Assembly (NCBI GenBank): GCA_963708295.1
Contig: CAVPSJ010000013.1
Location: 160,001-224,000 of the forward strand
Length of the DNA stretch: 64,000 nucleotides
Origin: an uncultured delta proteobacterium
Lineage (GTDB): Bacteria > Desulfobacterota > BSN033 > UBA1163
Direction: 5' to 3'
Of the stretch, positions 1 through 64,000 are shown piece by piece (within the stretch, counting starts at the first letter, position 1; the number at the start of each line of letters is the position of its first letter). A program made the position numbers and the translations under genes. The notes below the pieces were generated by a model that saw only the letters and a program-made list of their open reading frames with translations, had not been told where the DNA came from and ran no database searches.

Positions 1-159
1 GCTTCGGATAAAAGCCTTGAAGGCCTGAATTTTCCCTCGAGGATCGATCTCCTCTTCACCCCTTTGAGCATACACCGGGCAGTACTTGAGGCATTCGCCG
101 CACCGGGTGCAAGCATCAATCTCGACCAATTGTTTCGGAGAGAGGGCTGAAAGTTTCAT
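1..159 (-). CDS. (Fe-S)-binding protein, HdrD/GlpC/GlcF-like; N-terminus only, runs off the window
   Basis: Own translation MKLSALSPKQLVEIDACTRCGECLKYCPVYAQRGEEEIDPRGKIQ...; CxxCxxCxxxCP ferredoxin motif followed by PRG, as in the other GlcF-like ORFs. Absent from the ORF track because it is truncated. Confidence 0.85.
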   Translation of the reverse strand, partial: MKLSALSPKQLVEIDACTRCGECLKYCPVYAQRGEEEIDPRGKIQAFKAFIRS

Positions 160-370
160 GGAAAAATGATCCTGATTACAGCGATTTTGAATTCGAGATT
201 ACACCGATTGACCCGCACCTGACAACACGAACCTTAGAGGGTCTGTCATTCCGGGCTTGACTAAGCCTGCCCCGTGCTTGACACGGGGGAATCCAGTCTT
301 TTCCTGGATTCCTGCTGGAGTTTACCCCGTTGAAGAACGGGGCAGGAATGACGTGGTGGAATCGATTTAT

Positions 371-793
371 CTATTTCTTACCGTGCTCGGCTATTTCCGC
401 TTTGAGCCATTCCTGGAGGGTAGCGGGATCGGTCATAAGGTTCTTGAGCTCATCCAGGTTATCGGGTTTGATTTTAAACATCCACCCTTTGCCGTAGCAT
501 TCCTCGTTGATCAACTTCGCTTTCTTTTCTAATTCTTCGTTCACTGCCACCAACTCACCGCTTACGACTGCAAACACTTTTCCGAGCCACTTTCCTGACT
601 CAACCTTAGTAAAATTCTTTCCCTGGATGAGCTTTTTCCCCTCGGGAGGAAGACCGACGTAGACAATGCTGCCCGCCATCTTCTGGGCATAATCAGTCAT
701 TCCCATGACCACCTGATCCCCTTCCACGCGAGCCCAAAAATGATTCTTGTCATAATAAAGTCCTTCCGGAAATTCATATCCCTCGATATTCAT
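371..793 (-). CDS. Glycine cleavage H-like lipoyl-carrier protein (GcvH/LbpA-like)
   Basis: GcvH-fold motifs LYYxxxHxW, GMTDYAQ and INEECYGKGW; putative lipoyl-Lys in VESGKW; RBS gagggg. Confidence 0.9.
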   Translation of the reverse strand: MNIEGYEFPEGLYYDKNHFWARVEGDQVVMGMTDYAQKMAGSIVYVGLPPEGKKLIQGKNFTKVESGKWLGKVFAVVSGELVAVNEELEKKAKLINEECYGKGWMFKIKPDNLDELKNLMTDPATLQEWLKAEIAEHGKK

Positions 794-971
794 TCTCGCA
801 TCCCCTCCTCAATAAGAATTGGAATACTGGAGAATTGGAGTAGTGGAGTAATGGCCTTAAATGGAATAATAACCCATCTCAAAACACCAAGAACCTTTGA
901 CTATCTGACAAGTATTTCTTGTTTTTTTCCTGACCCAACACTCCATTACTCCATCACTCCATGCTATTTGG

Positions 972-2078
972 CTATGCTGCTTCCTTTTTGCTTCGCTCCT
1001 GGTAAAGCTGGGCGATGAACTCCGTAATGTTGTAGATTTCAATCTTCTGTTTCCGAAGTTTGGCATTTCTGAAATTGTGCAGGCAGGAGGGACATTCCGT
1101 GAGCAAAATCTCAGCTCCTGTCTCTTCGATGATTTGGCTTAGCCGATTTCTTGAAATTTCAATGGAGTCCTCAGGAAAAGACCCGCGGAGTCCACCCCCC
1201 GAGCCACAGCACATGGCATTCTCCCTGGTCCGTCTCGGCTCCACAAAATTGGGCGCAATCTTTCGGATGATCTCCCTCGGCTCATCATAGATCCCGGCAT
1301 GGCGGCCGAGATCGCAAGGATCGTGGTAAGTCACCTTTTTCTTCGTTTTTACTCCGAAGTCCAAGTCTTTCAGGAATTGAGTGATATGTTTGACCTCCAG
1401 CCCTAAGTTTTTGTAGGAAGGATGTTCTTTGAACACCCGGTAACAGTAGGGGCAGGTCGTGATCAGTGTTTTGGCGCCGGTTGTCTGAAGCTCTCGAAGA
1501 TTTTGCCGGGCCAAATCCTCCTTGATTTTGTAACCCACATCCTCCATCACACCACTGCAGCAGACCTCATCAATCATGGTAAAGTCAACCTTTAAAAGAT
1601 CAAGAAGCCGGATGGATTCCTGAACGCTTTCTTCTTCCCGGTAAGCTCCCACACAGCCCACAAAAAGGACGTAACGGGCACTTGCCTTTTTGTGTCCCCA
1701 GTCATGCCGTTCTTCTTCCCCGTAGATATTTCCATATTTCTCAACAACCTCGCCCATTTTCTTGAAGAGGTTGTCAAAACCCATCTCCACCATATCTTTT
1801 CGTGCTGCCTTGATGACCTCCTGGGGATCTGCGCCGGAGGGGCAGCTTACCGTGCAGTTCATGCAGGTGGTGCAGCGAAGGAGGGCCTGAGCCACCCCCT
1901 CGGTCACGGGGAGTTTTCCCTCCATGACCTCTTTCATGAGGATCATTTTCCCGCGGGCATTCGTAATGGGCCTTTTGGTTAAGTCGAAGATAGGGCAGAC
2001 TGCCCGGCAAAAGCCGCAGCGGGAACACTGGGTTATTGCCTTGCGCCGTTTTTCATCGAACTGAAGTTGGCTGGTCAT
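972..2078 (-). CDS. Fe-S oxidoreductase subunit (GlcF-like: 2x[4Fe-4S] plus two CCG domains)
   Basis: CSRCGFCRAVCP, CTTCMNCTVSCP, EVCCSG, TYHDPCDLGR, CCGSGGG. Confidence 0.9.
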   Translation of the reverse strand: MTSQLQFDEKRRKAITQCSRCGFCRAVCPIFDLTKRPITNARGKMILMKEVMEGKLPVTEGVAQALLRCTTCMNCTVSCPSGADPQEVIKAARKDMVEMGFDNLFKKMGEVVEKYGNIYGEEERHDWGHKKASARYVLFVGCVGAYREEESVQESIRLLDLLKVDFTMIDEVCCSGVMEDVGYKIKEDLARQNLRELQTTGAKTLITTCPYCYRVFKEHPSYKNLGLEVKHITQFLKDLDFGVKTKKKVTYHDPCDLGRHAGIYDEPREIIRKIAPNFVEPRRTRENAMCCGSGGGLRGSFPEDSIEISRNRLSQIIEETGAEILLTECPSCLHNFRNAKLRKQKIEIYNITEFIAQLYQERSKKEAA

Positions 2079-2168
2079 TATATCACCTGATCGGACCCCC
2101 TCACCTCACTCTCTCCCCTGGGGGAGAGGGAAAGGGGCTTTCTGCCATCAGCTATCAGCTATTGGCCA

Positions 2169-3542
2169 TTAGCCATCCAGAGCTCTTTTCCCTGGATTCA
2201 TGATGTTATTCGGGTCTAATGTTCTTTTGATCTGCCTCATTACTGCCATCTCTACTGAATCATGTTCCAATGTCATATAGTTTGCCTTTGAGAGGCCGAT
2301 GCCGTGCTCACCCGACAGGGTTCCTTTGAGAGAGATGGCGAGACGAAAGATTTCTTCCTCGACTTTTTCCGTCCTCTCCACTTGCTCCGGGTCGGATTCA
2401 TCGTAAAGGATTTGTGGATGAAGGTTTCCGTCACCGGCATGGCCATAGGTCGCTACCACCAGACCGTGTCTTTGAGCAATCGCTTGGATTCCCACGAGGA
2501 GATCGGGTATTCTGGAGATCGGAACGGTGACATCGTCCAGGACAAAGCTCTTGCTGACCCGGGCAAGGGTTGCATAGGCGGATTTACGGGCTTTCCAGAG
2601 GCCCAGGCGTTCTTTTTCGTCTTTTGCTGTCTTGACCAGGCTGGGGTGATTCTGATTGAGTATGCGGAGAACCACTTCCATCTGGGCCTCTACTTCCTCC
2701 CAAGTATAGCCATCCGTCTCCGTCAAAATCATAGCTTCGGCCTCAGGGAGATCGAGATCCGTATTCTCTTTGATGGATTTGAGGGTTACTTTATCCAATA
2801 TTTCCATCACGCTTGGCAAAACACCACTGGTCATGGTTTGGAAGATCGCTTTTCCCGCGTCCTCCAATTTGGCATAAGTGGCCATCGCAGTCATGGCATG
2901 ACGGGGGAGGGGATTGATTTTTAACGTGACCTCCGTGATCACCCCCAGCGTCCCCTCCGCCCCGATAAAGAGCTTGGCCAGATCATAACCGGAAACGCAT
3001 TTCATGGTGTAGGAGCCCGTGTGCATTACCTCTCCCGTTGGTAAAACGACTTGAAGGCCGAGGACATAGTCCCGGGTGGTGCCGTATTTGGCTCCCTTGA
3101 TTCCACCGGCGTTGGTGGCCACGTTTCCTCCAATGGTGGCAACGGTGCTGCTCGCCGGGTCTGGAGGGAAAGTAAAACCATGTTTTGCCAATTGTCGATT
3201 GAGATCGTCGCAGACCACACCGGCTTGAACACGGGCGTAACGATTCTCAATGCTTATTTCAAGAATTCGGTTCATCCTTGAGAGGTCGACGATGATTCCA
3301 CCCTGGACGGAAACGGCTCCTCCGCTGAGACTTGTCCCTGCTCCTCGAGGAACAACGGGAATTTTATATTGATTGGCAAACTTGACAATTTCAGCGATCT
3401 GTTCGGTTGACTCAGGCCAGACTGCCGCATCGGGCCGATGGACATTCATCGATGCGTCATAACTATAGGGAACCAACTCCTCCAGTTGATCGGTGAAATG
3501 ATCAGCCCCAACGATCTCAATCAGTTTTTCTTTTGTTGACAT
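2169..3542 (-). CDS. FAD-linked oxidase, GlcD / D-lactate dehydrogenase family
   Basis: PRGAGTSLSGG, PDPAS, ATNAGG..KYG, GHAGDGNLH, GEHGIG, DPNNIMNPGK. Confidence 0.92.
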   Translation of the reverse strand: MSTKEKLIEIVGADHFTDQLEELVPYSYDASMNVHRPDAAVWPESTEQIAEIVKFANQYKIPVVPRGAGTSLSGGAVSVQGGIIVDLSRMNRILEISIENRYARVQAGVVCDDLNRQLAKHGFTFPPDPASSTVATIGGNVATNAGGIKGAKYGTTRDYVLGLQVVLPTGEVMHTGSYTMKCVSGYDLAKLFIGAEGTLGVITEVTLKINPLPRHAMTAMATYAKLEDAGKAIFQTMTSGVLPSVMEILDKVTLKSIKENTDLDLPEAEAMILTETDGYTWEEVEAQMEVVLRILNQNHPSLVKTAKDEKERLGLWKARKSAYATLARVSKSFVLDDVTVPISRIPDLLVGIQAIAQRHGLVVATYGHAGDGNLHPQILYDESDPEQVERTEKVEEEIFRLAISLKGTLSGEHGIGLSKANYMTLEHDSVEMAVMRQIKRTLDPNNIMNPGKRALDG

Positions 3543-3620
3543 TCCTTACGGACTCCTTTTTCATGCTTCACATTTTAGTATAACTCCCTGGTAAAGATCC
3601 CTTCAATGATTTCCTCATTT

Positions 3621-4331
3621 TTATTCTTTTGGATGCTTAGAGGCCTTTACCTCCAGCTCGACGAAATTCAGGTGTTCGAGAATCCTTTCTCTGGCTTTTT
3701 CAGGAGAATGGTTCTTGATCGCCATGAATATTCGATGATGGTGGCCGAGCAGTTTCTTCACTTTCGATCGGCCCTTGAAAACCCTTGCCACAGATTCCCT
3801 GAGGAGATCATAGATGGTGGACATCACATGGGTTTGGATGGTGTTATGAGTTGCCTGGGCAATCCCTAGATGAAAGTCGGCATCTTGCTTCTCCCAGGAT
3901 CGTCCCTGCTCAAAGGCTTTTTTCATCGCCTCAAGGATGTTCTCCAATCGGTTGATGTCTTCTTCGGTGGCCCTCTGAGCAGCAAGAAAAGCACCCCAGG
4001 CCTCTAAAGCTTTTCTGACCTCGATCAGGTCGAAGATCTTCTGGGTATCCGCCTTGATGAGCAAAAAGAGAGGATTCTGGACACTGTCTGAAGCAACAGA
4101 TTTGATGACGGTCCTTCTGCCTTTTACCTCCAAAAAGCCCATGGCGACCAGGGAATTGAGAGCTTCTCTGAGAGAAGGGCGGCTGACGCCAAATTCTTTG
4201 ATCAGTTCCCGTTCCGGGGGCAACCTGTCCCCCGGCTTCAGTCTCCCTTCACTGATGAGCGTTTTGATCTGATTCGCAATTTCGTCAGAGACCCGAGTAT
4301 GTTTGATGGATTTGAACATGGCCGGACTCAT
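3621..4331 (-). CDS. GntR/FadR-family regulator (GlcC/LldR/PdhR-like)
   Basis: LKPGDRLPPEREL..FGVSRPSLREAL wHTH plus FCD domain (DADFH). ATG start at 4331 or 4319. Confidence 0.92.
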   Translation of the reverse strand: MSPAMFKSIKHTRVSDEIANQIKTLISEGRLKPGDRLPPERELIKEFGVSRPSLREALNSLVAMGFLEVKGRRTVIKSVASDSVQNPLFLLIKADTQKIFDLIEVRKALEAWGAFLAAQRATEEDINRLENILEAMKKAFEQGRSWEKQDADFHLGIAQATHNTIQTHVMSTIYDLLRESVARVFKGRSKVKKLLGHHHRIFMAIKNHSPEKARERILEHLNFVELEVKASKHPKE

Positions 4332-4335
4332 TGTC

Positions 4336-4352
4336 AAATGGTCTTACCTTTT
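4336..4352. promoter_or_regulatory. Candidate FadR-family operator (autoregulatory)
   Basis: aaaTGGTCTTACCttt next to the regulator start; resembles the TGGT-N3-ACCA boxes of LldR/PdhR. Confidence 0.6.
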
Positions 4353-4540
4353 TAAATTAAACCCTCTTTATTGTCAAGATGAAAAAAACGGTGCCCTTCA
4401 AAAGGACTTTACCGCATTTCAAGGTAGTTATTTCCAGAAGGTTTGCAGCTGAGGTGAAGGATTTTGAGGGGGCAGTGAAATGATGCAAGAAAGAAGGAAG
4501 TCAAGAACCAAGGTCATGAGGGGTCTGCCTCTCCAATCCG

Positions 4541-5035
4541 TCACATTTCATCCCAGATGGATATTTTTTCAGAGATCAGAGGGACAATAAAAACCGGTTT
4601 TCGCGCCCGAGCCAGTACGGAACCCGACACACTTCCAAGAAATGTTTGCCGAAGGAAGCCTTTCCCGTGACTTCCGAGAACAATCAAATCACATCTCTCT
4701 TCATCTGCGGCTTTCAGGATTTCTTCGGGAGGATATCCTATCTGTACAAGGATCTTGGTTACGAGATTGAGGCAAGCTAAATTGCTTAGTTCGTCGACTT
4801 TTTCACAGAACTTTCGGATACGGTTTTTGATCACCTCCATGGATATCTCATGCTGGCTGTGCTCCGCTTTGTCCGTGGCGGTTCCAAATGCACTTGCGCG
4901 CAAAGGTTCGATCGTGTGCAAAATGAGGATCTCTGCGTCATGCTTCTTCGCCATATCGACCGCGTAGTAAAAGGCATAAGCAGAGTTTTTACTGAGATCC
5001 GTAGCATAAAGAATCTTTTTGATTTTCGGGATCAT
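4541..5035 (-). CDS. Universal stress protein (UspA family)
   Basis: KKILYATDLS ... G.P.EEI ... DLIVLGSHG ... LGSVS ... KPVFIV. Confidence 0.92.
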   Translation of the reverse strand: MIPKIKKILYATDLSKNSAYAFYYAVDMAKKHDAEILILHTIEPLRASAFGTATDKAEHSQHEISMEVIKNRIRKFCEKVDELSNLACLNLVTKILVQIGYPPEEILKAADEERCDLIVLGSHGKGFLRQTFLGSVSGSVLARARKPVFIVPLISEKISIWDEM

Positions 5036-5285
5036 TTTTGTCCTCCGTCCTCATTTGGGGATACTTTTATAGATACTAAATTATCGTCTTTTGGTCAAGC
5101 TTCCTGTGCTGTAAAACTTTAGCAGTATAAGAAAGGCCCATAACAAAAACCCTAAATCCTCCTCACTTCCCCTTACGAAAGGGGGAAGAATATCTCCTCC
5201 CTTTTACAAAGGGAGGTTGGGAAGGATTTTACGGAGATGATTTTAAACCGCTTACCGTCATGCAAGGAAAGTCTCGAAACCAATC

Positions 5286-6253
5286 TTAAAGCGGATTAAG
5301 GAGGTTTGGAGGATTGCCGCTGGTAAAGGCAGCGACCAGGTTTTGGGCCGCTAACATCGCCATCCTGAGACGTGTCGCCCGGGACGAACTGGCAATGTGG
5401 GGCGCCAGAACGACATTCTTCAATTCAAGAAACCCCGGGTTCAGTTTCGGCTCATTCTCGAACACATCAAGACCTGCACCGGCAATGGTTCCCGAATGGA
5501 GCGCAGCGATCAACGCTGCCGTCGTCTACCACGCCGCCACGGGAGGCGTTGATCAGAATCGCCGTGGGCTTCATCCGTTTAAGTTCCGGTTTCCCCGATG
5601 AGGTGGTGGGTGGCAGAGGAATAGGGGACATGGATGGTCACAATGTCAGCCCGCGCCAGCAACTCATCCTTGTTCACGAAACTTGCCCGGCATGCCTGTT
5701 CAATCTCTGAGGCAGCTCGCCTGACATCGTGATAGATCACCTTCATCTCAAAGCCGATGGCACGCCGCGCCACCACCTGGCCGATGCGCCCCAGGCCGAA
5801 GATGCCCAGCGTCGCGTGGTGGACATCAAGGCCGAGAAACTGCTTCAGCTTCCAGCCGTCCCACTCGCCTTTGCGTACGTAGGCCTCTGCTTCAGTCAAT
5901 CGCCGCGCTGTGGCAAGAATCAGCGCCCAGGTGAAATCTCCGGTGGTATCGTCCAGCACCCCAGGGGTGTTGGTGGCCATGACCTTTGCTTTGGTGCATG
6001 CTTCAAGGTCAATGTTATTATAACCGACGGCGATATTGCACACTGCTTTTAAGTTCGGACACCGCGCTAATAAGGCGGTGTCAATTCTATCCGTCAGGGT
6101 GATCATGGCGCCCTGCTTGTCAGAGAGCTTCGTCGCCAGGGTTTCCGGATCCATCGGTATATCTGACTGATTCGATGTCACCTCAAAATATTGAGACAGA
6201 TATTCCAGAACCTCATCAAAAACTTCCCGGGTCACCAGTACTTTCGGTTTCAT
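5286..6253 (-). CDS. D-2-hydroxyacid dehydrogenase (glyoxylate/hydroxypyruvate reductase); frameshifted near 5590 and 5520
   Basis: [10 protein letters not shown] and GLGRIG; shifted frames give [17 protein letters not shown] and [11 protein letters not shown]...LAPHIASS. ORFs 5579..6253 and 5286..5513 are one gene. Confidence 0.88.
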
Positions 6254-6420
6254 GGTCTTATTCCCCCATGTCTATGATACAGGCATTCGCTGCCCCGATC
6301 ACGATTCCCTGGACTGCTCTCTTCTCACCAAGAAGAGAGCGGCGACGATAAAAAAACTCCCCGGAAGCCGCACGCAAAAAGCGAACAAGTATCCGGTCAT
6401 GATGCCGTCACTTCAGTGGT

Positions 6421-6631
6421 CTAATCAACCTTGGGAGCCTTTTTGACCCGGCGGTCTTTTGTAAGAATCTGCCCTTCAGCGAAGAGAAACACGACGCCGA
6501 TAAGACAGACAAAGCTGCCGGCTAACGCAAGGATAATTTGGACGAATGTCGGTGGTTCATAAATACTTATAAGACATAACACCGTAACTGCAACAATTAT
6601 GGTAGCGAGCTCCACCCAGCTTTTCCCACAT
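6421..6631 (-). CDS. Small two-TM membrane protein
   Basis: Two hydrophobic segments; RBS ggagg before the ATG at 6631, which joins the ORF with a 1-nt correction (MWEKLVELATII...). Confidence 0.5.
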
Positions 6632-6727
6632 ATTTAACCTCCCTGCATACGTGATTCAGAAAATTGAGCTAATCTGCTCCGACGACGGGCGCGGAGCATT
6701 TGTTTCAACATCTTCAGTTTGCTCGGA

Positions 6728-6913
6728 TCAACCCTTAGCGGACGGATTATTATCCGCTGCTTTCCCGAAGCGCACGATGCCGTAAAGCATGAGACAGCCC
6801 ACGGCTATCACAAGACAAAAAATGACCATGGCATGCACGGGCAGTTTGGTGATCAACGACCACAGAATGAAATTACCAACGACGACGCCGGTCACTAACA
6901 AAAAATGTCGCAT
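6728..6913 (-). CDS. Small two-TM membrane protein
   Basis: RBS aggag; two hydrophobic helices; directly downstream of dctM. Confidence 0.55.
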   Translation of the reverse strand: MRHFLLVTGVVVGNFILWSLITKLPVHAMVIFCLVIAVGCLMLYGIVRFGKAADNNPSAKG

Positions 6914-6999
6914 CTTTCTCCTCCTGATGTAGGTTTTCGTGAATCAGGCAATTACACCCCCGCTGGACGCTGAGATCCCGGCGCAGAAGCCTGCTGTCA

Positions 7000-8938
7000 T
7001 CACTTGTACACCAAGCCCGGCACCCACAGACCGATCTGCGGGAAGAGGTAGAGCAACAGTATCGCCAAACACTGGATCACCATGAACGGCAACATCCCGA
7101 TGAAGATCTGGTTGAGCGTCACATGGGGCGGCGCCACGCCCTTCAGGTAGAAGGCGGCCATCGCCACCGGCGGCGAGAGGAACGCCGTCTGGAGGTTCAG
7201 GGCCACCAGCAAACCGAAGAAGAGCGGATCGATCTTGAAGTGCGCCAGGAGCGGGATGAAGATCGGCATGAAGATGACGATGATCTCGGTCCATTCCAGC
7301 GGCCAGCCCAGAAGGAAGATGATCACCTGCGCCAGGAGCATGAACTGGGTCGGCGTCATGTCCATCGATTTCACCCACTCGTTGATAATCTCCTGACCGC
7401 CGAGGAGGGCGAAGGCCGCCGCGAAGATGCTCGAGCCGACGAAGAGCCAGCATACCATCGCCGAGGTCTTGGCGGTAAGGAAGACCGATTCCTTGACGAC
7501 GGTGAAATTGAGCTGTTTGTACGCGGCCGCCAGGACAAACCCCCCGAAGGACCCCATCGCCGCCGCCTCGGTCGGGGTCGCGAGCCCCACGACGATCGTC
7601 CCGAGGACCCCGAGGATGATCAGGGCCAGCGGGAAGAACGATCCGAGGAGCATCTTGAAGATCTCGAGACGTGCAAAGGTGAAGATCGCATAGAAGATGA
7701 CGATCCCCGCCGCGAAGACGCCGAAGGTGATCCAGAAGACCAGCGGGGCGGGATGGCGTCCGGGTGCGGCTGGTACCACGGGTGTCGCCGGCTTTACCTC
7801 GGCGGGCGGCTTTGGGGCCTCGGCCGGTGCGGCCGGGGCGACCTGCGCCGTCTGACCGGGTTCTGCCGGGGGTTCCTGCAAGCCACCCTCGGCTTGCGGT
7901 TCCTGGAGACTCCCCGTGTCGGTCGAGACTTCCGTGGGTCTCCGTCGACTCCATACCCATCGTCTGAGCGCCCGACGTATCCACAAGCGAAGGTGCCGTC
8001 GTCCAGAGGTAGACAATCAGAACGAGGAGAGAGGCCGCCACCAGGGGAAGTATGGCGATCACCAGGTGGGTGAGGAGCGTCTTCATCGGGACGTCGGCGT
8101 TCCGCTTCCCCTTGATCGCACCGATCAGCCCGACCATGACGTTGTTGGATTTCTTCGAGATCACCTCCGCGAACTTGGGCAGCTCGACGCGCTGCTCCTC
8201 CTCGGAGAGCGGCGGGGCGGTTTTCGGATTGAGCTTTGCGGAGATGATGATGTAGCCGAGATAGAGGCCGGTCAGCATGAAGCCGGGTAAAAACGCCCCG
8301 GCGTAAAGCTGGACGACCGAGACGCCCGCGGTCGCGCCGTAGAGGATCAAAAGGACCGAAGGCGGGATCAGGATGCCGAGGGTTCCCCCCGCGGTCACGA
8401 CCCCCGCCGAGAGGCGGGTGCTGTATCCGGCCTTGAGCATCGCCGGAAAGGCGAGAAGGCCCATGAGCGTCACGCACGCCCCGATGATGCCGGTGGCGGT
8501 GGCGAAGATCGCGCAGGTGATGACCGTCGCGACGGCGAGCGACCCGGGGATCCGGGAGGTCGCCAGGTGGAGACTCTTGAAGAGCCTGCCGATCAGGTTG
8601 GCCCGTTCGACGAGGTACCCCATGAAGACGAACAGCGGTATCGAGATCAGTACGTCGTTGTTCATGACGGCATAGGCCCGCTGCGACACCAGATCGAACG
8701 TGTGGGCCACCGCCGTATTCGGGTTTTGGCTGTAATAGGAGAAAAAGGCGAACATCGTTCCCATCCCCATGAGGGTGAAGGCGGTGGGAAAGCCGAGCAT
8801 GATCGCGATGACGATCATCGCGAGCATCAGGAGGCCCAGGTGACCGGTCGTCCACTGTGACAGCGGGGGCATCGCCCAGAACACACCGATCACCACCAGC
8901 GCCATGATCGATATTCCAAACCAGGCTTCTTTTCTCAT
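7000..8938 (-). CDS. dctM: TRAP transporter large permease DctM with a Pro/Ala-rich insertion; frameshift near 7935
   Basis: N-half in ORF 6944..8938 (GGTLGILIPPS); C-half in ORF 7000..8016 (ATPTEAAA, NLQTAFLSPP). Confidence 0.9.
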
Positions 8939-9561
8939 TTGTCGCCCCCTTTTCCGTGCGTCACAATCTCATCGAGCTTCGCGATATCCTCGTCGGTGAC
9001 GTGCACCGTCGCCTTCAGCTTCTCGACGTCGACCTCCTCGACGTCCTGGATGCGCGAGGGCCACTTGCCGGCCTTGAGGCACAGGACACAGCGGACGATC
9101 TCGACGAAGCCCTGCACGAGGATGAACGCCCCGGCAATGGGGATGATCGTCTTGAAGTGGTAGAGCGGGGGACCGTCGGCGGTGATGCTCGAATGCTCGA
9201 AGATCCTCCAGGAGTCGCCGGCATAGTAGTAGCCGGCCCAGCAGAGGGCGGTCACCCCGGGGAGGAAGAAGAGGATGTAGAGCGTCAGGTCGAGGGCGGC
9301 CTGCACACGCGGCGGGAAGAAACCGTAGAGGACGTCGCCGCGGACCATGCCGTTCTTCGAGAGGGTGTAGGCGCCCGCCATCATGAACAGGATCCCGTAC
9401 ATCTGGAGCATGATATCGAAGGCCCAGGAGTGCGGTGCATCGACGGCGTAGCGGGCGTACACCTCGTAGGTGATCAGAAAGGTGAGCCCCACGATGAGCC
9501 AGGAAAACGCCTGGCCGGCAAACGTGCTGATCTTGTCAATGGTGAGCAGTAGTTTCTGCAT
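8935..9561 (-). CDS. dctQ: TRAP transporter small permease DctQ
   Basis: Four TM segments, YEVYARY and VRGDVLY motifs; overlaps the dctM start. Confidence 0.9.
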   Translation of the reverse strand: MQKLLLTIDKISTFAGQAFSWLIVGLTFLITYEVYARYAVDAPHSWAFDIMLQMYGILFMMAGAYTLSKNGMVRGDVLYGFFPPRVQAALDLTLYILFFLPGVTALCWAGYYYAGDSWRIFEHSSITADGPPLYHFKTIIPIAGAFILVQGFVEIVRCVLCLKAGKWPSRIQDVEEVDVEKLKATVHVTDEDIAKLDEIVTHGKGGDK

Positions 9562-9638
9562 ATTCGATCCTTTTTAGAAAACAGCCACCCGGACGCGGAC
9601 AGCGCCCGGATGGCTGATCGATCATGGTGTGAAACCTC

Positions 9639-10796
9639 TCAGCCTTTCTTCGCGGGCCGGAGCCTTCTTGGCGCCGAAATAATGGTTATAGGCCATTCGC
9701 CGGTTGACGTTGGTATCCATGTCCCAGGCCACCGTGCGCTTGGCGAACGCGATTTGCGATTCGATGATCTCCTTGAACAGTGGGTTATCCGCCGACTTCT
9801 TCGCCACGACCTGGTCATAGACTTCGAGCTCCCTTTTCAGGATCGCGTCCGGGGTCTTGTAGAACTTGACCTTGTCCTTCGGTCTGCAGCTCAGATGTAG
9901 TCCTTCGAGTAGCGGTCAATCGACTTCCAGGACATGTCGGCAGAGGCGGCCTCTACACCGTTTTCGATGATCGCCTTCAGCTTGGCGGGCAGGGCGTCGT
10001 ACTTGGGCTTGTTGAACAGAATCTCGAACTGCTCGGCGTTCTGGTGGAAGCTCTGCAGCATGCACACCTTGGAGACGTCGGCGAAGCCGAGCAGCCGGTC
10101 GGAGGAGGCGTTGTTGAACTCCGCCCCGTCGAGGAGGCCGCGGTCCATGGCCGGGACGATCTCGCCGCCGGGCAGCGCATTTACCGCCGCGCCCAAGGCG
10201 GTGTAGACGTCAACGGAGAGCCCCACGGTACGGAACTTCATACCCTTCATGTCCTCCAGCTTTGTGATCGGCTTTTTGAACCAGCCGAACGGCTGCGTAA
10301 ACATCGGCCCGTAGGGGAAAGAGACGACGTTGGCGCCGATGGACGCGTAGAGCTTCGCCAGCAGCTCCTTGCCGCCGCCGTACTTGTGCCAGGAGAGCAG
10401 CATGTTGGCGTCCATGCCGTAGCCGGGACCCGACCCCCACAGCGCCAGCGCGTTCTGCTTGCCGTAGTGGTAGACGATGACGCCGTGGGCGCCGTCGAGC
10501 GTTCCCTTGGAGACCGCGTCCAGCACGCCGAAGGCCGGCACCACGGCACCCGCCGGAAGCACTTCGATCTTCAGATCGCCGCCGGTCATGTCATTGATCT
10601 TCTTGGCGAAGTCAAGGGCGAACTCGTGGAAAATGTCCTTGGTCGGCCAGGTGGACTGCCAGCGCATCGAAATCGGCCCCTGCGCCTTGGCGATCATCGG
10701 GAAGCCCAGCGCCGCGGCCCCGGCGGTCACTGCGGCAGCGCCTGCGAGGAACTTGCGTCGTGAAACCTGTTTCTCTTTCGTCTTCTCTTGTTTCAT
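9639..10796 (-). CDS. dctP: TRAP solute-binding protein (DctP/TakP-like) with Tat signal; frameshifts near 9880-9893 and 9655
   Basis: SRRKFL twin-arginine signal, WQSTWP, KFRTVG, GAEFN; C-terminus continues in ORF 9622..9807. Confidence 0.88.
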
Positions 10797-11459
10797 TTTC
10801 TCCTCCTTCTAACTTTATTTTGGAAAAAGTAAAGTCAAAGTTCGCCTCTCTCTTTCAAAAAAGCCTACCGTCAACAAAAGCATGTTAGAAAATTCAATAA
10901 ACCTTTAATAAATACCAAGCTTCTTTCCGCTTCCCTCTTACCTAAGAACTCACCTCCCTCCCTCTCCGGTTAGATCTTATCTTACCTACCCCAATGAATC
11001 CGATATATAGGATATACTTTATCCTGTTTCAAGGGGTCTAACTATTATCCTCTCACACACAAATCCAGATCTAGAAACCGAAGCCGTTTTCCCGATCGGT
11101 CATTTCAATCACAGTTTTTCTGATGATATTTTGTTACGTAGCTCGACCGGATAAGCTGCCTTCGATGGGGTTTTTTGTATTTATGCAGATTTAAAATTAG
11201 ACTGACCGCTTTCTTTTTGTCAACCAAAGAATGATAGCCGAAATTCATAGCATTGTAGTCAATTTTTGTCAAGAAAAAAACAGAGTGTGTCATTGAAACT
11301 TGGTCCCAGGGACCCCATGTCGTCCTGAACCGCGGTGACAAAAGACGGATTGTCATTGAGTTTTCCCGGGCTTCATGCGTTCTGCCGTAACCTTAGGTCC
11401 GCGTCACGGTACGAATTCCCGCATCTTTTCCAGGACCAAACGATTTGCAGTTTGGTATT

Positions 11460-11510
11460 ATTGTCTTACCATTTATTCTTATTGACAACCGCCGGTCTGT
11501 TTGTTATTTT
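11460..11510 (+). promoter_or_regulatory. Sigma70 promoter with upstream FadR-type operator for the sucC-like operon
   Basis: aTTGTCTTACCAtt at 11460-11473; TTGACA 11482-11487, 17 nt, TATTTT 11505-11510. Confidence 0.55.
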
Positions 11511-11604
11511 AGGAAAGTTCGATCGGGCATGGAGCAAGAGATAGAATCGCCCTTGTGAAACGGAGTTCGGTTATAGCAGGAGAAAAGCACCGCAGGAGGT
11601 CTGT

Positions 11605-12867
11605 ATGGCTCGACTATTCGAATACCAGGGAAAACAGTTGCTTAAAGCATTCAAAGTCCCCATTCCCCAGGGTGAGGTAGCAACGACTCCCCAGGAAGCC
11701 AAGAAGATCGCCGAGAAGATTGGCAAGCCCGTTGCCATCAAATCACAGGTCTGGGCAGGAGGAAGAGGAAAGGCAGGGGGTATTAAATTCGCTGAACACG
11801 CCATCGATGCCGAGATTGTCGCGAACCAGATCCTGGGATCGGAGATTAAAAAACTGAAGGTAGAAAAGGTACTCGTCGAGGAGAAACTGGACATCGACAA
11901 GGAATATTATATCGGTGTCATCGTTGATTCTTCGAGGGAAGTCCGCGCCCCCATCATTATGTTCAGCACGGAAGGGGGAATGGATATCGAATCGGTCCCT
12001 TCGGAAAAGATCGCTACGATGACGGTAGACGTCCTCCGGGGGGTTCGGCTCTATGATGCCCTTAACCTTGCCCTCAAACTGAAGGTCCCGACGGCACATC
12101 TTCCGGGTGTGGCCCAGGCGATCTCAGGCCTGTTCAAAACGTTCAAGGAATATAACTGCAGGACCGCCGAGATCAATCCCCTGATCGTCACCAAGGACGG
12201 GAAAGTCCTTGCCGGAGATTGCCGGATAGCGATTGACGACTCTTCCGTCTTTCGTCATCCCGAGCTCGGCATCGAAGTTGCCCGGGAGGCTGCGACTCCG
12301 CCCACGGAGCTCGATAAGATCGCCTGGCAGATCGAAGAAGGAGACCTCCGGGGGACCTGCTACATCGCTCAGATGGTGACAGAGATAAAGGGGCTCAACT
12401 ACGTAGGTTACCACGGGATGGGTGGTGGTGGGGCCATTCTGGGGGTGGATGGCTTGAACCGCGTGGGGCTTAAGATTCCCAACTACGCCGACACGAGCGG
12501 GAACCCGACGGCGGCCAAGGTCTATCGGGCAGCGAAGGTCATCTTTTCGCAACCCGGCATCGAGGGCTATATGCTCGGCGGATTCATGTACGCAAACCAG
12601 GAACAGTGGCACCATGCCCATGGCGTCGTGAAGGCCCTCCGGGAGGAACTCCCCAAGAGACCTGGATTTCCCTGCGTGCTCCTGATCTGTGGCAACAAGG
12701 AGAAGGAGGCCCTTGAGATTTTACGAGAGGGGACGAAAGATCTGCCCGGACGGATCGAGATCTACGGAGGGGACAAGGTATATGAGACCCAGTTTTTGGC
12801 CGAGAGGATGAAGGCTCTCATTTTAGAATACCGGAAGGAAAGAGGGATAACCGAAGAGAATTCCTAA
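11605..12867 (+). CDS. ADP-forming acyl-CoA ligase beta subunit (SucC/MtkA-like, divergent)
   Basis: LFEYQGKQLL, KSQVWAGGRGKAGG, EGGMDIE, EINPL; substrate-side loop GMGGGGAIL / NYADTSGNP differs from canonical SucC. Confidence 0.88.
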   Translation: MARLFEYQGKQLLKAFKVPIPQGEVATTPQEAKKIAEKIGKPVAIKSQVWAGGRGKAGGIKFAEHAIDAEIVANQILGSEIKKLKVEKVLVEEKLDIDKEYYIGVIVDSSREVRAPIIMFSTEGGMDIESVPSEKIATMTVDVLRGVRLYDALNLALKLKVPTAHLPGVAQAISGLFKTFKEYNCRTAEINPLIVTKDGKVLAGDCRIAIDDSSVFRHPELGIEVAREAATPPTELDKIAWQIEEGDLRGTCYIAQMVTEIKGLNYVGYHGMGGGGAILGVDGLNRVGLKIPNYADTSGNPTAAKVYRAAKVIFSQPGIEGYMLGGFMYANQEQWHHAHGVVKALREELPKRPGFPCVLLICGNKEKEALEILREGTKDLPGRIEIYGGDKVYETQFLAERMKALILEYRKERGITEENS

Positions 12868-13020
12868 ATCCGAAGCACGAAATCCGAAATTCGAAGCAAT
12901 TTCGAATGATCAAAATTCAAAACAAATGAATGAAAAAAGTTGCGGAGATTAGGTCATTCGGATTTTGAATTTGTTTCGGATTGGTCCGAGACGGACGCTC
13001 CGCCCGATATTCGAATTTTA
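12866..13020. repeat. AT-rich heptad-periodic inverted repeat, empty copy
   Basis: aaatccgaagcacgaaatccgaaattcgaa ... ttcggattttgaatttgtttcgga; nearly identical left arm at about 40128. Confidence 0.7.
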
Positions 13021-13094
13021 GAAGCTTTACCGCTTCATGTACAATTTGATACGCAAGCGATTGATATTGTCCAGGGTCAGGGAGGCGTAAAATT

Positions 13095-13379
13095 ATGCAT
13101 TTTGAAGAACAAACGATCAAAGTGAATATCGATGAGAGCAAATGCGTCGGCTGTAAAACCCACGCCTGTGCGGCGGGGTGCAAGCTCTTCGACCGGGGAA
13201 TCCTGGTCATCAAAGACGGTAAACCGGCCCTTGCAGGAGACGCGGCCTTCGCCCGTCGGGTAGGGACGGAGTGCCTCGCATGCGAGTATGAATGCTGGTT
13301 CAGGGGAAACAAGGCGATTACGATCGAAGCGCCGGTTCCCGGGTTGGATGAATATCGAAAAAAACATGGCGTGGTCTGA
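13095..13379 (+). CDS. Small ferredoxin-like Fe-S protein
   Basis: IDESKCVGCxxxxCxxxC ... TECLACEYEC; seven Cys; RBS ggagg. Confidence 0.8.
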   Translation: MHFEEQTIKVNIDESKCVGCKTHACAAGCKLFDRGILVIKDGKPALAGDAAFARRVGTECLACEYECWFRGNKAITIEAPVPGLDEYRKKHGVV

Positions 13380-13527
13380 TTTCGGATTGTAAATGGCAGA
13401 TTGCGGATTGAAAAAATCTGAAACCTTACCTAAAGAAATTGAAATTCGATGAACCTGTCATCCTGAACTCGTTTCAGGATCTCAAAAGATAATTCTCAGA
13501 TCTGAAATCAGATTTGGAGGGGACGAA

Positions 13528-14424
13528 ATGGCTATTTTGCTGAAGAAAGATACGAAGGTCTTAGTTCAGGGGATCACAGGGAGGGAAGGCTCGGCGCGGG
13601 CTGCATTCATGAAAGGTTATGGGACCAACGTGGTGGCCGGCGTCACACCGGGGCGCGGTGGAGAAGAGGTAGGCGGGACTCCTGTTTACAATACCATACA
13701 AGAAGCTGTGAAGGCCCATGGTAACTTCGATTTGAGCGTCACCTTCATCCCCGGGCCAAGCCTCAAGGACGCGGTTCTCGAAGCCCTGGATGCAGATATC
13801 AAGTTTCTTGTTATGCCGGTGGAAAGGGTTCCTCTCTACGACATCCTGGAGATGATGGCCCACGGAAAACAGAAGGGGGCGCGCTTGCTGGGTCCGGGAT
13901 CCATCGGGATCATCAGCCCCGGAATTGCGGCAGCAGGCTGGCTGGGAGGATCTCCGGACTTTGCAAAAAGGGTCTTTGTCCCCGGACACGTCGGGGTGAT
14001 TTCCAGGAGCGGGGGACAGTCTGCAACGGTTCCGTACACGATTAAGGAAGCGGGCCTTGGGATGACCACCGTCGTTCATGTTGGAACAGAGCCCGTGGTG
14101 GGGCAGTCTTTCGCAGACATCTTACCCCTCTTCCAGGCTGACGAGGAAACCCATGCCGTTGCCATCTTCGGTGAGATTGGTGGAACGAATGAGGAAGAGG
14201 CAGCGGAGGCGGTGAGGCGTAAAGAGTTCACCAAGCCTCTGGTGATTTATGTTGCCGGAGCATGGGCTCCGGAAGGAATGCGGTTTTCCCATGCCAGCAG
14301 TATCGTCGAGCGAGGCAAAGGGTCCGCGAAGGATAAGGTGAAGAACCTGAAGGATGCAGGGATCCATGTGGTGGACCGACCCGATGAAATCGCGCCCACC
14401 CTGAAACGGCTGCTACGCGTTTAA
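13528..14424 (+). CDS. ADP-forming acyl-CoA ligase alpha subunit (SucD/MtkB-like)
   Basis: VQGITGREG, GVTPG, SRSG, GEIGG, phospho-His in RFSHASSI. Confidence 0.9.
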   Translation: MAILLKKDTKVLVQGITGREGSARAAFMKGYGTNVVAGVTPGRGGEEVGGTPVYNTIQEAVKAHGNFDLSVTFIPGPSLKDAVLEALDADIKFLVMPVERVPLYDILEMMAHGKQKGARLLGPGSIGIISPGIAAAGWLGGSPDFAKRVFVPGHVGVISRSGGQSATVPYTIKEAGLGMTTVVHVGTEPVVGQSFADILPLFQADEETHAVAIFGEIGGTNEEEAAEAVRRKEFTKPLVIYVAGAWAPEGMRFSHASSIVERGKGSAKDKVKNLKDAGIHVVDRPDEIAPTLKRLLRV

Positions 14425-14472
14425 TTGACCCAATAACTCAATAACTCATTAACTCAATATAGGAGGTGCATT

Positions 14473-15370
14473 ATGACTGTCATGAGATCCGTTTTTTACA
14501 TTCCGGGAAATAATGAGAAGATGATTTCCAAGGCTCCTGAAACTCCGGCCGACATTATCACCTTGGACCTGGAGGATTCTGTCCCCCCGGCTGAGAAAGC
14601 AAAGGCCCGCGATATGGTCAAGGAAAACTTGAAATTTGCAGGATCCGGCGGATCAACGATTTATGTCCGGATCAACAACTGGGAGACTTTGATGACCAAT
14701 GACGATCTCGAAGCGATTGTCCACCCAGGCCTCTCAGGAGTTTGCCTGGCTAAGTGCGGTGGCGCGGATCATGTCCAGCGTCTCGACTGGAAATTGGAGG
14801 AACTGGAGCGAAGAAGAGGATTGAAGGTGGGGAGTGTTGCCATTCAGCTTCTTATCGAGACAGCCAAAGGGGTTATCAACGCCTATCCTTCAGCCATCGC
14901 CAGCAAGCGGGTCAATTCTCTCATCTTTGGCGCAGTGGATTACACGAAAGATATGAGAGTGAAACTGACGACCGAGGGAGATGAGCAATTGTATGCCCGG
15001 GCGCATAATGCGGTCGCTGCCAGGGCTGCGGGCTGCATTGCCATTGACTGCCCCTTTGTGGCCTTTAAGGATGCAGAAGCCTTTGAGAAGAACACGCGCT
15101 TTGGGCGTCAGCTGGGTTATGAAGGAAGAATGCTTATTCACCCAAGCCAAATCGAGCCCTCTCATAAAATCTATACGCCATCCCCGGAAGATGTCGAATG
15201 GGCAAAGGGTGTGGTAAAGGTTTTTGAGGAAGAGGGGATCGCGAAGGGCGCTGCAGCCGTTTCCTATATGGGGAAGATGGTAGATACACCGGTTTATGAT
15301 AATGCCAGGACGATCCTTGCAACCATCGCAAGAAATCTCTGCCTTTGATGCAAAGCGAAAGAAGGGATAG
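14473..15370 (+). CDS. CitE / malyl-CoA lyase family CoA-ester lyase; probable indel near 15330
   Basis: RSVFYIPG, LDLEDSV, YVRIN, IETAKG, FGAVDY, IHPSQI, GKMVD; shifted frame ends ...AFDAKRKKG*. Confidence 0.88.
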
Positions 15371-15484
15371 AGTCAGCTTGCTTCCAAAAAGTACAATGAC
15401 ATAATGGAGGGCTTGACAATCCCCCCTCGCCCCCCTTCATTAAAAAGGGGGGTTGGGGGGATTTTTTTTTGAGGAATTTGTGCC

Positions 15485-16399
15485 ATGAGGATTGCCATCG
15501 TTGGACAAGGTCCTTTTGGGGAGAAAGTGTTGCAGGCCTTGATCCAAAAAGGACAGAACATCGTCGGGACCTTTTGTCCTCCGGATAAAAGGGGTGAAGG
15601 AATGAAGGTCTTGGCTGAAAAATCAAGCATTCCCTCCTTTCGCCCGGGTTTAATGAAGGAGCCTCAGGTTTATGAGGCTTACTCAACATTGAAGCCAGAT
15701 CTTGCCATCCTGGCATTTGTGACTGATATCATTCCTGAAAAGTTGCTCGCGGTCCCATCTCTTGGAACGATTTGTTATCATCCTTCTATTCTACCCAGAC
15801 ACCGTGGGGCCAGCGCGATTAATTGGGCTCTTATTCAGGGCGATACCCGGACGGGATTGACCATTTTCTGGGTTGACAAAGGAATTGACACCGGTCCCAT
15901 CCTGCTTCAAAAAGAAGTTGAAATTAAGCCCGAGGATACGACAGGCTCAGTGTATTTCAACAAGCTCTTCCCTATGGGAGTGGATGCGATGGTGGAGGCT
16001 GTCGAATTGATCGAAAAAGGAAAGGCTCCGAGGATCCCGCAGGATGATTCCAAAGCGACTTACGAGCCTCCGTGTGATGATCGAGTAGCCTCCGTGAACT
16101 TTGAAAAATCAGTCAACGACGTTTACAATTTAATCAGGGGCTGCGACCCTCAACCCGGGGCTTATACGACTTATCAAGGGAAAAGAGTGAGATTTTATGA
16201 GGCAAAGATGTCGCCCTCGGCCATTCACAAGCAACCCGGCGAGATCATCTCAGTCGAGGAAGGAAGCGTTCAAATCGCTGTAAAAGACGGAATGATACAG
16301 GTTGGCAAACTCAGAGTGGACAAGGGGGAAAAGACAGGACCCGCTGAATTTGCCAAATCAATCGGTATGAAGGTCGGAGATCGATTTGGAAATAGGTAA
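15485..16399 (+). CDS. Formyltransferase / 10-formyl-THF hydrolase-like protein (Fmt / ALDH1L1 N-domain family)
   Basis: YHPSILPRHRGASAINW, GLTIFWVDKGIDTG, IRGCDPQPGA. Confidence 0.88.
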   Translation: MRIAIVGQGPFGEKVLQALIQKGQNIVGTFCPPDKRGEGMKVLAEKSSIPSFRPGLMKEPQVYEAYSTLKPDLAILAFVTDIIPEKLLAVPSLGTICYHPSILPRHRGASAINWALIQGDTRTGLTIFWVDKGIDTGPILLQKEVEIKPEDTTGSVYFNKLFPMGVDAMVEAVELIEKGKAPRIPQDDSKATYEPPCDDRVASVNFEKSVNDVYNLIRGCDPQPGAYTTYQGKRVRFYEAKMSPSAIHKQPGEIISVEEGSVQIAVKDGMIQVGKLRVDKGEKTGPAEFAKSIGMKVGDRFGNR

Positions 16400-16501
16400 C
16401 AACTGGAGTATTGGAGTGATGGAGTATTGGGTCTAAGATTTTTCTCATTATTCCATTACTCCAGTACTCCATTGCTCCATTTTTTATGGAGGGGAGGACC
16501 C

Positions 16502-17881
16502 ATGGAACGAGAAAAGTTGATTGAAGAAATGGCGAAGGTTGTGGGGAAAGAGAATGTCCTATCGTCAGAGACGGACCTGTTGCTCTATGGTTACGATGCC
16601 TCTCTCTTTCGAGGAAAACCCGATTGCATCGTCCTTCCCGGTTCGACAGAAGAAGTTTCCAAGATCGTCAGGTTCGCCCACGAAGCAGGGGTTCATGTGG
16701 TGGGCAGAGGGTCCGGAACGAACTTGAGTGGAGGGACGATTTTGACGAAGGGCGGAATCGTCATTCATTTTTCCAGGATGAACAGAATCTTAGAGATCGA
16801 CATTGAAAATCAGAGGGCCGTCGTGCAACCCGCCGTCTTTACACTCGCTTTGAAAAACGCCCTGGTCCGTTACGGATATGTCTATCAACCGGACCCGGCC
16901 AGTGAAAAGGTGTCCACTTTCGGCGGAAATTTTGGAGAAAATTCAGGTGGGCCTCACTGTCTCAAATATGGAGTGACGACCAATCATATTCTGGGGGCTG
17001 AAGTGGTCTTGTATAACGGTGAAGTGATCCAGGTGGGAGGTAAGGCATTGGACAATCCGGGATACGATTTGACGGGAATCCTGGTAGGTTCGGAAGGCAC
17101 CCTCGGAATCGCTACGAAGTTGATCCTCCGGATCATGCCGAAACCAGAAGCCGTAAAGACCATGCTGGCCATCTACAATTCTCTTGAGGACGCAGGAAGA
17201 ACAGTCTCGGCCATTATCGGCGATGGCATCGTCCCTGCCACTCTGGAGATGCTGGACAGATTAACCATCAAAGCGGTCGAGGAGTCCATCCATGCGGGGT
17301 TTCCACTGGATGCCGAGGCGGTCCTGATCATCGAGCTCGACGGGCTGAAGGATGGGATGGAGAGGCTGGCTGAAAGGATCATGGAGATCTGCAGGAAATA
17401 TCATGTCCGGGAGGTCAAGGCCGCAAAGAATGAGGCCGAGAGAACCCAGCTCTGGGCAGGCAGGAAAGGAGCCTTTGGGGCGGTTGCCAGGCTTCGGCCG
17501 AACTATCTCGTCTGTGACGGAACCGTTCCCAGAACAAAACTTCCCGAAGTTTTGACCAAAGTGATGGAGGTCGGCAAGAAGTACAACCTTTCCATCGCAA
17601 ACGTATTCCATGCAGGAGACGGAAACCTTCATCCTCTTATCCTCTTTGATGAAAGAGATGAAGAGGAGTTGAAGAAGGTTCATTCAGCGGGCTCGGAAAT
17701 CATGAAGCTGTGTGCCGACGCGGGCGGGACGATCAGCGGCGAGCATGGTATTGGTACAGAGAAGAAGAAGGAGATGCTTTTCGTCTTTACGCCTCGTGAC
17801 ATCAGCGCCATGAAAAAGGTGAAGATGGCCTTCGATCCTGAGGACGTTTACAATCCGGGAAAGGTTTTACCGGAGGTCTAG
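16502..17881 (+). CDS. glcD: Glycolate oxidase subunit GlcD-like
   Basis: GSGTNLSGG, ENSGGPHCLKYGVT, HAGDGNLHP, GEHGIG; followed by glcE/glcF-like genes; ATG at 16502 after an RBS. Confidence 0.88.
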   Translation: MEREKLIEEMAKVVGKENVLSSETDLLLYGYDASLFRGKPDCIVLPGSTEEVSKIVRFAHEAGVHVVGRGSGTNLSGGTILTKGGIVIHFSRMNRILEIDIENQRAVVQPAVFTLALKNALVRYGYVYQPDPASEKVSTFGGNFGENSGGPHCLKYGVTTNHILGAEVVLYNGEVIQVGGKALDNPGYDLTGILVGSEGTLGIATKLILRIMPKPEAVKTMLAIYNSLEDAGRTVSAIIGDGIVPATLEMLDRLTIKAVEESIHAGFPLDAEAVLIIELDGLKDGMERLAERIMEICRKYHVREVKAAKNEAERTQLWAGRKGAFGAVARLRPNYLVCDGTVPRTKLPEVLTKVMEVGKKYNLSIANVFHAGDGNLHPLILFDERDEEELKKVHSAGSEIMKLCADAGGTISGEHGIGTEKKKEMLFVFTPRDISAMKKVKMAFDPEDVYNPGKVLPEV

Positions 17882-17984
17882 GAACAAGATCCCCCTAAAT
17901 CCACATTTACGAAAGGGAGAAATTATCTTTTCCCTCCCTTTTGTTAAGAGAGGTCTGGAGGAATTACGCGTAAGGAGACTTTTT

Positions 17985-19355
17985 ATGCTCAAGACCGATA
18001 AACTTTTTATCAGATTAAGAGAGATGATTGGCGAAGCCTATGTGATTCGGGACCCGGAAAAGCTCAAGGCCTATGTCATTGATGGGAAGAAACCGAAGGC
18101 CGTCGTCACTCCGGGGACGATCGATGAGGTTTCAAAGGTGGTTGCCTATGCGAGTCAGGAGCATCTCGCCATCGTTCCGAGAGGGAATGGAACCAAGATG
18201 GAAATGGGCGGGATTCCGAAGAAGTTGGATGTCGTTCTTTCCACCGGCCGGCTCAATCGCATCACCGATAGGGACTGCGAGAATCTTACACTTTCCGCCG
18301 AAAGCGGGTTGACTCTCGGCGAAGTTCAGAAGGGTTTAGCGAAAGTCGGAAAGGGATATTTTCTTCCACTCGATCCTTCCTTTACCGATAAGGCCACTTT
18401 GGGCGGCATTGTGGCGACCAACTCCAGCGGGCCGAAGCGGCTGCTTTACGGCACGGCCAGGGATATGATGATCGGGGCCAAGGCGGTCTTTCCAAATGGA
18501 GATCTCGTCGTTTCCGGGGGGAAAACGGTTAAGAATGTTTCCGGATATGACATGTGTAAACTCCTGATCGGGTCTCATGGAACGCTGGGCATACTCTGTG
18601 AATTGACCTTTAAACTCCTTCCTCTTCCTGAAAAAGAAGCAACCTTACTGCTTTCCTTCGGGAAATTAGAGGAAGCAGATGGCTTCGTTCGCGAGATTAG
18701 AGGTTCTCAATTGATCCCATCGTCCCTCGAGATGCTTAATGCCAAGGCTGTTCAAAGCATGAAATATCCGGTGTCCATGCCCCAGAATGGGAATTATCTC
18801 GTCGCCATCGGACTGGAGGGTGTCGCAGAAAGCATCGACAGGCAGGTTTCCGAGATGAGCGAGATGGCAAAGAAACAGGGGACCCTTGAAGCATTGACTT
18901 TGGATGCGGAGAGGCATCTGGCTTTCTGGGTTGCGGTCCGCGACTTCATCGATGGGTTGACCGAGAGATACCCGAGTGTCATCTCGCTCAAGTCCAACTT
19001 CTTGATCTCTAAATCCGGAGAAGTGCTGGATAATTATGAAAAGATTGCCCAGGGGTTGGGAATCGATTGTGCCTTCATCTCTCATGCCGGGAATGGGATT
19101 ATGTATTCCTATGTGCTCGCAGGGAAGAATTTTCGATCAAAGGTTGATTCCTTTGTAGAATTGATCGAAAAGCTGACGGCTGAGGCGGTGAAATACGGAG
19201 GCAGTCTTGTGGTGGAATCTTCTCCTCTAGCGATCAAGAAAAAGGTAGACGTGTGGGGACCGTCCCGAAGTGAATATTCGGTGGTCCGCCGGTTGAAGGA
19301 ACAGATAGATCCGGCAGGGATTCTGAACGTAGGGAGATTTGTGGGAGGAATTTAA
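17985..19355 (+). CDS. glcE: Glycolate oxidase FAD subunit GlcE-like
   Basis: GNGTK, ATNSSGPKR..YG, GGKTVKNVSGYD, DPAGILN.GRF. Confidence 0.85.
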   Translation: MLKTDKLFIRLREMIGEAYVIRDPEKLKAYVIDGKKPKAVVTPGTIDEVSKVVAYASQEHLAIVPRGNGTKMEMGGIPKKLDVVLSTGRLNRITDRDCENLTLSAESGLTLGEVQKGLAKVGKGYFLPLDPSFTDKATLGGIVATNSSGPKRLLYGTARDMMIGAKAVFPNGDLVVSGGKTVKNVSGYDMCKLLIGSHGTLGILCELTFKLLPLPEKEATLLLSFGKLEEADGFVREIRGSQLIPSSLEMLNAKAVQSMKYPVSMPQNGNYLVAIGLEGVAESIDRQVSEMSEMAKKQGTLEALTLDAERHLAFWVAVRDFIDGLTERYPSVISLKSNFLISKSGEVLDNYEKIAQGLGIDCAFISHAGNGIMYSYVLAGKNFRSKVDSFVELIEKLTAEAVKYGGSLVVESSPLAIKKKVDVWGPSRSEYSVVRRLKEQIDPAGILNVGRFVGGI

Positions 19356-19367
19356 GTTAAGAACATT

Positions 19368-19485
19368 AATTTCAAATGTCAAAATTCAAATGATCAAATG
19401 AATGTCAAATTCTAAACATCGGAATTGTTGACATTTGAACTTTGGATTTGAATTGAAATTTGAACTTTGACATTTGGCATTTTAG
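19368..19485. repeat. AT-rich heptad inverted repeat, empty copy
   Basis: caaatgtcaaaattcaaatgatcaaat ... ttgacatttgaactttggatttga ... tttgacatttgg. Confidence 0.7.
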
Positions 19486-19525
19486 ATATCGTTTAATTCT
19501 GATCACGATGGATAAGGAGTTGAAC

Positions 19526-20676
19526 ATGAAGACAAGAGGAACTGAAGACCTTATTGTATGACGAGATCGCAAAATGCAATCGATGCGGTTTCTGTCTGGC
19601 CCACTGCCCGGTTTACACGGTCAAGGGGAGGGAATGGGCGACGCCCCGGGGGAAGAATGCCCTTGTCAGGGCGATCATCGAGGGCAAAATCGGTTGGACA
19701 CCCGAAATCGAGGAGACCCTTTTCCGATGCACGGGCTGCAGGCTTTGCACGCAGACCTGTTTTCCTGCGGTGGAGACCAATCAGGGGGTTCTTGCAGGAA
19801 GGGCATGCCTGGCGGATATGAAGCAGTATCCAAAAATTGTAGATCGGGTGTCGGAGGCCGTGGAGAACAATTTCAATATTTCAGACGAGCCGAATGAGGA
19901 GCGCATCGCATGGGTGGAGTTCATCAAGAACGCTCCGGATCACATGTATCAGAAGGAAAAGGCAAAGGTGCTCTACTTTGTCGGATGTGTGGCCTCCTTC
20001 TTTCCACTCGTCCAGAAAATTCCTCAGGCTTTCGTTCAAATCCTGGATAAAGGCCAAGTGGATTTCGCTACCCTTGGAGGAGAGGAGTGGTGCTGTGGTT
20101 TTCCTCTGATCCAGATGGGAATGCCCGATAAGATGCAGAAACTGATCGACCACAACCAGGAGAAGGTCCGACAGCTGGGCGCTGAGACGGTCGTGTTCGC
20201 TTGCCCTTCGTGCTACCACACATGGAAGGAGAAATACAAGATCGACGCAGAGATGCTCCATTCGACCCAGTTTATGGAGAGGCTGATCACCGAGGGAAAG
20301 ATCAAGTTCAATAAGGGTTTCAATAAAACGGTGACTTATCATGATCCCTGCGACCTGGGAAGAAATAGCAAGGTCTTCGATCCGCCGAGAAATATCCTGA
20401 AAGCAATCCCTGGCCTTAAGCTGGTGGAGATGGCAAACAACCGGCAGTTGTGCAACTGCTGCGGAGGCGGAGGAGACCTCGAGATGATCGACTCCGGAAC
20501 TTTCTGCCGCCATCGCTGAAAGGAAGATTCAGGAGATTAAGGATACGGGAGCTGAAGTGGTGGTGACATCCTGTCAGCAATGCATCCGGACCATTTCAGG
20601 ATATGCCAGAAAACATGAGATTGATCTCAAGGTGATGGATATCACCGAGGTCGTCCTGGAGGCAATGGGGTCTTAA
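19526..20676 (+). CDS. glcF: Glycolate oxidase Fe-S subunit GlcF-like; indels near 19535 and 20493
   Basis: CNRCGFCLAHCP, CTGCRLCTQTC, WCCG, YHDPCDLGR, CCGGGG; shifted frame continues ...VVTSCQQCIRTI...EAMGS* to 20676; RBS aaggag before the ATG at 19526. Confidence 0.85.
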
Positions 20677-20759
20677 CTTACCCCAAGACTTCCGAAGAAA
20701 ATTGTTTTTAGAGAGTTTTCACTTGCCAAATTACTCAACGAGAAAAAAGTAGTCCACGC

Positions 20760-22522
20760 ATGGCGGAACAAAATAAAACGACCAGGGAAATCCTACAGGC
20801 GAAGCTGGCAGGGAGAAAGCGGACCCCTCTGTATGATCGTGGCACTCTTGAAAAATTGCGCCAGGGGTTTCAAAAGTGGAAGAATAGCGTCGTCCGCGAA
20901 GAAGATCAACGGAATTGGCATGCCACCCCTCACACCCTTTTAGGTTCCGAGATCCCCAGAGAAATGCTCTACACACCACTCAGCAATCCGGATTTTGATT
21001 ATACGGAGGATTTAGGCCATTCAGGTGAGGAACCCTTTACCCGGGGTGTCCATGCCAACATGTACCGGGGCAAAGACTTCACCATGCGGCAGCTGACGGG
21101 TTTTGGGGGACCCGAGGAAACAAACCAGAGAATCAAATTCATGCTCGCTCACGGGGGACAGGGGCCAATGTTCTTTTCGACCTTCCCACCATTCAAATGT
21201 ATGACTCTGACGATCCGCTGTCCAAAGGCCAGGTCGGCATGTCCGGGGTAGCCATTGATTCAGTGGAGGATATGGATCTGGTGTTTAAAGACATTCCTCT
21301 CGACAAGATCACAGTTTCATTGGTGACCCATTACCCGTCGAACACGGCGATCTTATTTCCCATGTACCTGGCCCTGGCGGAGCGAAGAGGCATCCCCTGG
21401 GATAAACTGCGCGGCAGTGTTCAGAATGACATCACCCTGGAGGAAGTGGTCCGCAGCGGACCGGAATACATCCCGCCTGTAGATTGCTTCAGAATCCAAT
21501 GTGACAACATCGAGTTTATCAGGCAGAACGTGCCTCTTTGGAATTTCGTCACTTATAACGGTTACAATCTGCGGGAGTTTGGAACGTCAGGCGTCACCGA
21601 GATGGCAGTGGCTTTGGCGAATGCTATCTCGACCATAGAAGAGATGCTCCGAAGAGGGCACGATGTGGATTGGATCGCTGAGAGATTAGCATTTTTTTGG
21701 TCTCCAGCAAGCGATTTCTTTGAAGAGGTGGCGAGATTAAGGGCGGTCAGAAGACTCTGGTATAAAATAATGAAATATCGATTTGAGGCAAAGAGCCAGA
21801 GATCGATGTGGATGCGATGTCATGTGCAGACCTCCGGTGTTTCGTTGATGCGGGAAGAACCGTTAAACAACGTCATCCGGGCCGCTTACCAGGCCCTGTC
21901 TGCTGTCTTTGGGGGGGTCCAATCGTTACACGTGGATTCTTATGACGAGGCCTACTCCGTCCCCACCGAGGAAGCCGCATTGCTATCGTTACGAACACAA
22001 CAGATTATTCAGGCGGAGACCGGGATTACGGATGTGGTAGACCCCCTGGGAGGCTCCTTCTATGTCGAAGCCCTGACGAACGAGATCGAATCGAAAATTC
22101 TCGATGAGGTAGATGAGATCGAGAAGGTGGGGGGTTATGTGACGGCGATAGACAGGGGCTGGATACACAAGAAGATTGCCGATTATTTCTACAATGAAAG
22201 AAGCATGGTGGAGAAGGGGCATGATCAAATTGGTTGGCTATAATATCTATCAATCCCCCGGTCGGGCTTCCTCCCATTCATGTCTTCGAATATCCCGAGG
22301 GTGTGGAGGAAAGGCAGAAGGCGAGATTAGCAAGATTGAGAGAGCAGAGAGATAACGAGAAAGTCAGCAGCGCTCTGGCGGCGCTTGAAGACGCCTGCAA
22401 GAGGGGAATGAACGTGGTTCCTTATACCGTTCAGTGCGCGCGGGTCGGTTGCTCGGAAGGAGAGATGTTCAAAGTATTCAAGAAGGCTTTTGGACCTGTG
22501 GAAGCCGCCTGTATTCTGGTGA
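20760..22522 (+). CDS. B12-dependent acyl-CoA mutase, large (substrate-binding) subunit; split by about four 1-nt indels
   Basis: PFTRGVHANMYRG, MRQLTGFG, FDLPT..YDSD, QNDI, HVQTSG, QSLHVDSYDEA, VDPLGGS; indels near 21155, 22218, 22258 and 22495 restore a single ORF. Confidence 0.88.
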
Positions 22523-22829
22523 CGATGCACTCTCTGCCCTGAGCCCTCTCCCCTTGGAGGCTGTGTCGCAATGGAACACCCGAGGGGAGAGGCAATCAGG
22601 TTCCAAAGCTTTAGAACGCGGGTCGTTTAGGTATGGGAAAGTATCGATTGTTCAAAATCGAGTGTCTTCATAGGGTTGGCAACCCTGAATCCAAACGATT
22701 AAAGGTTGCCGCTCTAAATCTTTTCCACCCGACCGCCTCTCCCCTTTTCCTAAAAGCCATATTCTCATTTTGCGACAGAGCTTCTTGAGGGGGAGGGAAG
22801 GGCGGGGGCTGATGAGGTATTGAGACGCG

Positions 22830-23243
22830 ATGGCTGGACAGATCAAGGTTTTATTGTCGAAGCTTGGTTTGGATGTGCATAATCGGGGAGTGATCACCGT
22901 GGCTAGGGAATTGAGAGACGCGGGGATGGAGGTTATTTACATTGGCAATTCGCTCCCGAAGGAGATCGTTCGTACGGCGATTCAAGAAGGTGTTGATGTG
23001 ATCGGTGTTAGCTCTCTCGGAGGTGCCCATTTGACGCTGGGGGGCGAGTTGATGGAGGAAGCTAAGAAAGAAAAGCTCGAAGGTTCTATGGCATTCGTGA
23101 TCGGAGGAGTTTTTTCGACGCCGGATGCCGAGAAACTGCGAGAAATCGGTTTTGACGGCACATTCGTGCCCGGAGCAACCCGGGAGGAAATCGTATCATC
23201 GATACGGAAATTTGTTTCTAGCAAGACCGGCAAAACACTGTGA
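22830..23243 (+). CDS. Cobalamin-binding small subunit of the acyl-CoA mutase
   Basis: KLGLDVHNRG (DxHxxG), GVSSLGGAH, IGG. Confidence 0.92.
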   Translation: MAGQIKVLLSKLGLDVHNRGVITVARELRDAGMEVIYIGNSLPKEIVRTAIQEGVDVIGVSSLGGAHLTLGGELMEEAKKEKLEGSMAFVIGGVFSTPDAEKLREIGFDGTFVPGATREEIVSSIRKFVSSKTGKTL

Positions 23244-23467
23244 AAGTCTTTGTAAATCCCTCCGGCCTCTCTTTACGAAAGGGAGGAGTGCTCGAAAACG
23301 AAGCTTTCTAAGCTAAAGCGTAAGGTAAGAGATGCTGGTCGTAACCCCCCATTCCCCCCTTAAGCTAAGGAGGAGCAAGGGGGGTTATGTTTCACGTTGT
23401 CAGGTGAAGCGGGGTTCGTAACCGTGGCCTTACCAGACACTAAGGGAGAAGGAGGTCCTCTTTGGTA

Positions 23468-24868
23468 ATGAAAAAATGGCCGCCCCAGTATGATTGTTCT
23501 TATAAGCCTTCCCCGAAATCCAAATTCTGGTTTAAGGATTTGGAAACCATGGACCCCGAAGAAAGGGAGCAGAAAGTCATCCTGCCGAAGCTTCGGGCAC
23601 AGCTCAAGTATGCCTACCAGAAATCCGGTCTTTACAAGAAAAAATGGGATCGCGCAGGAATAAAACCGGAAGACGTTCGATCTCTCGCTGATTTTGAACA
23701 GATTCCCTTTTTGACCAAGGAGGAGATTCGACAGGATCAGAGAGAGCATCCTCCCTTTGGCAGCAATTTATGCACTTCTCTGAAGGATCTGGCGAGGGTC
23801 CAGGGGACGTCGGGAACGACGGGCAAACCGACCGCTTTCGGGATCAGTAAAGGAGACATGGAGCGCATCGCCGAAGCTCATGCCCGGACGATGTGGGGTT
23901 TTGGCATGCGGCAAGAGGATGTTGTCTTCATCGGCTCCTTTTTCAGCCTCTACTGGGGAAGCTGGGGAGCGTTGGCGGGGGCCGAACGTCTGGGCGCTGT
24001 TGCCTTTCCTTTTGGCGCCGGGGTTCCGGGCCAGACGGATCGAGCGATCGAATGGATGAAGGAGGTGAAGCCCACCGTCTTTTATGGAACGCCTTCCTTC
24101 AGCCTCTATCTGGCCGAAAGGGCGAAAGAGAGAGGAGTGGACCCTGCGAAAGATTTCAATTTCCGCATTCTTTTCTTCTCGGGAGAACCGGGGGCGGGTG
24201 TTCCATCTACCAAGAAAAGAATCGAGGAAACCTATGGCGGAATTTGTATCGATGCGGGTTCGACTGCCGAAATGACCCCCTGGATGGCTAATTGTGAATG
24301 CGAAAACCGGAAGGGGATGCACCTATGGCAGGATATTGTTTACGCCGAACTGATAGACCCGGTTACGAAGAAAAGGGTGCCTTACGGCAAAGAAGGGGTT
24401 ACGGTTTACACCCACCTGGAGCGGTCGTCGCAGCCGATGATCCGTTTCTGGGCGGGAGATATATCTCAGTGGGTGGATGATCCGTGCCCCTGCGGGCGAA
24501 CCTATCCGCGCCTCCCCAGAGGGATCTACGGAAGGGCAGATGATATGTTTGTCGTGAGAGGGGAAAATGTTTATCCGAGCGCGATCGAAGATGTGATCAG
24601 AAGCATCGAAGGATTCGGGGATGAGTATCGGATCGTGATTACCAGGGAAAAGACGATGGACGAGCTGATTGTCCAGGCGGAGTATGCGAAGGGAGTGGAT
24701 TCCAGGACCATCCCTGAATTAAAGAAGAAACTCGAAGCAGAGCTAAAGGCACGCGGTCTCCGGGCAGTGGTTCAGATGGTGGAACCGGATCGATTGGAGA
24801 GGACGGAATTCAAGGCCAAAAGAGTGATCGACAAAAGAAGCCTGTATGATGAAATAACGAAGCAGTAA
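23468..24868 (+). CDS. Phenylacetate-CoA ligase (PaaK) family acyl-CoA ligase
   Basis: GTSGTTGKP, FSGEPG, GRADDM..VRGENVYPS, FKAKRVID. Confidence 0.9.
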   Translation: MKKWPPQYDCSYKPSPKSKFWFKDLETMDPEEREQKVILPKLRAQLKYAYQKSGLYKKKWDRAGIKPEDVRSLADFEQIPFLTKEEIRQDQREHPPFGSNLCTSLKDLARVQGTSGTTGKPTAFGISKGDMERIAEAHARTMWGFGMRQEDVVFIGSFFSLYWGSWGALAGAERLGAVAFPFGAGVPGQTDRAIEWMKEVKPTVFYGTPSFSLYLAERAKERGVDPAKDFNFRILFFSGEPGAGVPSTKKRIEETYGGICIDAGSTAEMTPWMANCECENRKGMHLWQDIVYAELIDPVTKKRVPYGKEGVTVYTHLERSSQPMIRFWAGDISQWVDDPCPCGRTYPRLPRGIYGRADDMFVVRGENVYPSAIEDVIRSIEGFGDEYRIVITREKTMDELIVQAEYAKGVDSRTIPELKKKLEAELKARGLRAVVQMVEPDRLERTEFKAKRVIDKRSLYDEITKQ

Positions 24869-24917
24869 ACCCTGTCTCTCTCCTCGGGGGGAGAGAAGAG
24901 GCGAGGGAAGATTTGGC

Positions 24918-24975
24918 TTGACAAAAACATTCCGATTACATAGTATAACGCTTCGTTAGTGGATGGTCAGACCAT
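24918..24975 (+). promoter_or_regulatory. Sigma70 promoter and perfect FadR-type operator for TRAP operon 2
   Basis: TTGACA 24918-24923, 17 nt, TAGTAT 24941-24946; palindrome ATGGTCAGACCAT at 24963-24975. Confidence 0.7.
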
Positions 24976-25110
24976 TTTTGAGTTCTTTCACAGGAGAAAA
25001 ACTTTTTAGAGGGGGCCAAATTTAATGAAATCTCATGGCGGAAGGAGGTGGGCACTCTAACAGATGAAAGGGCATTTTTTCCCTTAACTCTTTTACAAAA
25101 GGAGGATGGC

Positions 25111-26265
25111 ATGAGTAAGAAAATCAAGGAAGACAAGACAAGTGAGGAGAAAGTTTCTCGACGTAGGTTCCTGAAGACGGCGGCAGCCACAGCCGGTGTG
25201 ACCGCAGCGACAGTCGGGGTCCCGAGCTTTTTACGTCTTGCGTCCGCTGCACCCATCAAAATTAAGATGCAGACGGCATGGGACGCAGGTACCGTGGGCT
25301 TTACCGAATTTCAGAAATTCTGCAAGCTCGTGGGAGATATGTCCGAAGGTCAGCTGACCGTTGAAGGATTTCCTGCTGGGGCAATCGTAGGCACGTTCGA
25401 AATGTTTGATGCGGTGAAGTCTGGAGTATTTGATGCTTATCACAGCTTTGACGTTTACTGGGTGGGAAAACAGCCTGCATGCACGTTCCTTTCTTCCTAT
25501 CCGTTCTCAATGGACCGACCGGACCAGTGGGAGACGTGGTTCAGGGAACTGGGTGGAATGGAAGTGGCAAGAGAGGCCTATGGTCAGCACAACATGTATT
25601 ACCTTGGCCCCATCCAGCACGATGACAATCTGATTCATTCCAAGGTGCCAATTCGCTCGTTTGAGGATTTCAAGGGGAAAAAGATCCGTTACCCTGGAGG
25701 GATCATTGCTGATATCTACCGGGCGGCAGGGGTCTCAACGGTTCTGCTTCCAGGTGGTGAAGTGTATCCAGCCCTCGAGAAAGGGGTCATCGATGCTTCG
25801 GACTTCGTGGGTGCAGCAGTCAATTACAATCTTGGGTTTGGCGAAATTGCTAAATATATCATTATGGGGCCTCCTTCCACCCCGTGCCTCCACCAACCCG
25901 TTGATTTGATGAGCGTGGAAGTGAATATGAATACATGGAAGAAGATCCCGAAACATCTGCAACTGATGCTGGAAGCAGCTGTGGCGATGCACTCCTATAT
26001 GCAGTACTCTGCTTTCCAGAAAGCCGATCTCAAGGCCTTTGACGATTTCCAGAAGAAGCAGGGGGTCACTGTGATCCGGCTCAAAGACTCCGATATTGAA
26101 AAGTTCAAAAAGTTTGCGCCACCTCTCTGGGCAACATGGGCGAAGAAAAATCCTCTTGCCTTGAAGGCCTTCAAATCTCAATGGGAGTTTTTAAAATCTG
26201 TGAAGGTTGGCTATTATACAGAGGCGGATATGGTTGATGCGCAGGGGAAGAAAATCACCCTCTAA
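25111..26265 (+). CDS. dctP: TRAP solute-binding protein with Tat signal
   Basis: SRRRFLK, MQTAW, KIRYPGG, YPALEKGVID; RBS aggagg before the ATG at 25111. Confidence 0.9.
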   Translation: MSKKIKEDKTSEEKVSRRRFLKTAAATAGVTAATVGVPSFLRLASAAPIKIKMQTAWDAGTVGFTEFQKFCKLVGDMSEGQLTVEGFPAGAIVGTFEMFDAVKSGVFDAYHSFDVYWVGKQPACTFLSSYPFSMDRPDQWETWFRELGGMEVAREAYGQHNMYYLGPIQHDDNLIHSKVPIRSFEDFKGKKIRYPGGIIADIYRAAGVSTVLLPGGEVYPALEKGVIDASDFVGAAVNYNLGFGEIAKYIIMGPPSTPCLHQPVDLMSVEVNMNTWKKIPKHLQLMLEAAVAMHSYMQYSAFQKADLKAFDDFQKKQGVTVIRLKDSDIEKFKKFAPPLWATWAKKNPLALKAFKSQWEFLKSVKVGYYTEADMVDAQGKKITL

Positions 26266-26477
26266 AGACTATCGGGGAGAGGAAGATGAGATTCATTTTA
26301 AATCCCTCTCCCCATTTTATGTGTAATTGCCCATGGCCATTAGGCCATTGACAAACCATGAGAATCATTCGCCCCATGTTACCCCCCTTTAGCAAAGGGG
26401 GGTGAGGGGGGATTTGAAAGTTATTTTCCAACTAAAGAATCGGATTATAGGGCTAAGAATTATCTGAGGAGAAGGGT

Positions 26478-27026
26478 ATGAATGGGTTGAATAAATTTAT
26501 GATGGCTGTGAACAAAACCAATATCTTTGTCGGGAAATTGATGGTTGGAGTGACCCTTTTTGCTGTCTTTGTGATCACCTTTGAGGTGGTGTTACGCTAT
26601 CTGTTTAACCGGCCGACAAACTGGGGGCATGAGACCATGATCCTCATGTTTGCAATTTTCTACTGCGCTGCCGCCGGTTATGCCCACTACTATCGCGCAC
26701 ATGTGCGAGTGGATGTTATTTACTCCACCCGCTCTCCGAGAACAAGAGCCTACATGGATTTGATCACCTCTGTGTTTTTCTTTCTCTTCGCGATTGTATT
26801 CATTTACACGAGCTGGAACTTTTACTGGAGTTCCCAGACGATGGATGCCGGGGCTAAGATATTCGGTGTTGGTATTCCTGGAGAGCTCTCCTTCACAGAC
26901 TGGGCGCCCCCCTATTACCCCGTTAAATTTATGATGCCCCTTGGAGGTTTTCTATTGTTCCTTCAGGGCATTGTCTGGCTCATCCGCGATATCCACATGG
27001 CTACGACCGGGAGGGAAATGAAATGA
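26478..27026 (+). CDS. dctQ: TRAP small permease DctQ
   Basis: EVVLRYLFNRPT.W, HVRVD, four TM segments. Confidence 0.9.
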   Translation: MNGLNKFMMAVNKTNIFVGKLMVGVTLFAVFVITFEVVLRYLFNRPTNWGHETMILMFAIFYCAAAGYAHYYRAHVRVDVIYSTRSPRTRAYMDLITSVFFFLFAIVFIYTSWNFYWSSQTMDAGAKIFGVGIPGELSFTDWAPPYYPVKFMMPLGGFLLFLQGIVWLIRDIHMATTGREMK

Positions 27027-28348
27027 ATGTTGAGATGGGTATTGAGCTGATCACCATTCTGATGTTTGGATCCATGCTGGTGCTTATGATGCTTGGGCTA
27101 CCCGTGGCCTTCTCCTGCGGGACGGTGGGCATCGTTTTCACTGCAATTCTGCAAGGACCTTCTGCCATAAATATTGTCCCAACGCGAATTTTCGGCCTCA
27201 TGGTAAACTATCTCCTGGACGCGATCCCCCTCTTCATCTTCATGGCCTGCATCCTCGAACGCGGCGGATTGATCGGAGATATCTACGAGATGGTCCATCA
27301 GTGGCTGGGATGGCTTAAAGGCGGGGTGGCCACGGCCTCTGTCGCGGCCTGTACCATGATGGCCGCCATGGTAGGCGTCATCGGAGCGAGCGAAGTGACC
27401 ATGGGGGTTATCGCCTTCCCGGAAATGCTAAGAAGAAGATACGACAAATACATGGCCGCCGGTTCCATCCTTGCGGGCGGAACCCTCGGAATCCTCATCC
27501 CGCCGAGTGCCATGCTCATCGTATACGGTATGGTCGATAACGTTTCAATCGGCCAGCTCTACGGAGGGGCCTTTTTGCCAGGTTTTCTCCTTGCCGCCCT
27601 GTATATCGCCTATATCTCCATACGATGTTATATCAACCCAAGGATGGGACCCCCGATTCCCAAGGAGGAGCGCCTGTCTTTCTCCGGAAAGATGAAGGTC
27701 TCCATGCCAATTATCCCCGTGGCCATCCTGATCTTTCTTGTTCTTGGCACCATCCTGATCGGCATCGCCGCGCCCACCGAGGCGGCAGGTGTGGGGTGCG
27801 CCGGGGCTTTCGTCATCCTCGCCTTCCAGCGCAGACTGAAGTGGAAAGGGGTGGTCCAGGCATGCGAGAATACCTTGAAGTCCTCGGCCATGGTCCTCTG
27901 GACCATGTTCGGGGCTAACGTCTTCGTCGCTCTTTACGTCATGGTGGGCGGCGGGAAGTTCGTCACGGACTTGCTTCTTGGAGTTGGGGACCGATGGATC
28001 ATCATGTGGATCATGCAGTTCATCCTGATCTTTCTCGGTTGTTTTATCGATTGGGTGGGTATTATCATGCTCACCGTCCCGATTTTTGGCCCTATTGTCC
28101 GCCAATTGGGGTTCGATCCGGTCTGGTTCGGAGTGCTGTACGCTGTTAACCTGCAGATGTCCTTCTTGTCGCCGCCTTTTGGGTATGCTCTTTTCTATCT
28201 CAAGGGGGTGGCTCCGCCTGAGATTTCAACAACAGATGTCTGGAGGGGAGCAGCCCCATTTCTCGCGCTCCAGTTCGTCGGGTTGGTTCTCTGCATGATC
28301 TTTCCGGATATCATCCTGATCGTTCCAAAATTGTTTTACAGAGGGTAA
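27023..28348 (+). CDS. dctM: TRAP large permease DctM
   Basis: GGTLGILIPPS, PTEAAGVG, NLQMSFLSPPFG. Confidence 0.93.
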   Translation: MNVEMGIELITILMFGSMLVLMMLGLPVAFSCGTVGIVFTAILQGPSAINIVPTRIFGLMVNYLLDAIPLFIFMACILERGGLIGDIYEMVHQWLGWLKGGVATASVAACTMMAAMVGVIGASEVTMGVIAFPEMLRRRYDKYMAAGSILAGGTLGILIPPSAMLIVYGMVDNVSIGQLYGGAFLPGFLLAALYIAYISIRCYINPRMGPPIPKEERLSFSGKMKVSMPIIPVAILIFLVLGTILIGIAAPTEAAGVGCAGAFVILAFQRRLKWKGVVQACENTLKSSAMVLWTMFGANVFVALYVMVGGGKFVTDLLLGVGDRWIIMWIMQFILIFLGCFIDWVGIIMLTVPIFGPIVRQLGFDPVWFGVLYAVNLQMSFLSPPFGYALFYLKGVAPPEISTTDVWRGAAPFLALQFVGLVLCMIFPDIILIVPKLFYRG

Positions 28349-28375
28349 TATTTGGAAATTGGGTTCATATCGCTG

Positions 28376-28407
28376 GAAACGCCCCTTTCAAAGGGGCGTT
28401 TCTGTTT
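28376..28407 (+). terminator. Intrinsic terminator
   Basis: gaaacgcccctt-tc-aaaggggcgtttc hairpin followed by tgttt, after dctM. Confidence 0.75.
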
Positions 28408-28552
28408 ATAATCCTTCTCTCCCTGACAAGGAAGCTGTGTCATAATGGAAGAACTGCCAGGTTTGTCATGCTGAACTCGTTTCAGCATCTAATAACTCCT
28501 TCCTTATCTCAAGGGAGGTGGGGAGGGATTTGAGAAAGCTATTCGCTAGGCA

Positions 28553-29008
28553 ATGATAAAGAATTCTCCTGATCCGACCAAAACCTACATCTACCGGGCA
28601 CCCTTGATTTATGCGGGTCTTTTCTATTTAATCCTGCTCGCATGGACAGTCTTCTGCGTCTCTATCATGGGAGCAAAGGGATGGGTCAATTGGCTTCAAC
28701 TCTTTATGGTTGCTTTTATCTTCGTCATGACCTGGTACTTTTCTCTGGGGATTTCTTACAAGGTGGAAATAAACGATGAAGGAAAATTAGAGTTGACGAG
28801 CTTCAGGAGGGTCATCAGGATCCATTCGACAAAGATGGCCATGGTGGAGGGCCCTTACCTACCTCTCGGATTCGTCCGCTTCCGGCTGGAACGGGAAAAG
28901 GCTTATCTCTTCGGCGTCCCGAGAAACAAGGACCTAAAACAGGTCCTATCAATCATCCTCAAAACAAATCCGGACATTAAATTCAAGAATCTTCACTTGA
29001 CCCCTTGA
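28553..29008 (+). CDS. Hypothetical membrane protein (two TM segments plus a soluble domain)
   Basis: 151-aa ORF with two hydrophobic helices. Confidence 0.65.
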   Translation: MIKNSPDPTKTYIYRAPLIYAGLFYLILLAWTVFCVSIMGAKGWVNWLQLFMVAFIFVMTWYFSLGISYKVEINDEGKLELTSFRRVIRIHSTKMAMVEGPYLPLGFVRFRLEREKAYLFGVPRNKDLKQVLSIILKTNPDIKFKNLHLTP

Positions 29009-29041
29009 TCCCTTGCTCCCTGGAACCCTTCCATCATTAGG

Positions 29042-29869
29042 TTAGGCATGGCGGTCAGCTGGAGCAATCATGATCCGGTTGTCAACAGAACCCGCTCCCT
29101 TCATCTTCTGAACGATCTCTTGCGCCCGTTTTTTGGTCACATCGCCGTCTACTCTTCCGGTCAGAAGGACCTTTCCCGGTTCTTCCACTTGAACCTGAAT
29201 GTAGGTGCCGGCAGGCCCGTAGGTCAGTCCCGCTTCGATAAGAGCCGCCTCTGCCCGGGTCTGAAGGCCCATCATCTCCAATGACTTCATCGCATCGACG
29301 GAACAGGCGTTGATTTCATTGGACCGAGCCATTGTCAAAATGGCATCCACAGCTAATTTCACGGTAACCTTGTCCATATTAAGCACGATGTCATAAAGCT
29401 CGTCGTTCTCCCAATCTGCCTTGAAAGCAAATCGGATGAAACTGCTCCTTTCATGATCACTTGCCTCTATTGCCTTCGAAGCGGCCTCCCGATGCATCCC
29501 CCTCTCAATCAAATTTTGAATACGCTTTTCGGGCGAAGCCGTGACTCGGACATGCAGAGCGCAGTTGAAATCCCTCAAGAGGATTTGGCCCCCTCGGCCC
29601 AAAAAAACGGCATCTCCACGGCCGGCCAATTCGTAAACCACAGAATTGAGACGATCAAGCTCAATGGCGGGTTTATGGGAAAAAAGCCGCTGGAATAGGG
29701 AGGGAGCCTTTTCATCTATATCTTTGACATTTTTCAGAAAACCCATTTCCCGCGCCGTATTCTCAATGGCCTCCGTGTCGTAGAATCTGTACCCCATTTT
29801 TTCCGCAACCTGTTTCGCGACCGCGGTTCCGTTGGCCCCCATTTTTCTTGAGAACGTAATAAAGTGCAT
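29042..29869 (-). CDS. Cytidylate kinase-like family protein with C-terminal BON domain
   Basis: ITFSRKMGANG, FLGRGGQ, LHVRVTA, YDIVLN; C-terminal VLLTGRV...GSVDNRI. Confidence 0.85.
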   Translation of the reverse strand: MHFITFSRKMGANGTAVAKQVAEKMGYRFYDTEAIENTAREMGFLKNVKDIDEKAPSLFQRLFSHKPAIELDRLNSVVYELAGRGDAVFLGRGGQILLRDFNCALHVRVTASPEKRIQNLIERGMHREAASKAIEASDHERSSFIRFAFKADWENDELYDIVLNMDKVTVKLAVDAILTMARSNEINACSVDAMKSLEMMGLQTRAEAALIEAGLTYGPAGTYIQVQVEEPGKVLLTGRVDGDVTKKRAQEIVQKMKGAGSVDNRIMIAPADRHA

Positions 29870-30041
29870 GTTGAGTCTCCTTTGCAGACTTTTTTTGACC
29901 TCACTCAATCTTATTCAGGGGCGAACAGGGCTGTCAAGTCAAAAAAACAGGTCTTCCCAAATTAAAGACAACTATCCCCCGGAGTCAGAGACCGTCAAAC
30001 CTTGTAAGTCTTCACCACAAGCGGCGTTTCCTGAATCACAG

Positions 30042-30206
30042 TTACTTAATTAGAACGCTTATAACAACATAAATGATAAAACCTAATATTATAATCAACA
30101 TGAAGCCTCCGTACATCAAAAACCTACCGAAGGCGTTGAGCCATTTCCTTTTTTTTCTTTTAACCTTAGTGTCACTTGTCTTTTGATCGTTTTTCGTTTC
30201 TTCCAT
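30042..30206 (-). CDS. Small single-TM protein downstream of the tandem riboswitch-like element
   Basis: RBS aggag; MEETKND...KRKKRKW followed by a hydrophobic C-terminus; 54 aa. Confidence 0.65.
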   Translation of the reverse strand: MEETKNDQKTSDTKVKRKKRKWLNAFGRFLMYGGFMLIIILGFIIYVVISVLIK

Positions 30207-30393
30207 TTGTCTCTCCTTTCCGCCATGTTTGCAATTTGTATTTACCGGGTTTTTTCGCCGTTTCGAAACCAGGATCAAACACAGTGACCTGCCAATAATT
30301 CACCTCCCTTCAAATAAGATTGGTGTGTCGGCACGCTTAACTCGCTGCAGTCGCCTCCAAAGAATTCCTGGCATCTCTTTCGTCCTTTCTCTA

Positions 30394-30490
30394 CAACAAA
30401 AAGGCCGCTTTCCGAAGTTTTTGGCTTCGGATAGCGGCCCGACTATCCACATTATTAACCTCCAGAGATATCCAAATATCCCTGGACCCG
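30394..30490 (-). ncRNA. Riboswitch-like element copy 2 with intrinsic terminator (nhaA-I / DUF1646-like)
   Basis: Minus strand GGGUCCAGGGAUAU..AUAUCUCUGGAGGUUAA..GGAUAGUCGGGCCGCUAUCC, then terminator GGCCGCUAUCCGAAG / CUUCGGAAAGCGGCC-UUUUU. Confidence 0.65.
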
Positions 30491-30561
30491 GATTCTTCCA
30501 ATTGGACGAAATTAGGTCATAATCTATTCCGTCAAATCATTCTTCCCTCCCTCGCACCTGT

Positions 30562-30609
30562 CCCCTCACCCCGCCCTCTCCCCTCCGGGGGAGAGGGAAG
30601 GGTGAGGGG
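30562..30609. repeat. CCCTCTCCC-type REP-like palindrome (representative copy)
   Basis: cccctcacc..ccctctccc..gggagaggg..ggtgagggg; related copies near 2096, 5158, 15420, 17890, 22540, 23260, 23345, 24871, 26382, 28496, 31426, 32515, 35957, 38387, 39296, 40325 and 43597. Confidence 0.8.
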
Positions 30610-30611
30610 TT

Positions 30612-30709
30612 CAACAAAAAAAGCCGCTGTCCGAAGTTTTTGGCTTCGGATAGCGGCCCGACTATCCAGATTCTTAACCTCCAGAGATATCAAAATATCC
30701 CTGGACCCA
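30612..30709 (-). ncRNA. Riboswitch-like element copy 1 with intrinsic terminator
   Basis: Near-identical direct repeat of 30394-30490; starts about 30 nt after the predicted transcription start. Confidence 0.65.
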
Positions 30710-30744
30710 GACTAAACTGATTTATTCATTACACTTTTGGAACT

Positions 30745-30773
30745 TTTATAATAAATTATCTTCAAGATGTCAA
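30745..30773 (-). promoter_or_regulatory. Sigma70 promoter upstream of the tandem riboswitch-like element
   Basis: Minus strand TTGACA (30773-30768), 17 nt, TATAAA (30750-30745). Confidence 0.6.
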
Positions 30774-30905
30774 GCTTTTTTCCCCCAGCTTTTTTCCCAA
30801 AAACTTCTTGACACCGGGCACCTTTGCTGGTACATTTTGACTGTCGGTGTCCTCTTTTCGTAGGGAAACCGAGCAAGTCACATCAAATCCGAAAGGGAAA
30901 ATGCT

Positions 30906-31025
30906 ATGTTCGTTCTTCCTCCGAATACTATACTGCTTATCTGCGCCGCAATCGTTTTCGCAATCGTAGGATTCGTCATCTACGGGTTCGTAAAAGGCTT
31001 CGAAAAGTTTTTCCCCAACGAATAA
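30906..31025 (+). CDS. 39-aa single-TM small protein
   Basis: Own translation MFVLPPNTILLICAAIVFAIVGFVIYGFVKGFEKFFPNE; purine-rich RBS; below the ORF-track length cutoff. Confidence 0.5.
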   Translation: MFVLPPNTILLICAAIVFAIVGFVIYGFVKGFEKFFPNE

Positions 31026-31072
31026 GGCTACTCCGTTCCGAAGATCGACCCCTCCTCCCCAAGGAGAAAACC

Positions 31073-31318
31073 CTAAATCAGATCGCCTAAGCGATCGGCG
31101 ACCCATTTGGCGAGGTCCTTGGCTTTGTTTGTGTCCCAGTAAGGACTTGCATTGCCTCCGTTTTCTAATTGCAGCAGATATTTTTTCCCGCCTTTCTGCG
31201 GGTTAAATCCGATGATAGCCACGCCGCCGCCGAAAATCTCGGGGATGTTGAATTTCAATGACTCCCCCTCTTTGAGTTCTTCCATCTTGTCGATGATGTC
31301 ATCCTGACTGAGTTTCAT
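31073..31318 (-). CDS. Hypothetical protein
   Basis: 81 aa, strong RBS ggaggagg, protein-like composition. Confidence 0.7.
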   Translation of the reverse strand: MKLSQDDIIDKMEELKEGESLKFNIPEIFGGGVAIIGFNPQKGGKKYLLQLENGGNASPYWDTNKAKDLAKWVADRLGDLI

Positions 31319-31498
31319 GTCCTCCTCCAGAATTAGATTAAAGGGGTTTTATCCCCTGAAAATTCATGGTCGGAAACGTACCAGGTAATTAACCGTATGT
31401 CAAGAGCCAGACGACCATGAAGGGTCCCCTCACCTCGGTTGCGAGCCGAAGCGACCTTATCCCTCTCTCGCAAGGAGAGGGGGTGGGGGAAGGGGAAT

Positions 31499-32455
31499 CT
31501 ATGTGTTCTTCTTATACCATTCTACAAATCGTTTAATACCCTCCTCCATCTTTACTCTAGGTTGATATTTCAGCATCCGTTTTGCTTTGGTGATATCCGC
31601 ATAGGTGACAGAGACATCGCCGGGCTGTGGCTCTAACATTTCGATATTTGCTTTCTTGCCGAATGCTTTCTCAATCAATTGGATCAATTCCTTCAAGGAA
31701 GTGGTCTGGGATTCTCCGAGATTGTAAATCTCAAAGCCTTTATGATAACGGATCACGCCAAGGATCCCGTCAATGAGATCATCGATATAGGTGTAATCCC
31801 TCCTGGAAGAGCCGTCGCCATAAATCGGGATTTTTTCGCGTTGATCTATCAAGCGCGCAAATTTATGAATCGCCATCTCAGGCCTCTGCCTCGGTCCATA
31901 GGCTGTGAAGAATCTCAGGCAGGCGATATTCATTCGGTAAAGATAGTGATAAGAATAAGAAAGGAGTTCTCCAGCCCGTTTGGTTGCTCCGTAAGGGGAG
32001 ATGGGCTGGATATCGAGATCTTCTTCCGTAAAGGGGACCCGCTGGTTTTCTCCGTAAACCGAGGAAGAAGAGGCAAAGAGGAAGTCCTTGATTCCATGCG
32101 CTTTGCAGGATTCCAGAAGGACGACGGTTCCACGGATGTTGACATCCTGGTAAAGAAGGGGGTCGGAGATGGAAGGCCTGACCCCCGCCCTGGCAGCCAG
32201 ATGGACGACAAAGTCAATTTGGTTCTTTTGGAAAACTCCCTTCAGGTGATCAGGGTTTCGAATATCTCCCGTGACAAGCTCAAACCGTTTCGGAAACTTC
32301 TTTTTCACGCCCTCCACGTTCTTGATCTTTATACTCGGATCATAAAAGCTGTCAAAGTTGTCGAGGCAAATCACTCTGGCTCCGTCACTTAAGAGACGTT
32401 CACAAAGATGAGAGCCAATGAATCCTGCTCCGCCCGTCACTAAAATATGATTCAT
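31499..32455 (-). CDS. NAD-dependent epimerase (UDP-glucuronate 4-epimerase-like)
   Basis: TGGAGFIG, HLAARAGVRPS, ASSSSVYG, YGATK, YGPRQRPEMA. Confidence 0.92.
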   Translation of the reverse strand: MNHILVTGGAGFIGSHLCERLLSDGARVICLDNFDSFYDPSIKIKNVEGVKKKFPKRFELVTGDIRNPDHLKGVFQKNQIDFVVHLAARAGVRPSISDPLLYQDVNIRGTVVLLESCKAHGIKDFLFASSSSVYGENQRVPFTEEDLDIQPISPYGATKRAGELLSYSYHYLYRMNIACLRFFTAYGPRQRPEMAIHKFARLIDQREKIPIYGDGSSRRDYTYIDDLIDGILGVIRYHKGFEIYNLGESQTTSLKELIQLIEKAFGKKANIEMLEPQPGDVSVTYADITKAKRMLKYQPRVKMEEGIKRFVEWYKKNT

Positions 32456-32523
32456 AATTTTTCCAGCCCAAATTTAATACAAACGCATTAAGTATTATTA
32501 CACCAAGAGCATCACCCCTCACC

Positions 32524-33714
32524 CTACCCCTCTCCCCGCCGGGGAGAGGGGAGGGTGAGGGGTAGAGGATATTTTACCAATAAAGTCAGAGCGCCTGCAA
32601 TGAGAGGCAGCACAAACACTGCTTTGATTGCCATCGGCACACCCCAGGTATCTGCGATGACTCCGAGGAGCGTTACCCCGATGCCCCCTGCGCTGATGGT
32701 AAACCCGACCATCATACCGGAGGCCATTCCAAGATGTTGAGGAAGGAGGGCCTGCCCCATGACGGCCGTGAGGGCGAATGAAGAGATCAACACGAGCCCG
32801 GACATTCCCAGAAAGATAAAAGCCGTTAGACCCCTGCTGTAGTAAAAGAGGAGAAGGAGAGGGAAGGACAGGATCAAGGTGGTCAACAGGAATTGTTTAT
32901 GACCCCATCGATCGGCTATCGGAGCCCCCAGGAGTGCGCCGAAAACACCTGCCATGAGGAAGGTGGTGACGAGTTTCCCGGCGTAGAGAGGGTTCCCTTT
33001 AAGATAATTGATGTAATAGAAAGGGATGTAGGCTACCAATCCGGCTGAGATCCACGCTCGAATCGTGGCGATGGTGACGAGAAGGGAGAACGAGGTCAAT
33101 TGATTTCTGGAGAGGGGCGCTTTGATCACCTTCCTGGCCTCTCTGTGAGCAGCCTGGGCAGGGGCGTTGAGAGTGGACATGTTGAAGAACAAGATGGCGG
33201 CCATGAAAATTCCCGGCAGGATCAAGCTCAACATTCCCTTTGGGCCGTAGGAAGTCACGAGGGTAAGTGCCATCATCGGACCGATGGCAATCCCAAAGTT
33301 CCCGCCCACTGCAAAGAATGACATGCCCGTTGCCTTTTTCTCACCCGTAAAATAGTGGGCTGTCTTGAATCCTTCCGGATGAAAACTGGCAATCCCGATA
33401 CCGGTGACAATGACACAAACCAGGAGGAGAGGGTAATCGGAAACGAGACCCGTCAGCGCCAATCCGAGACAGGCGACGAGAGGGGCCAGAGGGAGAAGCC
33501 ATCCGAAAGGATGTCTGTCTGAAAGATGCCCAAATACGGGCTGAATAATCGAAGAGGTGAGATTTGCGGTCAGGAGGATAACCCCTGACATCGTATAGGA
33601 AAGGCCAAAAGCCTCTTTGAAGAATGGGAGAAGAGCAGGCAGAGCCCCTTGATTGATATCCGTGACGAGATGGGCAGCGCTGAGAATGGCCAACGCCTTC
33701 TTGTTGAGTGGCAT
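32524..33714 (-). CDS. MFS transporter (Fsr / fosmidomycin-resistance-like)
   Basis: HLVTD, QPVFGHLSDR, FHPEG, GGNFG; last residues are encoded by a REP palindrome (32515-32562). Confidence 0.9.
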   Translation of the reverse strand: MPLNKKALAILSAAHLVTDINQGALPALLPFFKEAFGLSYTMSGVILLTANLTSSIIQPVFGHLSDRHPFGWLLPLAPLVACLGLALTGLVSDYPLLLVCVIVTGIGIASFHPEGFKTAHYFTGEKKATGMSFFAVGGNFGIAIGPMMALTLVTSYGPKGMLSLILPGIFMAAILFFNMSTLNAPAQAAHREARKVIKAPLSRNQLTSFSLLVTIATIRAWISAGLVAYIPFYYINYLKGNPLYAGKLVTTFLMAGVFGALLGAPIADRWGHKQFLLTTLILSFPLLLLFYYSRGLTAFIFLGMSGLVLISSFALTAVMGQALLPQHLGMASGMMVGFTISAGGIGVTLLGVIADTWGVPMAIKAVFVLPLIAGALTLLVKYPLPLTLPSPRRGEG

Positions 33715-33819
33715 CTTTTTCCCTTTTATAAAGGATCATTATTGATAATCACCCTCCCTTTGTCAAATCGAATTTATTGCGGGAAACATGAAATAGCTTA
33801 CACTCCGACGCCCAGAAAA

Positions 33820-33900
33820 TGTCATTGCGAGCCCGGGGGGCGCGGCAATCTCATTGTTCTGGTTGAGATTGCTTCGTCGCTGGAGGCTCCTCGCAATGAC
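33820..33900. repeat. GTCATTGCGAG palindromic element, empty copy
   Basis: tgtcattgcgagc..gcaatctca-(10 nt)-tgagattgcttcg..ctcgcaatgac. Confidence 0.8.
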
Positions 33901-34018
33901 CCACAGGGGGCCAATGCAAACAATAATAAGCTCCAGGTGGTAAGTGGCAAAGAGGAACAAACCCCGCTTGATTAGACATTTGATTTTTTTTTGATTATGA
34001 TAAGTGGCGGAGGAGAAT

Positions 34019-34792
34019 ATGAAAATCGCCATTTCAGGAAAGGGTGGAGTAGGGAAGACGACCCTCGCAGGAGTCCTGGCGAGAATCCTGGCACATCGGG
34101 GCCGAAAGGTCCTTGCCATTGATGCTGACCCCGATTCGAACCTGGCTTCAGCTATCGGCCTTCCGAAAGAAATTCTTGCCAAACTGTCACCCATTGCTTC
34201 AATGACTTCCATGATTGAGGAAAGGACCGGTGCGAAAAAGGGAAGCTACGGGACGATGTTCAAACTCAATCCCAAAGTAGACGACCTTCCGGATGATATG
34301 GGAGTGAATTATCAAGGGGTCAAGCTCCTTCTCCTGGGCTGTATTCCCCAGGGAGGAGGAGGCTGCTTCTGTCCGGAAAACGTGCTTTTGAAGAATCTGG
34401 TTCGTCATCTTCTCGTTCAGAGGGAGGAAGTCCTGATCATCGATATGGAGGCAGGTCTGGAACACCTCGGAAGAGGGAGCACGGGATATGTGGATGCTCT
34501 CGTCATTGTTGTGGAACCGGGGCAGAGGGCCATCAATACGGCCAAGCAGATCAAGAAGCTGGGAGAGGATCTCCATATCAAGAGAATCATGATCGTGGGA
34601 AACAAAGTGACTTCGGAAGAAGATAGGAGGATTATTGAGGAAAACCTTTCCGATTTTCCGGTGCTGGGCCACATGAGTTTTAATCCCAAGGTTCTTCAGG
34701 CGGACAGAGAAGGGAAATCTCCCTTCGACATCGATGAAAAAATTAAGGAAGAAGTGGGTGCCATCCTGACGGAGTTGGAAAAAAGGATTTAA
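34019..34792 (+). CDS. cooC: CO dehydrogenase nickel-insertion ATPase CooC
   Basis: KIAISGKGGVGKTT, DADP, GGGGCFCPEN, DMEAGLEHLGRG. Confidence 0.88.
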   Translation: MKIAISGKGGVGKTTLAGVLARILAHRGRKVLAIDADPDSNLASAIGLPKEILAKLSPIASMTSMIEERTGAKKGSYGTMFKLNPKVDDLPDDMGVNYQGVKLLLLGCIPQGGGGCFCPENVLLKNLVRHLLVQREEVLIIDMEAGLEHLGRGSTGYVDALVIVVEPGQRAINTAKQIKKLGEDLHIKRIMIVGNKVTSEEDRRIIEENLSDFPVLGHMSFNPKVLQADREGKSPFDIDEKIKEEVGAILTELEKRI

Positions 34793-34808
34793 TCAATGAG
34801 AGCGAAGA

Positions 34809-35183
34809 TGTCATTGCGAGCATAGCGAAGCAATCTCAATTTAATTACGTTGATCTACACGTGGAGGAGAAACAATACTGTGTCTACATAATGACGAACA
34901 AAAACAATACCGTGCTATATACAGGCGTTACCAACGATTTAAGAAGAAGAGTGGCTGAGCACAAGACAAAAATGATTAAAGGTTTTACAAAAAAATACAA
35001 TATTGACAAACTTGTGTATTATGAAGTTTCGCAAAACGTTGAAAGTGCAATCTTGAGAGAAAAACAAATTAAGGGTGGTTCCAGGTCTAGGAAGATTAGA
35101 CTAATTAATAATATGAATCCGACGTGGGATGATCTGTATGATGGCTTATATTGAGATTGCTTCGCCTTCGGCTCGCAATGACA
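34809..35183. mobile_element. Candidate mobile unit: GIY-YIG gene bracketed by GTCATTGCGAG inverted repeats
   Basis: Left arm 34809-34840 and right arm 35150-35183 are reverse complements apart from a short inner variable segment; AT-rich cargo. Confidence 0.6.
34861..35154 (+). CDS. Stand-alone GIY-YIG nuclease (UPF0213-like)
   Basis: YCVYIMTN..LYTGVTNDL.RRV.EH..FTKKY..LVYYE..AI.REKQIK..NPTW.DL. Confidence 0.92.
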   Translation: MEEKQYCVYIMTNKNNTVLYTGVTNDLRRRVAEHKTKMIKGFTKKYNIDKLVYYEVSQNVESAILREKQIKGGSRSRKIRLINNMNPTWDDLYDGLY

Positions 35184-35203
35184 ACTAGAGCATAAGTACT
35201 CAT

Positions 35204-35920
35204 ATGATTCGTACAATCTTTGTTTGGTCTTGTATTGTCGTCGCCACATTGGTCCTCGGGATGTTTACTTTTGTCAGCTATCTCTTTGACCGAAAGGGAA
35301 GAGTGGGTCATTATTTTGCAAGACTCTGGGGAAAAGCGGCTCTCCTGGCCAACCGGGTGAAGGTCAGGGTAGAAGGGACGGAGCACCTGGATGGAAAAGG
35401 TCCCTATATCTTCATGTCCAACCACCAGGGCTATTATGACATCTTTACTTTGTTGAGCCATCTTCCTTATCAGTTTAAATGGTTAGCCAAAAAAGAACTC
35501 TTTTCCGTTCCTTTCTTAGGCTGGACGATGGCCGCCGTAGGCTATATCAGTATTGACCGGGGAGGAACTCGGGACACGGTGGAGGCCATGAACGAGGCGG
35601 CTCAGAAGATTCGAGACGGGATGTCCGTGGTCATCTTTCCCGAAGGTTCAAGAAGTCCGGATGGTTCGATCCAGCCTTTCAAAAAAGGGGGATTCACCCT
35701 GGCGATTAAGTCGAAGGTCCCGATCGTTCCCATTGCGATCAGCGGAAGCCGGGACATTATACCAAAGGATAGATTGACCGTCACTGCCGGAGAGATTCGA
35801 ATGTTCGTGGGTCCCCCCATCGAGATCCAGCATTATTCCCTGAAGGACAGGGAGTCCTTGATGAGGAAAGTGAGAGAAACGATTTCCGAGAATTTTAGGC
35901 TGATCTCTCAAAAAGAGTAG
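35204..35920 (+). CDS. plsC: 1-acyl-sn-glycerol-3-phosphate acyltransferase
   Basis: NHQGYYD, AKKEL, IDR, FPEGSRS, FKKGGF. Confidence 0.9.
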   Translation: MIRTIFVWSCIVVATLVLGMFTFVSYLFDRKGRVGHYFARLWGKAALLANRVKVRVEGTEHLDGKGPYIFMSNHQGYYDIFTLLSHLPYQFKWLAKKELFSVPFLGWTMAAVGYISIDRGGTRDTVEAMNEAAQKIRDGMSVVIFPEGSRSPDGSIQPFKKGGFTLAIKSKVPIVPIAISGSRDIIPKDRLTVTAGEIRMFVGPPIEIQHYSLKDRESLMRKVRETISENFRLISQKE

Positions 35921-36053
35921 GTACTTCATCGTACCTCCCCTCATGGAGAGGGGCCACCCTCACCCAACTCTCTTCCCTGCCTTCGTCCCGCAAGGCGGAC
36001 TTCGCCCAGGCAGGCGTCAAGGGAGAGGGAGATTTTTAGAACGAGGAAAAACA

Positions 36054-38288
36054 GTGGTAGAGGATACTGTCAAAGAAAAGCTGAAATATGAGATTGTAGG
36101 AATCCTGCTGATTGCCGTAGGGGTCTTTCTCTTCCTGAGTTTGATTTCTTACCATCCCATGGATCCCTCTTTCTTCTCCTATTCCTCCTCAAAGGTCAAG
36201 GGGATTCATAACTGGATGGGGGTCGTTGGAGCCTATCTCTCCGGCCTCCTCTTTCAAAGCTTCGGTTTTCCTTCTTTTTTGATTTCTTTCGTTCTGGTTT
36301 TCTTCGCCATCAGTTTTATTTTCAGGTGGGAGTGGAAATACTTGTCTTTAAAAGTCGCGGGTTGGGCGGTGATGCTCATCAGCACGTCTTCCTTCTTTGG
36401 TTTATGGTTGAGCCCCATCCGCATCTATAGTCAGGACGTCTTAATGGGAGGGTTCGTCGGAGAGATTTTTTCAAGAAACTTTGTTCGATACTTCAATCGT
36501 CCGGGAGCGACCGTCCTTTTGTTGATGATTTTGATCCTTTCATTTGTTCTGGGGACAGGGATCTCCTTCATCTCTCTCCTGAAGCATTCAGGGGAGATGT
36601 TTCAACGACTGATTGAAAAGTTGGTGACGTTCAAAATGGTGAGAAGGGAAGGGGCGGAGAGAGAAAAGAAATTGGTGAAGCAGAAGCAAGAGAAAAAAGA
36701 AACGAGGGAGACTCCCCCCACCGTCGTCGTAGAGAAACCCTCTCTTCCTTCGAAAAGAGAGGAGGAGATGAAACAGGAGGCGTTTGAATTCTTACAGTCC
36801 TCGAAAACCTTTCAGCTCCCTCCCATTTCTTTGCTCGAAGCCGAGACAGAGAAAAGGCAGAAGATTGACCGGGAGAGTCTGATCATGAATTCCCGTATCC
36901 TGGAGAAGAAACTCCTGGATTACGGGGTGGAAGGAAAGGTAGTCGAGGTGAGGCCCGGGCCCGTGATTACGGTGTATGAATTCGAGCCGGCCCCCGGCGT
37001 GAAGGTCAGCCGGATTGTCAACCTGGCGGATGACCTGGCTCTGGCGTTGAGTGCCCTGTCGATTCGTATCGTCGCTCCCATTCCTGGCAAGGCGGTCGTG
37101 GGCATTGAAGTTCCAAACAAAAACAGGGAAACCGTCTTCCTCAAAGAAATCATCGATTCCGATCCGTTCCGAGCTTTTAAATCGAAACTCTCTTTTGGGC
37201 TGGGAAAGGATATTTCAGGAGAGTCTTTTGTCGTCGATCTTGCCAGAATGCCCCATCTCCTGGTCGCCGGATCGACAGGCTCCGGGAAGAGTGTTTCCAT
37301 CAATGCCATGATCTGCAGTATCCTCTTCAAGGCCACCCCCGACGAGGTTCGTTTCCTCATGATCGACCCTAAGATGCTGGAGCTCTCCGATTATGAAGGG
37401 ATCCCACATTTGCTTCTGCCCGTGGTAACCCATCCGAAAAAAGCGGCTGCCGCCCTCCGGTGGCTGGTGGTAGAGATGGAACGGCGATACACGGTTTTAG
37501 CCGAAAAAGGAGTAAGAAATATCGATCATTATCATCAACGGATGGGGAAGGAACTGAAAGAGAGAGGGAAGGTTTATAGGCGAAAAGGGGATGCTTTAGA
37601 GGGAAACGAGGAGAAGGTCGCTGAGCCGATGGAAAGGCTTGCTTATATCGTGGTGGTGATCGATGAATTGGCAGACCTGATGATGACCTCTTCGAAGGAC
37701 GTGGAGGAATCGATCACGCGGATCGCGCAGATGGCACGGGCGGTGGGCATTCATCTTTTGCTTGCCACGCAGCGGCCTTCTGTGGATGTGCTCACCGGAA
37801 TTATCAAGGCAAACTTTCCCGCACGGATTTCGTTTCAGGTGACCTCGAAGGTGGACTCTCGAACGATTCTCGACACCATCGGAGCGGAACACCTTCTGGG
37901 AGCCGGGGATATGCTCTTCCTTCCGCCCGGCAGCTCGAAGCTGACGCGTCTTCACGGGGCTTATGTCTCAAGCCCGGAGATCAAACGGGTTGTTGAATTC
38001 TGGAAACAACAAGGGAAGCCTTCTTATTTGGATCCCTCGGTTCTTGCCGAGGTGAAAAAGGAAAAGGAGGCCGCAGGAGAAGAGGAGGCGGAATACGACG
38101 AGAAGTATGATGAGGCAGTGGCCTTTGTCGCTGAGATCGGACAGGCCTCCATCTCGCTTATTCAAAGGAGATTTCGAATCGGTTATAATCGAGCGGCCCG
38201 CATCGTCGAGAAGATGGAGCAGGAAGGAGTAGTCGGACCTTCCGACGGGGTCAAGGCCAGAGAGGTGCTGGTCAAAAAAATTGAATAA
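36054..38288 (+). CDS. ftsK: DNA translocase FtsK
   Basis: N-terminal TM domain, PHLLVAGSTGSGKS, DELADLM, ATQRPS, gamma domain IQRRFRIGYNRAAR; GTG start at 36054 (the upstream ORF extension is repeat-derived). Confidence 0.95.
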   Translation: MVEDTVKEKLKYEIVGILLIAVGVFLFLSLISYHPMDPSFFSYSSSKVKGIHNWMGVVGAYLSGLLFQSFGFPSFLISFVLVFFAISFIFRWEWKYLSLKVAGWAVMLISTSSFFGLWLSPIRIYSQDVLMGGFVGEIFSRNFVRYFNRPGATVLLLMILILSFVLGTGISFISLLKHSGEMFQRLIEKLVTFKMVRREGAEREKKLVKQKQEKKETRETPPTVVVEKPSLPSKREEEMKQEAFEFLQSSKTFQLPPISLLEAETEKRQKIDRESLIMNSRILEKKLLDYGVEGKVVEVRPGPVITVYEFEPAPGVKVSRIVNLADDLALALSALSIRIVAPIPGKAVVGIEVPNKNRETVFLKEIIDSDPFRAFKSKLSFGLGKDISGESFVVDLARMPHLLVAGSTGSGKSVSINAMICSILFKATPDEVRFLMIDPKMLELSDYEGIPHLLLPVVTHPKKAAAALRWLVVEMERRYTVLAEKGVRNIDHYHQRMGKELKERGKVYRRKGDALEGNEEKVAEPMERLAYIVVVIDELADLMMTSSKDVEESITRIAQMARAVGIHLLLATQRPSVDVLTGIIKANFPARISFQVTSKVDSRTILDTIGAEHLLGAGDMLFLPPGSSKLTRLHGAYVSSPEIKRVVEFWKQQGKPSYLDPSVLAEVKKEKEAAGEEEAEYDEKYDEAVAFVAEIGQASISLIQRRFRIGYNRAARIVEKMEQEGVVGPSDGVKAREVLVKKIE

Positions 38289-38562
38289 GACAATGGGGGG
38301 ATCAAAGGATCTCCGGATCCGTAAAATTCCAAAGTTTACCAGTTACCAAGGAATCCATAATAAAGAAGACATAGGGTTCAGAAAATCTCCCCTCGCCCCT
38401 CTCCTTCGACAAGCTCAGGAGGTGAGCCTCGTCGAACCATTTGCGAAATCCCGCGAAAGGCGGGACCTTTTGTAAAGCCTGCCTGCCGGTAGGCAGGGGA
38501 GGGAAGGAGGGGTTTGTTCCTGGGTGTCTGTATAATTATGGACTGATTAATGAAATAAGAGG

Positions 38563-39279
38563 TTGACGACAATGGGAAAAATATTCTTGGTGAGCTTTTC
38601 TGTGTTAATGCTGTATCCTCTGGTTCTCCATCCGGTGGCTTTTTGCACAACTGGCCAGGAGGTATTGAACGAGATCCAAAACCGGTATGAAAAAACGAAC
38701 GACTTCGAAGCCAGCTTCATTCAGGAGTATATCGGCAAGGGGATGAGACAGTCGAGCCGGGGTGAAGGAAAGGTCTATTTCAAGAAGAAGGGGATGATGC
38801 GGTGGGACTATACGGTTCCGAATCAGAAGCTCATATCGGATGGCCACACCCTTTGGTACTATCAGCCCGACGAAAAGCAAGTTCTTGTCTCCGATGTCTC
38901 AAGCCTCCTCAAAGAGAAGACCCCCCTGGCCTTCTTAGCCGGGGAGGGAAATCTCAGCCGGGACTTTAACTTCCTCAACCTGAATGAATCCGTCTCTGAA
39001 AAAGAGGATAACTACGTCATCGAGTTGACCCCGAAAGAGCCCATGGGGACTCTGTCAAAGTTGGTTCTGACGGCCGATAAGAAGACCTACACCGTCCTTC
39101 AGACCGATGTCTTTGACGGATTGGGAAATTTAACACGAACCCGTTTCATCAACATCAAGACGAACGTGGGCGTCTCTCCATCCTTGTTTCAATTTGTCGC
39201 TCCGCCCGGGGCAGAAGTTATCAAGATGCAGGGACCCTCAACCCCTGCATCCGGCGGAAAAGGGCCGGGTAAAAAATAG
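38563..39279 (+). CDS. lolA: Outer-membrane lipoprotein carrier LolA
   Basis: Signal peptide, F.Q, GMMRWDY, SDG.TLWYY; ftsK-lolA synteny. Confidence 0.88.
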   Translation: MTTMGKIFLVSFSVLMLYPLVLHPVAFCTTGQEVLNEIQNRYEKTNDFEASFIQEYIGKGMRQSSRGEGKVYFKKKGMMRWDYTVPNQKLISDGHTLWYYQPDEKQVLVSDVSSLLKEKTPLAFLAGEGNLSRDFNFLNLNESVSEKEDNYVIELTPKEPMGTLSKLVLTADKKTYTVLQTDVFDGLGNLTRTRFINIKTNVGVSPSLFQFVAPPGAEVIKMQGPSTPASGGKGPGKK

Positions 39280-39359
39280 TTTGGGTCAGAAATTTCCTCT
39301 CACCTTCCCCTCTCCCCAGCGGGGAGAGGGAGGGGGTGAGGGGGATTTGAATTGTTTCT

Positions 39360-40205
39360 ATGCCTCTCTTCAAGACAAACGCCATCGTTATTCGATCCAC
39401 AAACTACGGTGAGTCCGACAAGATCGTCACCTTCTTCACGAGGGATTTCGGAAAGCTGAAGGGAATTGCCAAAGGGGCGAGGAGGAGCAGGAAACGGTTT
39501 CAGAATGCCCTGGGCCTTTTTTCCCATCTTCGCCTCCGCTTCTTCGATAAGGAAGGCATGGGGTTGGTGAGGGCGGAGGGTTGTGATATCCTCCACTCTT
39601 TTCCAAAAATCAGGGAGAACCTCAAGAAAATTCTTTATGGAAACTATTATCTTGAATTAGCAAACGAGATGGCCGGTGAGCGGGAAGGGAATCGAGAAGT
39701 CTTCGAGCTTCTTTTGTCCTTTTTGTTGGATCTTGAAGAGACGGAACCGCAGGAGGAACATTTGAGACTTTTTGAGATCCGGATGCTCTCTCTCTTCGGC
39801 TACCGGCCCAATATGGCAAGATGTAACTTATGTAAGAAAGATTGGGAGGATTTGAAAGAGATCCCGGGAGTTTATTTCTCCCTTGAGAAAGGGGCTCTGG
39901 TTTGCGAAGCGTGCTCGAAGGCATGGAATCATCTCATCCCTTTTTCCTTAGGAACGGCCAGATTGATAGAAAAGATCTCCCAGATGGAATTGAATAAGAT
40001 TGAACGGTTGAAATTCACCCAGCAGTCCTTATCCGAGAGTCGGGAGATTCTCCCCAGGTTTATCAGTTATCAATTAGGAAAAGAATTGAAATCGCTGAGA
40101 ACCCTAGGGGATATAGAAGGGCGATCTAAATTCGAAGCACGAAATCCGAAATTCGAAACAAGCACGAATTCTCAAAATACAAATGACCCAAACAAATATG
40201 AATAG
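39360..40205 (+). CDS. recO: DNA repair protein RecO with repeat-derived C-terminal tail
   Basis: YGESDKIVTFFT..GK..AKGARRS; Zn finger CNLC/CEAC; recO-glyQ synteny. Confidence 0.92.
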   Translation: MPLFKTNAIVIRSTNYGESDKIVTFFTRDFGKLKGIAKGARRSRKRFQNALGLFSHLRLRFFDKEGMGLVRAEGCDILHSFPKIRENLKKILYGNYYLELANEMAGEREGNREVFELLLSFLLDLEETEPQEEHLRLFEIRMLSLFGYRPNMARCNLCKKDWEDLKEIPGVYFSLEKGALVCEACSKAWNHLIPFSLGTARLIEKISQMELNKIERLKFTQQSLSESREILPRFISYQLGKELKSLRTLGDIEGRSKFEARNPKFETSTNSQNTNDPNKYE

Positions 40206-40381
40206 TTTGGAATTTCGAAATTTGATATTTGGATTAGTTTCGGGCTTCGATGTTCGAATTTCGAGTTTGCGGTTTACTCTGGGTTGACATCCGAGATGCA
40301 AAAGTGCTACACCCTACTCCGTCTCCCCCTCCCTCTCCCCGCCGGGGAGAGGGGAAGGGTGAGGGGCCGATAACGGGGGGC

Positions 40382-41275
40382 ATGATGAATTATCAGGAAT
40401 TGATTTTTGCGTTAGAGCGATTCTGGGCGAATCAGGGGTGTGTGATTCAGCAGCCCTATGATACCGAAGTGGGAGCCGGAACTTTTCATCCGGCGACCTT
40501 TCTCAGGTCTCTCGGTCCTGAGCCGTGGAGAGTGGCCTATGTTGAACCTTCCCGCCGCCCCACCGACGGCCGATACGGCGAGAACCCGAACCGGCTCCAA
40601 CATTATTATCAATACCAGGTGATCATGAAGCCGTCTCCCCTTGATATTCAAGACATCTATCTCAATAGCTTAAAGGCCTTCGGAATCGATCCCCTTGACC
40701 ATGACATCCGGTTCGTTGAAGATGACTGGGAATCCCCGACGCTGGGCGCGTGGGGGCTGGGGTGGGAGGTCTGGCTGGATGGTATGGAGATCACCCAGTT
40801 CACGTATTTTCAACAGACAGGCGGCATCGAACTGAGCCCCATCCCGGTGGAGATCACCTACGGGACTGAAAGAATCGCGATGTATCTTCAGGCGGTGGAT
40901 AATGTTTATGACCTGGAGTGGGTAAAGGGAGTAACATACGGGGATGTCCACCACCAGGGGGAAGTCGAATTCTCGCGATATAATTTCGAAGAGGCCGATG
41001 TAGAGATGCTCTTCCGGCTCTTTGAGATGTTTGAAAAAGAATCGAAGAGGATGGCTGAAAAAGGGTTGGTCCTTCCGGCATACGATTACTGCTTGAAGAC
41101 ATCCCATGTTTTCAACCTTCTCGATGCCCGGGGTGCGATCAGCGTGACCGAACGGGTGGGGTACATCCTGCGGGTGAGGACGTTGGCGAGACTCTGCGCG
41201 GAAGGGTATCTCAAGCAGAGAGAAGAGATGGGGTTTCCGCTGATGAGACAGAAGGCGGAAAGCAGTAGGCAGTAA
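40382..41275 (+). CDS. glyQ: Glycine-tRNA ligase alpha subunit
   Basis: [34 protein letters not shown]. Confidence 0.97.
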
Positions 41276-41317
41276 GCAGTAGCGAGTGGAGTGCGTCAAA
41301 AGTCTTTTTAGTTTGAT

Positions 41318-41384
41318 TGTCATTCCGGGCTTGACCCGGAATCCAGGGTTTCTGGACTGGATTCCTGCTTTCGCGGGAATGACA
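41318..41384. repeat. GTCATTCC-type palindromic element; second copy at 245-352
   Basis: tgtcattccgggcttgacccggaatccag..ctggattcctgctttcgcgggaatgaca. Confidence 0.8.
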
Positions 41385-41456
41385 TCTTTAGAGGTAGCCT
41401 GAACTGATAACTGCCGATTGACTGCTAATGACTATTGACCAATGACTAAGGACTAA

Positions 41457-43523
41457 ATGATGAAAGAACTTCTTTTGGAAATCGGGGCAGAGGAGATTCC
41501 AGCAGGGTTTGTTCCGCAGGCCTTGATCGATCTGGAGAAGATCGTCCAAAAAGAACTCGAAGCAAGCCGAATCGATTTCAACGGGATAAGGACTCTGGGG
41601 ACTCCCAGACGGCTCGTCCTGGTGATCACCTCCGTGGCGGAAAAGCAGAGAGACGAAGAGACGAAGAAGATAGGCCCTTCGAAACAAGCTGCCTTTGACG
41701 CGAAGGGAAACCCCACGAAAGCAGCCATCGGTTTCGCCAAAGGTCAGTCCGTTCCTATTGAATCCCTGACCGTGGTTCAAACCGAGAAGGGCGAGTATGT
41801 CTGCGCTGTGAAGAAGGAACAAGGGAGACCGACGGTCGAGCTCCTCTCTGCATTTCTCCCCAAGTGGATACTCTCCATTCCTTTCCAGAAATCGATGCGC
41901 TGGGCGGACATTCCCATTCGATTTGCGAGGCCCATTCACTGGATATTAGCCCTCTTCGGCGGAGAAGTGGTCCCTTTCGAGGTGGGGAATATCCGAAGCG
42001 GGGATAGCACTTATGGCCATCGATTCATGCACTCCGGGCCTGTTCCCGTGAAGGATTTTCAATCCTATCTTCAAAAGACAAGAGAAGCCTTTGTGATTGT
42101 CGATCCTGCGGAGCGGAAGAAAAAGATTGAGGATGAGATGATTCGAGAGGGGGCCAGAGTGTCAGGAAGGATCATCAAAGATGAAGATCTCCTCAACGAG
42201 GTCAATTTCCTAGTGGAGTATCCGGTAGCCTTATGCGGAACGTTTGACCGCAAATTTCTTTCCCTTCCCCAGGAGATTCTCGTCCATTCGATGAAGGAAC
42301 ATCAGAGGTATTTTCCCGTATCGGATGACCATGGGAAATTGCTTTCCCATTTCGTCTGCGTCAGCAATATTGATCCAAAAAGTCGAGAGGTCGTGGTGAA
42401 GGGAAACGAGAGAGTCCTCAGGGCGAGGCTCTCGGATGCGGCTTTCTTCTTCGAAGATGATCTGAAGACTCCTCTCGACAACAGGGTAGAGCAGATGAAG
42501 AAGGTGGTTTTTCAGGCAAAGCTGGGGACTTCCTACGAGAAGATGACGCGGTTTAAACAATTGGCGTTATGGCTGACAGAAAGAATTGACCCCAAGCTGC
42601 GGGAAGCGGTTGAAAGAACCTCTCACTTATGCAAGGCCGATTTGGTGACCGGCATGGTCGGGGAGTTTCCAAAACTTCAGGGGATTGTGGGAAAGGAGTA
42701 TGCCCGCTTGTCCAATGAAAGGCCGGAGGTTTCGGAAGCGATCTATGAGCACTACCTCCCCGCTTTCGCGGGAGACCGGCTGCCCTCCGGCCCCATTGGA
42801 GATATCGTCAGCATCGCGGACAAAATGGATACCGTGGTGGGCTGCTTCGGAGTGGGTCTCGTGCCCACGGGAACGGCCGATCCTTTTGGGTTAAGACGAC
42901 AGGCGTTGGGAATCCTCCGGATTATCGTTGACAAAAAATATTCTCTTTCCCTGAAAGAGTTGATCGGAGAAAGTGAAGAACAGTTGAAAGGGAAGATGGA
43001 GCGTCCCGTTGAACGGGTAAGAGAAGAGGTTCTTGATTTCTTTCGAGTCCGTTATCAAAATGTCTTGCTGGACAGGGGAATCCCCTTTGATGTGACGGAA
43101 GCGGTGCTCTCGATTTCGTTTGATGACCTGGTGGACGTTCAGGGCAGAATCGACGCTTTGAAGAAGGCAAGAGAATGGAAGGATTTTGAATCGATTGTCA
43201 TTGCCTTTAAAAGGGCGATGAATATCTTGAAGGGGGCTCCTCCAAAAGGACAAATCGTCCCATCCCTTCTTGCCGAAGCCGCGGAGCAGAACCTCTACCA
43301 GTCTTTTCTCAACGCGAGGGAAAAGATCGGTTCCCTCCTGAATAAAAGAGACTATCCCTCTGCGCTCCTCGAAATGACCCAAATGAAGAAGCCGATCGAT
43401 GAATTCTTCGAGGGAGTCATGGTGATGGTGGAAGATGAGAAAATCCGGAATAATCGGCTTGCCCTGCTCGACGAGATCGGAAAACTCTTCCTCCGAATCG
43501 CCGACTTCTCGAAGCTCACCTGA
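41457..43523 (+). CDS. glyS: Glycine-tRNA ligase beta subunit
   Basis: LLEIGAEEIP, TPRRL, KSMRW, HQRYF, KADL.T.MVGEFP.LQG, DPFGLRR. Confidence 0.97.
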   Translation: MMKELLLEIGAEEIPAGFVPQALIDLEKIVQKELEASRIDFNGIRTLGTPRRLVLVITSVAEKQRDEETKKIGPSKQAAFDAKGNPTKAAIGFAKGQSVPIESLTVVQTEKGEYVCAVKKEQGRPTVELLSAFLPKWILSIPFQKSMRWADIPIRFARPIHWILALFGGEVVPFEVGNIRSGDSTYGHRFMHSGPVPVKDFQSYLQKTREAFVIVDPAERKKKIEDEMIREGARVSGRIIKDEDLLNEVNFLVEYPVALCGTFDRKFLSLPQEILVHSMKEHQRYFPVSDDHGKLLSHFVCVSNIDPKSREVVVKGNERVLRARLSDAAFFFEDDLKTPLDNRVEQMKKVVFQAKLGTSYEKMTRFKQLALWLTERIDPKLREAVERTSHLCKADLVTGMVGEFPKLQGIVGKEYARLSNERPEVSEAIYEHYLPAFAGDRLPSGPIGDIVSIADKMDTVVGCFGVGLVPTGTADPFGLRRQALGILRIIVDKKYSLSLKELIGESEEQLKGKMERPVERVREEVLDFFRVRYQNVLLDRGIPFDVTEAVLSISFDDLVDVQGRIDALKKAREWKDFESIVIAFKRAMNILKGAPPKGQIVPSLLAEAAEQNLYQSFLNAREKIGSLLNKRDYPSALLEMTQMKKPIDEFFEGVMVMVEDEKIRNNRLALLDEIGKLFLRIADFSKLT

Positions 43524-43836
43524 TTACCAGTTTTTCTCCCTCAATTCTCCCTTTTGGCTGCCCCCGGCAGGGAAATGACGCAAATAGGAAGGTACTCCTC
43601 CCTCCCTTTAGTAAAGGGAGGTGGGGGGGATTTGGGAAAGCTTTTTTGAGGCAACTTCCACCTACTAATCCTTACACCGAAGTGGCCATAGGGGTTATCG
43701 ATTACTAAGGAAAAGCCATGATTTCACGGAGAAGAAATGGAAACAGTTAAAACTAAATATCTGAATGTATCAATTTATCAATTCAAGATTCCGTTTAACC
43801 AGCCGCCCTTCATCTCAATGCACTAACCATAGGCTT

Positions 43837-44268
43837 TCATTTAAACTTCTTAATAATTTCCTCTTTTATCTTTTCGATGGGAATTTTCTGATCGTGGAGT
43901 TTCTTTGACAAGAGGGCCTCCTCTTGGCATATCCTTCACCCAACACCATGGTCATCGACAAAACAGTCTAAAAGATTTTCATGGCCAACAGCCTCGCAAC
44001 CGCAGAAACAGGGTAGCTGGGCCAGAATTTCAGGAATTTCCTTTGCTACCTGATAACCCTTTCGATCCTCGCCCTTAATAATGTTTGGATCAAGGGTTTT
44101 GGGTAATCCAGTCTTTGGATCGGTCATCTTTGCTTTTAAAACCTTAAAGGCTTTTGCATCATCCGTCTTTTGTGCGAAACTTTTCGACCATCCTCCGTTA
44201 ATCAATAAAAAGCTAATGGCGAGAATAGGGAATAGCAAAATTAAATAAGGTGTTTTCTTTTTCACCAT
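43837..44268 (-). CDS. Exported PCYCGC/CxCxC-motif protein, probable selenoprotein (Sec at TGA 43938-43936), 143 aa
   Basis: Signal peptide, PCFCGC..HENLLDC..HGVG-TGA-RICQEEALLSKKLHDQKIPIEKIKEEIIKKFK*; post-TGA segment is conserved with the paralog. Confidence 0.85.
43906..43929 (-). promoter_or_regulatory. Candidate bacterial SECIS hairpin
   Basis: UG-C-CAAGAGG-aggc-CCUCUUG-U-CA; loop at +17..+20 after the UGA. Confidence 0.7.
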
Positions 44269-44375
44269 AGTGGTCTCCTTCCTTTATGAGTTTCGTGGGC
44301 ATTGGCTGGAGTCTACCTGATTGTATGTTATGAAAGCAAAAGCTGTCCTATGTGTCCCGCTTTTTTCTTGGCATT

Positions 44376-44690
44376 CTATTTCTTATGGCATTTTTGGCAG
44401 TTAGCCTGTTCGCTCGATTTGAATGCCCCCTGACCATTGTGGCAGACCCCGCAGTACTTTCCCTCATTTATCTCACTCATGGTGAACTTTGTGTCTTTCT
44501 TCATCGGGAAGATCTTTGGATGGCAGTCTGCGCATTTCAATCCCTTGTCCGCATGGATTTTTCCGTCAAATATAACCTTGCCGGAGGACCCTCCTGCGAA
44601 ATCTACCGTCTTCCCGGGGGAAACAGCAAGGCCAGTCCCTGCAAACGCAACTGTAATGACTAGAGTTAGAAAAAACTGTAATGACCGCAT
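44376..44690 (-). CDS. Periplasmic triheme c7-type cytochrome
   Basis: Signal peptide, GKVIFDGKIH, three CxxCH motifs (CADCH, CGVCH, CQKCH). Confidence 0.9.
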   Translation of the reverse strand: MRSLQFFLTLVITVAFAGTGLAVSPGKTVDFAGGSSGKVIFDGKIHADKGLKCADCHPKIFPMKKDTKFTMSEINEGKYCGVCHNGQGAFKSSEQANCQKCHKK

Positions 44691-44992
44691 TCCGTGCCTC
44701 CTTTCTCAGCTCCACTCCTTTTTTATCTCTGCACCCAAACGCATTGAAACTGAGATCAACTGTTCGGATCAGTGCGAAAAAGTGAACACGATCTTCCCCC
44801 CGGCGGCCCCACTGTCATTCGACACATCGTCTCGTTATCCGAGGAGGCAACTCATTTCAAACTGCCTCCTTTTACACGACCCAACTGACCAATCGTTTTA
44901 TCTCCCAACGATCATAACTCTGACGGAGCCTTCGAACGGATCTGTAGCCAGGTTTTTTCGGACTTGCGAATATATTCGTTCGCTTCCGCACT

Positions 44993-45433
44993 CTATTTCA
45001 TCATGCCCCCTTTCATTTTCATGCCCTCATCCATCATCATCTGGCCTTCTTTCATCATCGTGTCGCCTTGCTTCATCATCATGTTTTTATCCATTTTACC
45101 TTCCTTCATCATCTTTCCGTCCTTTGTCATCATCTTTCCATTTTTCATCATCATTTCGTCTTTCATCTTTTTCCCTTCTTTCTCCATCATCTGGCCTTCT
45201 TTCATCATCATCTCGCCCTCTTTCATCATCGTGTTCTTATCCATCATGCCTTCCTTCATCATTTTACCCTTATCCATCATCATCTGCCCCTTATCCGTCA
45301 TCATGTCGCCCTGTTTCATCATCATATCCTTATCCATCATTTTTTCTGCGGCTTGTGAGAAGTTGACCCCGATGGAAAGCATCAGGACTATCGTGGAAAT
45401 AACTACCGTGGCTGATACAAATATCTTTTTCAC
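44993..45433 (-). CDS. Exported methionine-rich repeat protein
   Basis: RBS aaggagg, GTG start, signal peptide ending SQA; about 42 Met in about 119 mature residues, in repeats such as MMMKEGQ. Confidence 0.85.
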   Translation of the reverse strand: MKKIFVSATVVISTIVLMLSIGVNFSQAAEKMMDKDMMMKQGDMMTDKGQMMMDKGKMMKEGMMDKNTMMKEGEMMMKEGQMMEKEGKKMKDEMMMKNGKMMTKDGKMMKEGKMDKNMMMKQGDTMMKEGQMMMDEGMKMKGGMMK

Positions 45434-45507
45434 GGCAAGTCCTCCTTTTGTTATTTAGTAAGTCCATCTAAAATGTACCAAGAATTGTTTCATGCCCTTT
45501 CAGGTTC

Positions 45508-45702
45508 TTACTTTCGTTTCATCATATAAGCGACAACCAAAACAACGAGAATTACGATAACGATCCCGAAAACCCATCCATAGCCCATTCCCCATCCCCA
45601 ACCACCACCCATCATGCCACCACCTTGACCGCTGCTCATCTGGGCAAATGCTGAAATACTAAAACCAAACAAAACCGTTAAGACAATCATTAATCTTTTC
45701 AT
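45508..45702 (-). CDS. Small membrane protein with signal peptide and Gly/Met-rich linker
   Basis: MKRLMIV..AFA-QMSSGQGGGMMGGGWGWGMG followed by a C-terminal TM segment. Confidence 0.75.
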   Translation of the reverse strand: MKRLMIVLTVLFGFSISAFAQMSSGQGGGMMGGGWGWGMGYGWVFGIVIVILVVLVVAYMMKRK

Positions 45703-46028
45703 CTTCTTCCTCCGCAGCAAAGTTTGGTGTGAATCGAGTTGGATTGACTACGGCATCGTTGACCACCTCCTTCCTTATTATATTCCCTCTTTGTAAGTGT
45801 AGAAGATAAAATGCTTGCCGCCGAGACTCTTAGAATTGGGAACCCGAGTCTATCAGCTAAAATACCATCTCTCCGGAGAACCTGCAAGCAGAATGCCTGA
45901 TCACTGTCGTTACAGTGAATAGATTCAAAAAAAACCTCTGTCCAACAAAAAATTGCCTTCAGGAAATTTGACAATATCAAATATCGTAGGTTGGAGTAAA
46001 TTCTCAATTGAGAAAAAAGGTATAGGTG

Positions 46029-46456
46029 ATGGTTGAAAATAAAAACATCATTCAGTTTTTATACTTCTCCTGTTTGCCTTTTGCCTAACGATGATTAACA
46101 TAGAAAGTTCTAAAGCCATCGCACAGGAAACAAATCCAGACGCTTTTAAGATTATGAAGGAAAAGGCGATCAATCCAAAAACTGGATTACCGAAAACTCT
46201 TGATCCCAACCTCTTTAAAGGAAAGGCCAACGTAGCTTACCCGATAGCAAAGAAAATTCCTGAAATTCTCTCACAGATGCCTTGTTTCTGCGAATGTGAG
46301 CCTTATGGCCATGAAAATCTTTTAGATTGTTTTATTGATAGGCATGGAGCTGGGTGAATGATATGTCAAGAGGAGGCCCTCTTAACAAAACGATTACACG
46401 ATGAATATATTCCCCCTAATAAAATTAAAGAAGAAATTATAAAGAAGTTCAAATAA
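46029..46456 (+). CDS. Second PCYCGC-like probable selenoprotein (Sec at TGA 46355-46357); 1-nt indel near 46045
   Basis: PCFCEC..HENLLDC..HGAG-TGA-MICQEEALLTKRLHDEYIPPNKIKEEIIKKFK-TAA; adding one A to the A-run restores the signal peptide MVENKKHHSVFILLLF. Confidence 0.82.
46364..46387 (+). promoter_or_regulatory. Candidate bacterial SECIS hairpin
   Basis: UGU-C-AAGAGG-aggc-CCUCUU-A-ACA; same position and loop as in the paralog. Confidence 0.7.
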
Positions 46457-46612
46457 CTTCAGGGCATTCTGTTACACAAAACCAAAATACCCCTACCATA
46501 CTCAATTCCCTGAATAAAAAAGCCGTCCTGACCCCAGGTTTCGAGAAAATTCGCTCTTGGCCAGTTAAAATCTTCTCCCCCCCACGGAGTCGAGACGGCA
46601 ATTTCCACTTCC

Positions 46613-47260
46613 CTATTTGCTTCTGGGCAGAACCTCAAAGGAGTCAAGGATTGTTTTTAGATCCTGCCGGTCGTTTGATCCAGGTTTTTCCACGATCATG
46701 TAGAGTATGAAAATCTGGTATGGCTCCGAAAAGCCATAGATCCATCCCTGCTCCCGCTTCACACCCTTCAACGTGTAAGTGACGTATTTTTTTGCCGCAT
46801 ATTGAACACCCTTCAGGGATATGGCTTCTGTGGGAGCGGTCTCCACCCGGACACCTTCCTTACGCCAATCCTCCTCAATGGTGTTTGCCCCCAGACCGAC
46901 CAGGGTTTCCATTCCCTTCTGGCTGGCGACATAGCCGGGATTCGCAGGACTAAAGTCAACCTGGACGCTTGACTCGGTCACCGGATTAAAAGTATACAAC
47001 TCGGTTTGCTCCTTATCGGAGGGACTCGGCTTGTAATAGCCGAATTCCGTCAAGAAGTCCGGAAACTCTGTCGTCATCTTCCATGGAGCAGCCGCTAAAA
47101 TCTTGAAAGGATAACGGATCCCCGTAAATTGATTTCCTTCAACTTGACCGGCCGGAACTTTCAGGTTTTCCTGCATTGCCTGACGAACAGGAGGTGCTAC
47201 CGCACATCCGGCAAGGAAAAAAAGAACCAGAGACATCAGCAGAATTGTTCTCTTTCTCAT
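46613..47260 (-). CDS. Hypothetical lipoprotein
   Basis: MRKRTILLMSLVLFFLAG-C lipobox; RBS ggagg. Confidence 0.8.
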   Translation of the reverse strand: MRKRTILLMSLVLFFLAGCAVAPPVRQAMQENLKVPAGQVEGNQFTGIRYPFKILAAAPWKMTTEFPDFLTEFGYYKPSPSDKEQTELYTFNPVTESSVQVDFSPANPGYVASQKGMETLVGLGANTIEEDWRKEGVRVETAPTEAISLKGVQYAAKKYVTYTLKGVKREQGWIYGFSEPYQIFILYMIVEKPGSNDRQDLKTILDSFEVLPRSK

Positions 47261-47646
47261 ACTTACCCTCCGCAAAACTTTTCCTATGGATATCATAACA
47301 TAAATTCCAGAACAAAATGATCTTTCCTTAAGAGGTGGCGTTTCGGGCTAAAGAAGCTGTGTTATATTCCCGACAGCCAGGTTATGTAGCCACCGCATAA
47401 AAATGAGAATGTGTTACTTAACTACTTTCAGGGCCTCGTCACACGAAAGCAGAACGTCCCCGAGACCCGTCTGGCGCCGTATCGCAAAAGTAAGCCTATA
47501 TCAATACCTCAATTGAGAAAGATTGGCTTTTAACAATTAGTATTTGAAAGGTAGTACCGAAGGACGAAAGTTAAAAATCACGACTTCAGGAAGGAGGCAA
47601 TGACAAATGTTACAGTGCCTGTAAGCTTGACCACTGACTTTAACGG

Positions 47647-48049
47647 CTAAAGCCGGACAATCTTGATTTCTTTCTCCATGACCTTAAACTCAGGGTCTCC
47701 GGTGTAAAGCTCCGCTTTCTTCAGGCGTGCGAGAGCGACGGCAAAACAATCCGCGTAGGCCATCCGTCTTGTCGCCTTCACGCGTGCAACTTCACGGGTC
47801 AGCTCCTTGTTTGCCTCGACGAGGGTGATCGGTAGGGTTTGAATGATCTGCTCGATTTCTTGTGCTTTTTGGTCGCCAAACCGCCTCATCACCTGATAAT
47901 TAAACCTCTCCCCAGTTCACGATGCACATTAGGAGAGGATTAGAGGACTCAACAGCTTTATCGAAGAGGTCAATGACCTTTTCATACCCGGGGTCTTGCT
48001 CTAAATAGCAGAGAAGAGCCCAGCTATCGAGAACCTTTGCGACGGCCAA
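47647..48049 (-). CDS. vapC: VapC/PIN-domain toxin; 1-nt indel near 47900
   Basis: VLDSWALL, NWGEV, YADCFAVALA, LYTGDPEF; ORFs 47900..48112 and 47647..47892 join. Confidence 0.85.
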
Positions 48050-48284
48050 TTTTTGCCTCCTCTCGCGAGAGCTCCTCGGCCCTGGTTTCCTCCAATGCTT
48101 TGACGAGTCCACCTCTTTTTAGAATGCCACTCATCTTCTGAAAGTATTCCTTATTTAGCGGGCGAAGGATGATTTCCCCTTTTCGCTCTTCGACATAGAG
48201 TTTGGTTCCCTTCTTGATTCGCAGACGATGTCGAATCTTCGCCGGGATCACAATCTGCCCTTTGACTGTTACAGCCGTTTCCAT
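48024..48284 (-). CDS. AbrB/MazE/SpoVT-family antitoxin
   Basis: VTVKGQIVIPAKIR..L.IKKG..GEIILRP; overlaps the toxin start. Confidence 0.88.
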   Translation of the reverse strand: METAVTVKGQIVIPAKIRHRLRIKKGTKLYVEERKGEIILRPLNKEYFQKMSGILKRGGLVKALEETRAEELSREEAKIGRRKGSR

Positions 48285-48433
48285 ATAACTCTCCAATATT
48301 ACTTCACCTGGTATGTATGCCATATTTTATAAGTCAATAATAAATTAGTAATATATTATTAACTATGTACTACAATTGACACCAAGCTTCGAATTTTGTT
48401 AAGAAAATCTACAATGGCGGCGGAGAGAAAAAA

Positions 48434-49978
48434 GTGACTGAAACACTGAGCGCTCTTATTGATCAGACGGCAATCCGGGAAGGTCAAGAAGAAGCCATCC
48501 TTTTCTTAAGAAAGGGGAAGCTCGAAAGCCGGGTGACCTACTTGTCCCTTAAAAGGATTTCTGACCGGGTCGCATCCGGATTGAAGGAAATGGGGCTGGA
48601 GAGGGGGGATCGAGTCATCCTCTATATGCCCAAGAGCGCCGAGGCAGTGATGATGCATCTGGGGATCCAAAAGGCCGGAGGAGTCTCCGTGATCCTTAAC
48701 CCTGGATTTAAGAAGGACGAAATGGCTTATTTTTTGAAGGATTCCGATGCAAGGATCGTCGTTGTGGGTAAGGCGGAAGAAACCTTGATCCGATCTCTGG
48801 GTGCTGAAAGGCTAATCCTGTCGGTCGATACAGAGTCGCCTTTTTCGGAAGGGAAATTATTTCCGTCCTCTCCCCAATGGACATCCCTTCCCCGGGGAAG
48901 CCTCGACGATCCTGCCATCCTCATCTATACTTCGGGAACAACCGGCCAACCCAAAGGAGCGATCCTCACCCAGCGGAACTTGATCCAGGATGCCAGGAAT
49001 ATCATTCAGATCTGGGAGATTTCCGAGAGAGACACTCTCTGCCACGCTCTTCCGCTTTTCCACATTCACGGCTTATGTTTTGCTCTCCACACGTCATTCA
49101 TCGCAGGCGCCAAGATCGTGATGCTGAATGAGTTCTCCGGCGAGCAGGTCAATGACGTTCTCTCCCGTCAGGGAGGAGAACTGGCCTGCACGATATTCAT
49201 GGGTGTGCCGACCATGTATGTAAAGATGATGGGCGGATTAGAAAAGGAAAACCGGGATTTTAACCACATTCGACTGCTGGCTTCGGGTTCTGCCCCGCTG
49301 CCACCGAGAGAATTTGAGAGGATCAGGAAGATTTTTGGGAAGGAGCCCGTGGAGAGGGAGGGCATGTCCGAGACAGGAATGAATTTTTCTAATCCGCTCA
49401 GGGATAAGAAGAAGCCCGGTTCCATCGGCCTTCCGCTCCCTGGCGTCGAAGTCAGAATTGTGGACCCCGAAAGCTTCAAAGACTTAGGCGCGGGCGAGGT
49501 GGGAGAGATCTGGTTAAAGGGGCCTAACGTCACCCCGGGCTATTGGCGGAAGCCCCGGGAGACGGAAGCCGCCTTCGTGAACGGATGGTTTCGTACGGGC
49601 GATCTCGGCAGAAAAGACGAGGAGGGTTACTACACGATCACGGATCGTTTGAAACACATCATCATTTGCGGAGGAGAAAATATCTCACCCAAGGAGGTGG
49701 AATCCGTTCTTGACCGGCACCCGGAAATATCCGAGTCCTGTGTGGTAGGGATCCCGGATGAAAAGTGGGGGGAAAAAGTGGTGGCTGGAATCGTTTTAAG
49801 GCCCGGAGTGACACCCGCCGTTGATGAAATAAGAAAATTCTGTAAGGAACGCCTCTTAGACTGGAAATGCCCCAAAGAGTTCATATTCTTAAAAGAGCTT
49901 CCGAGAAACAGGATGGGAAAAATCTTGAAAGAGGACGTCGTCAGACAGTTTACGAAATCAAGCCGTCACCAGAGATAG
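48434..49978 (+). CDS. AMP-forming acyl-CoA synthetase (malonyl-CoA synthetase MatB-like)
   Basis: YTSGTTGQPKG, HALPLFHIHGL, FMGVPTMY, SGSAPL, GMSET, GWFRTGD. Confidence 0.88.
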   Translation: MTETLSALIDQTAIREGQEEAILFLRKGKLESRVTYLSLKRISDRVASGLKEMGLERGDRVILYMPKSAEAVMMHLGIQKAGGVSVILNPGFKKDEMAYFLKDSDARIVVVGKAEETLIRSLGAERLILSVDTESPFSEGKLFPSSPQWTSLPRGSLDDPAILIYTSGTTGQPKGAILTQRNLIQDARNIIQIWEISERDTLCHALPLFHIHGLCFALHTSFIAGAKIVMLNEFSGEQVNDVLSRQGGELACTIFMGVPTMYVKMMGGLEKENRDFNHIRLLASGSAPLPPREFERIRKIFGKEPVEREGMSETGMNFSNPLRDKKKPGSIGLPLPGVEVRIVDPESFKDLGAGEVGEIWLKGPNVTPGYWRKPRETEAAFVNGWFRTGDLGRKDEEGYYTITDRLKHIIICGGENISPKEVESVLDRHPEISESCVVGIPDEKWGEKVVAGIVLRPGVTPAVDEIRKFCKERLLDWKCPKEFIFLKELPRNRMGKILKEDVVRQFTKSSRHQR

Positions 49979-50012
49979 CCGCAGGAGCGAGAGATTGTCT
50001 GGGAGTGCTTCG

Positions 50013-50797
50013 ATGAAAGCAAGTTGGGAAGATGAATATTCGATCTCCTTTCACCAGGTGGATACGAAGAACGAGGTGTTCCTGCCGGTCCTTTGGAGTT
50101 TCATGCAGGAAACCGCCTGGCATCATGCCGATCACCTGCGTTTGGGATATTCCGATCTGATGGAGAAACAGTATATCTGGGTACTGTCCCGTTTGTCGGT
50201 TCAGATGGAGGAATATCCCCGCTGGGGAGACCGGATCCGGGTAAAGACCTGGTTGGCGGGGACAGGCCGTCTCTTTGCCCTTCGTCAATTCTCGATCGCT
50301 GATTTATCGGGCAAGATTCTGGGGACCGCCCGGAGCGCCTGGTTGGTCCTCGATCTGAAGAGCCGGAAGCCTCAGAAGATTGAGCCTTTTTTCAAACATC
50401 TCCGGCATCTGTTCGATCATCTTCCTCCCGCCGAGGAGCCTGAAAAGCTTCCAGCCCCTGTCCGGCCAACATCGGAGAAATCTTATGAAGTCCGTTACAG
50501 CGATATCGATATTCACCATCACGTCAACAACATCAATTACATTGAATGGGTTCTGGACAGTGTTCCCCTTGAGATGAACCGAACCCATCAGGTTCATACG
50601 TTCGAGATCAACTTTCTTGCCGAATCTTCCTGCGAGGATGTCCTATCGATCCAGACGGAGATCCTTCGGGAATCTCCCCCTGTTCTTCTTCACTGCGTTT
50701 CCAGGGAAGGGGGGACAAGGAGTTATGCCGTGCGAGAACAGGATGGAAAAAGGTGAACCGCCATGAGCGAGACGGAGAAGAGAAGCATCCCCAGTAA
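50013..50797 (+). CDS. Acyl-ACP thioesterase; probable indel near 50712
   Basis: QETA..H, WVLSR, YP.WGD, VRYSDID...HVNN..Y..W; shifted frame gives KELCRARTGW. Confidence 0.85.
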
Positions 50798-51232
50798 AGT
50801 CGCCTTTCCGGTCCTATTCGTCTTTGTTGGGCCCCGGCTTGTCAAAAATGGGGTAAAGTGGGAAGAACCAGTCCTTACCGTCGATACGCTCGGAGCACTG
50901 AGTCTCCCATAACGAGAGAATTACCCACCCAAGCTACCTCAGTGTAAAAGATAGAAAAATCCTTCCTCTTAAAGTCTAACCCAAGATAGCCGGAATTTTT
51001 CCATCACTGCACCGCGCCCTAAGCGGATTGCCTATAGGGCCCCCGGCCTTCAGGAGTGAGGCAGACTACGGTGCGTTGGCGGGCAGAGATGGACCCAACG
51101 AGAATCATGATCATCAAAAATGAGTCAACAGCGCAGCATAAGTGACAATTTTGGGCACAGTGGATATCTAGTGGCAATTCTTGATTGGCCAATAAATCTG
51201 TTTTTTCAGTAAGTTGCATCCTTGAACTCTGG

Positions 51233-51248
51233 TGGTACATAAATTGCA
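51233..51248 (+). promoter_or_regulatory. Sigma54 (-24/-12) promoter
   Basis: TGGTAC-ATAAA-TTGCA, about 57 nt upstream of the 51305 ORF. Confidence 0.65.
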
Positions 51249-51304
51249 TATGTAAATACTAGTAAAGTCAGGTTAAATCGCAACCAAAGGCGACGGTCAA
51301 GAGG

Positions 51305-51781
51305 ATGAACATGAACATTTTGGCCGGAGACATTTCTCCTCTAGTTTTTCAGCTTTCGGTTATGAACGAGCCGGGCGAACTTAGTCTCGACAAAGACATG
51401 CTATCCGTTATCCGAGAGCTAGACGGTAAGAAGACGATCGGTACGATTGCCAAAACTATAGGTTTAGAATTGGACAAAGTTAGAGACATCTTAGCAAAGC
51501 TGTTGACACACGGAATTATCGCACTGGTTCCCCGGTCAATGCCGATGATGAAAGAGGATTTTTTTGTCTATCTCGCAGAACAACTGTCTATGGCGACTGG
51601 TCCCATGGCCGAAGTTTTAATCGACGAAGCAGTCGCAAGTCTAGATTGCAGCGTATCCAATTTCCCTAGAAATCGAGTGCAAGAGCTTATTGACCTTCTC
51701 GCCCCTAAGATTTTCAGAGAAGAAAAGAGAGCTGTCTTTAAAGAGAACTTGATTAAGAAAATTTTAAGTAGGGAGGTTTAG
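51305..51781 (+). CDS. Hypothetical protein with wHTH-like region and GPMA-containing helical domain
   Basis: LDGKKTIGTIAKTIGL..LAKL; LSMATGPMAEVLIDE. Confidence 0.75.
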   Translation: MNMNILAGDISPLVFQLSVMNEPGELSLDKDMLSVIRELDGKKTIGTIAKTIGLELDKVRDILAKLLTHGIIALVPRSMPMMKEDFFVYLAEQLSMATGPMAEVLIDEAVASLDCSVSNFPRNRVQELIDLLAPKIFREEKRAVFKENLIKKILSREV

Positions 51782-51783
51782 TC

Positions 51784-52959
51784 ATGAGTTTCTCCGAATC
51801 GAAGGAAAACAAGATGGTTGATAAGAGACAAGCTCCTCCTTCTGCAAGGGATAAAGTTGTACAGAAGAAGGCGACTTCTAAACCACCTTCACCCACAAAG
51901 GTCAAGTTTGGGCTGACGGCAAAAGTGATTACCCTTATGCTCGTTGTCAGTTTAGTACCGCTGGGCATTTTTGCAGCGATCACCTTGAGACAAACTGATC
52001 AACGTATACGAAATGATACGGAGAAACTAATGGCCCTCACCGCCTCAGATATCGTGGCCAACGTCGACGAATGGACCGATAAGAATGTCAGGATTCTGAG
52101 AGCTCTTGCCCAGATGCCTGATATGATTTCCATGATCAGGGAAAGGCAAGAGCCATTGCTCAAGGCGGTCGCAAAAGAGTATCCCTGGATGTATCTTGTC
52201 TTTACTGTCGGGCCGGATGGGATGAATGTCGCACGAAATGACGACAACCCTCTTTTAGATTACTCTGACAGAGAGTATTACAAGGAGGCGATCGGGGGAA
52301 AAGATCTAGCTTGGCAGACGCTGATTGGGAAAACCTCGAAGAAACCTGCCCTGATCCTAGCCGTGCCTATTAAGAGAGCGGATAGCGCCGTCGGTGTCAT
52401 GGCCATGGCTGCAACCATAGAAGATCTTTCAAAACTGGTGGCCACGTGGAAACAAGGAGAGACAGGGTTTGCTTTTCTGGTGGATGACAAAGGCAAAGTA
52501 GTCTCACACCAGGTGGAGGATTATGTCGTCCAACAAGCAAACCTGAGTGGATATCCATTGATCACCGCCTTTAAAAAGGGGCAAAAGGGAATGATCTACT
52601 TTGATGATCGTGGCACGATGAAAGTAGGTTATGCGAAAGATACAAAATACGGCTGGACTCTTGGCATGCAACAAGACATGAGAGAGACGTTTAGAGTCTT
52701 AAGGGTGACCAAAGGCTTCACCTACGCTCTTCTAGGGGTAACTGCTTTAGCGGTGGTCATTATTGCATGGTTCTTGGGTAGGGCGATCGGCAGTCCGATC
52801 AGAAAATTGACCGAAGTTGCTGAAAGGATTAGCGTTGGAGACATGGGTGCCGAAATAAAGATTAGATCCAGGGATGAAATAGGGAACTTAGCCGAAGCAA
52901 TATTGCGTATGCAAGATAGCTTGCGCCTTGCCATAGAGAGACTCCGCCGTCGGCAATAG
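51784..52959 (+). CDS. Membrane sensor with dCache and HAMP domains and no output domain
   Basis: TM, DYSDREYY..AVPI..GETGFAFLVD, TM, PIRKL..A.RIS.GD..DEIG.LA; ends right after the HAMP domain. Confidence 0.85.
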   Translation: MSFSESKENKMVDKRQAPPSARDKVVQKKATSKPPSPTKVKFGLTAKVITLMLVVSLVPLGIFAAITLRQTDQRIRNDTEKLMALTASDIVANVDEWTDKNVRILRALAQMPDMISMIRERQEPLLKAVAKEYPWMYLVFTVGPDGMNVARNDDNPLLDYSDREYYKEAIGGKDLAWQTLIGKTSKKPALILAVPIKRADSAVGVMAMAATIEDLSKLVATWKQGETGFAFLVDDKGKVVSHQVEDYVVQQANLSGYPLITAFKKGQKGMIYFDDRGTMKVGYAKDTKYGWTLGMQQDMRETFRVLRVTKGFTYALLGVTALAVVIIAWFLGRAIGSPIRKLTEVAERISVGDMGAEIKIRSRDEIGNLAEAILRMQDSLRLAIERLRRRQ

Positions 52960-53094
52960 AATCGATACGCATTCAGACGGTTTCATCGGACCAATCGTCA
53001 CTTTCAGACTGCTGAGTTTAACAGAAACGTGCCCCGCAAGCCGTACCTGTGGGCGGGGAGATTGACGCCGTTCCGAGCCCCTTACTCCTGGAGC

Positions 53095-55923
53095 CTAAAC
53101 GGATGGGATCCCAAAAACGTCGGGGTCGTATTTTTCGAAGGGTATTTTCTCCTTCTCTTTCAATTTGGCGTGGGCGGCCGCCAGGCGCGCAATCGGGAGG
53201 CGTGGGACAGAACAGCTGACATAGGAAAGTCCGATGCTGTGACTGAATTCGACCGATTCCGGATGGCCGCCGTGTTCTCCACAAATCCCAATTTTCAGAT
53301 CTGGCTTCGTCCTCCTTCCCCACTCAATAGCGATCATCATTAATCTTCCCACGCCTTTCACATCTAATACCTCAAAGGGATTGTCCTGAAGAATCTTCCG
53401 TTGATTGTAAAGGGGCAGGAATTTGTTCTCCGCATCCTCTCTGGAGAAGGAGAAGGTCGCTTGAGTGAGATCGTTGGTTCCGAACGAGAAGAAATCCGCC
53501 ACCTCAGCCAATCTTCCAGCCCTCATGCAGGCTCTCACCACTTCGATCATCGTCCCGAATTTGAAGGGGATCCGGATTCGATATCGTTTCTCCACCTCCT
53601 TCTGAACCTTCAAAACGAGTTGCCAAACCCATTTTAATTCCTGTGCGGTGCAGACTTGGGGGACCATGATTTCAGGTTGAATGTCGAGCCCCTCTTTGAT
53701 CAACTCGGCGGCTGCCTCAAGGATGGCCTGGATTTGCATCCGATAGATTTCGGGATAGGTGATTCCCAGCCTCACTCCCCGATGACCCAGCATGGGGTTG
53801 ACCTCCATCATTTCTTTTACTTTCCTGAGAGTGTCGTGCTGCTTCCGGATGAGTTTTCGATCAAGCCTCTTCTCTTTAATCTCGATTATATCCGTGACCA
53901 CATGGTCGAGGAGTCCGAGGGATTCTCGGAAAGCGGGCTCCAGAAACTTCATCGAATCCGAGATGTTTTCCATGGTGGAGAAGGCGCCTTCGACCTCCTT
54001 CAGCTTTCGCAACTCGTCGCTCAGTTCTTCAGCGGACGGGAGAAATTCGTGAAGCGGGGGGTCGAGGAGACGGATGGTTACCGGTCGTCCTGCCATGGCC
54101 CTGAAGATCTCCTTGAAGTCGCTGCGCTGCATGGGAAGGAGTTCCGCAATCGCCGCTGCCCTTTTCTCCTTCGAGCCCGCCAGGATCATCTCCCGGACAA
54201 CGGGGAGCCGATCCGCCGCGTTGAACATTCTCTCTGTTCTGCAAAGGCCGATCCCTTCTGCCCCCAACTGCCTTGCTCTGATCGCCGACTCAGAGGTATC
54301 GGCATTGGCGCGAACGCCCAGAGTTCTTATCTCATCGGCCCAGTTGAGGAGCGTGAGGAGGTCTTTGCTGATTTCAGGGTCTACGGTAGGAATCTCGCCA
54401 AGATAAATTTCACCCCTGGAGCCATCGATCGTAATGGAGTCTCCTTCTTTGATGGTGACATTTTTGATAGTCGCCTCCCTCCCTTTTGGATCGATTCGGA
54501 GTTCCTCGCATCCTGAGACACAGGCCTTCCCCATCCCTCTTGCCACAACGGCTGCATGGGAGGTCTTTCCTCCACGGGTGGTCAAAATTCCTTGAGAGGC
54601 AAAGAAACCATGAATATCTTCGGGTTTGGTCTCCTCTCGAACCAAAATCACCTTTTGGCCGAGCTTTCCTACCCGTTCGGCCTCATCGGCATCGAAGATC
54701 GCCTTTCCGGAGGCGGCTCCCGGGGAGGCGGCAAGGCCGACGGCAATTGGTTTTCCCTTAAAGTTGGGGTCGATCCGCTTGTGGAGGAGCTGCTCCAGTT
54801 CCTGAGGCTTCAACCTCAAAACAGCCTTTTCCCTGTTAATCAGTTTTTCAGAGACCATCTCTTTAGAAGTTCGAACGATTGCCTGCGCATTCATCTTCCC
54901 ATTCCGGGTCTGAAGGATGTAGAGCGTTCCCTTCTCCACGGTGAATTCGAAGTCTTGAACCTCATGGAAATGTTCTTCGAGGTTCTTTCTCACCTGCTCC
55001 AGTTCTCGGTAGGTTTTTGGCATTTCCTTCTTCATTGCCTGAATGGATTTGGGCGTGCGGATCCCGGCAACGACATCTTCCCCCTGAGCATTCACAAGAT
55101 ACTCACCGTAGAGTATATTCTCTCCTGTTCCCGGGTCTCGCGTAAAGGCAACCCCGGTCGCCGAGTCGAAACCCATATTTCCAAACACCATGGTGCACAC
55201 ATTGACGGCGGTTCCGTCCGCCATTTCAGGGGTGATGTTGAATTCCTTTCGATAATCGACGGCCCTCTTCCCCATCCAGGATCTGAAAACCGCCTCAATG
55301 GCGAGTCTGAGTTGAACCATCGGGTCCTGAGGAAAAGGAGATCCTGTCCTTTTTTTGATCAATCTCAGATATTGTCGGCAAATATCCTTGAGGTGATCCC
55401 CGTCTAAATCCGTGTCCTCCTTCGCCCCTACCTTTTCTTTCGTTTGGTTAAGGATCTGGTCAAACTCTGTTTCTCCCACCCCCAGGGCGATCTTTCCGAA
55501 GAGTTGGATAAACCTTCGATAAGCATCGTAGGCGAATCTTCCATCCGAGGTGATTTTGATCAGCCCCTCAAGGGTCTTATCATTTAAGCCGAGATTGAGA
55601 ATGGTGTCCATCATCCCGGGCATGGAGATCGCGGCGCCAGACCGGACGGAGAAAAAGAGGGGATTTTGGGCGCTTCCAAATTTCTCGCCCGTTTTTTCCT
55701 CCACCGTTTTCAGGTTTACCTCGACCTCTTCCATGAGTCCTTTAGGAAGTTTCTTCTTATTACGGTAATACTCAAGACAGGCCTCGGTGGTGACGACAAA
55801 TCCGGGCGGGACAGGGAGACCCATACGGGTCATCTCGGCCAGACCTGCCCCTTTTCCTCCTAAGAGCTTCTTATGGGTTCCTTCGGCTTCCTCAAAAAGG
55901 TAGACATATTTCGGATTGCTCAT
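53095..55923 (-). CDS. ppdK: Pyruvate, phosphate dikinase
   Basis: LLGGKGA, SVRSGAAISMPGMMDT, GGKTSHAAVVARG, GLCRTE, NPMLGHRG, SFGTNDLTQ. Confidence 0.96.
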   Translation of the reverse strand: MSNPKYVYLFEEAEGTHKKLLGGKGAGLAEMTRMGLPVPPGFVVTTEACLEYYRNKKKLPKGLMEEVEVNLKTVEEKTGEKFGSAQNPLFFSVRSGAAISMPGMMDTILNLGLNDKTLEGLIKITSDGRFAYDAYRRFIQLFGKIALGVGETEFDQILNQTKEKVGAKEDTDLDGDHLKDICRQYLRLIKKRTGSPFPQDPMVQLRLAIEAVFRSWMGKRAVDYRKEFNITPEMADGTAVNVCTMVFGNMGFDSATGVAFTRDPGTGENILYGEYLVNAQGEDVVAGIRTPKSIQAMKKEMPKTYRELEQVRKNLEEHFHEVQDFEFTVEKGTLYILQTRNGKMNAQAIVRTSKEMVSEKLINREKAVLRLKPQELEQLLHKRIDPNFKGKPIAVGLAASPGAASGKAIFDADEAERVGKLGQKVILVREETKPEDIHGFFASQGILTTRGGKTSHAAVVARGMGKACVSGCEELRIDPKGREATIKNVTIKEGDSITIDGSRGEIYLGEIPTVDPEISKDLLTLLNWADEIRTLGVRANADTSESAIRARQLGAEGIGLCRTERMFNAADRLPVVREMILAGSKEKRAAAIAELLPMQRSDFKEIFRAMAGRPVTIRLLDPPLHEFLPSAEELSDELRKLKEVEGAFSTMENISDSMKFLEPAFRESLGLLDHVVTDIIEIKEKRLDRKLIRKQHDTLRKVKEMMEVNPMLGHRGVRLGITYPEIYRMQIQAILEAAAELIKEGLDIQPEIMVPQVCTAQELKWVWQLVLKVQKEVEKRYRIRIPFKFGTMIEVVRACMRAGRLAEVADFFSFGTNDLTQATFSFSREDAENKFLPLYNQRKILQDNPFEVLDVKGVGRLMMIAIEWGRRTKPDLKIGICGEHGGHPESVEFSHSIGLSYVSCSVPRLPIARLAAAHAKLKEKEKIPFEKYDPDVFGIPSV

Positions 55924-56202
55924 GAATTTCACTTCCTTCTCTAAGATAGTATCTATACTACTGGTAATTTGAACAAAAATCAATTCCTCTTCTGCAAGCA
56001 AACTAATGAGCCAAGTAAAAATCGGAAGGGGACAGGTCTGCTACCACTTGCTCAGGCCTCGGCGGAGAGAAGTAAAAACTGAGGGAGCAAGCTGCTACCA
56101 TGCTTGACAAGGGAGTTCGGTTCGGATAAATTTAAATGTAATATATCCAAAAGCCGCACCAACAAATAACACTAGAAAATAGAGGCTCCCAGGGAGGGAA
56201 TT

Positions 56203-58662
56203 ATGGGGGAAAAACCTTACATCCGTTGGTTTGATGAAATTGGACTGGACGATCTTCCCCTTGTCGGAGGAAAGAATGCTTCTTTGGGGGAGATGCGAAG
56301 AGAACTGGCCAAACAAGGGGTGAACGTCCCGAATGGATTTGCTGTTACCGTCAACGCCTACCATGCGCTCCTCGAAGAAGGGATTGTTCAGGACTGGCAG
56401 GAAGGCAAGGGCAAACCAAAGATCAAGGAAAGTATTCGAGACATACTCTCCGGTCTCGATGTCGAAAATGTGGAAGACCTTTCAGAGAGGGGAAGCCGGG
56501 TTCGGAGACTCATCTATAGCCTGGAGTTTCCCCGGGAGATCGTCGAAGAGATTGTAAAGGCCTACCGGAAATTATGTAAGGAGTATGGAGAGGACACGGA
56601 TGTTGCGGTCCGGAGCAGCGCAACAGCCGAAGACCTTCCTGGCGCGAGCTTTGCCGGCCAGCAGGAGACCTATCTGAATATCCGCGGGGAGTACGCCCTG
56701 GTTCAGGCCTGCAAACGATGTTTTGCTTCCCTTTTTACCAACCGTGCCATTTCTTACAGGACCCACCGGGGGTTTGATCACCTTCAGGTCGCTCTTTCCA
56801 TCGGGGTTCAGAAGATGGTGAGGTCGGACAAGGCCTGTTCTGGTGTCATGTTCACGATCGATACGGAATCCGGGTTTCCGGACGTGGTCTATATCACAGG
56901 GGCCTATGGATTAGGGGAGAATATCGTTCAGGGAGTGATCAATCCCGACGAATTCTATGTATTTAAACCCTGCATTCAAGGGAATTATAAGCCCATCATC
57001 CAGAAAACCCTCGGAAGCAAAGAGATCAAGATGATCTACACGCTGGAGGGAGAGGGTTCAACCAAAAATGTTCCCGTCTCCGCACAAGAGAGGGCGAATT
57101 TTATCCTGAACGACGAAGAGGTCATTCAGCTTGCACAATGGGGTATAAAGATTGAAGAACACTATTCAAAACAAGCGGGAGTTTACAGGCCGATGGATAT
57201 TGAGTGGGCAAAGGATGGCATTACCCAGGGGCTCTTTATCCTTCAAGCACGGCCCGAGACGGTAAAATCCCAGCGAGCCATGAATATTCTGGAGACCTAT
57301 TCGTTAAAAGAGAAGGGGAGTATTTTGGCCCAGGGGAAGAGCGTGGGCGAAAAGATTGGCGCCGGCCCCATCAATGTCATCACGAGTGCGAAAGAGATAG
57401 AGAGGTTTAAGAGGGGCGAGGTATTGGTCACCCAGATGACCGACCCGGATTGGGAACCCATCATGAAAATTGCCGCGGGCATTGTGACCGACCGGGGAGG
57501 AAGGACTTGTCATGCGGCCATCATCAGCCGGGAGCTGGGCGTTCCCTGCGTGGTGGGGACAGGGAATGGAAGTGAAATCCTGAAGGACTATCAAAGTGCC
57601 ACCGTGTGTTGTGCAGAAGGGGAGACGGGGTTGGTTTTCGAAGGGATCCTCGATTATGAGGTAAGACACTTCGACATGGCGCATCTGGAGAAGCCCCAAA
57701 CAAAGATCATGATGAATGTGGGAAACCCGGACAACGCCTTCCAGCTCTCCTTCATCCCCAGTGACGGGGTAGGTCTGGCTAGACTTGAATTCATCATCAA
57801 TAATTCTATACGAATCCACCCCATGGCGCTTGTCCGATTTGATTCCTTGATCGATCACCATGCTCGAAAGGAGATTGAACAGCTAACCATCGGGTACGAC
57901 GATAAGAAGGTCTTCTTTGTCGATCGGTTGGCCCAAGGGGTGGCCAAGATTGCGGCTGCCTTTTATCCCAAGGATGTCATTGTAAGAATGAGTGATTTTA
58001 AAAGCAATGAGTATGCCAACCTCATCGGAGGAAGCGAGTTCGAACCTGTTGAAGACAACCCCATGATTGGCTTCCGGGGAGCCTCCCGCTATTATGACGA
58101 GTCTTATCAGGAAGGATTTGCCCTTGAATGCAAGGCGATGATGAAGGTTCGTGACGAGATGGGTTTGGCCAATGTGAAGTTGATGATTCCCTTCTGCCGA
58201 ACGGTGGAAGAGGGGAGATTGGTCGTGGCCGAGATGAGGAAGCATGGCCTCGTCCAGGGGAAAAACGGTCTCGAACTCTATATGATGTGCGAGGTTCCCA
58301 GCAATGTGATCATGGCCGATGAATTCGCTGAGATTTTTGATGGTTTCTCCATCGGATCGAACGATTTGACCCAGCTGGTGTTGGGATTGGACCGTGATTC
58401 AGAGAAAGTTTCTCATATCTTCGATGAGCGGGATCCGGCCGTGAAAAAAATGGTTCAATTATTGATTGAAAGGGCCAAGAAGAATGGAAGGAAGATTGGC
58501 ATCTGCGGTCAGGCTCCCAGCGACTATCCGGAATTCGCCGAGTTTCTCGTCCGCTGTGGCATCGATAGCATCTCTCTCAATCCGGATACGGTGATCAAGG
58601 CGACCGATAGGATCTTGCAGGTTGAGAAAGAACTGGGGATTCCCCGAAGGAAAGATTCTTAG
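56203..58662 (+). CDS. ppsA: Phosphoenolpyruvate synthase
   Basis: GGKNASLGEM, RSSATAEDLP.ASFAGQQET, GGRTCHAAI, GICGQAPSD. Confidence 0.96.
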   Translation: MGEKPYIRWFDEIGLDDLPLVGGKNASLGEMRRELAKQGVNVPNGFAVTVNAYHALLEEGIVQDWQEGKGKPKIKESIRDILSGLDVENVEDLSERGSRVRRLIYSLEFPREIVEEIVKAYRKLCKEYGEDTDVAVRSSATAEDLPGASFAGQQETYLNIRGEYALVQACKRCFASLFTNRAISYRTHRGFDHLQVALSIGVQKMVRSDKACSGVMFTIDTESGFPDVVYITGAYGLGENIVQGVINPDEFYVFKPCIQGNYKPIIQKTLGSKEIKMIYTLEGEGSTKNVPVSAQERANFILNDEEVIQLAQWGIKIEEHYSKQAGVYRPMDIEWAKDGITQGLFILQARPETVKSQRAMNILETYSLKEKGSILAQGKSVGEKIGAGPINVITSAKEIERFKRGEVLVTQMTDPDWEPIMKIAAGIVTDRGGRTCHAAIISRELGVPCVVGTGNGSEILKDYQSATVCCAEGETGLVFEGILDYEVRHFDMAHLEKPQTKIMMNVGNPDNAFQLSFIPSDGVGLARLEFIINNSIRIHPMALVRFDSLIDHHARKEIEQLTIGYDDKKVFFVDRLAQGVAKIAAAFYPKDVIVRMSDFKSNEYANLIGGSEFEPVEDNPMIGFRGASRYYDESYQEGFALECKAMMKVRDEMGLANVKLMIPFCRTVEEGRLVVAEMRKHGLVQGKNGLELYMMCEVPSNVIMADEFAEIFDGFSIGSNDLTQLVLGLDRDSEKVSHIFDERDPAVKKMVQLLIERAKKNGRKIGICGQAPSDYPEFAEFLVRCGIDSISLNPDTVIKATDRILQVEKELGIPRRKDS

Positions 58663-58693
58663 AAGTAGGCCTGATAGATAAGTTAGGTTTTGA

Positions 58694-58815
58694 ATCCTAA
58701 ATTCCAAATGACAAATTTCGGAAGATGCCCAATATCAAATTCAAAGTCTCAATGCCAAAGGTTTGAGTTTGGGTTTTGGCATTCCTTTGATATTTGGGCT
58801 TTGACATTTGGACTT
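58694..58815. repeat. AT-rich heptad inverted repeat, empty copy
   Basis: aaattccaaatgacaaat ... tttggcattcctttga ... tttgacatttgg; right arm shared with 59865-59905. Confidence 0.7.
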
Positions 58816-58829
58816 ACACTTTCCAGCAA

Positions 58830-59360
58830 GTGAAAATCCTTCTCCATATCTGTTGTGCCAACTGTGCGATCTATCCCTCTTGAGCAAATGAGAGAAAAAG
58901 GGGAAGAAGTCGTCGGATACTTCTTCAACCCCAACATCCATCCCTACCAGGAATACCAGAAAAGACTCGACGCCTTGAGACAATACTCCGAAAAAGTCGG
59001 GCTGGAGGTGATCTACCGGGATGAATATCTTCTTGAAGAGTTTTTGAGAAATGTCTCCCATCGAGTAAAGGAAAGGTGTCAGTTTTGCTATTCATTCCGT
59101 CTCGAAGCCACTGCTCGCGAGGCGAAGGGAAGGGCTTTCGATGCTTTTTCAACCACCCTTCTCCAGAGCACCCACCAGAATCATGCTCGCATCAAGGAAA
59201 CCGGGGAGCGCATCGCGCAAGAGGTAGGGATTCCATTTTATTATGAAGATTTTCGGCCGGGGTGGAAAAGAGGAGTGGAGGTATCCAAATCGATGGGGTT
59301 GTACCGCCAGCAGTACTGCGGCTGCATCTACAGCGAAAAGGAAAGGTTTTCCAAAGCAAA
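58830..59360 (+). CDS. queH: Epoxyqueuosine reductase QueH; indel near 58876; reads in frame into the downstream four-helix-bundle ORF
   Basis: GTG-KILLHICCANC, FFNPNIHP..EY, C..CY..RLE, YRQQYCGC.YS. Confidence 0.9.
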
Positions 59361-59410
59361 CAAAATTTCAAATGACAAAGTTCAAAGGTCAAATGAAGCT
59401 CAAAGGTCAA

Positions 59411-59778
59411 ATGAAATCCAAAATCCAATTAGGAAAATATATGACTTAGAGGAGAGGACTGGCAGGTTTGGAGAAATGATCATTGAGTTTCTGAAAACTC
59501 TTGAGAGGAATGAAATCAACCGTCCACTTATTGGCCAATTAATAGATGCGTCTACAAGTATCGGCGCGAATTACATGGAGGCGGATGGCGCGGAGTCCAA
59601 GAAAGACTTCAAACATAAGATCGCGATTTGTAAGAAAGAGGCAAAAGAAACGAAACACTGGCTGAGGATGATTCGAAAGGGCAATCCCGGCAAGGCAGTA
59701 GAATGCCATAAACTCTGGCAAGAGGCTCACGAACTGACACTTATCTTTTCTTCGATCTTTCTGGGGAAGAAGAATTAG
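59411..59778 (+). CDS. Four-helix-bundle protein (23S rRNA IVP / bAvd-like family); start uncertain
   Basis: YDLEERT..F..QL..ASTSIGANYMEA..AESKKDF.HK..IC.KEA.ET.HWL..EL..IF. Confidence 0.85.
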
Positions 59779-59921
59779 ATTCCTCATATATTGTCATTCA
59801 AGATTTGACACTGATTTGGTATTCGAACGTTGACATTTGAAACTGATTGTGAACTTCGTTAGTTGTTTGGCATTCCTTTGAACTTTGGTTTTTGACATTT
59901 GAACTTGTATTGAGGGTTTTA

Positions 59922-60143
59922 ATGACCGGACTGGGTCCATTAGGTAAGATGCTCATCCTGCTGGGGGTTTTTATCATCCTCATCGGGGTCCTCCTGGTGG
60001 TCGGGGAGAAAATTCCGTGGATCGGGAGACTTCCCGGAGATATCATCATCAGAAAGAAGAACTTCACATTTTACTTTCCCATTGTTACCTCGATCCTGAT
60101 CAGTATCCTCCTGACCCTGTTGTTTACGCTGTTTCGAAAATAA
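59922..60143 (+). CDS. DUF2905-family small membrane protein
   Basis: GRLPGDI....NFTFYFPIVTSILIS. Confidence 0.85.
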   Translation: MTGLGPLGKMLILLGVFIILIGVLLVVGEKIPWIGRLPGDIIIRKKNFTFYFPIVTSILISILLTLLFTLFRK

Positions 60144-60385
60144 TCATTTCAAAAAAAGGTTGACAAATAATTTCTGTCGCTGTATTCCCAAACCGGAAGA
60201 TCGATGACCCTGATCCTATTGAGTTGAAGGGTGGAATTAATTTGTTTGCGTTTGTCGATAGTGTCGGAATGCCCTATTGGGGTACGAAACCATACAATTA
60301 TGCCGCGACGTCCAATAGAGAAAGCAGCAGGAGATAAGAGCAAGAGGGGTTATTCTTAAATCCCCTTGTTGCTTTATTAAGATCG

Positions 60386-60585
60386 CACCTGAAAACCCCG
60401 TCCTGTGGACGGGGATGAAAGGTGCGTCTGCTGAAAGCAGAAAAAATAAATCAGATGCTGAAACAAGTTCAGCATGACATGACGGTTCGGTTCTGATCTT
60501 TTTGTCATCCCGAACTTGTTTCGGGATCTCGGTTTTGGGTTTTAGAATTTAGGTTTTAAAGCCCCGCCCTGTGGGCGGGGTTCTT
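60386..60585. mobile_element. Non-autonomous IS200/IS605-like remnant with nested GTCAT repeats
   Basis: Two same-orientation hairpins, aaaccccgtcctgtggacgggg (about 60393) and aagccccgccctgtgggcgggg (about 60559); no transposase between them. Confidence 0.5.
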
Positions 60586-60809
60586 TATTTGGAGCCGCAG
60601 GTGGAGCAGCTACTGGGGGAAGAGCAGCTTCCGCAGGAGGAGCTGGCAGTGCTCTTAAATTTTCCACCGACGGAAAAGGCGAACGCGGACATTATCCGAT
60701 GAACCTTTTTGCTCTTACATTTTGGACAAGCAATCTTTTCTGAGCTGTTTAACACCAATTTTTCAAACTCATTTTCGCACTGGCCACATTGATATTCAAA
60801 GATAGGCAT
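60585..60809 (-). CDS. FmdB-family zinc-ribbon protein
   Basis: MPIFEYQCGQC..FE..CPKC.S..R.MS plus a Cys/Ser-rich tail. Confidence 0.88.
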   Translation of the reverse strand: MPIFEYQCGQCENEFEKLVLNSSEKIACPKCKSKKVHRIMSAFAFSVGGKFKSTASSSCGSCSSPSSCSTCGSK

Positions 60810-60895
60810 CTGAGTAGACTCCTTTAAAAAATAAAATAACATTTTCTGATTCATTCGGCAAGAGACTACTTGGCCAGAATCCCGATTTAGGATAC

Positions 60896-61021
60896 TGTCT
60901 TTGCGAGCGAAGCGAAGCCTTGTCTCGAGCGAAGCGAGGGAACTCTTGAGATTGCCACGGGCTTAGCCCTCGCAACGACTTCGTCGGATTGCCACGCACC
61001 TTCCAGGTGCTCGCAATGACA
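60896..61021. repeat. GTCATTGCGAG-family element, empty and composite; another copy at 62250-62348
   Basis: gtctttgcgagcgaagcg..gagattgccacg..ctcgcaatgac. Confidence 0.75.
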
Positions 61022-61176
61022 GATCGAGAAGGGTTCCACTTATCTAAATCGGGATTTTGGGGTGGTGTGGATTGCCCAATAGGCCGAATCATACCTGTTC
61101 TGTGAAGTCCTTAAATCTCCTGAAAAATATTGACGCCATTGGTGAAAAAAAGGTATATAATATTCTTAATTTTTGA

Positions 61177-62196
<1,020 letters not shown>

Positions 62197-62406
62197 AGGG
62201 ATTCCTTACGTCCCACCTTTTCAGGGGGACTGTATCGCAGTTCTTCTTGGTCATTGCGAGCGATCCGCCTTAGCGGGAGAGCGCGCCAATCTCCGGGTGT
62301 TCAATGCCTTATGAGATTGGCTCGGTCGTTTTACTCCCTCGCAATGATATTACGGCACAGTTTCTCAAGGAGAGTGACACGGAATAATCTAAGTGTGGAG
62401 TGAGTC

Positions 62407-63633
62407 ATGGCCATTCGCACCATAGATCACATTGAACTGAAAGGGAAACGGGTTTTTATTCGAGTCGATTTTAATGTTCCACAGGACGAAAAGGGCAACA
62501 TTACCGACGATACCCGGATCGTCCTCTCCCTTCCAACCATTCGTTTTGCCAGTGAGGCGGGCGGAAAAGTCATCCTTGCCTCTCATCTGGGAAGACCCAA
62601 AGGGAAGAGGGATCCTAAATTCAGTTTGGCTCCGGTTGCTGAAAGGTTATCCGAACTCATAGGGAAGAAAGTGGCTTTAGCCCCGGATTGCATTGGAGAT
62701 GAAGTTCAGAAGCAGATCGGAAAGATGAAAGAAGGAGAGATCGTTCTCCTCGAAAACCTCAGGTTTCATCCGGAGGAGGAGAAGAATGAAGAAGCTTTTT
62801 CAAGAGCCCTGGCCTCTCTCTGTGATGTCTACGTCGATGATGCTTTTGGCGCTGCCCACCGGGCTCATGCTTCTACGGAAGGGATGACCCGGTTTGTGAA
62901 GACCGTGGCGGCAGGTTTTTTGATGATGAAGGAAATTGACAGCCTGGAGAAAGCCCTGGTGACTCCTCAGAAGCCCTACGTAGCGATCCTCGGCGGAGCA
63001 AAAGTATCCGACAAGATAGGGGTGATTCAAAATCTTCTGGATAAAGTGACTACTCTCCTGATCGGTGGAGGCATGGCCTATACGTTTCTTAAAGGTGAGG
63101 GGTTTCAGGTAGGAAAATCCCTTGTCGAAGAGGATCAGATTGGTTTTTCGCTCAAGCTCCTGGAAAAAGCGAAGGGGAAGATCAAGTTTCTTCTCCCTTC
63201 GGATCACATCGCTGCTGAGCGAATGGACATCCAGGCGAAGAGAGAAATCGTAAAGAACGATAAAATTCCTGCGGGCTGGGTCTGCCTGGATATCGGTCCG
63301 GAAACAGCGAAGACGTTTTCGGAGGAGATCAAATCGGCTAAGACCATTGTTTGGAACGGTCCCATGGGTGTCTTTGAAATGGAGCCATTCAGCCAGGGGA
63401 CCTTTGCCATTGCGAAGGCGATCGCGAACTCCTCCGCTTTCAGTATCGTGGGAGGAGGAGATTCGGTCTCGGCGGTGAACAAAGCAGGGGTGGCGGACAG
63501 GATCAGCCATATCTCGACAGGCGGCGGAGCTTCTCTGGAGTTTCTCGAGGGGAAGAAGTTGCCGGGGATTGAAGCCCTGAGAAGAAAAGTGGGGAGACGA
63601 GGTGATGGGGAGATAGGGAGAGACTTTTCATGA
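62407..63633 (+). CDS. pgk: Phosphoglycerate kinase
   Basis: RVDFNVP, SHLGRP, LLENLRF, HRAHAS, ISTGGGASLEFLEG. Confidence 0.97.
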   Translation: MAIRTIDHIELKGKRVFIRVDFNVPQDEKGNITDDTRIVLSLPTIRFASEAGGKVILASHLGRPKGKRDPKFSLAPVAERLSELIGKKVALAPDCIGDEVQKQIGKMKEGEIVLLENLRFHPEEEKNEEAFSRALASLCDVYVDDAFGAAHRAHASTEGMTRFVKTVAAGFLMMKEIDSLEKALVTPQKPYVAILGGAKVSDKIGVIQNLLDKVTTLLIGGGMAYTFLKGEGFQVGKSLVEEDQIGFSLKLLEKAKGKIKFLLPSDHIAAERMDIQAKREIVKNDKIPAGWVCLDIGPETAKTFSEEIKSAKTIVWNGPMGVFEMEPFSQGTFAIAKAIANSSAFSIVGGGDSVSAVNKAGVADRISHISTGGGASLEFLEGKKLPGIEALRRKVGRRGDGEIGRDFS

Positions 63634-63880
63634 TGAATCCTAAATCCAAAACGCCTAGGCCGAACTCGTAACGGTAACCTCAAAATAGAAGAAACCCCAA
63701 ACTCTAAACAAAACAAATTCCGACACTTTTTATTTAAGATTTGATGGTTTTGAACATTTGGGTTTTGAGTTTGTTTAGGATTTCGTGTTTAGGGTTTAGA
63801 GTTTGAGAGCTGAACGTCCTTTTTGTAATAAGTGTTAGAAACAAATCCTCAGAATTATACATGGGTCTAAAGGGGTGGAA

Positions 63881-64000
63881 ATGATGGCAAGGTTACCTTT
63901 CATCGCGGGAAATTGGAAGATGAATAAAACGGTCGGGGAAGCCCTCGATCTCGTCAGAGAATTGAAAAAGGCCATTTCAGGAGTAAAAGAAGTGGAAGTA
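63881..64000 (+). CDS. tpiA: Triosephosphate isomerase (5' part)
   Basis: MMARLPFIAGNWKMNKT; gap-pgk-tpi synteny. Confidence 0.92.
   Translation, partial: MMARLPFIAGNWKMNKTVGEALDLVRELKKAISGVKEVEV

Follow-up and report, generated by a model that had tools for sequence, protein, structure and literature searches.

Tandem nhaA-I riboswitch aptamers with competing terminators upstream of a gene for a 54-amino-acid membrane protein in an uncultured deltaproteobacterium

As a gene for a 54-amino-acid membrane protein (TM54) on the minus strand of the window, the whole 64,000-nucleotide stretch of DNA analysed here, was found to be preceded by a direct repeat, the locus raises the question of whether the two repeat copies are complete riboswitches, which ion they would sense and why there should be two of them before so small a gene. 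The repeat had been given as 97 nt long in an earlier note on this DNA; a repeat search recovered the repeat itself, at a measured length of 95 nt, with copies 94% identical and 219 nt apart from start to start (Table 1). The promoter that the same note had placed ahead of the repeat was present as described on direct reading, and its -35 element and 17-nt spacing were kept in all seven related loci whose aligned sequence extends to it. A consensus promoter scan did not list this promoter, because the rule of the scan needs a T at the last -10 position, where an A stands here. Divergent from the promoter is a conserved hydrophobic ORF of 39 amino acids. Of the 30 loci searched by tblastn, 17 contain it (71-92% identity); its only Pfam match was below threshold (FeoB_associated, E 0.0063). 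A search of sequencing runs with positions 29900-30900 found no RNA, the matches being DNA metagenome contigs with small shares.

Table 1. Positions of the features of the tandem nhaA-I locus, in window coordinates and in the order of minus-strand transcription
Feature	Position	Strand	Details
Divergent hydrophobic ORF, 39 aa	30906..31025	+	conserved
Sigma-70-type promoter	30745..30773	-	TTGACA 30773-30768, 17-nt spacer, TATAAA 30750-30745; direct reading
Direct repeat, upstream copy	30617..30711	-	95 nt; repeat search
nhaA-I aptamer copy 1	30648..30708	-	RF03057 51.7 bits, E 2.6e-07, model positions 1-55 of 55
Intrinsic terminator 1	30616..30659	-	stem 30659-30621, U7 tract 30622-30616
REP-like GC-rich palindrome	30562..30609		in spacer between switches; 22-nt arms, 91% complementary
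Direct repeat, downstream copy	30398..30492	-	95 nt; repeat search
nhaA-I aptamer copy 2	30429..30489	-	RF03057 52.4 bits, E 1.8e-07, model positions 1-55 of 55
Intrinsic terminator 2	30398..30440	-	stem 30440-30402, U5 tract 30402-30398
Leader, last terminator to start codon	30207..30397	-	~190 nt, unusually long; sequence conserved among relatives (alignment)
TM54 gene, 54 aa	30042..30206	-	ORF 30045-30206, stop 30042-30044; AAGGAG upstream of ATG
Cytidylate-kinase-like + BON-domain protein	29042..29869	-	PF13189 2.2e-38, PF04972 3.8e-09 (Pfam)

When the whole window was searched by cmscan against Rfam 15 (a search space of 64 kb and 4227 families), exactly two matches reached the gathering score, both to nhaA-I (RF03057, gathering score 37 bits), and each of the two copies scored at least 37 bits over the full model. 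A likeness to the nhaA-I class had been suggested in the earlier note and is now carried by a covariance-model match in both copies, but the likeness to DUF1646 (Na+-I) suggested beside it was not borne out, that model giving no match at the gathering threshold in the 64-kb window, and the nhaA-II model likewise gave none. The elements described previously, namely P1 (UCCAGGGAUAU/AUAUCUCUGGA) with GGG before it, the GGUUAA linker and P2 (GGAUAGU-CGGGCC-GCUAUCC), were all present as written, both on direct reading and in the covariance-model alignment; in copy 1 they run as GGGU, P1, an AGGUUAA linker and P2 with its CGGGCC loop, and both helices form when the aptamer alone is folded. Over 56 distinct units, drawn from TM54-related loci and from related genomes, the conserved blocks GGGU, AGGU and CGGGCCGC were invariant. 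P1 and P2 were paired in 98.4% of cells over these units and the terminator stem in 94.6%, compared with 36-52% in slid controls. Four pairs of P1 and P2 showed changes on both sides, and compensatory change was seen both in P1 (pair 10-26, GC in 28 units and AU in 17) and in the terminator (pair 70-78, GC in 33 and AU in 10). As the conserved cores of the two window aptamers were identical, both should bind the same ligand, and the tandem is predicted to be a same-ligand 'pseudo-cooperative' arrangement and not a two-input logic gate.

Each aptamer is followed by a U-tailed hairpin, which folded at -24.0 kcal/mol (z -4.54) for terminator 1 and at -26.8 kcal/mol (z -5.30) for terminator 2, with 0/200 shuffles as stable in either case; in terminator 1, the first two U's of the U7 tract close the stem as G-U pairs. 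A simple terminator scan gave 0 sites in 29500-31200, so the assignment of both terminators rests on the fold, and a U-tailed hairpin stood behind every nhaA-I copy of the related loci. The 5' arm of terminator 1 takes in the 3' arm of P2 (30654-30648). In minimum-energy folds of both copies, the aptamer alone gave P1 and P2, while addition of the next 40 nt gave P1 and a long hairpin, with P2 gone. P2 and the terminator are mutually exclusive, since the 5' arm of the terminator contains the entire 3' arm of P2, and the folds thereby bore out the earlier proposal; the ON-switch logic suggested with it agrees both with these folds and with the layout of a validated relative from Desulfobulbus propionicus.

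That relative is central to the question of the ligand. White 2022 (Sci Rep 12:19145, PMC9646797) describes nhaA-I RNAs as Li+ riboswitches (Li+-I) and rare nhaA-I variants with intrinsic terminators as responding to Na+ instead, these being named Na+-II; the terminator-type variants are given there as occurring in Deltaproteobacteria only, upstream of genes of unknown function. For the Na+-II RNA of D. propionicus, which precedes a 'hypothetical' gene, transcription is reported to be activated by Na+, and a supplement legend of the same paper gives a KD of ~1.4 mM (PMC9646797). Going by the templates in that supplement, the window copies share with this RNA the GGGUCCAG...CUGGAGGUU core, the CGGGCC loop and a terminator 5' arm consisting of the P2 3' arm and CCGAAGC. 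At its base, P1 has a C-G pair in the D. propionicus RNA and in all 56 related units (CG:56), whereas the Rfam consensus has G-C. Also in common are the intrinsic terminator competing with P2, the ON logic, the deltaproteobacterial host and a downstream gene of unknown function, TM54 being without a family. The D. propionicus RNA differs from the window in copy number, the window having two copies and its relatives up to three, and in the nucleotide at position 54, which we mapped from the wild-type and M4 templates of the supplement (PMC9646797) as the one immediately 5' of CGGGCC. At this position the Na+-selective D. propionicus RNA has C, and most Li+-I RNAs have U (PMC9646797); it was U in both window copies and in 54 of the 56 related units, with C in 2. 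Judged by sequence, the window elements carry every testable Na+-II hallmark except C at position 54. Selectivity for Na+ is not to be assumed, because position 54 is U and the C54U mutant (M4) of the D. propionicus RNA responded to Li+, Na+ and NH4+ (PMC9646797). Going by the close relative that has been validated, Na+ is the most likely ligand, with Li+ or a broadened specificity also possible.

The U at position 54, which the window copies share with most Li+-I members in place of the C of the Na+-selective variant (PMC9646797), and the passing of a covariance model built mainly from Li+-I members both speak for a different reading, in which the two aptamers are true Li+-I RNAs, selective for Li+ and physiologically unresponsive to Na+, and TM54 serves in lithium detoxification. 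We regard this as unlikely. In the account of White 2022 (PMC9646797), terminators, hosts among the Deltaproteobacteria and downstream genes without a known function are features of the variant group only and not of the remaining Li+-I/Li+-II RNAs, and typical Li+-I RNAs stand before nhaA or other cation-transporter genes, mostly with presumed control at the ribosome-binding site, in contrast to the terminator and 54-aa membrane protein of the window. An nhaA-type transporter was not found downstream of the switches in the ORF list or by Pfam, so that the usual nhaA-I position upstream of nhaA or another cation-transporter gene is not seen here; the earlier note had likewise remarked that no obvious cation transporter follows, and what does follow is TM54, without a family, and then the CMP-kinase-like/BON protein. 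The C-to-U mutant of the validated RNA moreover kept its response to Na+ (PMC9646797). Finally, U and C were found to alternate at orthologous sites, both before a winged-helix gene (U in L011 and L022, C in L016) and elsewhere (U in L013, C in L027), which argues that position 54 is no strict class switch in this lineage. In this lineage the published rule by which C or U separates Na+-II from Li+-I is out of step with the remaining hallmarks of Na+-II, a discrepancy of interest for the way in which the nhaA-I aptamer encodes ion selectivity.

The reading that we favour, and hold to be probable, is that the leader consists of two complete, independent nhaA-I alkali-cation riboswitches in series, of the terminator-bearing Na+-II subgroup, which control TM54. 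The homologs of the 54-aa protein bear on this directly. A TM54 profile fetched 28 loci (26 from metagenomes and 2 from genomes), and in 22 of them cmscan placed nhaA-I upstream on the strand of the gene, mostly in tandem. Two copies were present in 15 loci, three in 5 (L034, L035, L036, L048 and L049) and one in 2 (L050, and L045, which is cut by the contig end). Six loci had no nhaA-I match, of which L054, L055 and L057 were without upstream DNA and L056, L058 and L060 were distant or unrelated (36-43% identity). In the window, complete aptamers of the same class, each with its own platform, share a single leader, and this recurs in 20 of the 22 riboswitch-bearing loci; with the arrangement conserved, and sometimes triple, the tandem is not peculiar to the window. 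Copy 1 and the last copy each have flanks of their own that were also conserved across loci in the alignment, which places the duplication before these lineages diverged. This conservation is real but shallow, as the organisms with the arrangement are all uncultured close relatives (their neighbouring permease is 96-100% identical) and several of the compared contigs are near-duplicates.

Another reading is that the tandem is a neutral by-product, left by local duplication and by recombination among the repeats, one switch regulating and the other being invisible to selection. Copy number indeed varies between 1, 2 and 3 among close relatives, copies 2 and 3 of L034 are one base apart, and a REP-like element landed in the spacer. 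Identity between copies averaged 93.5% within a locus, 92.5% between orthologous copies and 91.4% between copies 1 and 2 across loci, the first and last of these values hinting at ongoing conversion; concerted evolution between the copies was rejected as a candidate, the step from 92.5% to 93.5% being a weak signal only. We nevertheless consider a neutral tandem improbable, as at least two intact copies, with intact terminators and paired helices, are kept in those 20 of 22 loci, as the conserved copy-specific flanks make the duplication older than the divergence of the lineages, and as other genes are preceded by independent tandem pairs of their own, within this genome and also in G003, G031 and G153, three further genomes from the phylum.

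Among seven aligned related loci, the REP-like palindrome was found at this place in the spacer in L038 only and was missing there in L039, L059, L044, L046, L033 and L053; being absent from six of the seven, it was taken as a secondary insertion. The spacer as a whole folded at -61.5 kcal/mol (z -5.35), with the palindrome as a very stable hairpin that carries no U-tract, and a further spacer hairpin (30505-30533) was not significant on its own (z -1.25). The core of the element reads CCCTCTCCC, a short loop and then GGGAGAGGG, flanked by CCCCTCACCC and GGGTGAGGGG, and its pattern was matched 43 times strictly and 102 times loosely in the 4.9-Mb genome. A second REP-like copy in the window (32528-32563) overlaps the 3' end of a 396-aa transporter-like ORF.

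That the switches act in parallel, with a second promoter in the conserved spacer giving a transcript that sees copy 2 only, is very improbable: a TTGACG hexamer stands in the well-conserved 3' half of the spacer, but on reading the sequence 16-18 nt further downstream no acceptable -10 element was seen, the promoter scan listed no minus-strand site between 30493 and 30616, and scan and alignment together gave one conserved promoter, upstream of both switches, and no promoter-like site in the spacer.

With two switches in series, transcription would start at the TTGACA-17-TATAAA promoter and meet each switch in turn. At low ion concentration the 3' arm of P2 would be lost to the stronger U-tailed hairpin and RNA polymerase would terminate; a bound ion (most likely Na+, possibly Li+ or NH4+) would hold P2 and the core together, block the terminator and give read-through. 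Full-length mRNA would call for read-through at both terminators, and the output would be the product of two read-through probabilities, so that the basal leak would fall and the response would steepen. By arithmetic for independent, identical switches, the ligand range between 10% and 90% output would be 81-fold for one switch, 40-fold for two and 32-fold for three, and a basal leak of 0.2 per terminator would become 0.04 with two switches and 0.008 with three. The sharper response that the earlier note expected of two switches in series is the accepted reading for such arrangements, as presented in Weinberg 2017 and Sherlock 2022.

Both the switch class and its use in tandem have been described already, and the window is a new example. 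Tandem nhaA-I RNAs were noted at the discovery of the motif (Weinberg 2017, PMC5737381), and White 2022 (PMC9646797) reports several, and one triplet before nhaD, each copy having its own terminator. The genes associated with the tandem nhaA-I RNAs published there are nhaD and genes of cation transport or osmotic stress, in contrast to the tiny orphan membrane protein that follows the window tandem. The survey of Sherlock 2022 (PMC9481103) counts seven tandem Li+-I arrangements, 6 doublets and 1 triplet, and names Na+-II as one of the classes for which no tandem had been seen; in the present loci, the terminator-type (Na+-II-like) variant occurs naturally as doublets and triplets. Like the tandem TPP riboswitches of Bacillus anthracis and the Li+-I doublets and triplet treated in that survey (PMC9481103), the window copies are complete switches in series with their own terminators, and the expectation of a sharper response with less leak is the same as that stated there for pseudo-cooperative tandems.

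The gene reached by this leader encodes, by its translation, a protein whose N-terminal half is rich in Lys and Arg and whose single hydrophobic transmembrane helix runs to the C-terminus. Its 25 homologous clusters were 72-96% identical, with 22 invariant columns, and the frame was always open in the related loci, at 53-54 codons. Among 12 distinct coding sequences the variable sites fell 13/13/26 on codon positions 1/2/3, from which TM54 evolves as a protein. It matched no family in Pfam (E up to 0.01) or NCBIfam (E up to 0.1), and a search of the ESM Atlas returned nothing usable, its clusters being all unnamed and scoring at most 0.86. When the TM54 profile was run on the genomes of 31 related species, a clear match was obtained in the window's own genome only, beside one weak match (G007, E 4e-8), upstream of which no riboswitch was present, and one marginal match.

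Between the last terminator and the TM54 start codon, the fold of the leader (30195-30397) was no better than that of shuffles (z +0.44). A 24-aa uORF in this part was rejected as a gene, its ATG being ACG in L044 and its start also being lost in L053. L053 further carries an insertion of ~107 nt inside the leader, between the last terminator and the start of TM54.

Two downstream targets had been proposed, the 54-aa membrane protein and possibly the CMP-kinase-like/BON protein, and only the first proved constant. The CMP-kinase-like/BON gene followed TM54 in 9 related loci and was absent from 8 in which downstream DNA is present, and the promoter scan gave it a promoter-like site of its own (29937-29908); as it is facultative and has its own promoter-like site, TM54 is the constant target. 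Among relatives the gene is variably present, truncated or absent, and in L046 (2765-3112) only its C-terminal BON part was matched after TM54 (query residues 173-288). Since TM54 belongs to no known family, it is the riboswitch that ties the protein to ion stress, and we infer that TM54 may take part in a response to salt or ionic stress whose components are very small envelope proteins.

The genome of the window holds six nhaA-I matches in all, as two tandem pairs and two singles. More widely, nhaA-I was matched in 12 of 31 related genomes and in 14 of 151 sampled genomes of the phylum. In the second tandem pair (contig C12, L001 1-1800, minus strand) the copies are 168 nt apart. This pair precedes a run of mini-ORFs, which encode paralogous hydrophobic peptides of 37 and 63 aa and a hydrophobic peptide of 27 aa, and a 144-aa protein. 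The latter is membrane-anchored and has a weak match to the Ig-like Kre9_KNH family (E 3.2e-4, below the cut-off), and the TM54 helix resembles its N-terminal anchor (40% identity over 40 residues, with E 8e-07 for that single comparison). In L049, three switches and TM54 are followed by homologues of the C12-cluster mini-proteins, which suggests that the gene runs of L049 and C12 are a shared module; family searches with the 83-aa, 85-aa and 63-aa proteins of L049 returned only sub-threshold, chance-level matches.

As nearly all of the terminator-type nhaA-I RNAs of this lineage have U at the specificity position, they could be read as a broader sensor of monovalent cations or ionic strength (Na+, Li+, NH4+), stacked two to three deep and gating an unrecognised salt-stress module of tiny envelope proteins, in which TM54 would act as a modulator of transporters. 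We put this forward tentatively and think it rather doubtful; members of such a module may include TM54, an 'LFSE'-ended mini-protein, the 37-63-aa 'GNFVAW' peptides, the Ig-like lipoprotein and a small winged-helix regulator. On the favoured reading of two Na+-II-like switches in series, the loci supply a conserved gene set, TM54 and the other mini-proteins, for a subgroup whose targets are summarised in the literature only as 'proteins of unknown function', and among these proteins may be new small-protein factors of the response to sodium or osmotic stress. Judging by the titles and abstract openings of papers on nhaA-I and Na+-II riboswitches, mostly from outside subscription journals, none of those papers treats these small genes.

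The two single nhaA-I switches of the genome, on contigs C5 and C8 (L005 and L006), stand before a gene for a 108-aa winged-helix protein of HTH_24/MarR-like type, so that in these cases the riboswitch would, by its position, control a transcription factor. Each of the two has a short terminator, and the two lie in DNA that is nearly identical over more than 1.7 kb, a duplication that suggests a repeated or mobile segment.
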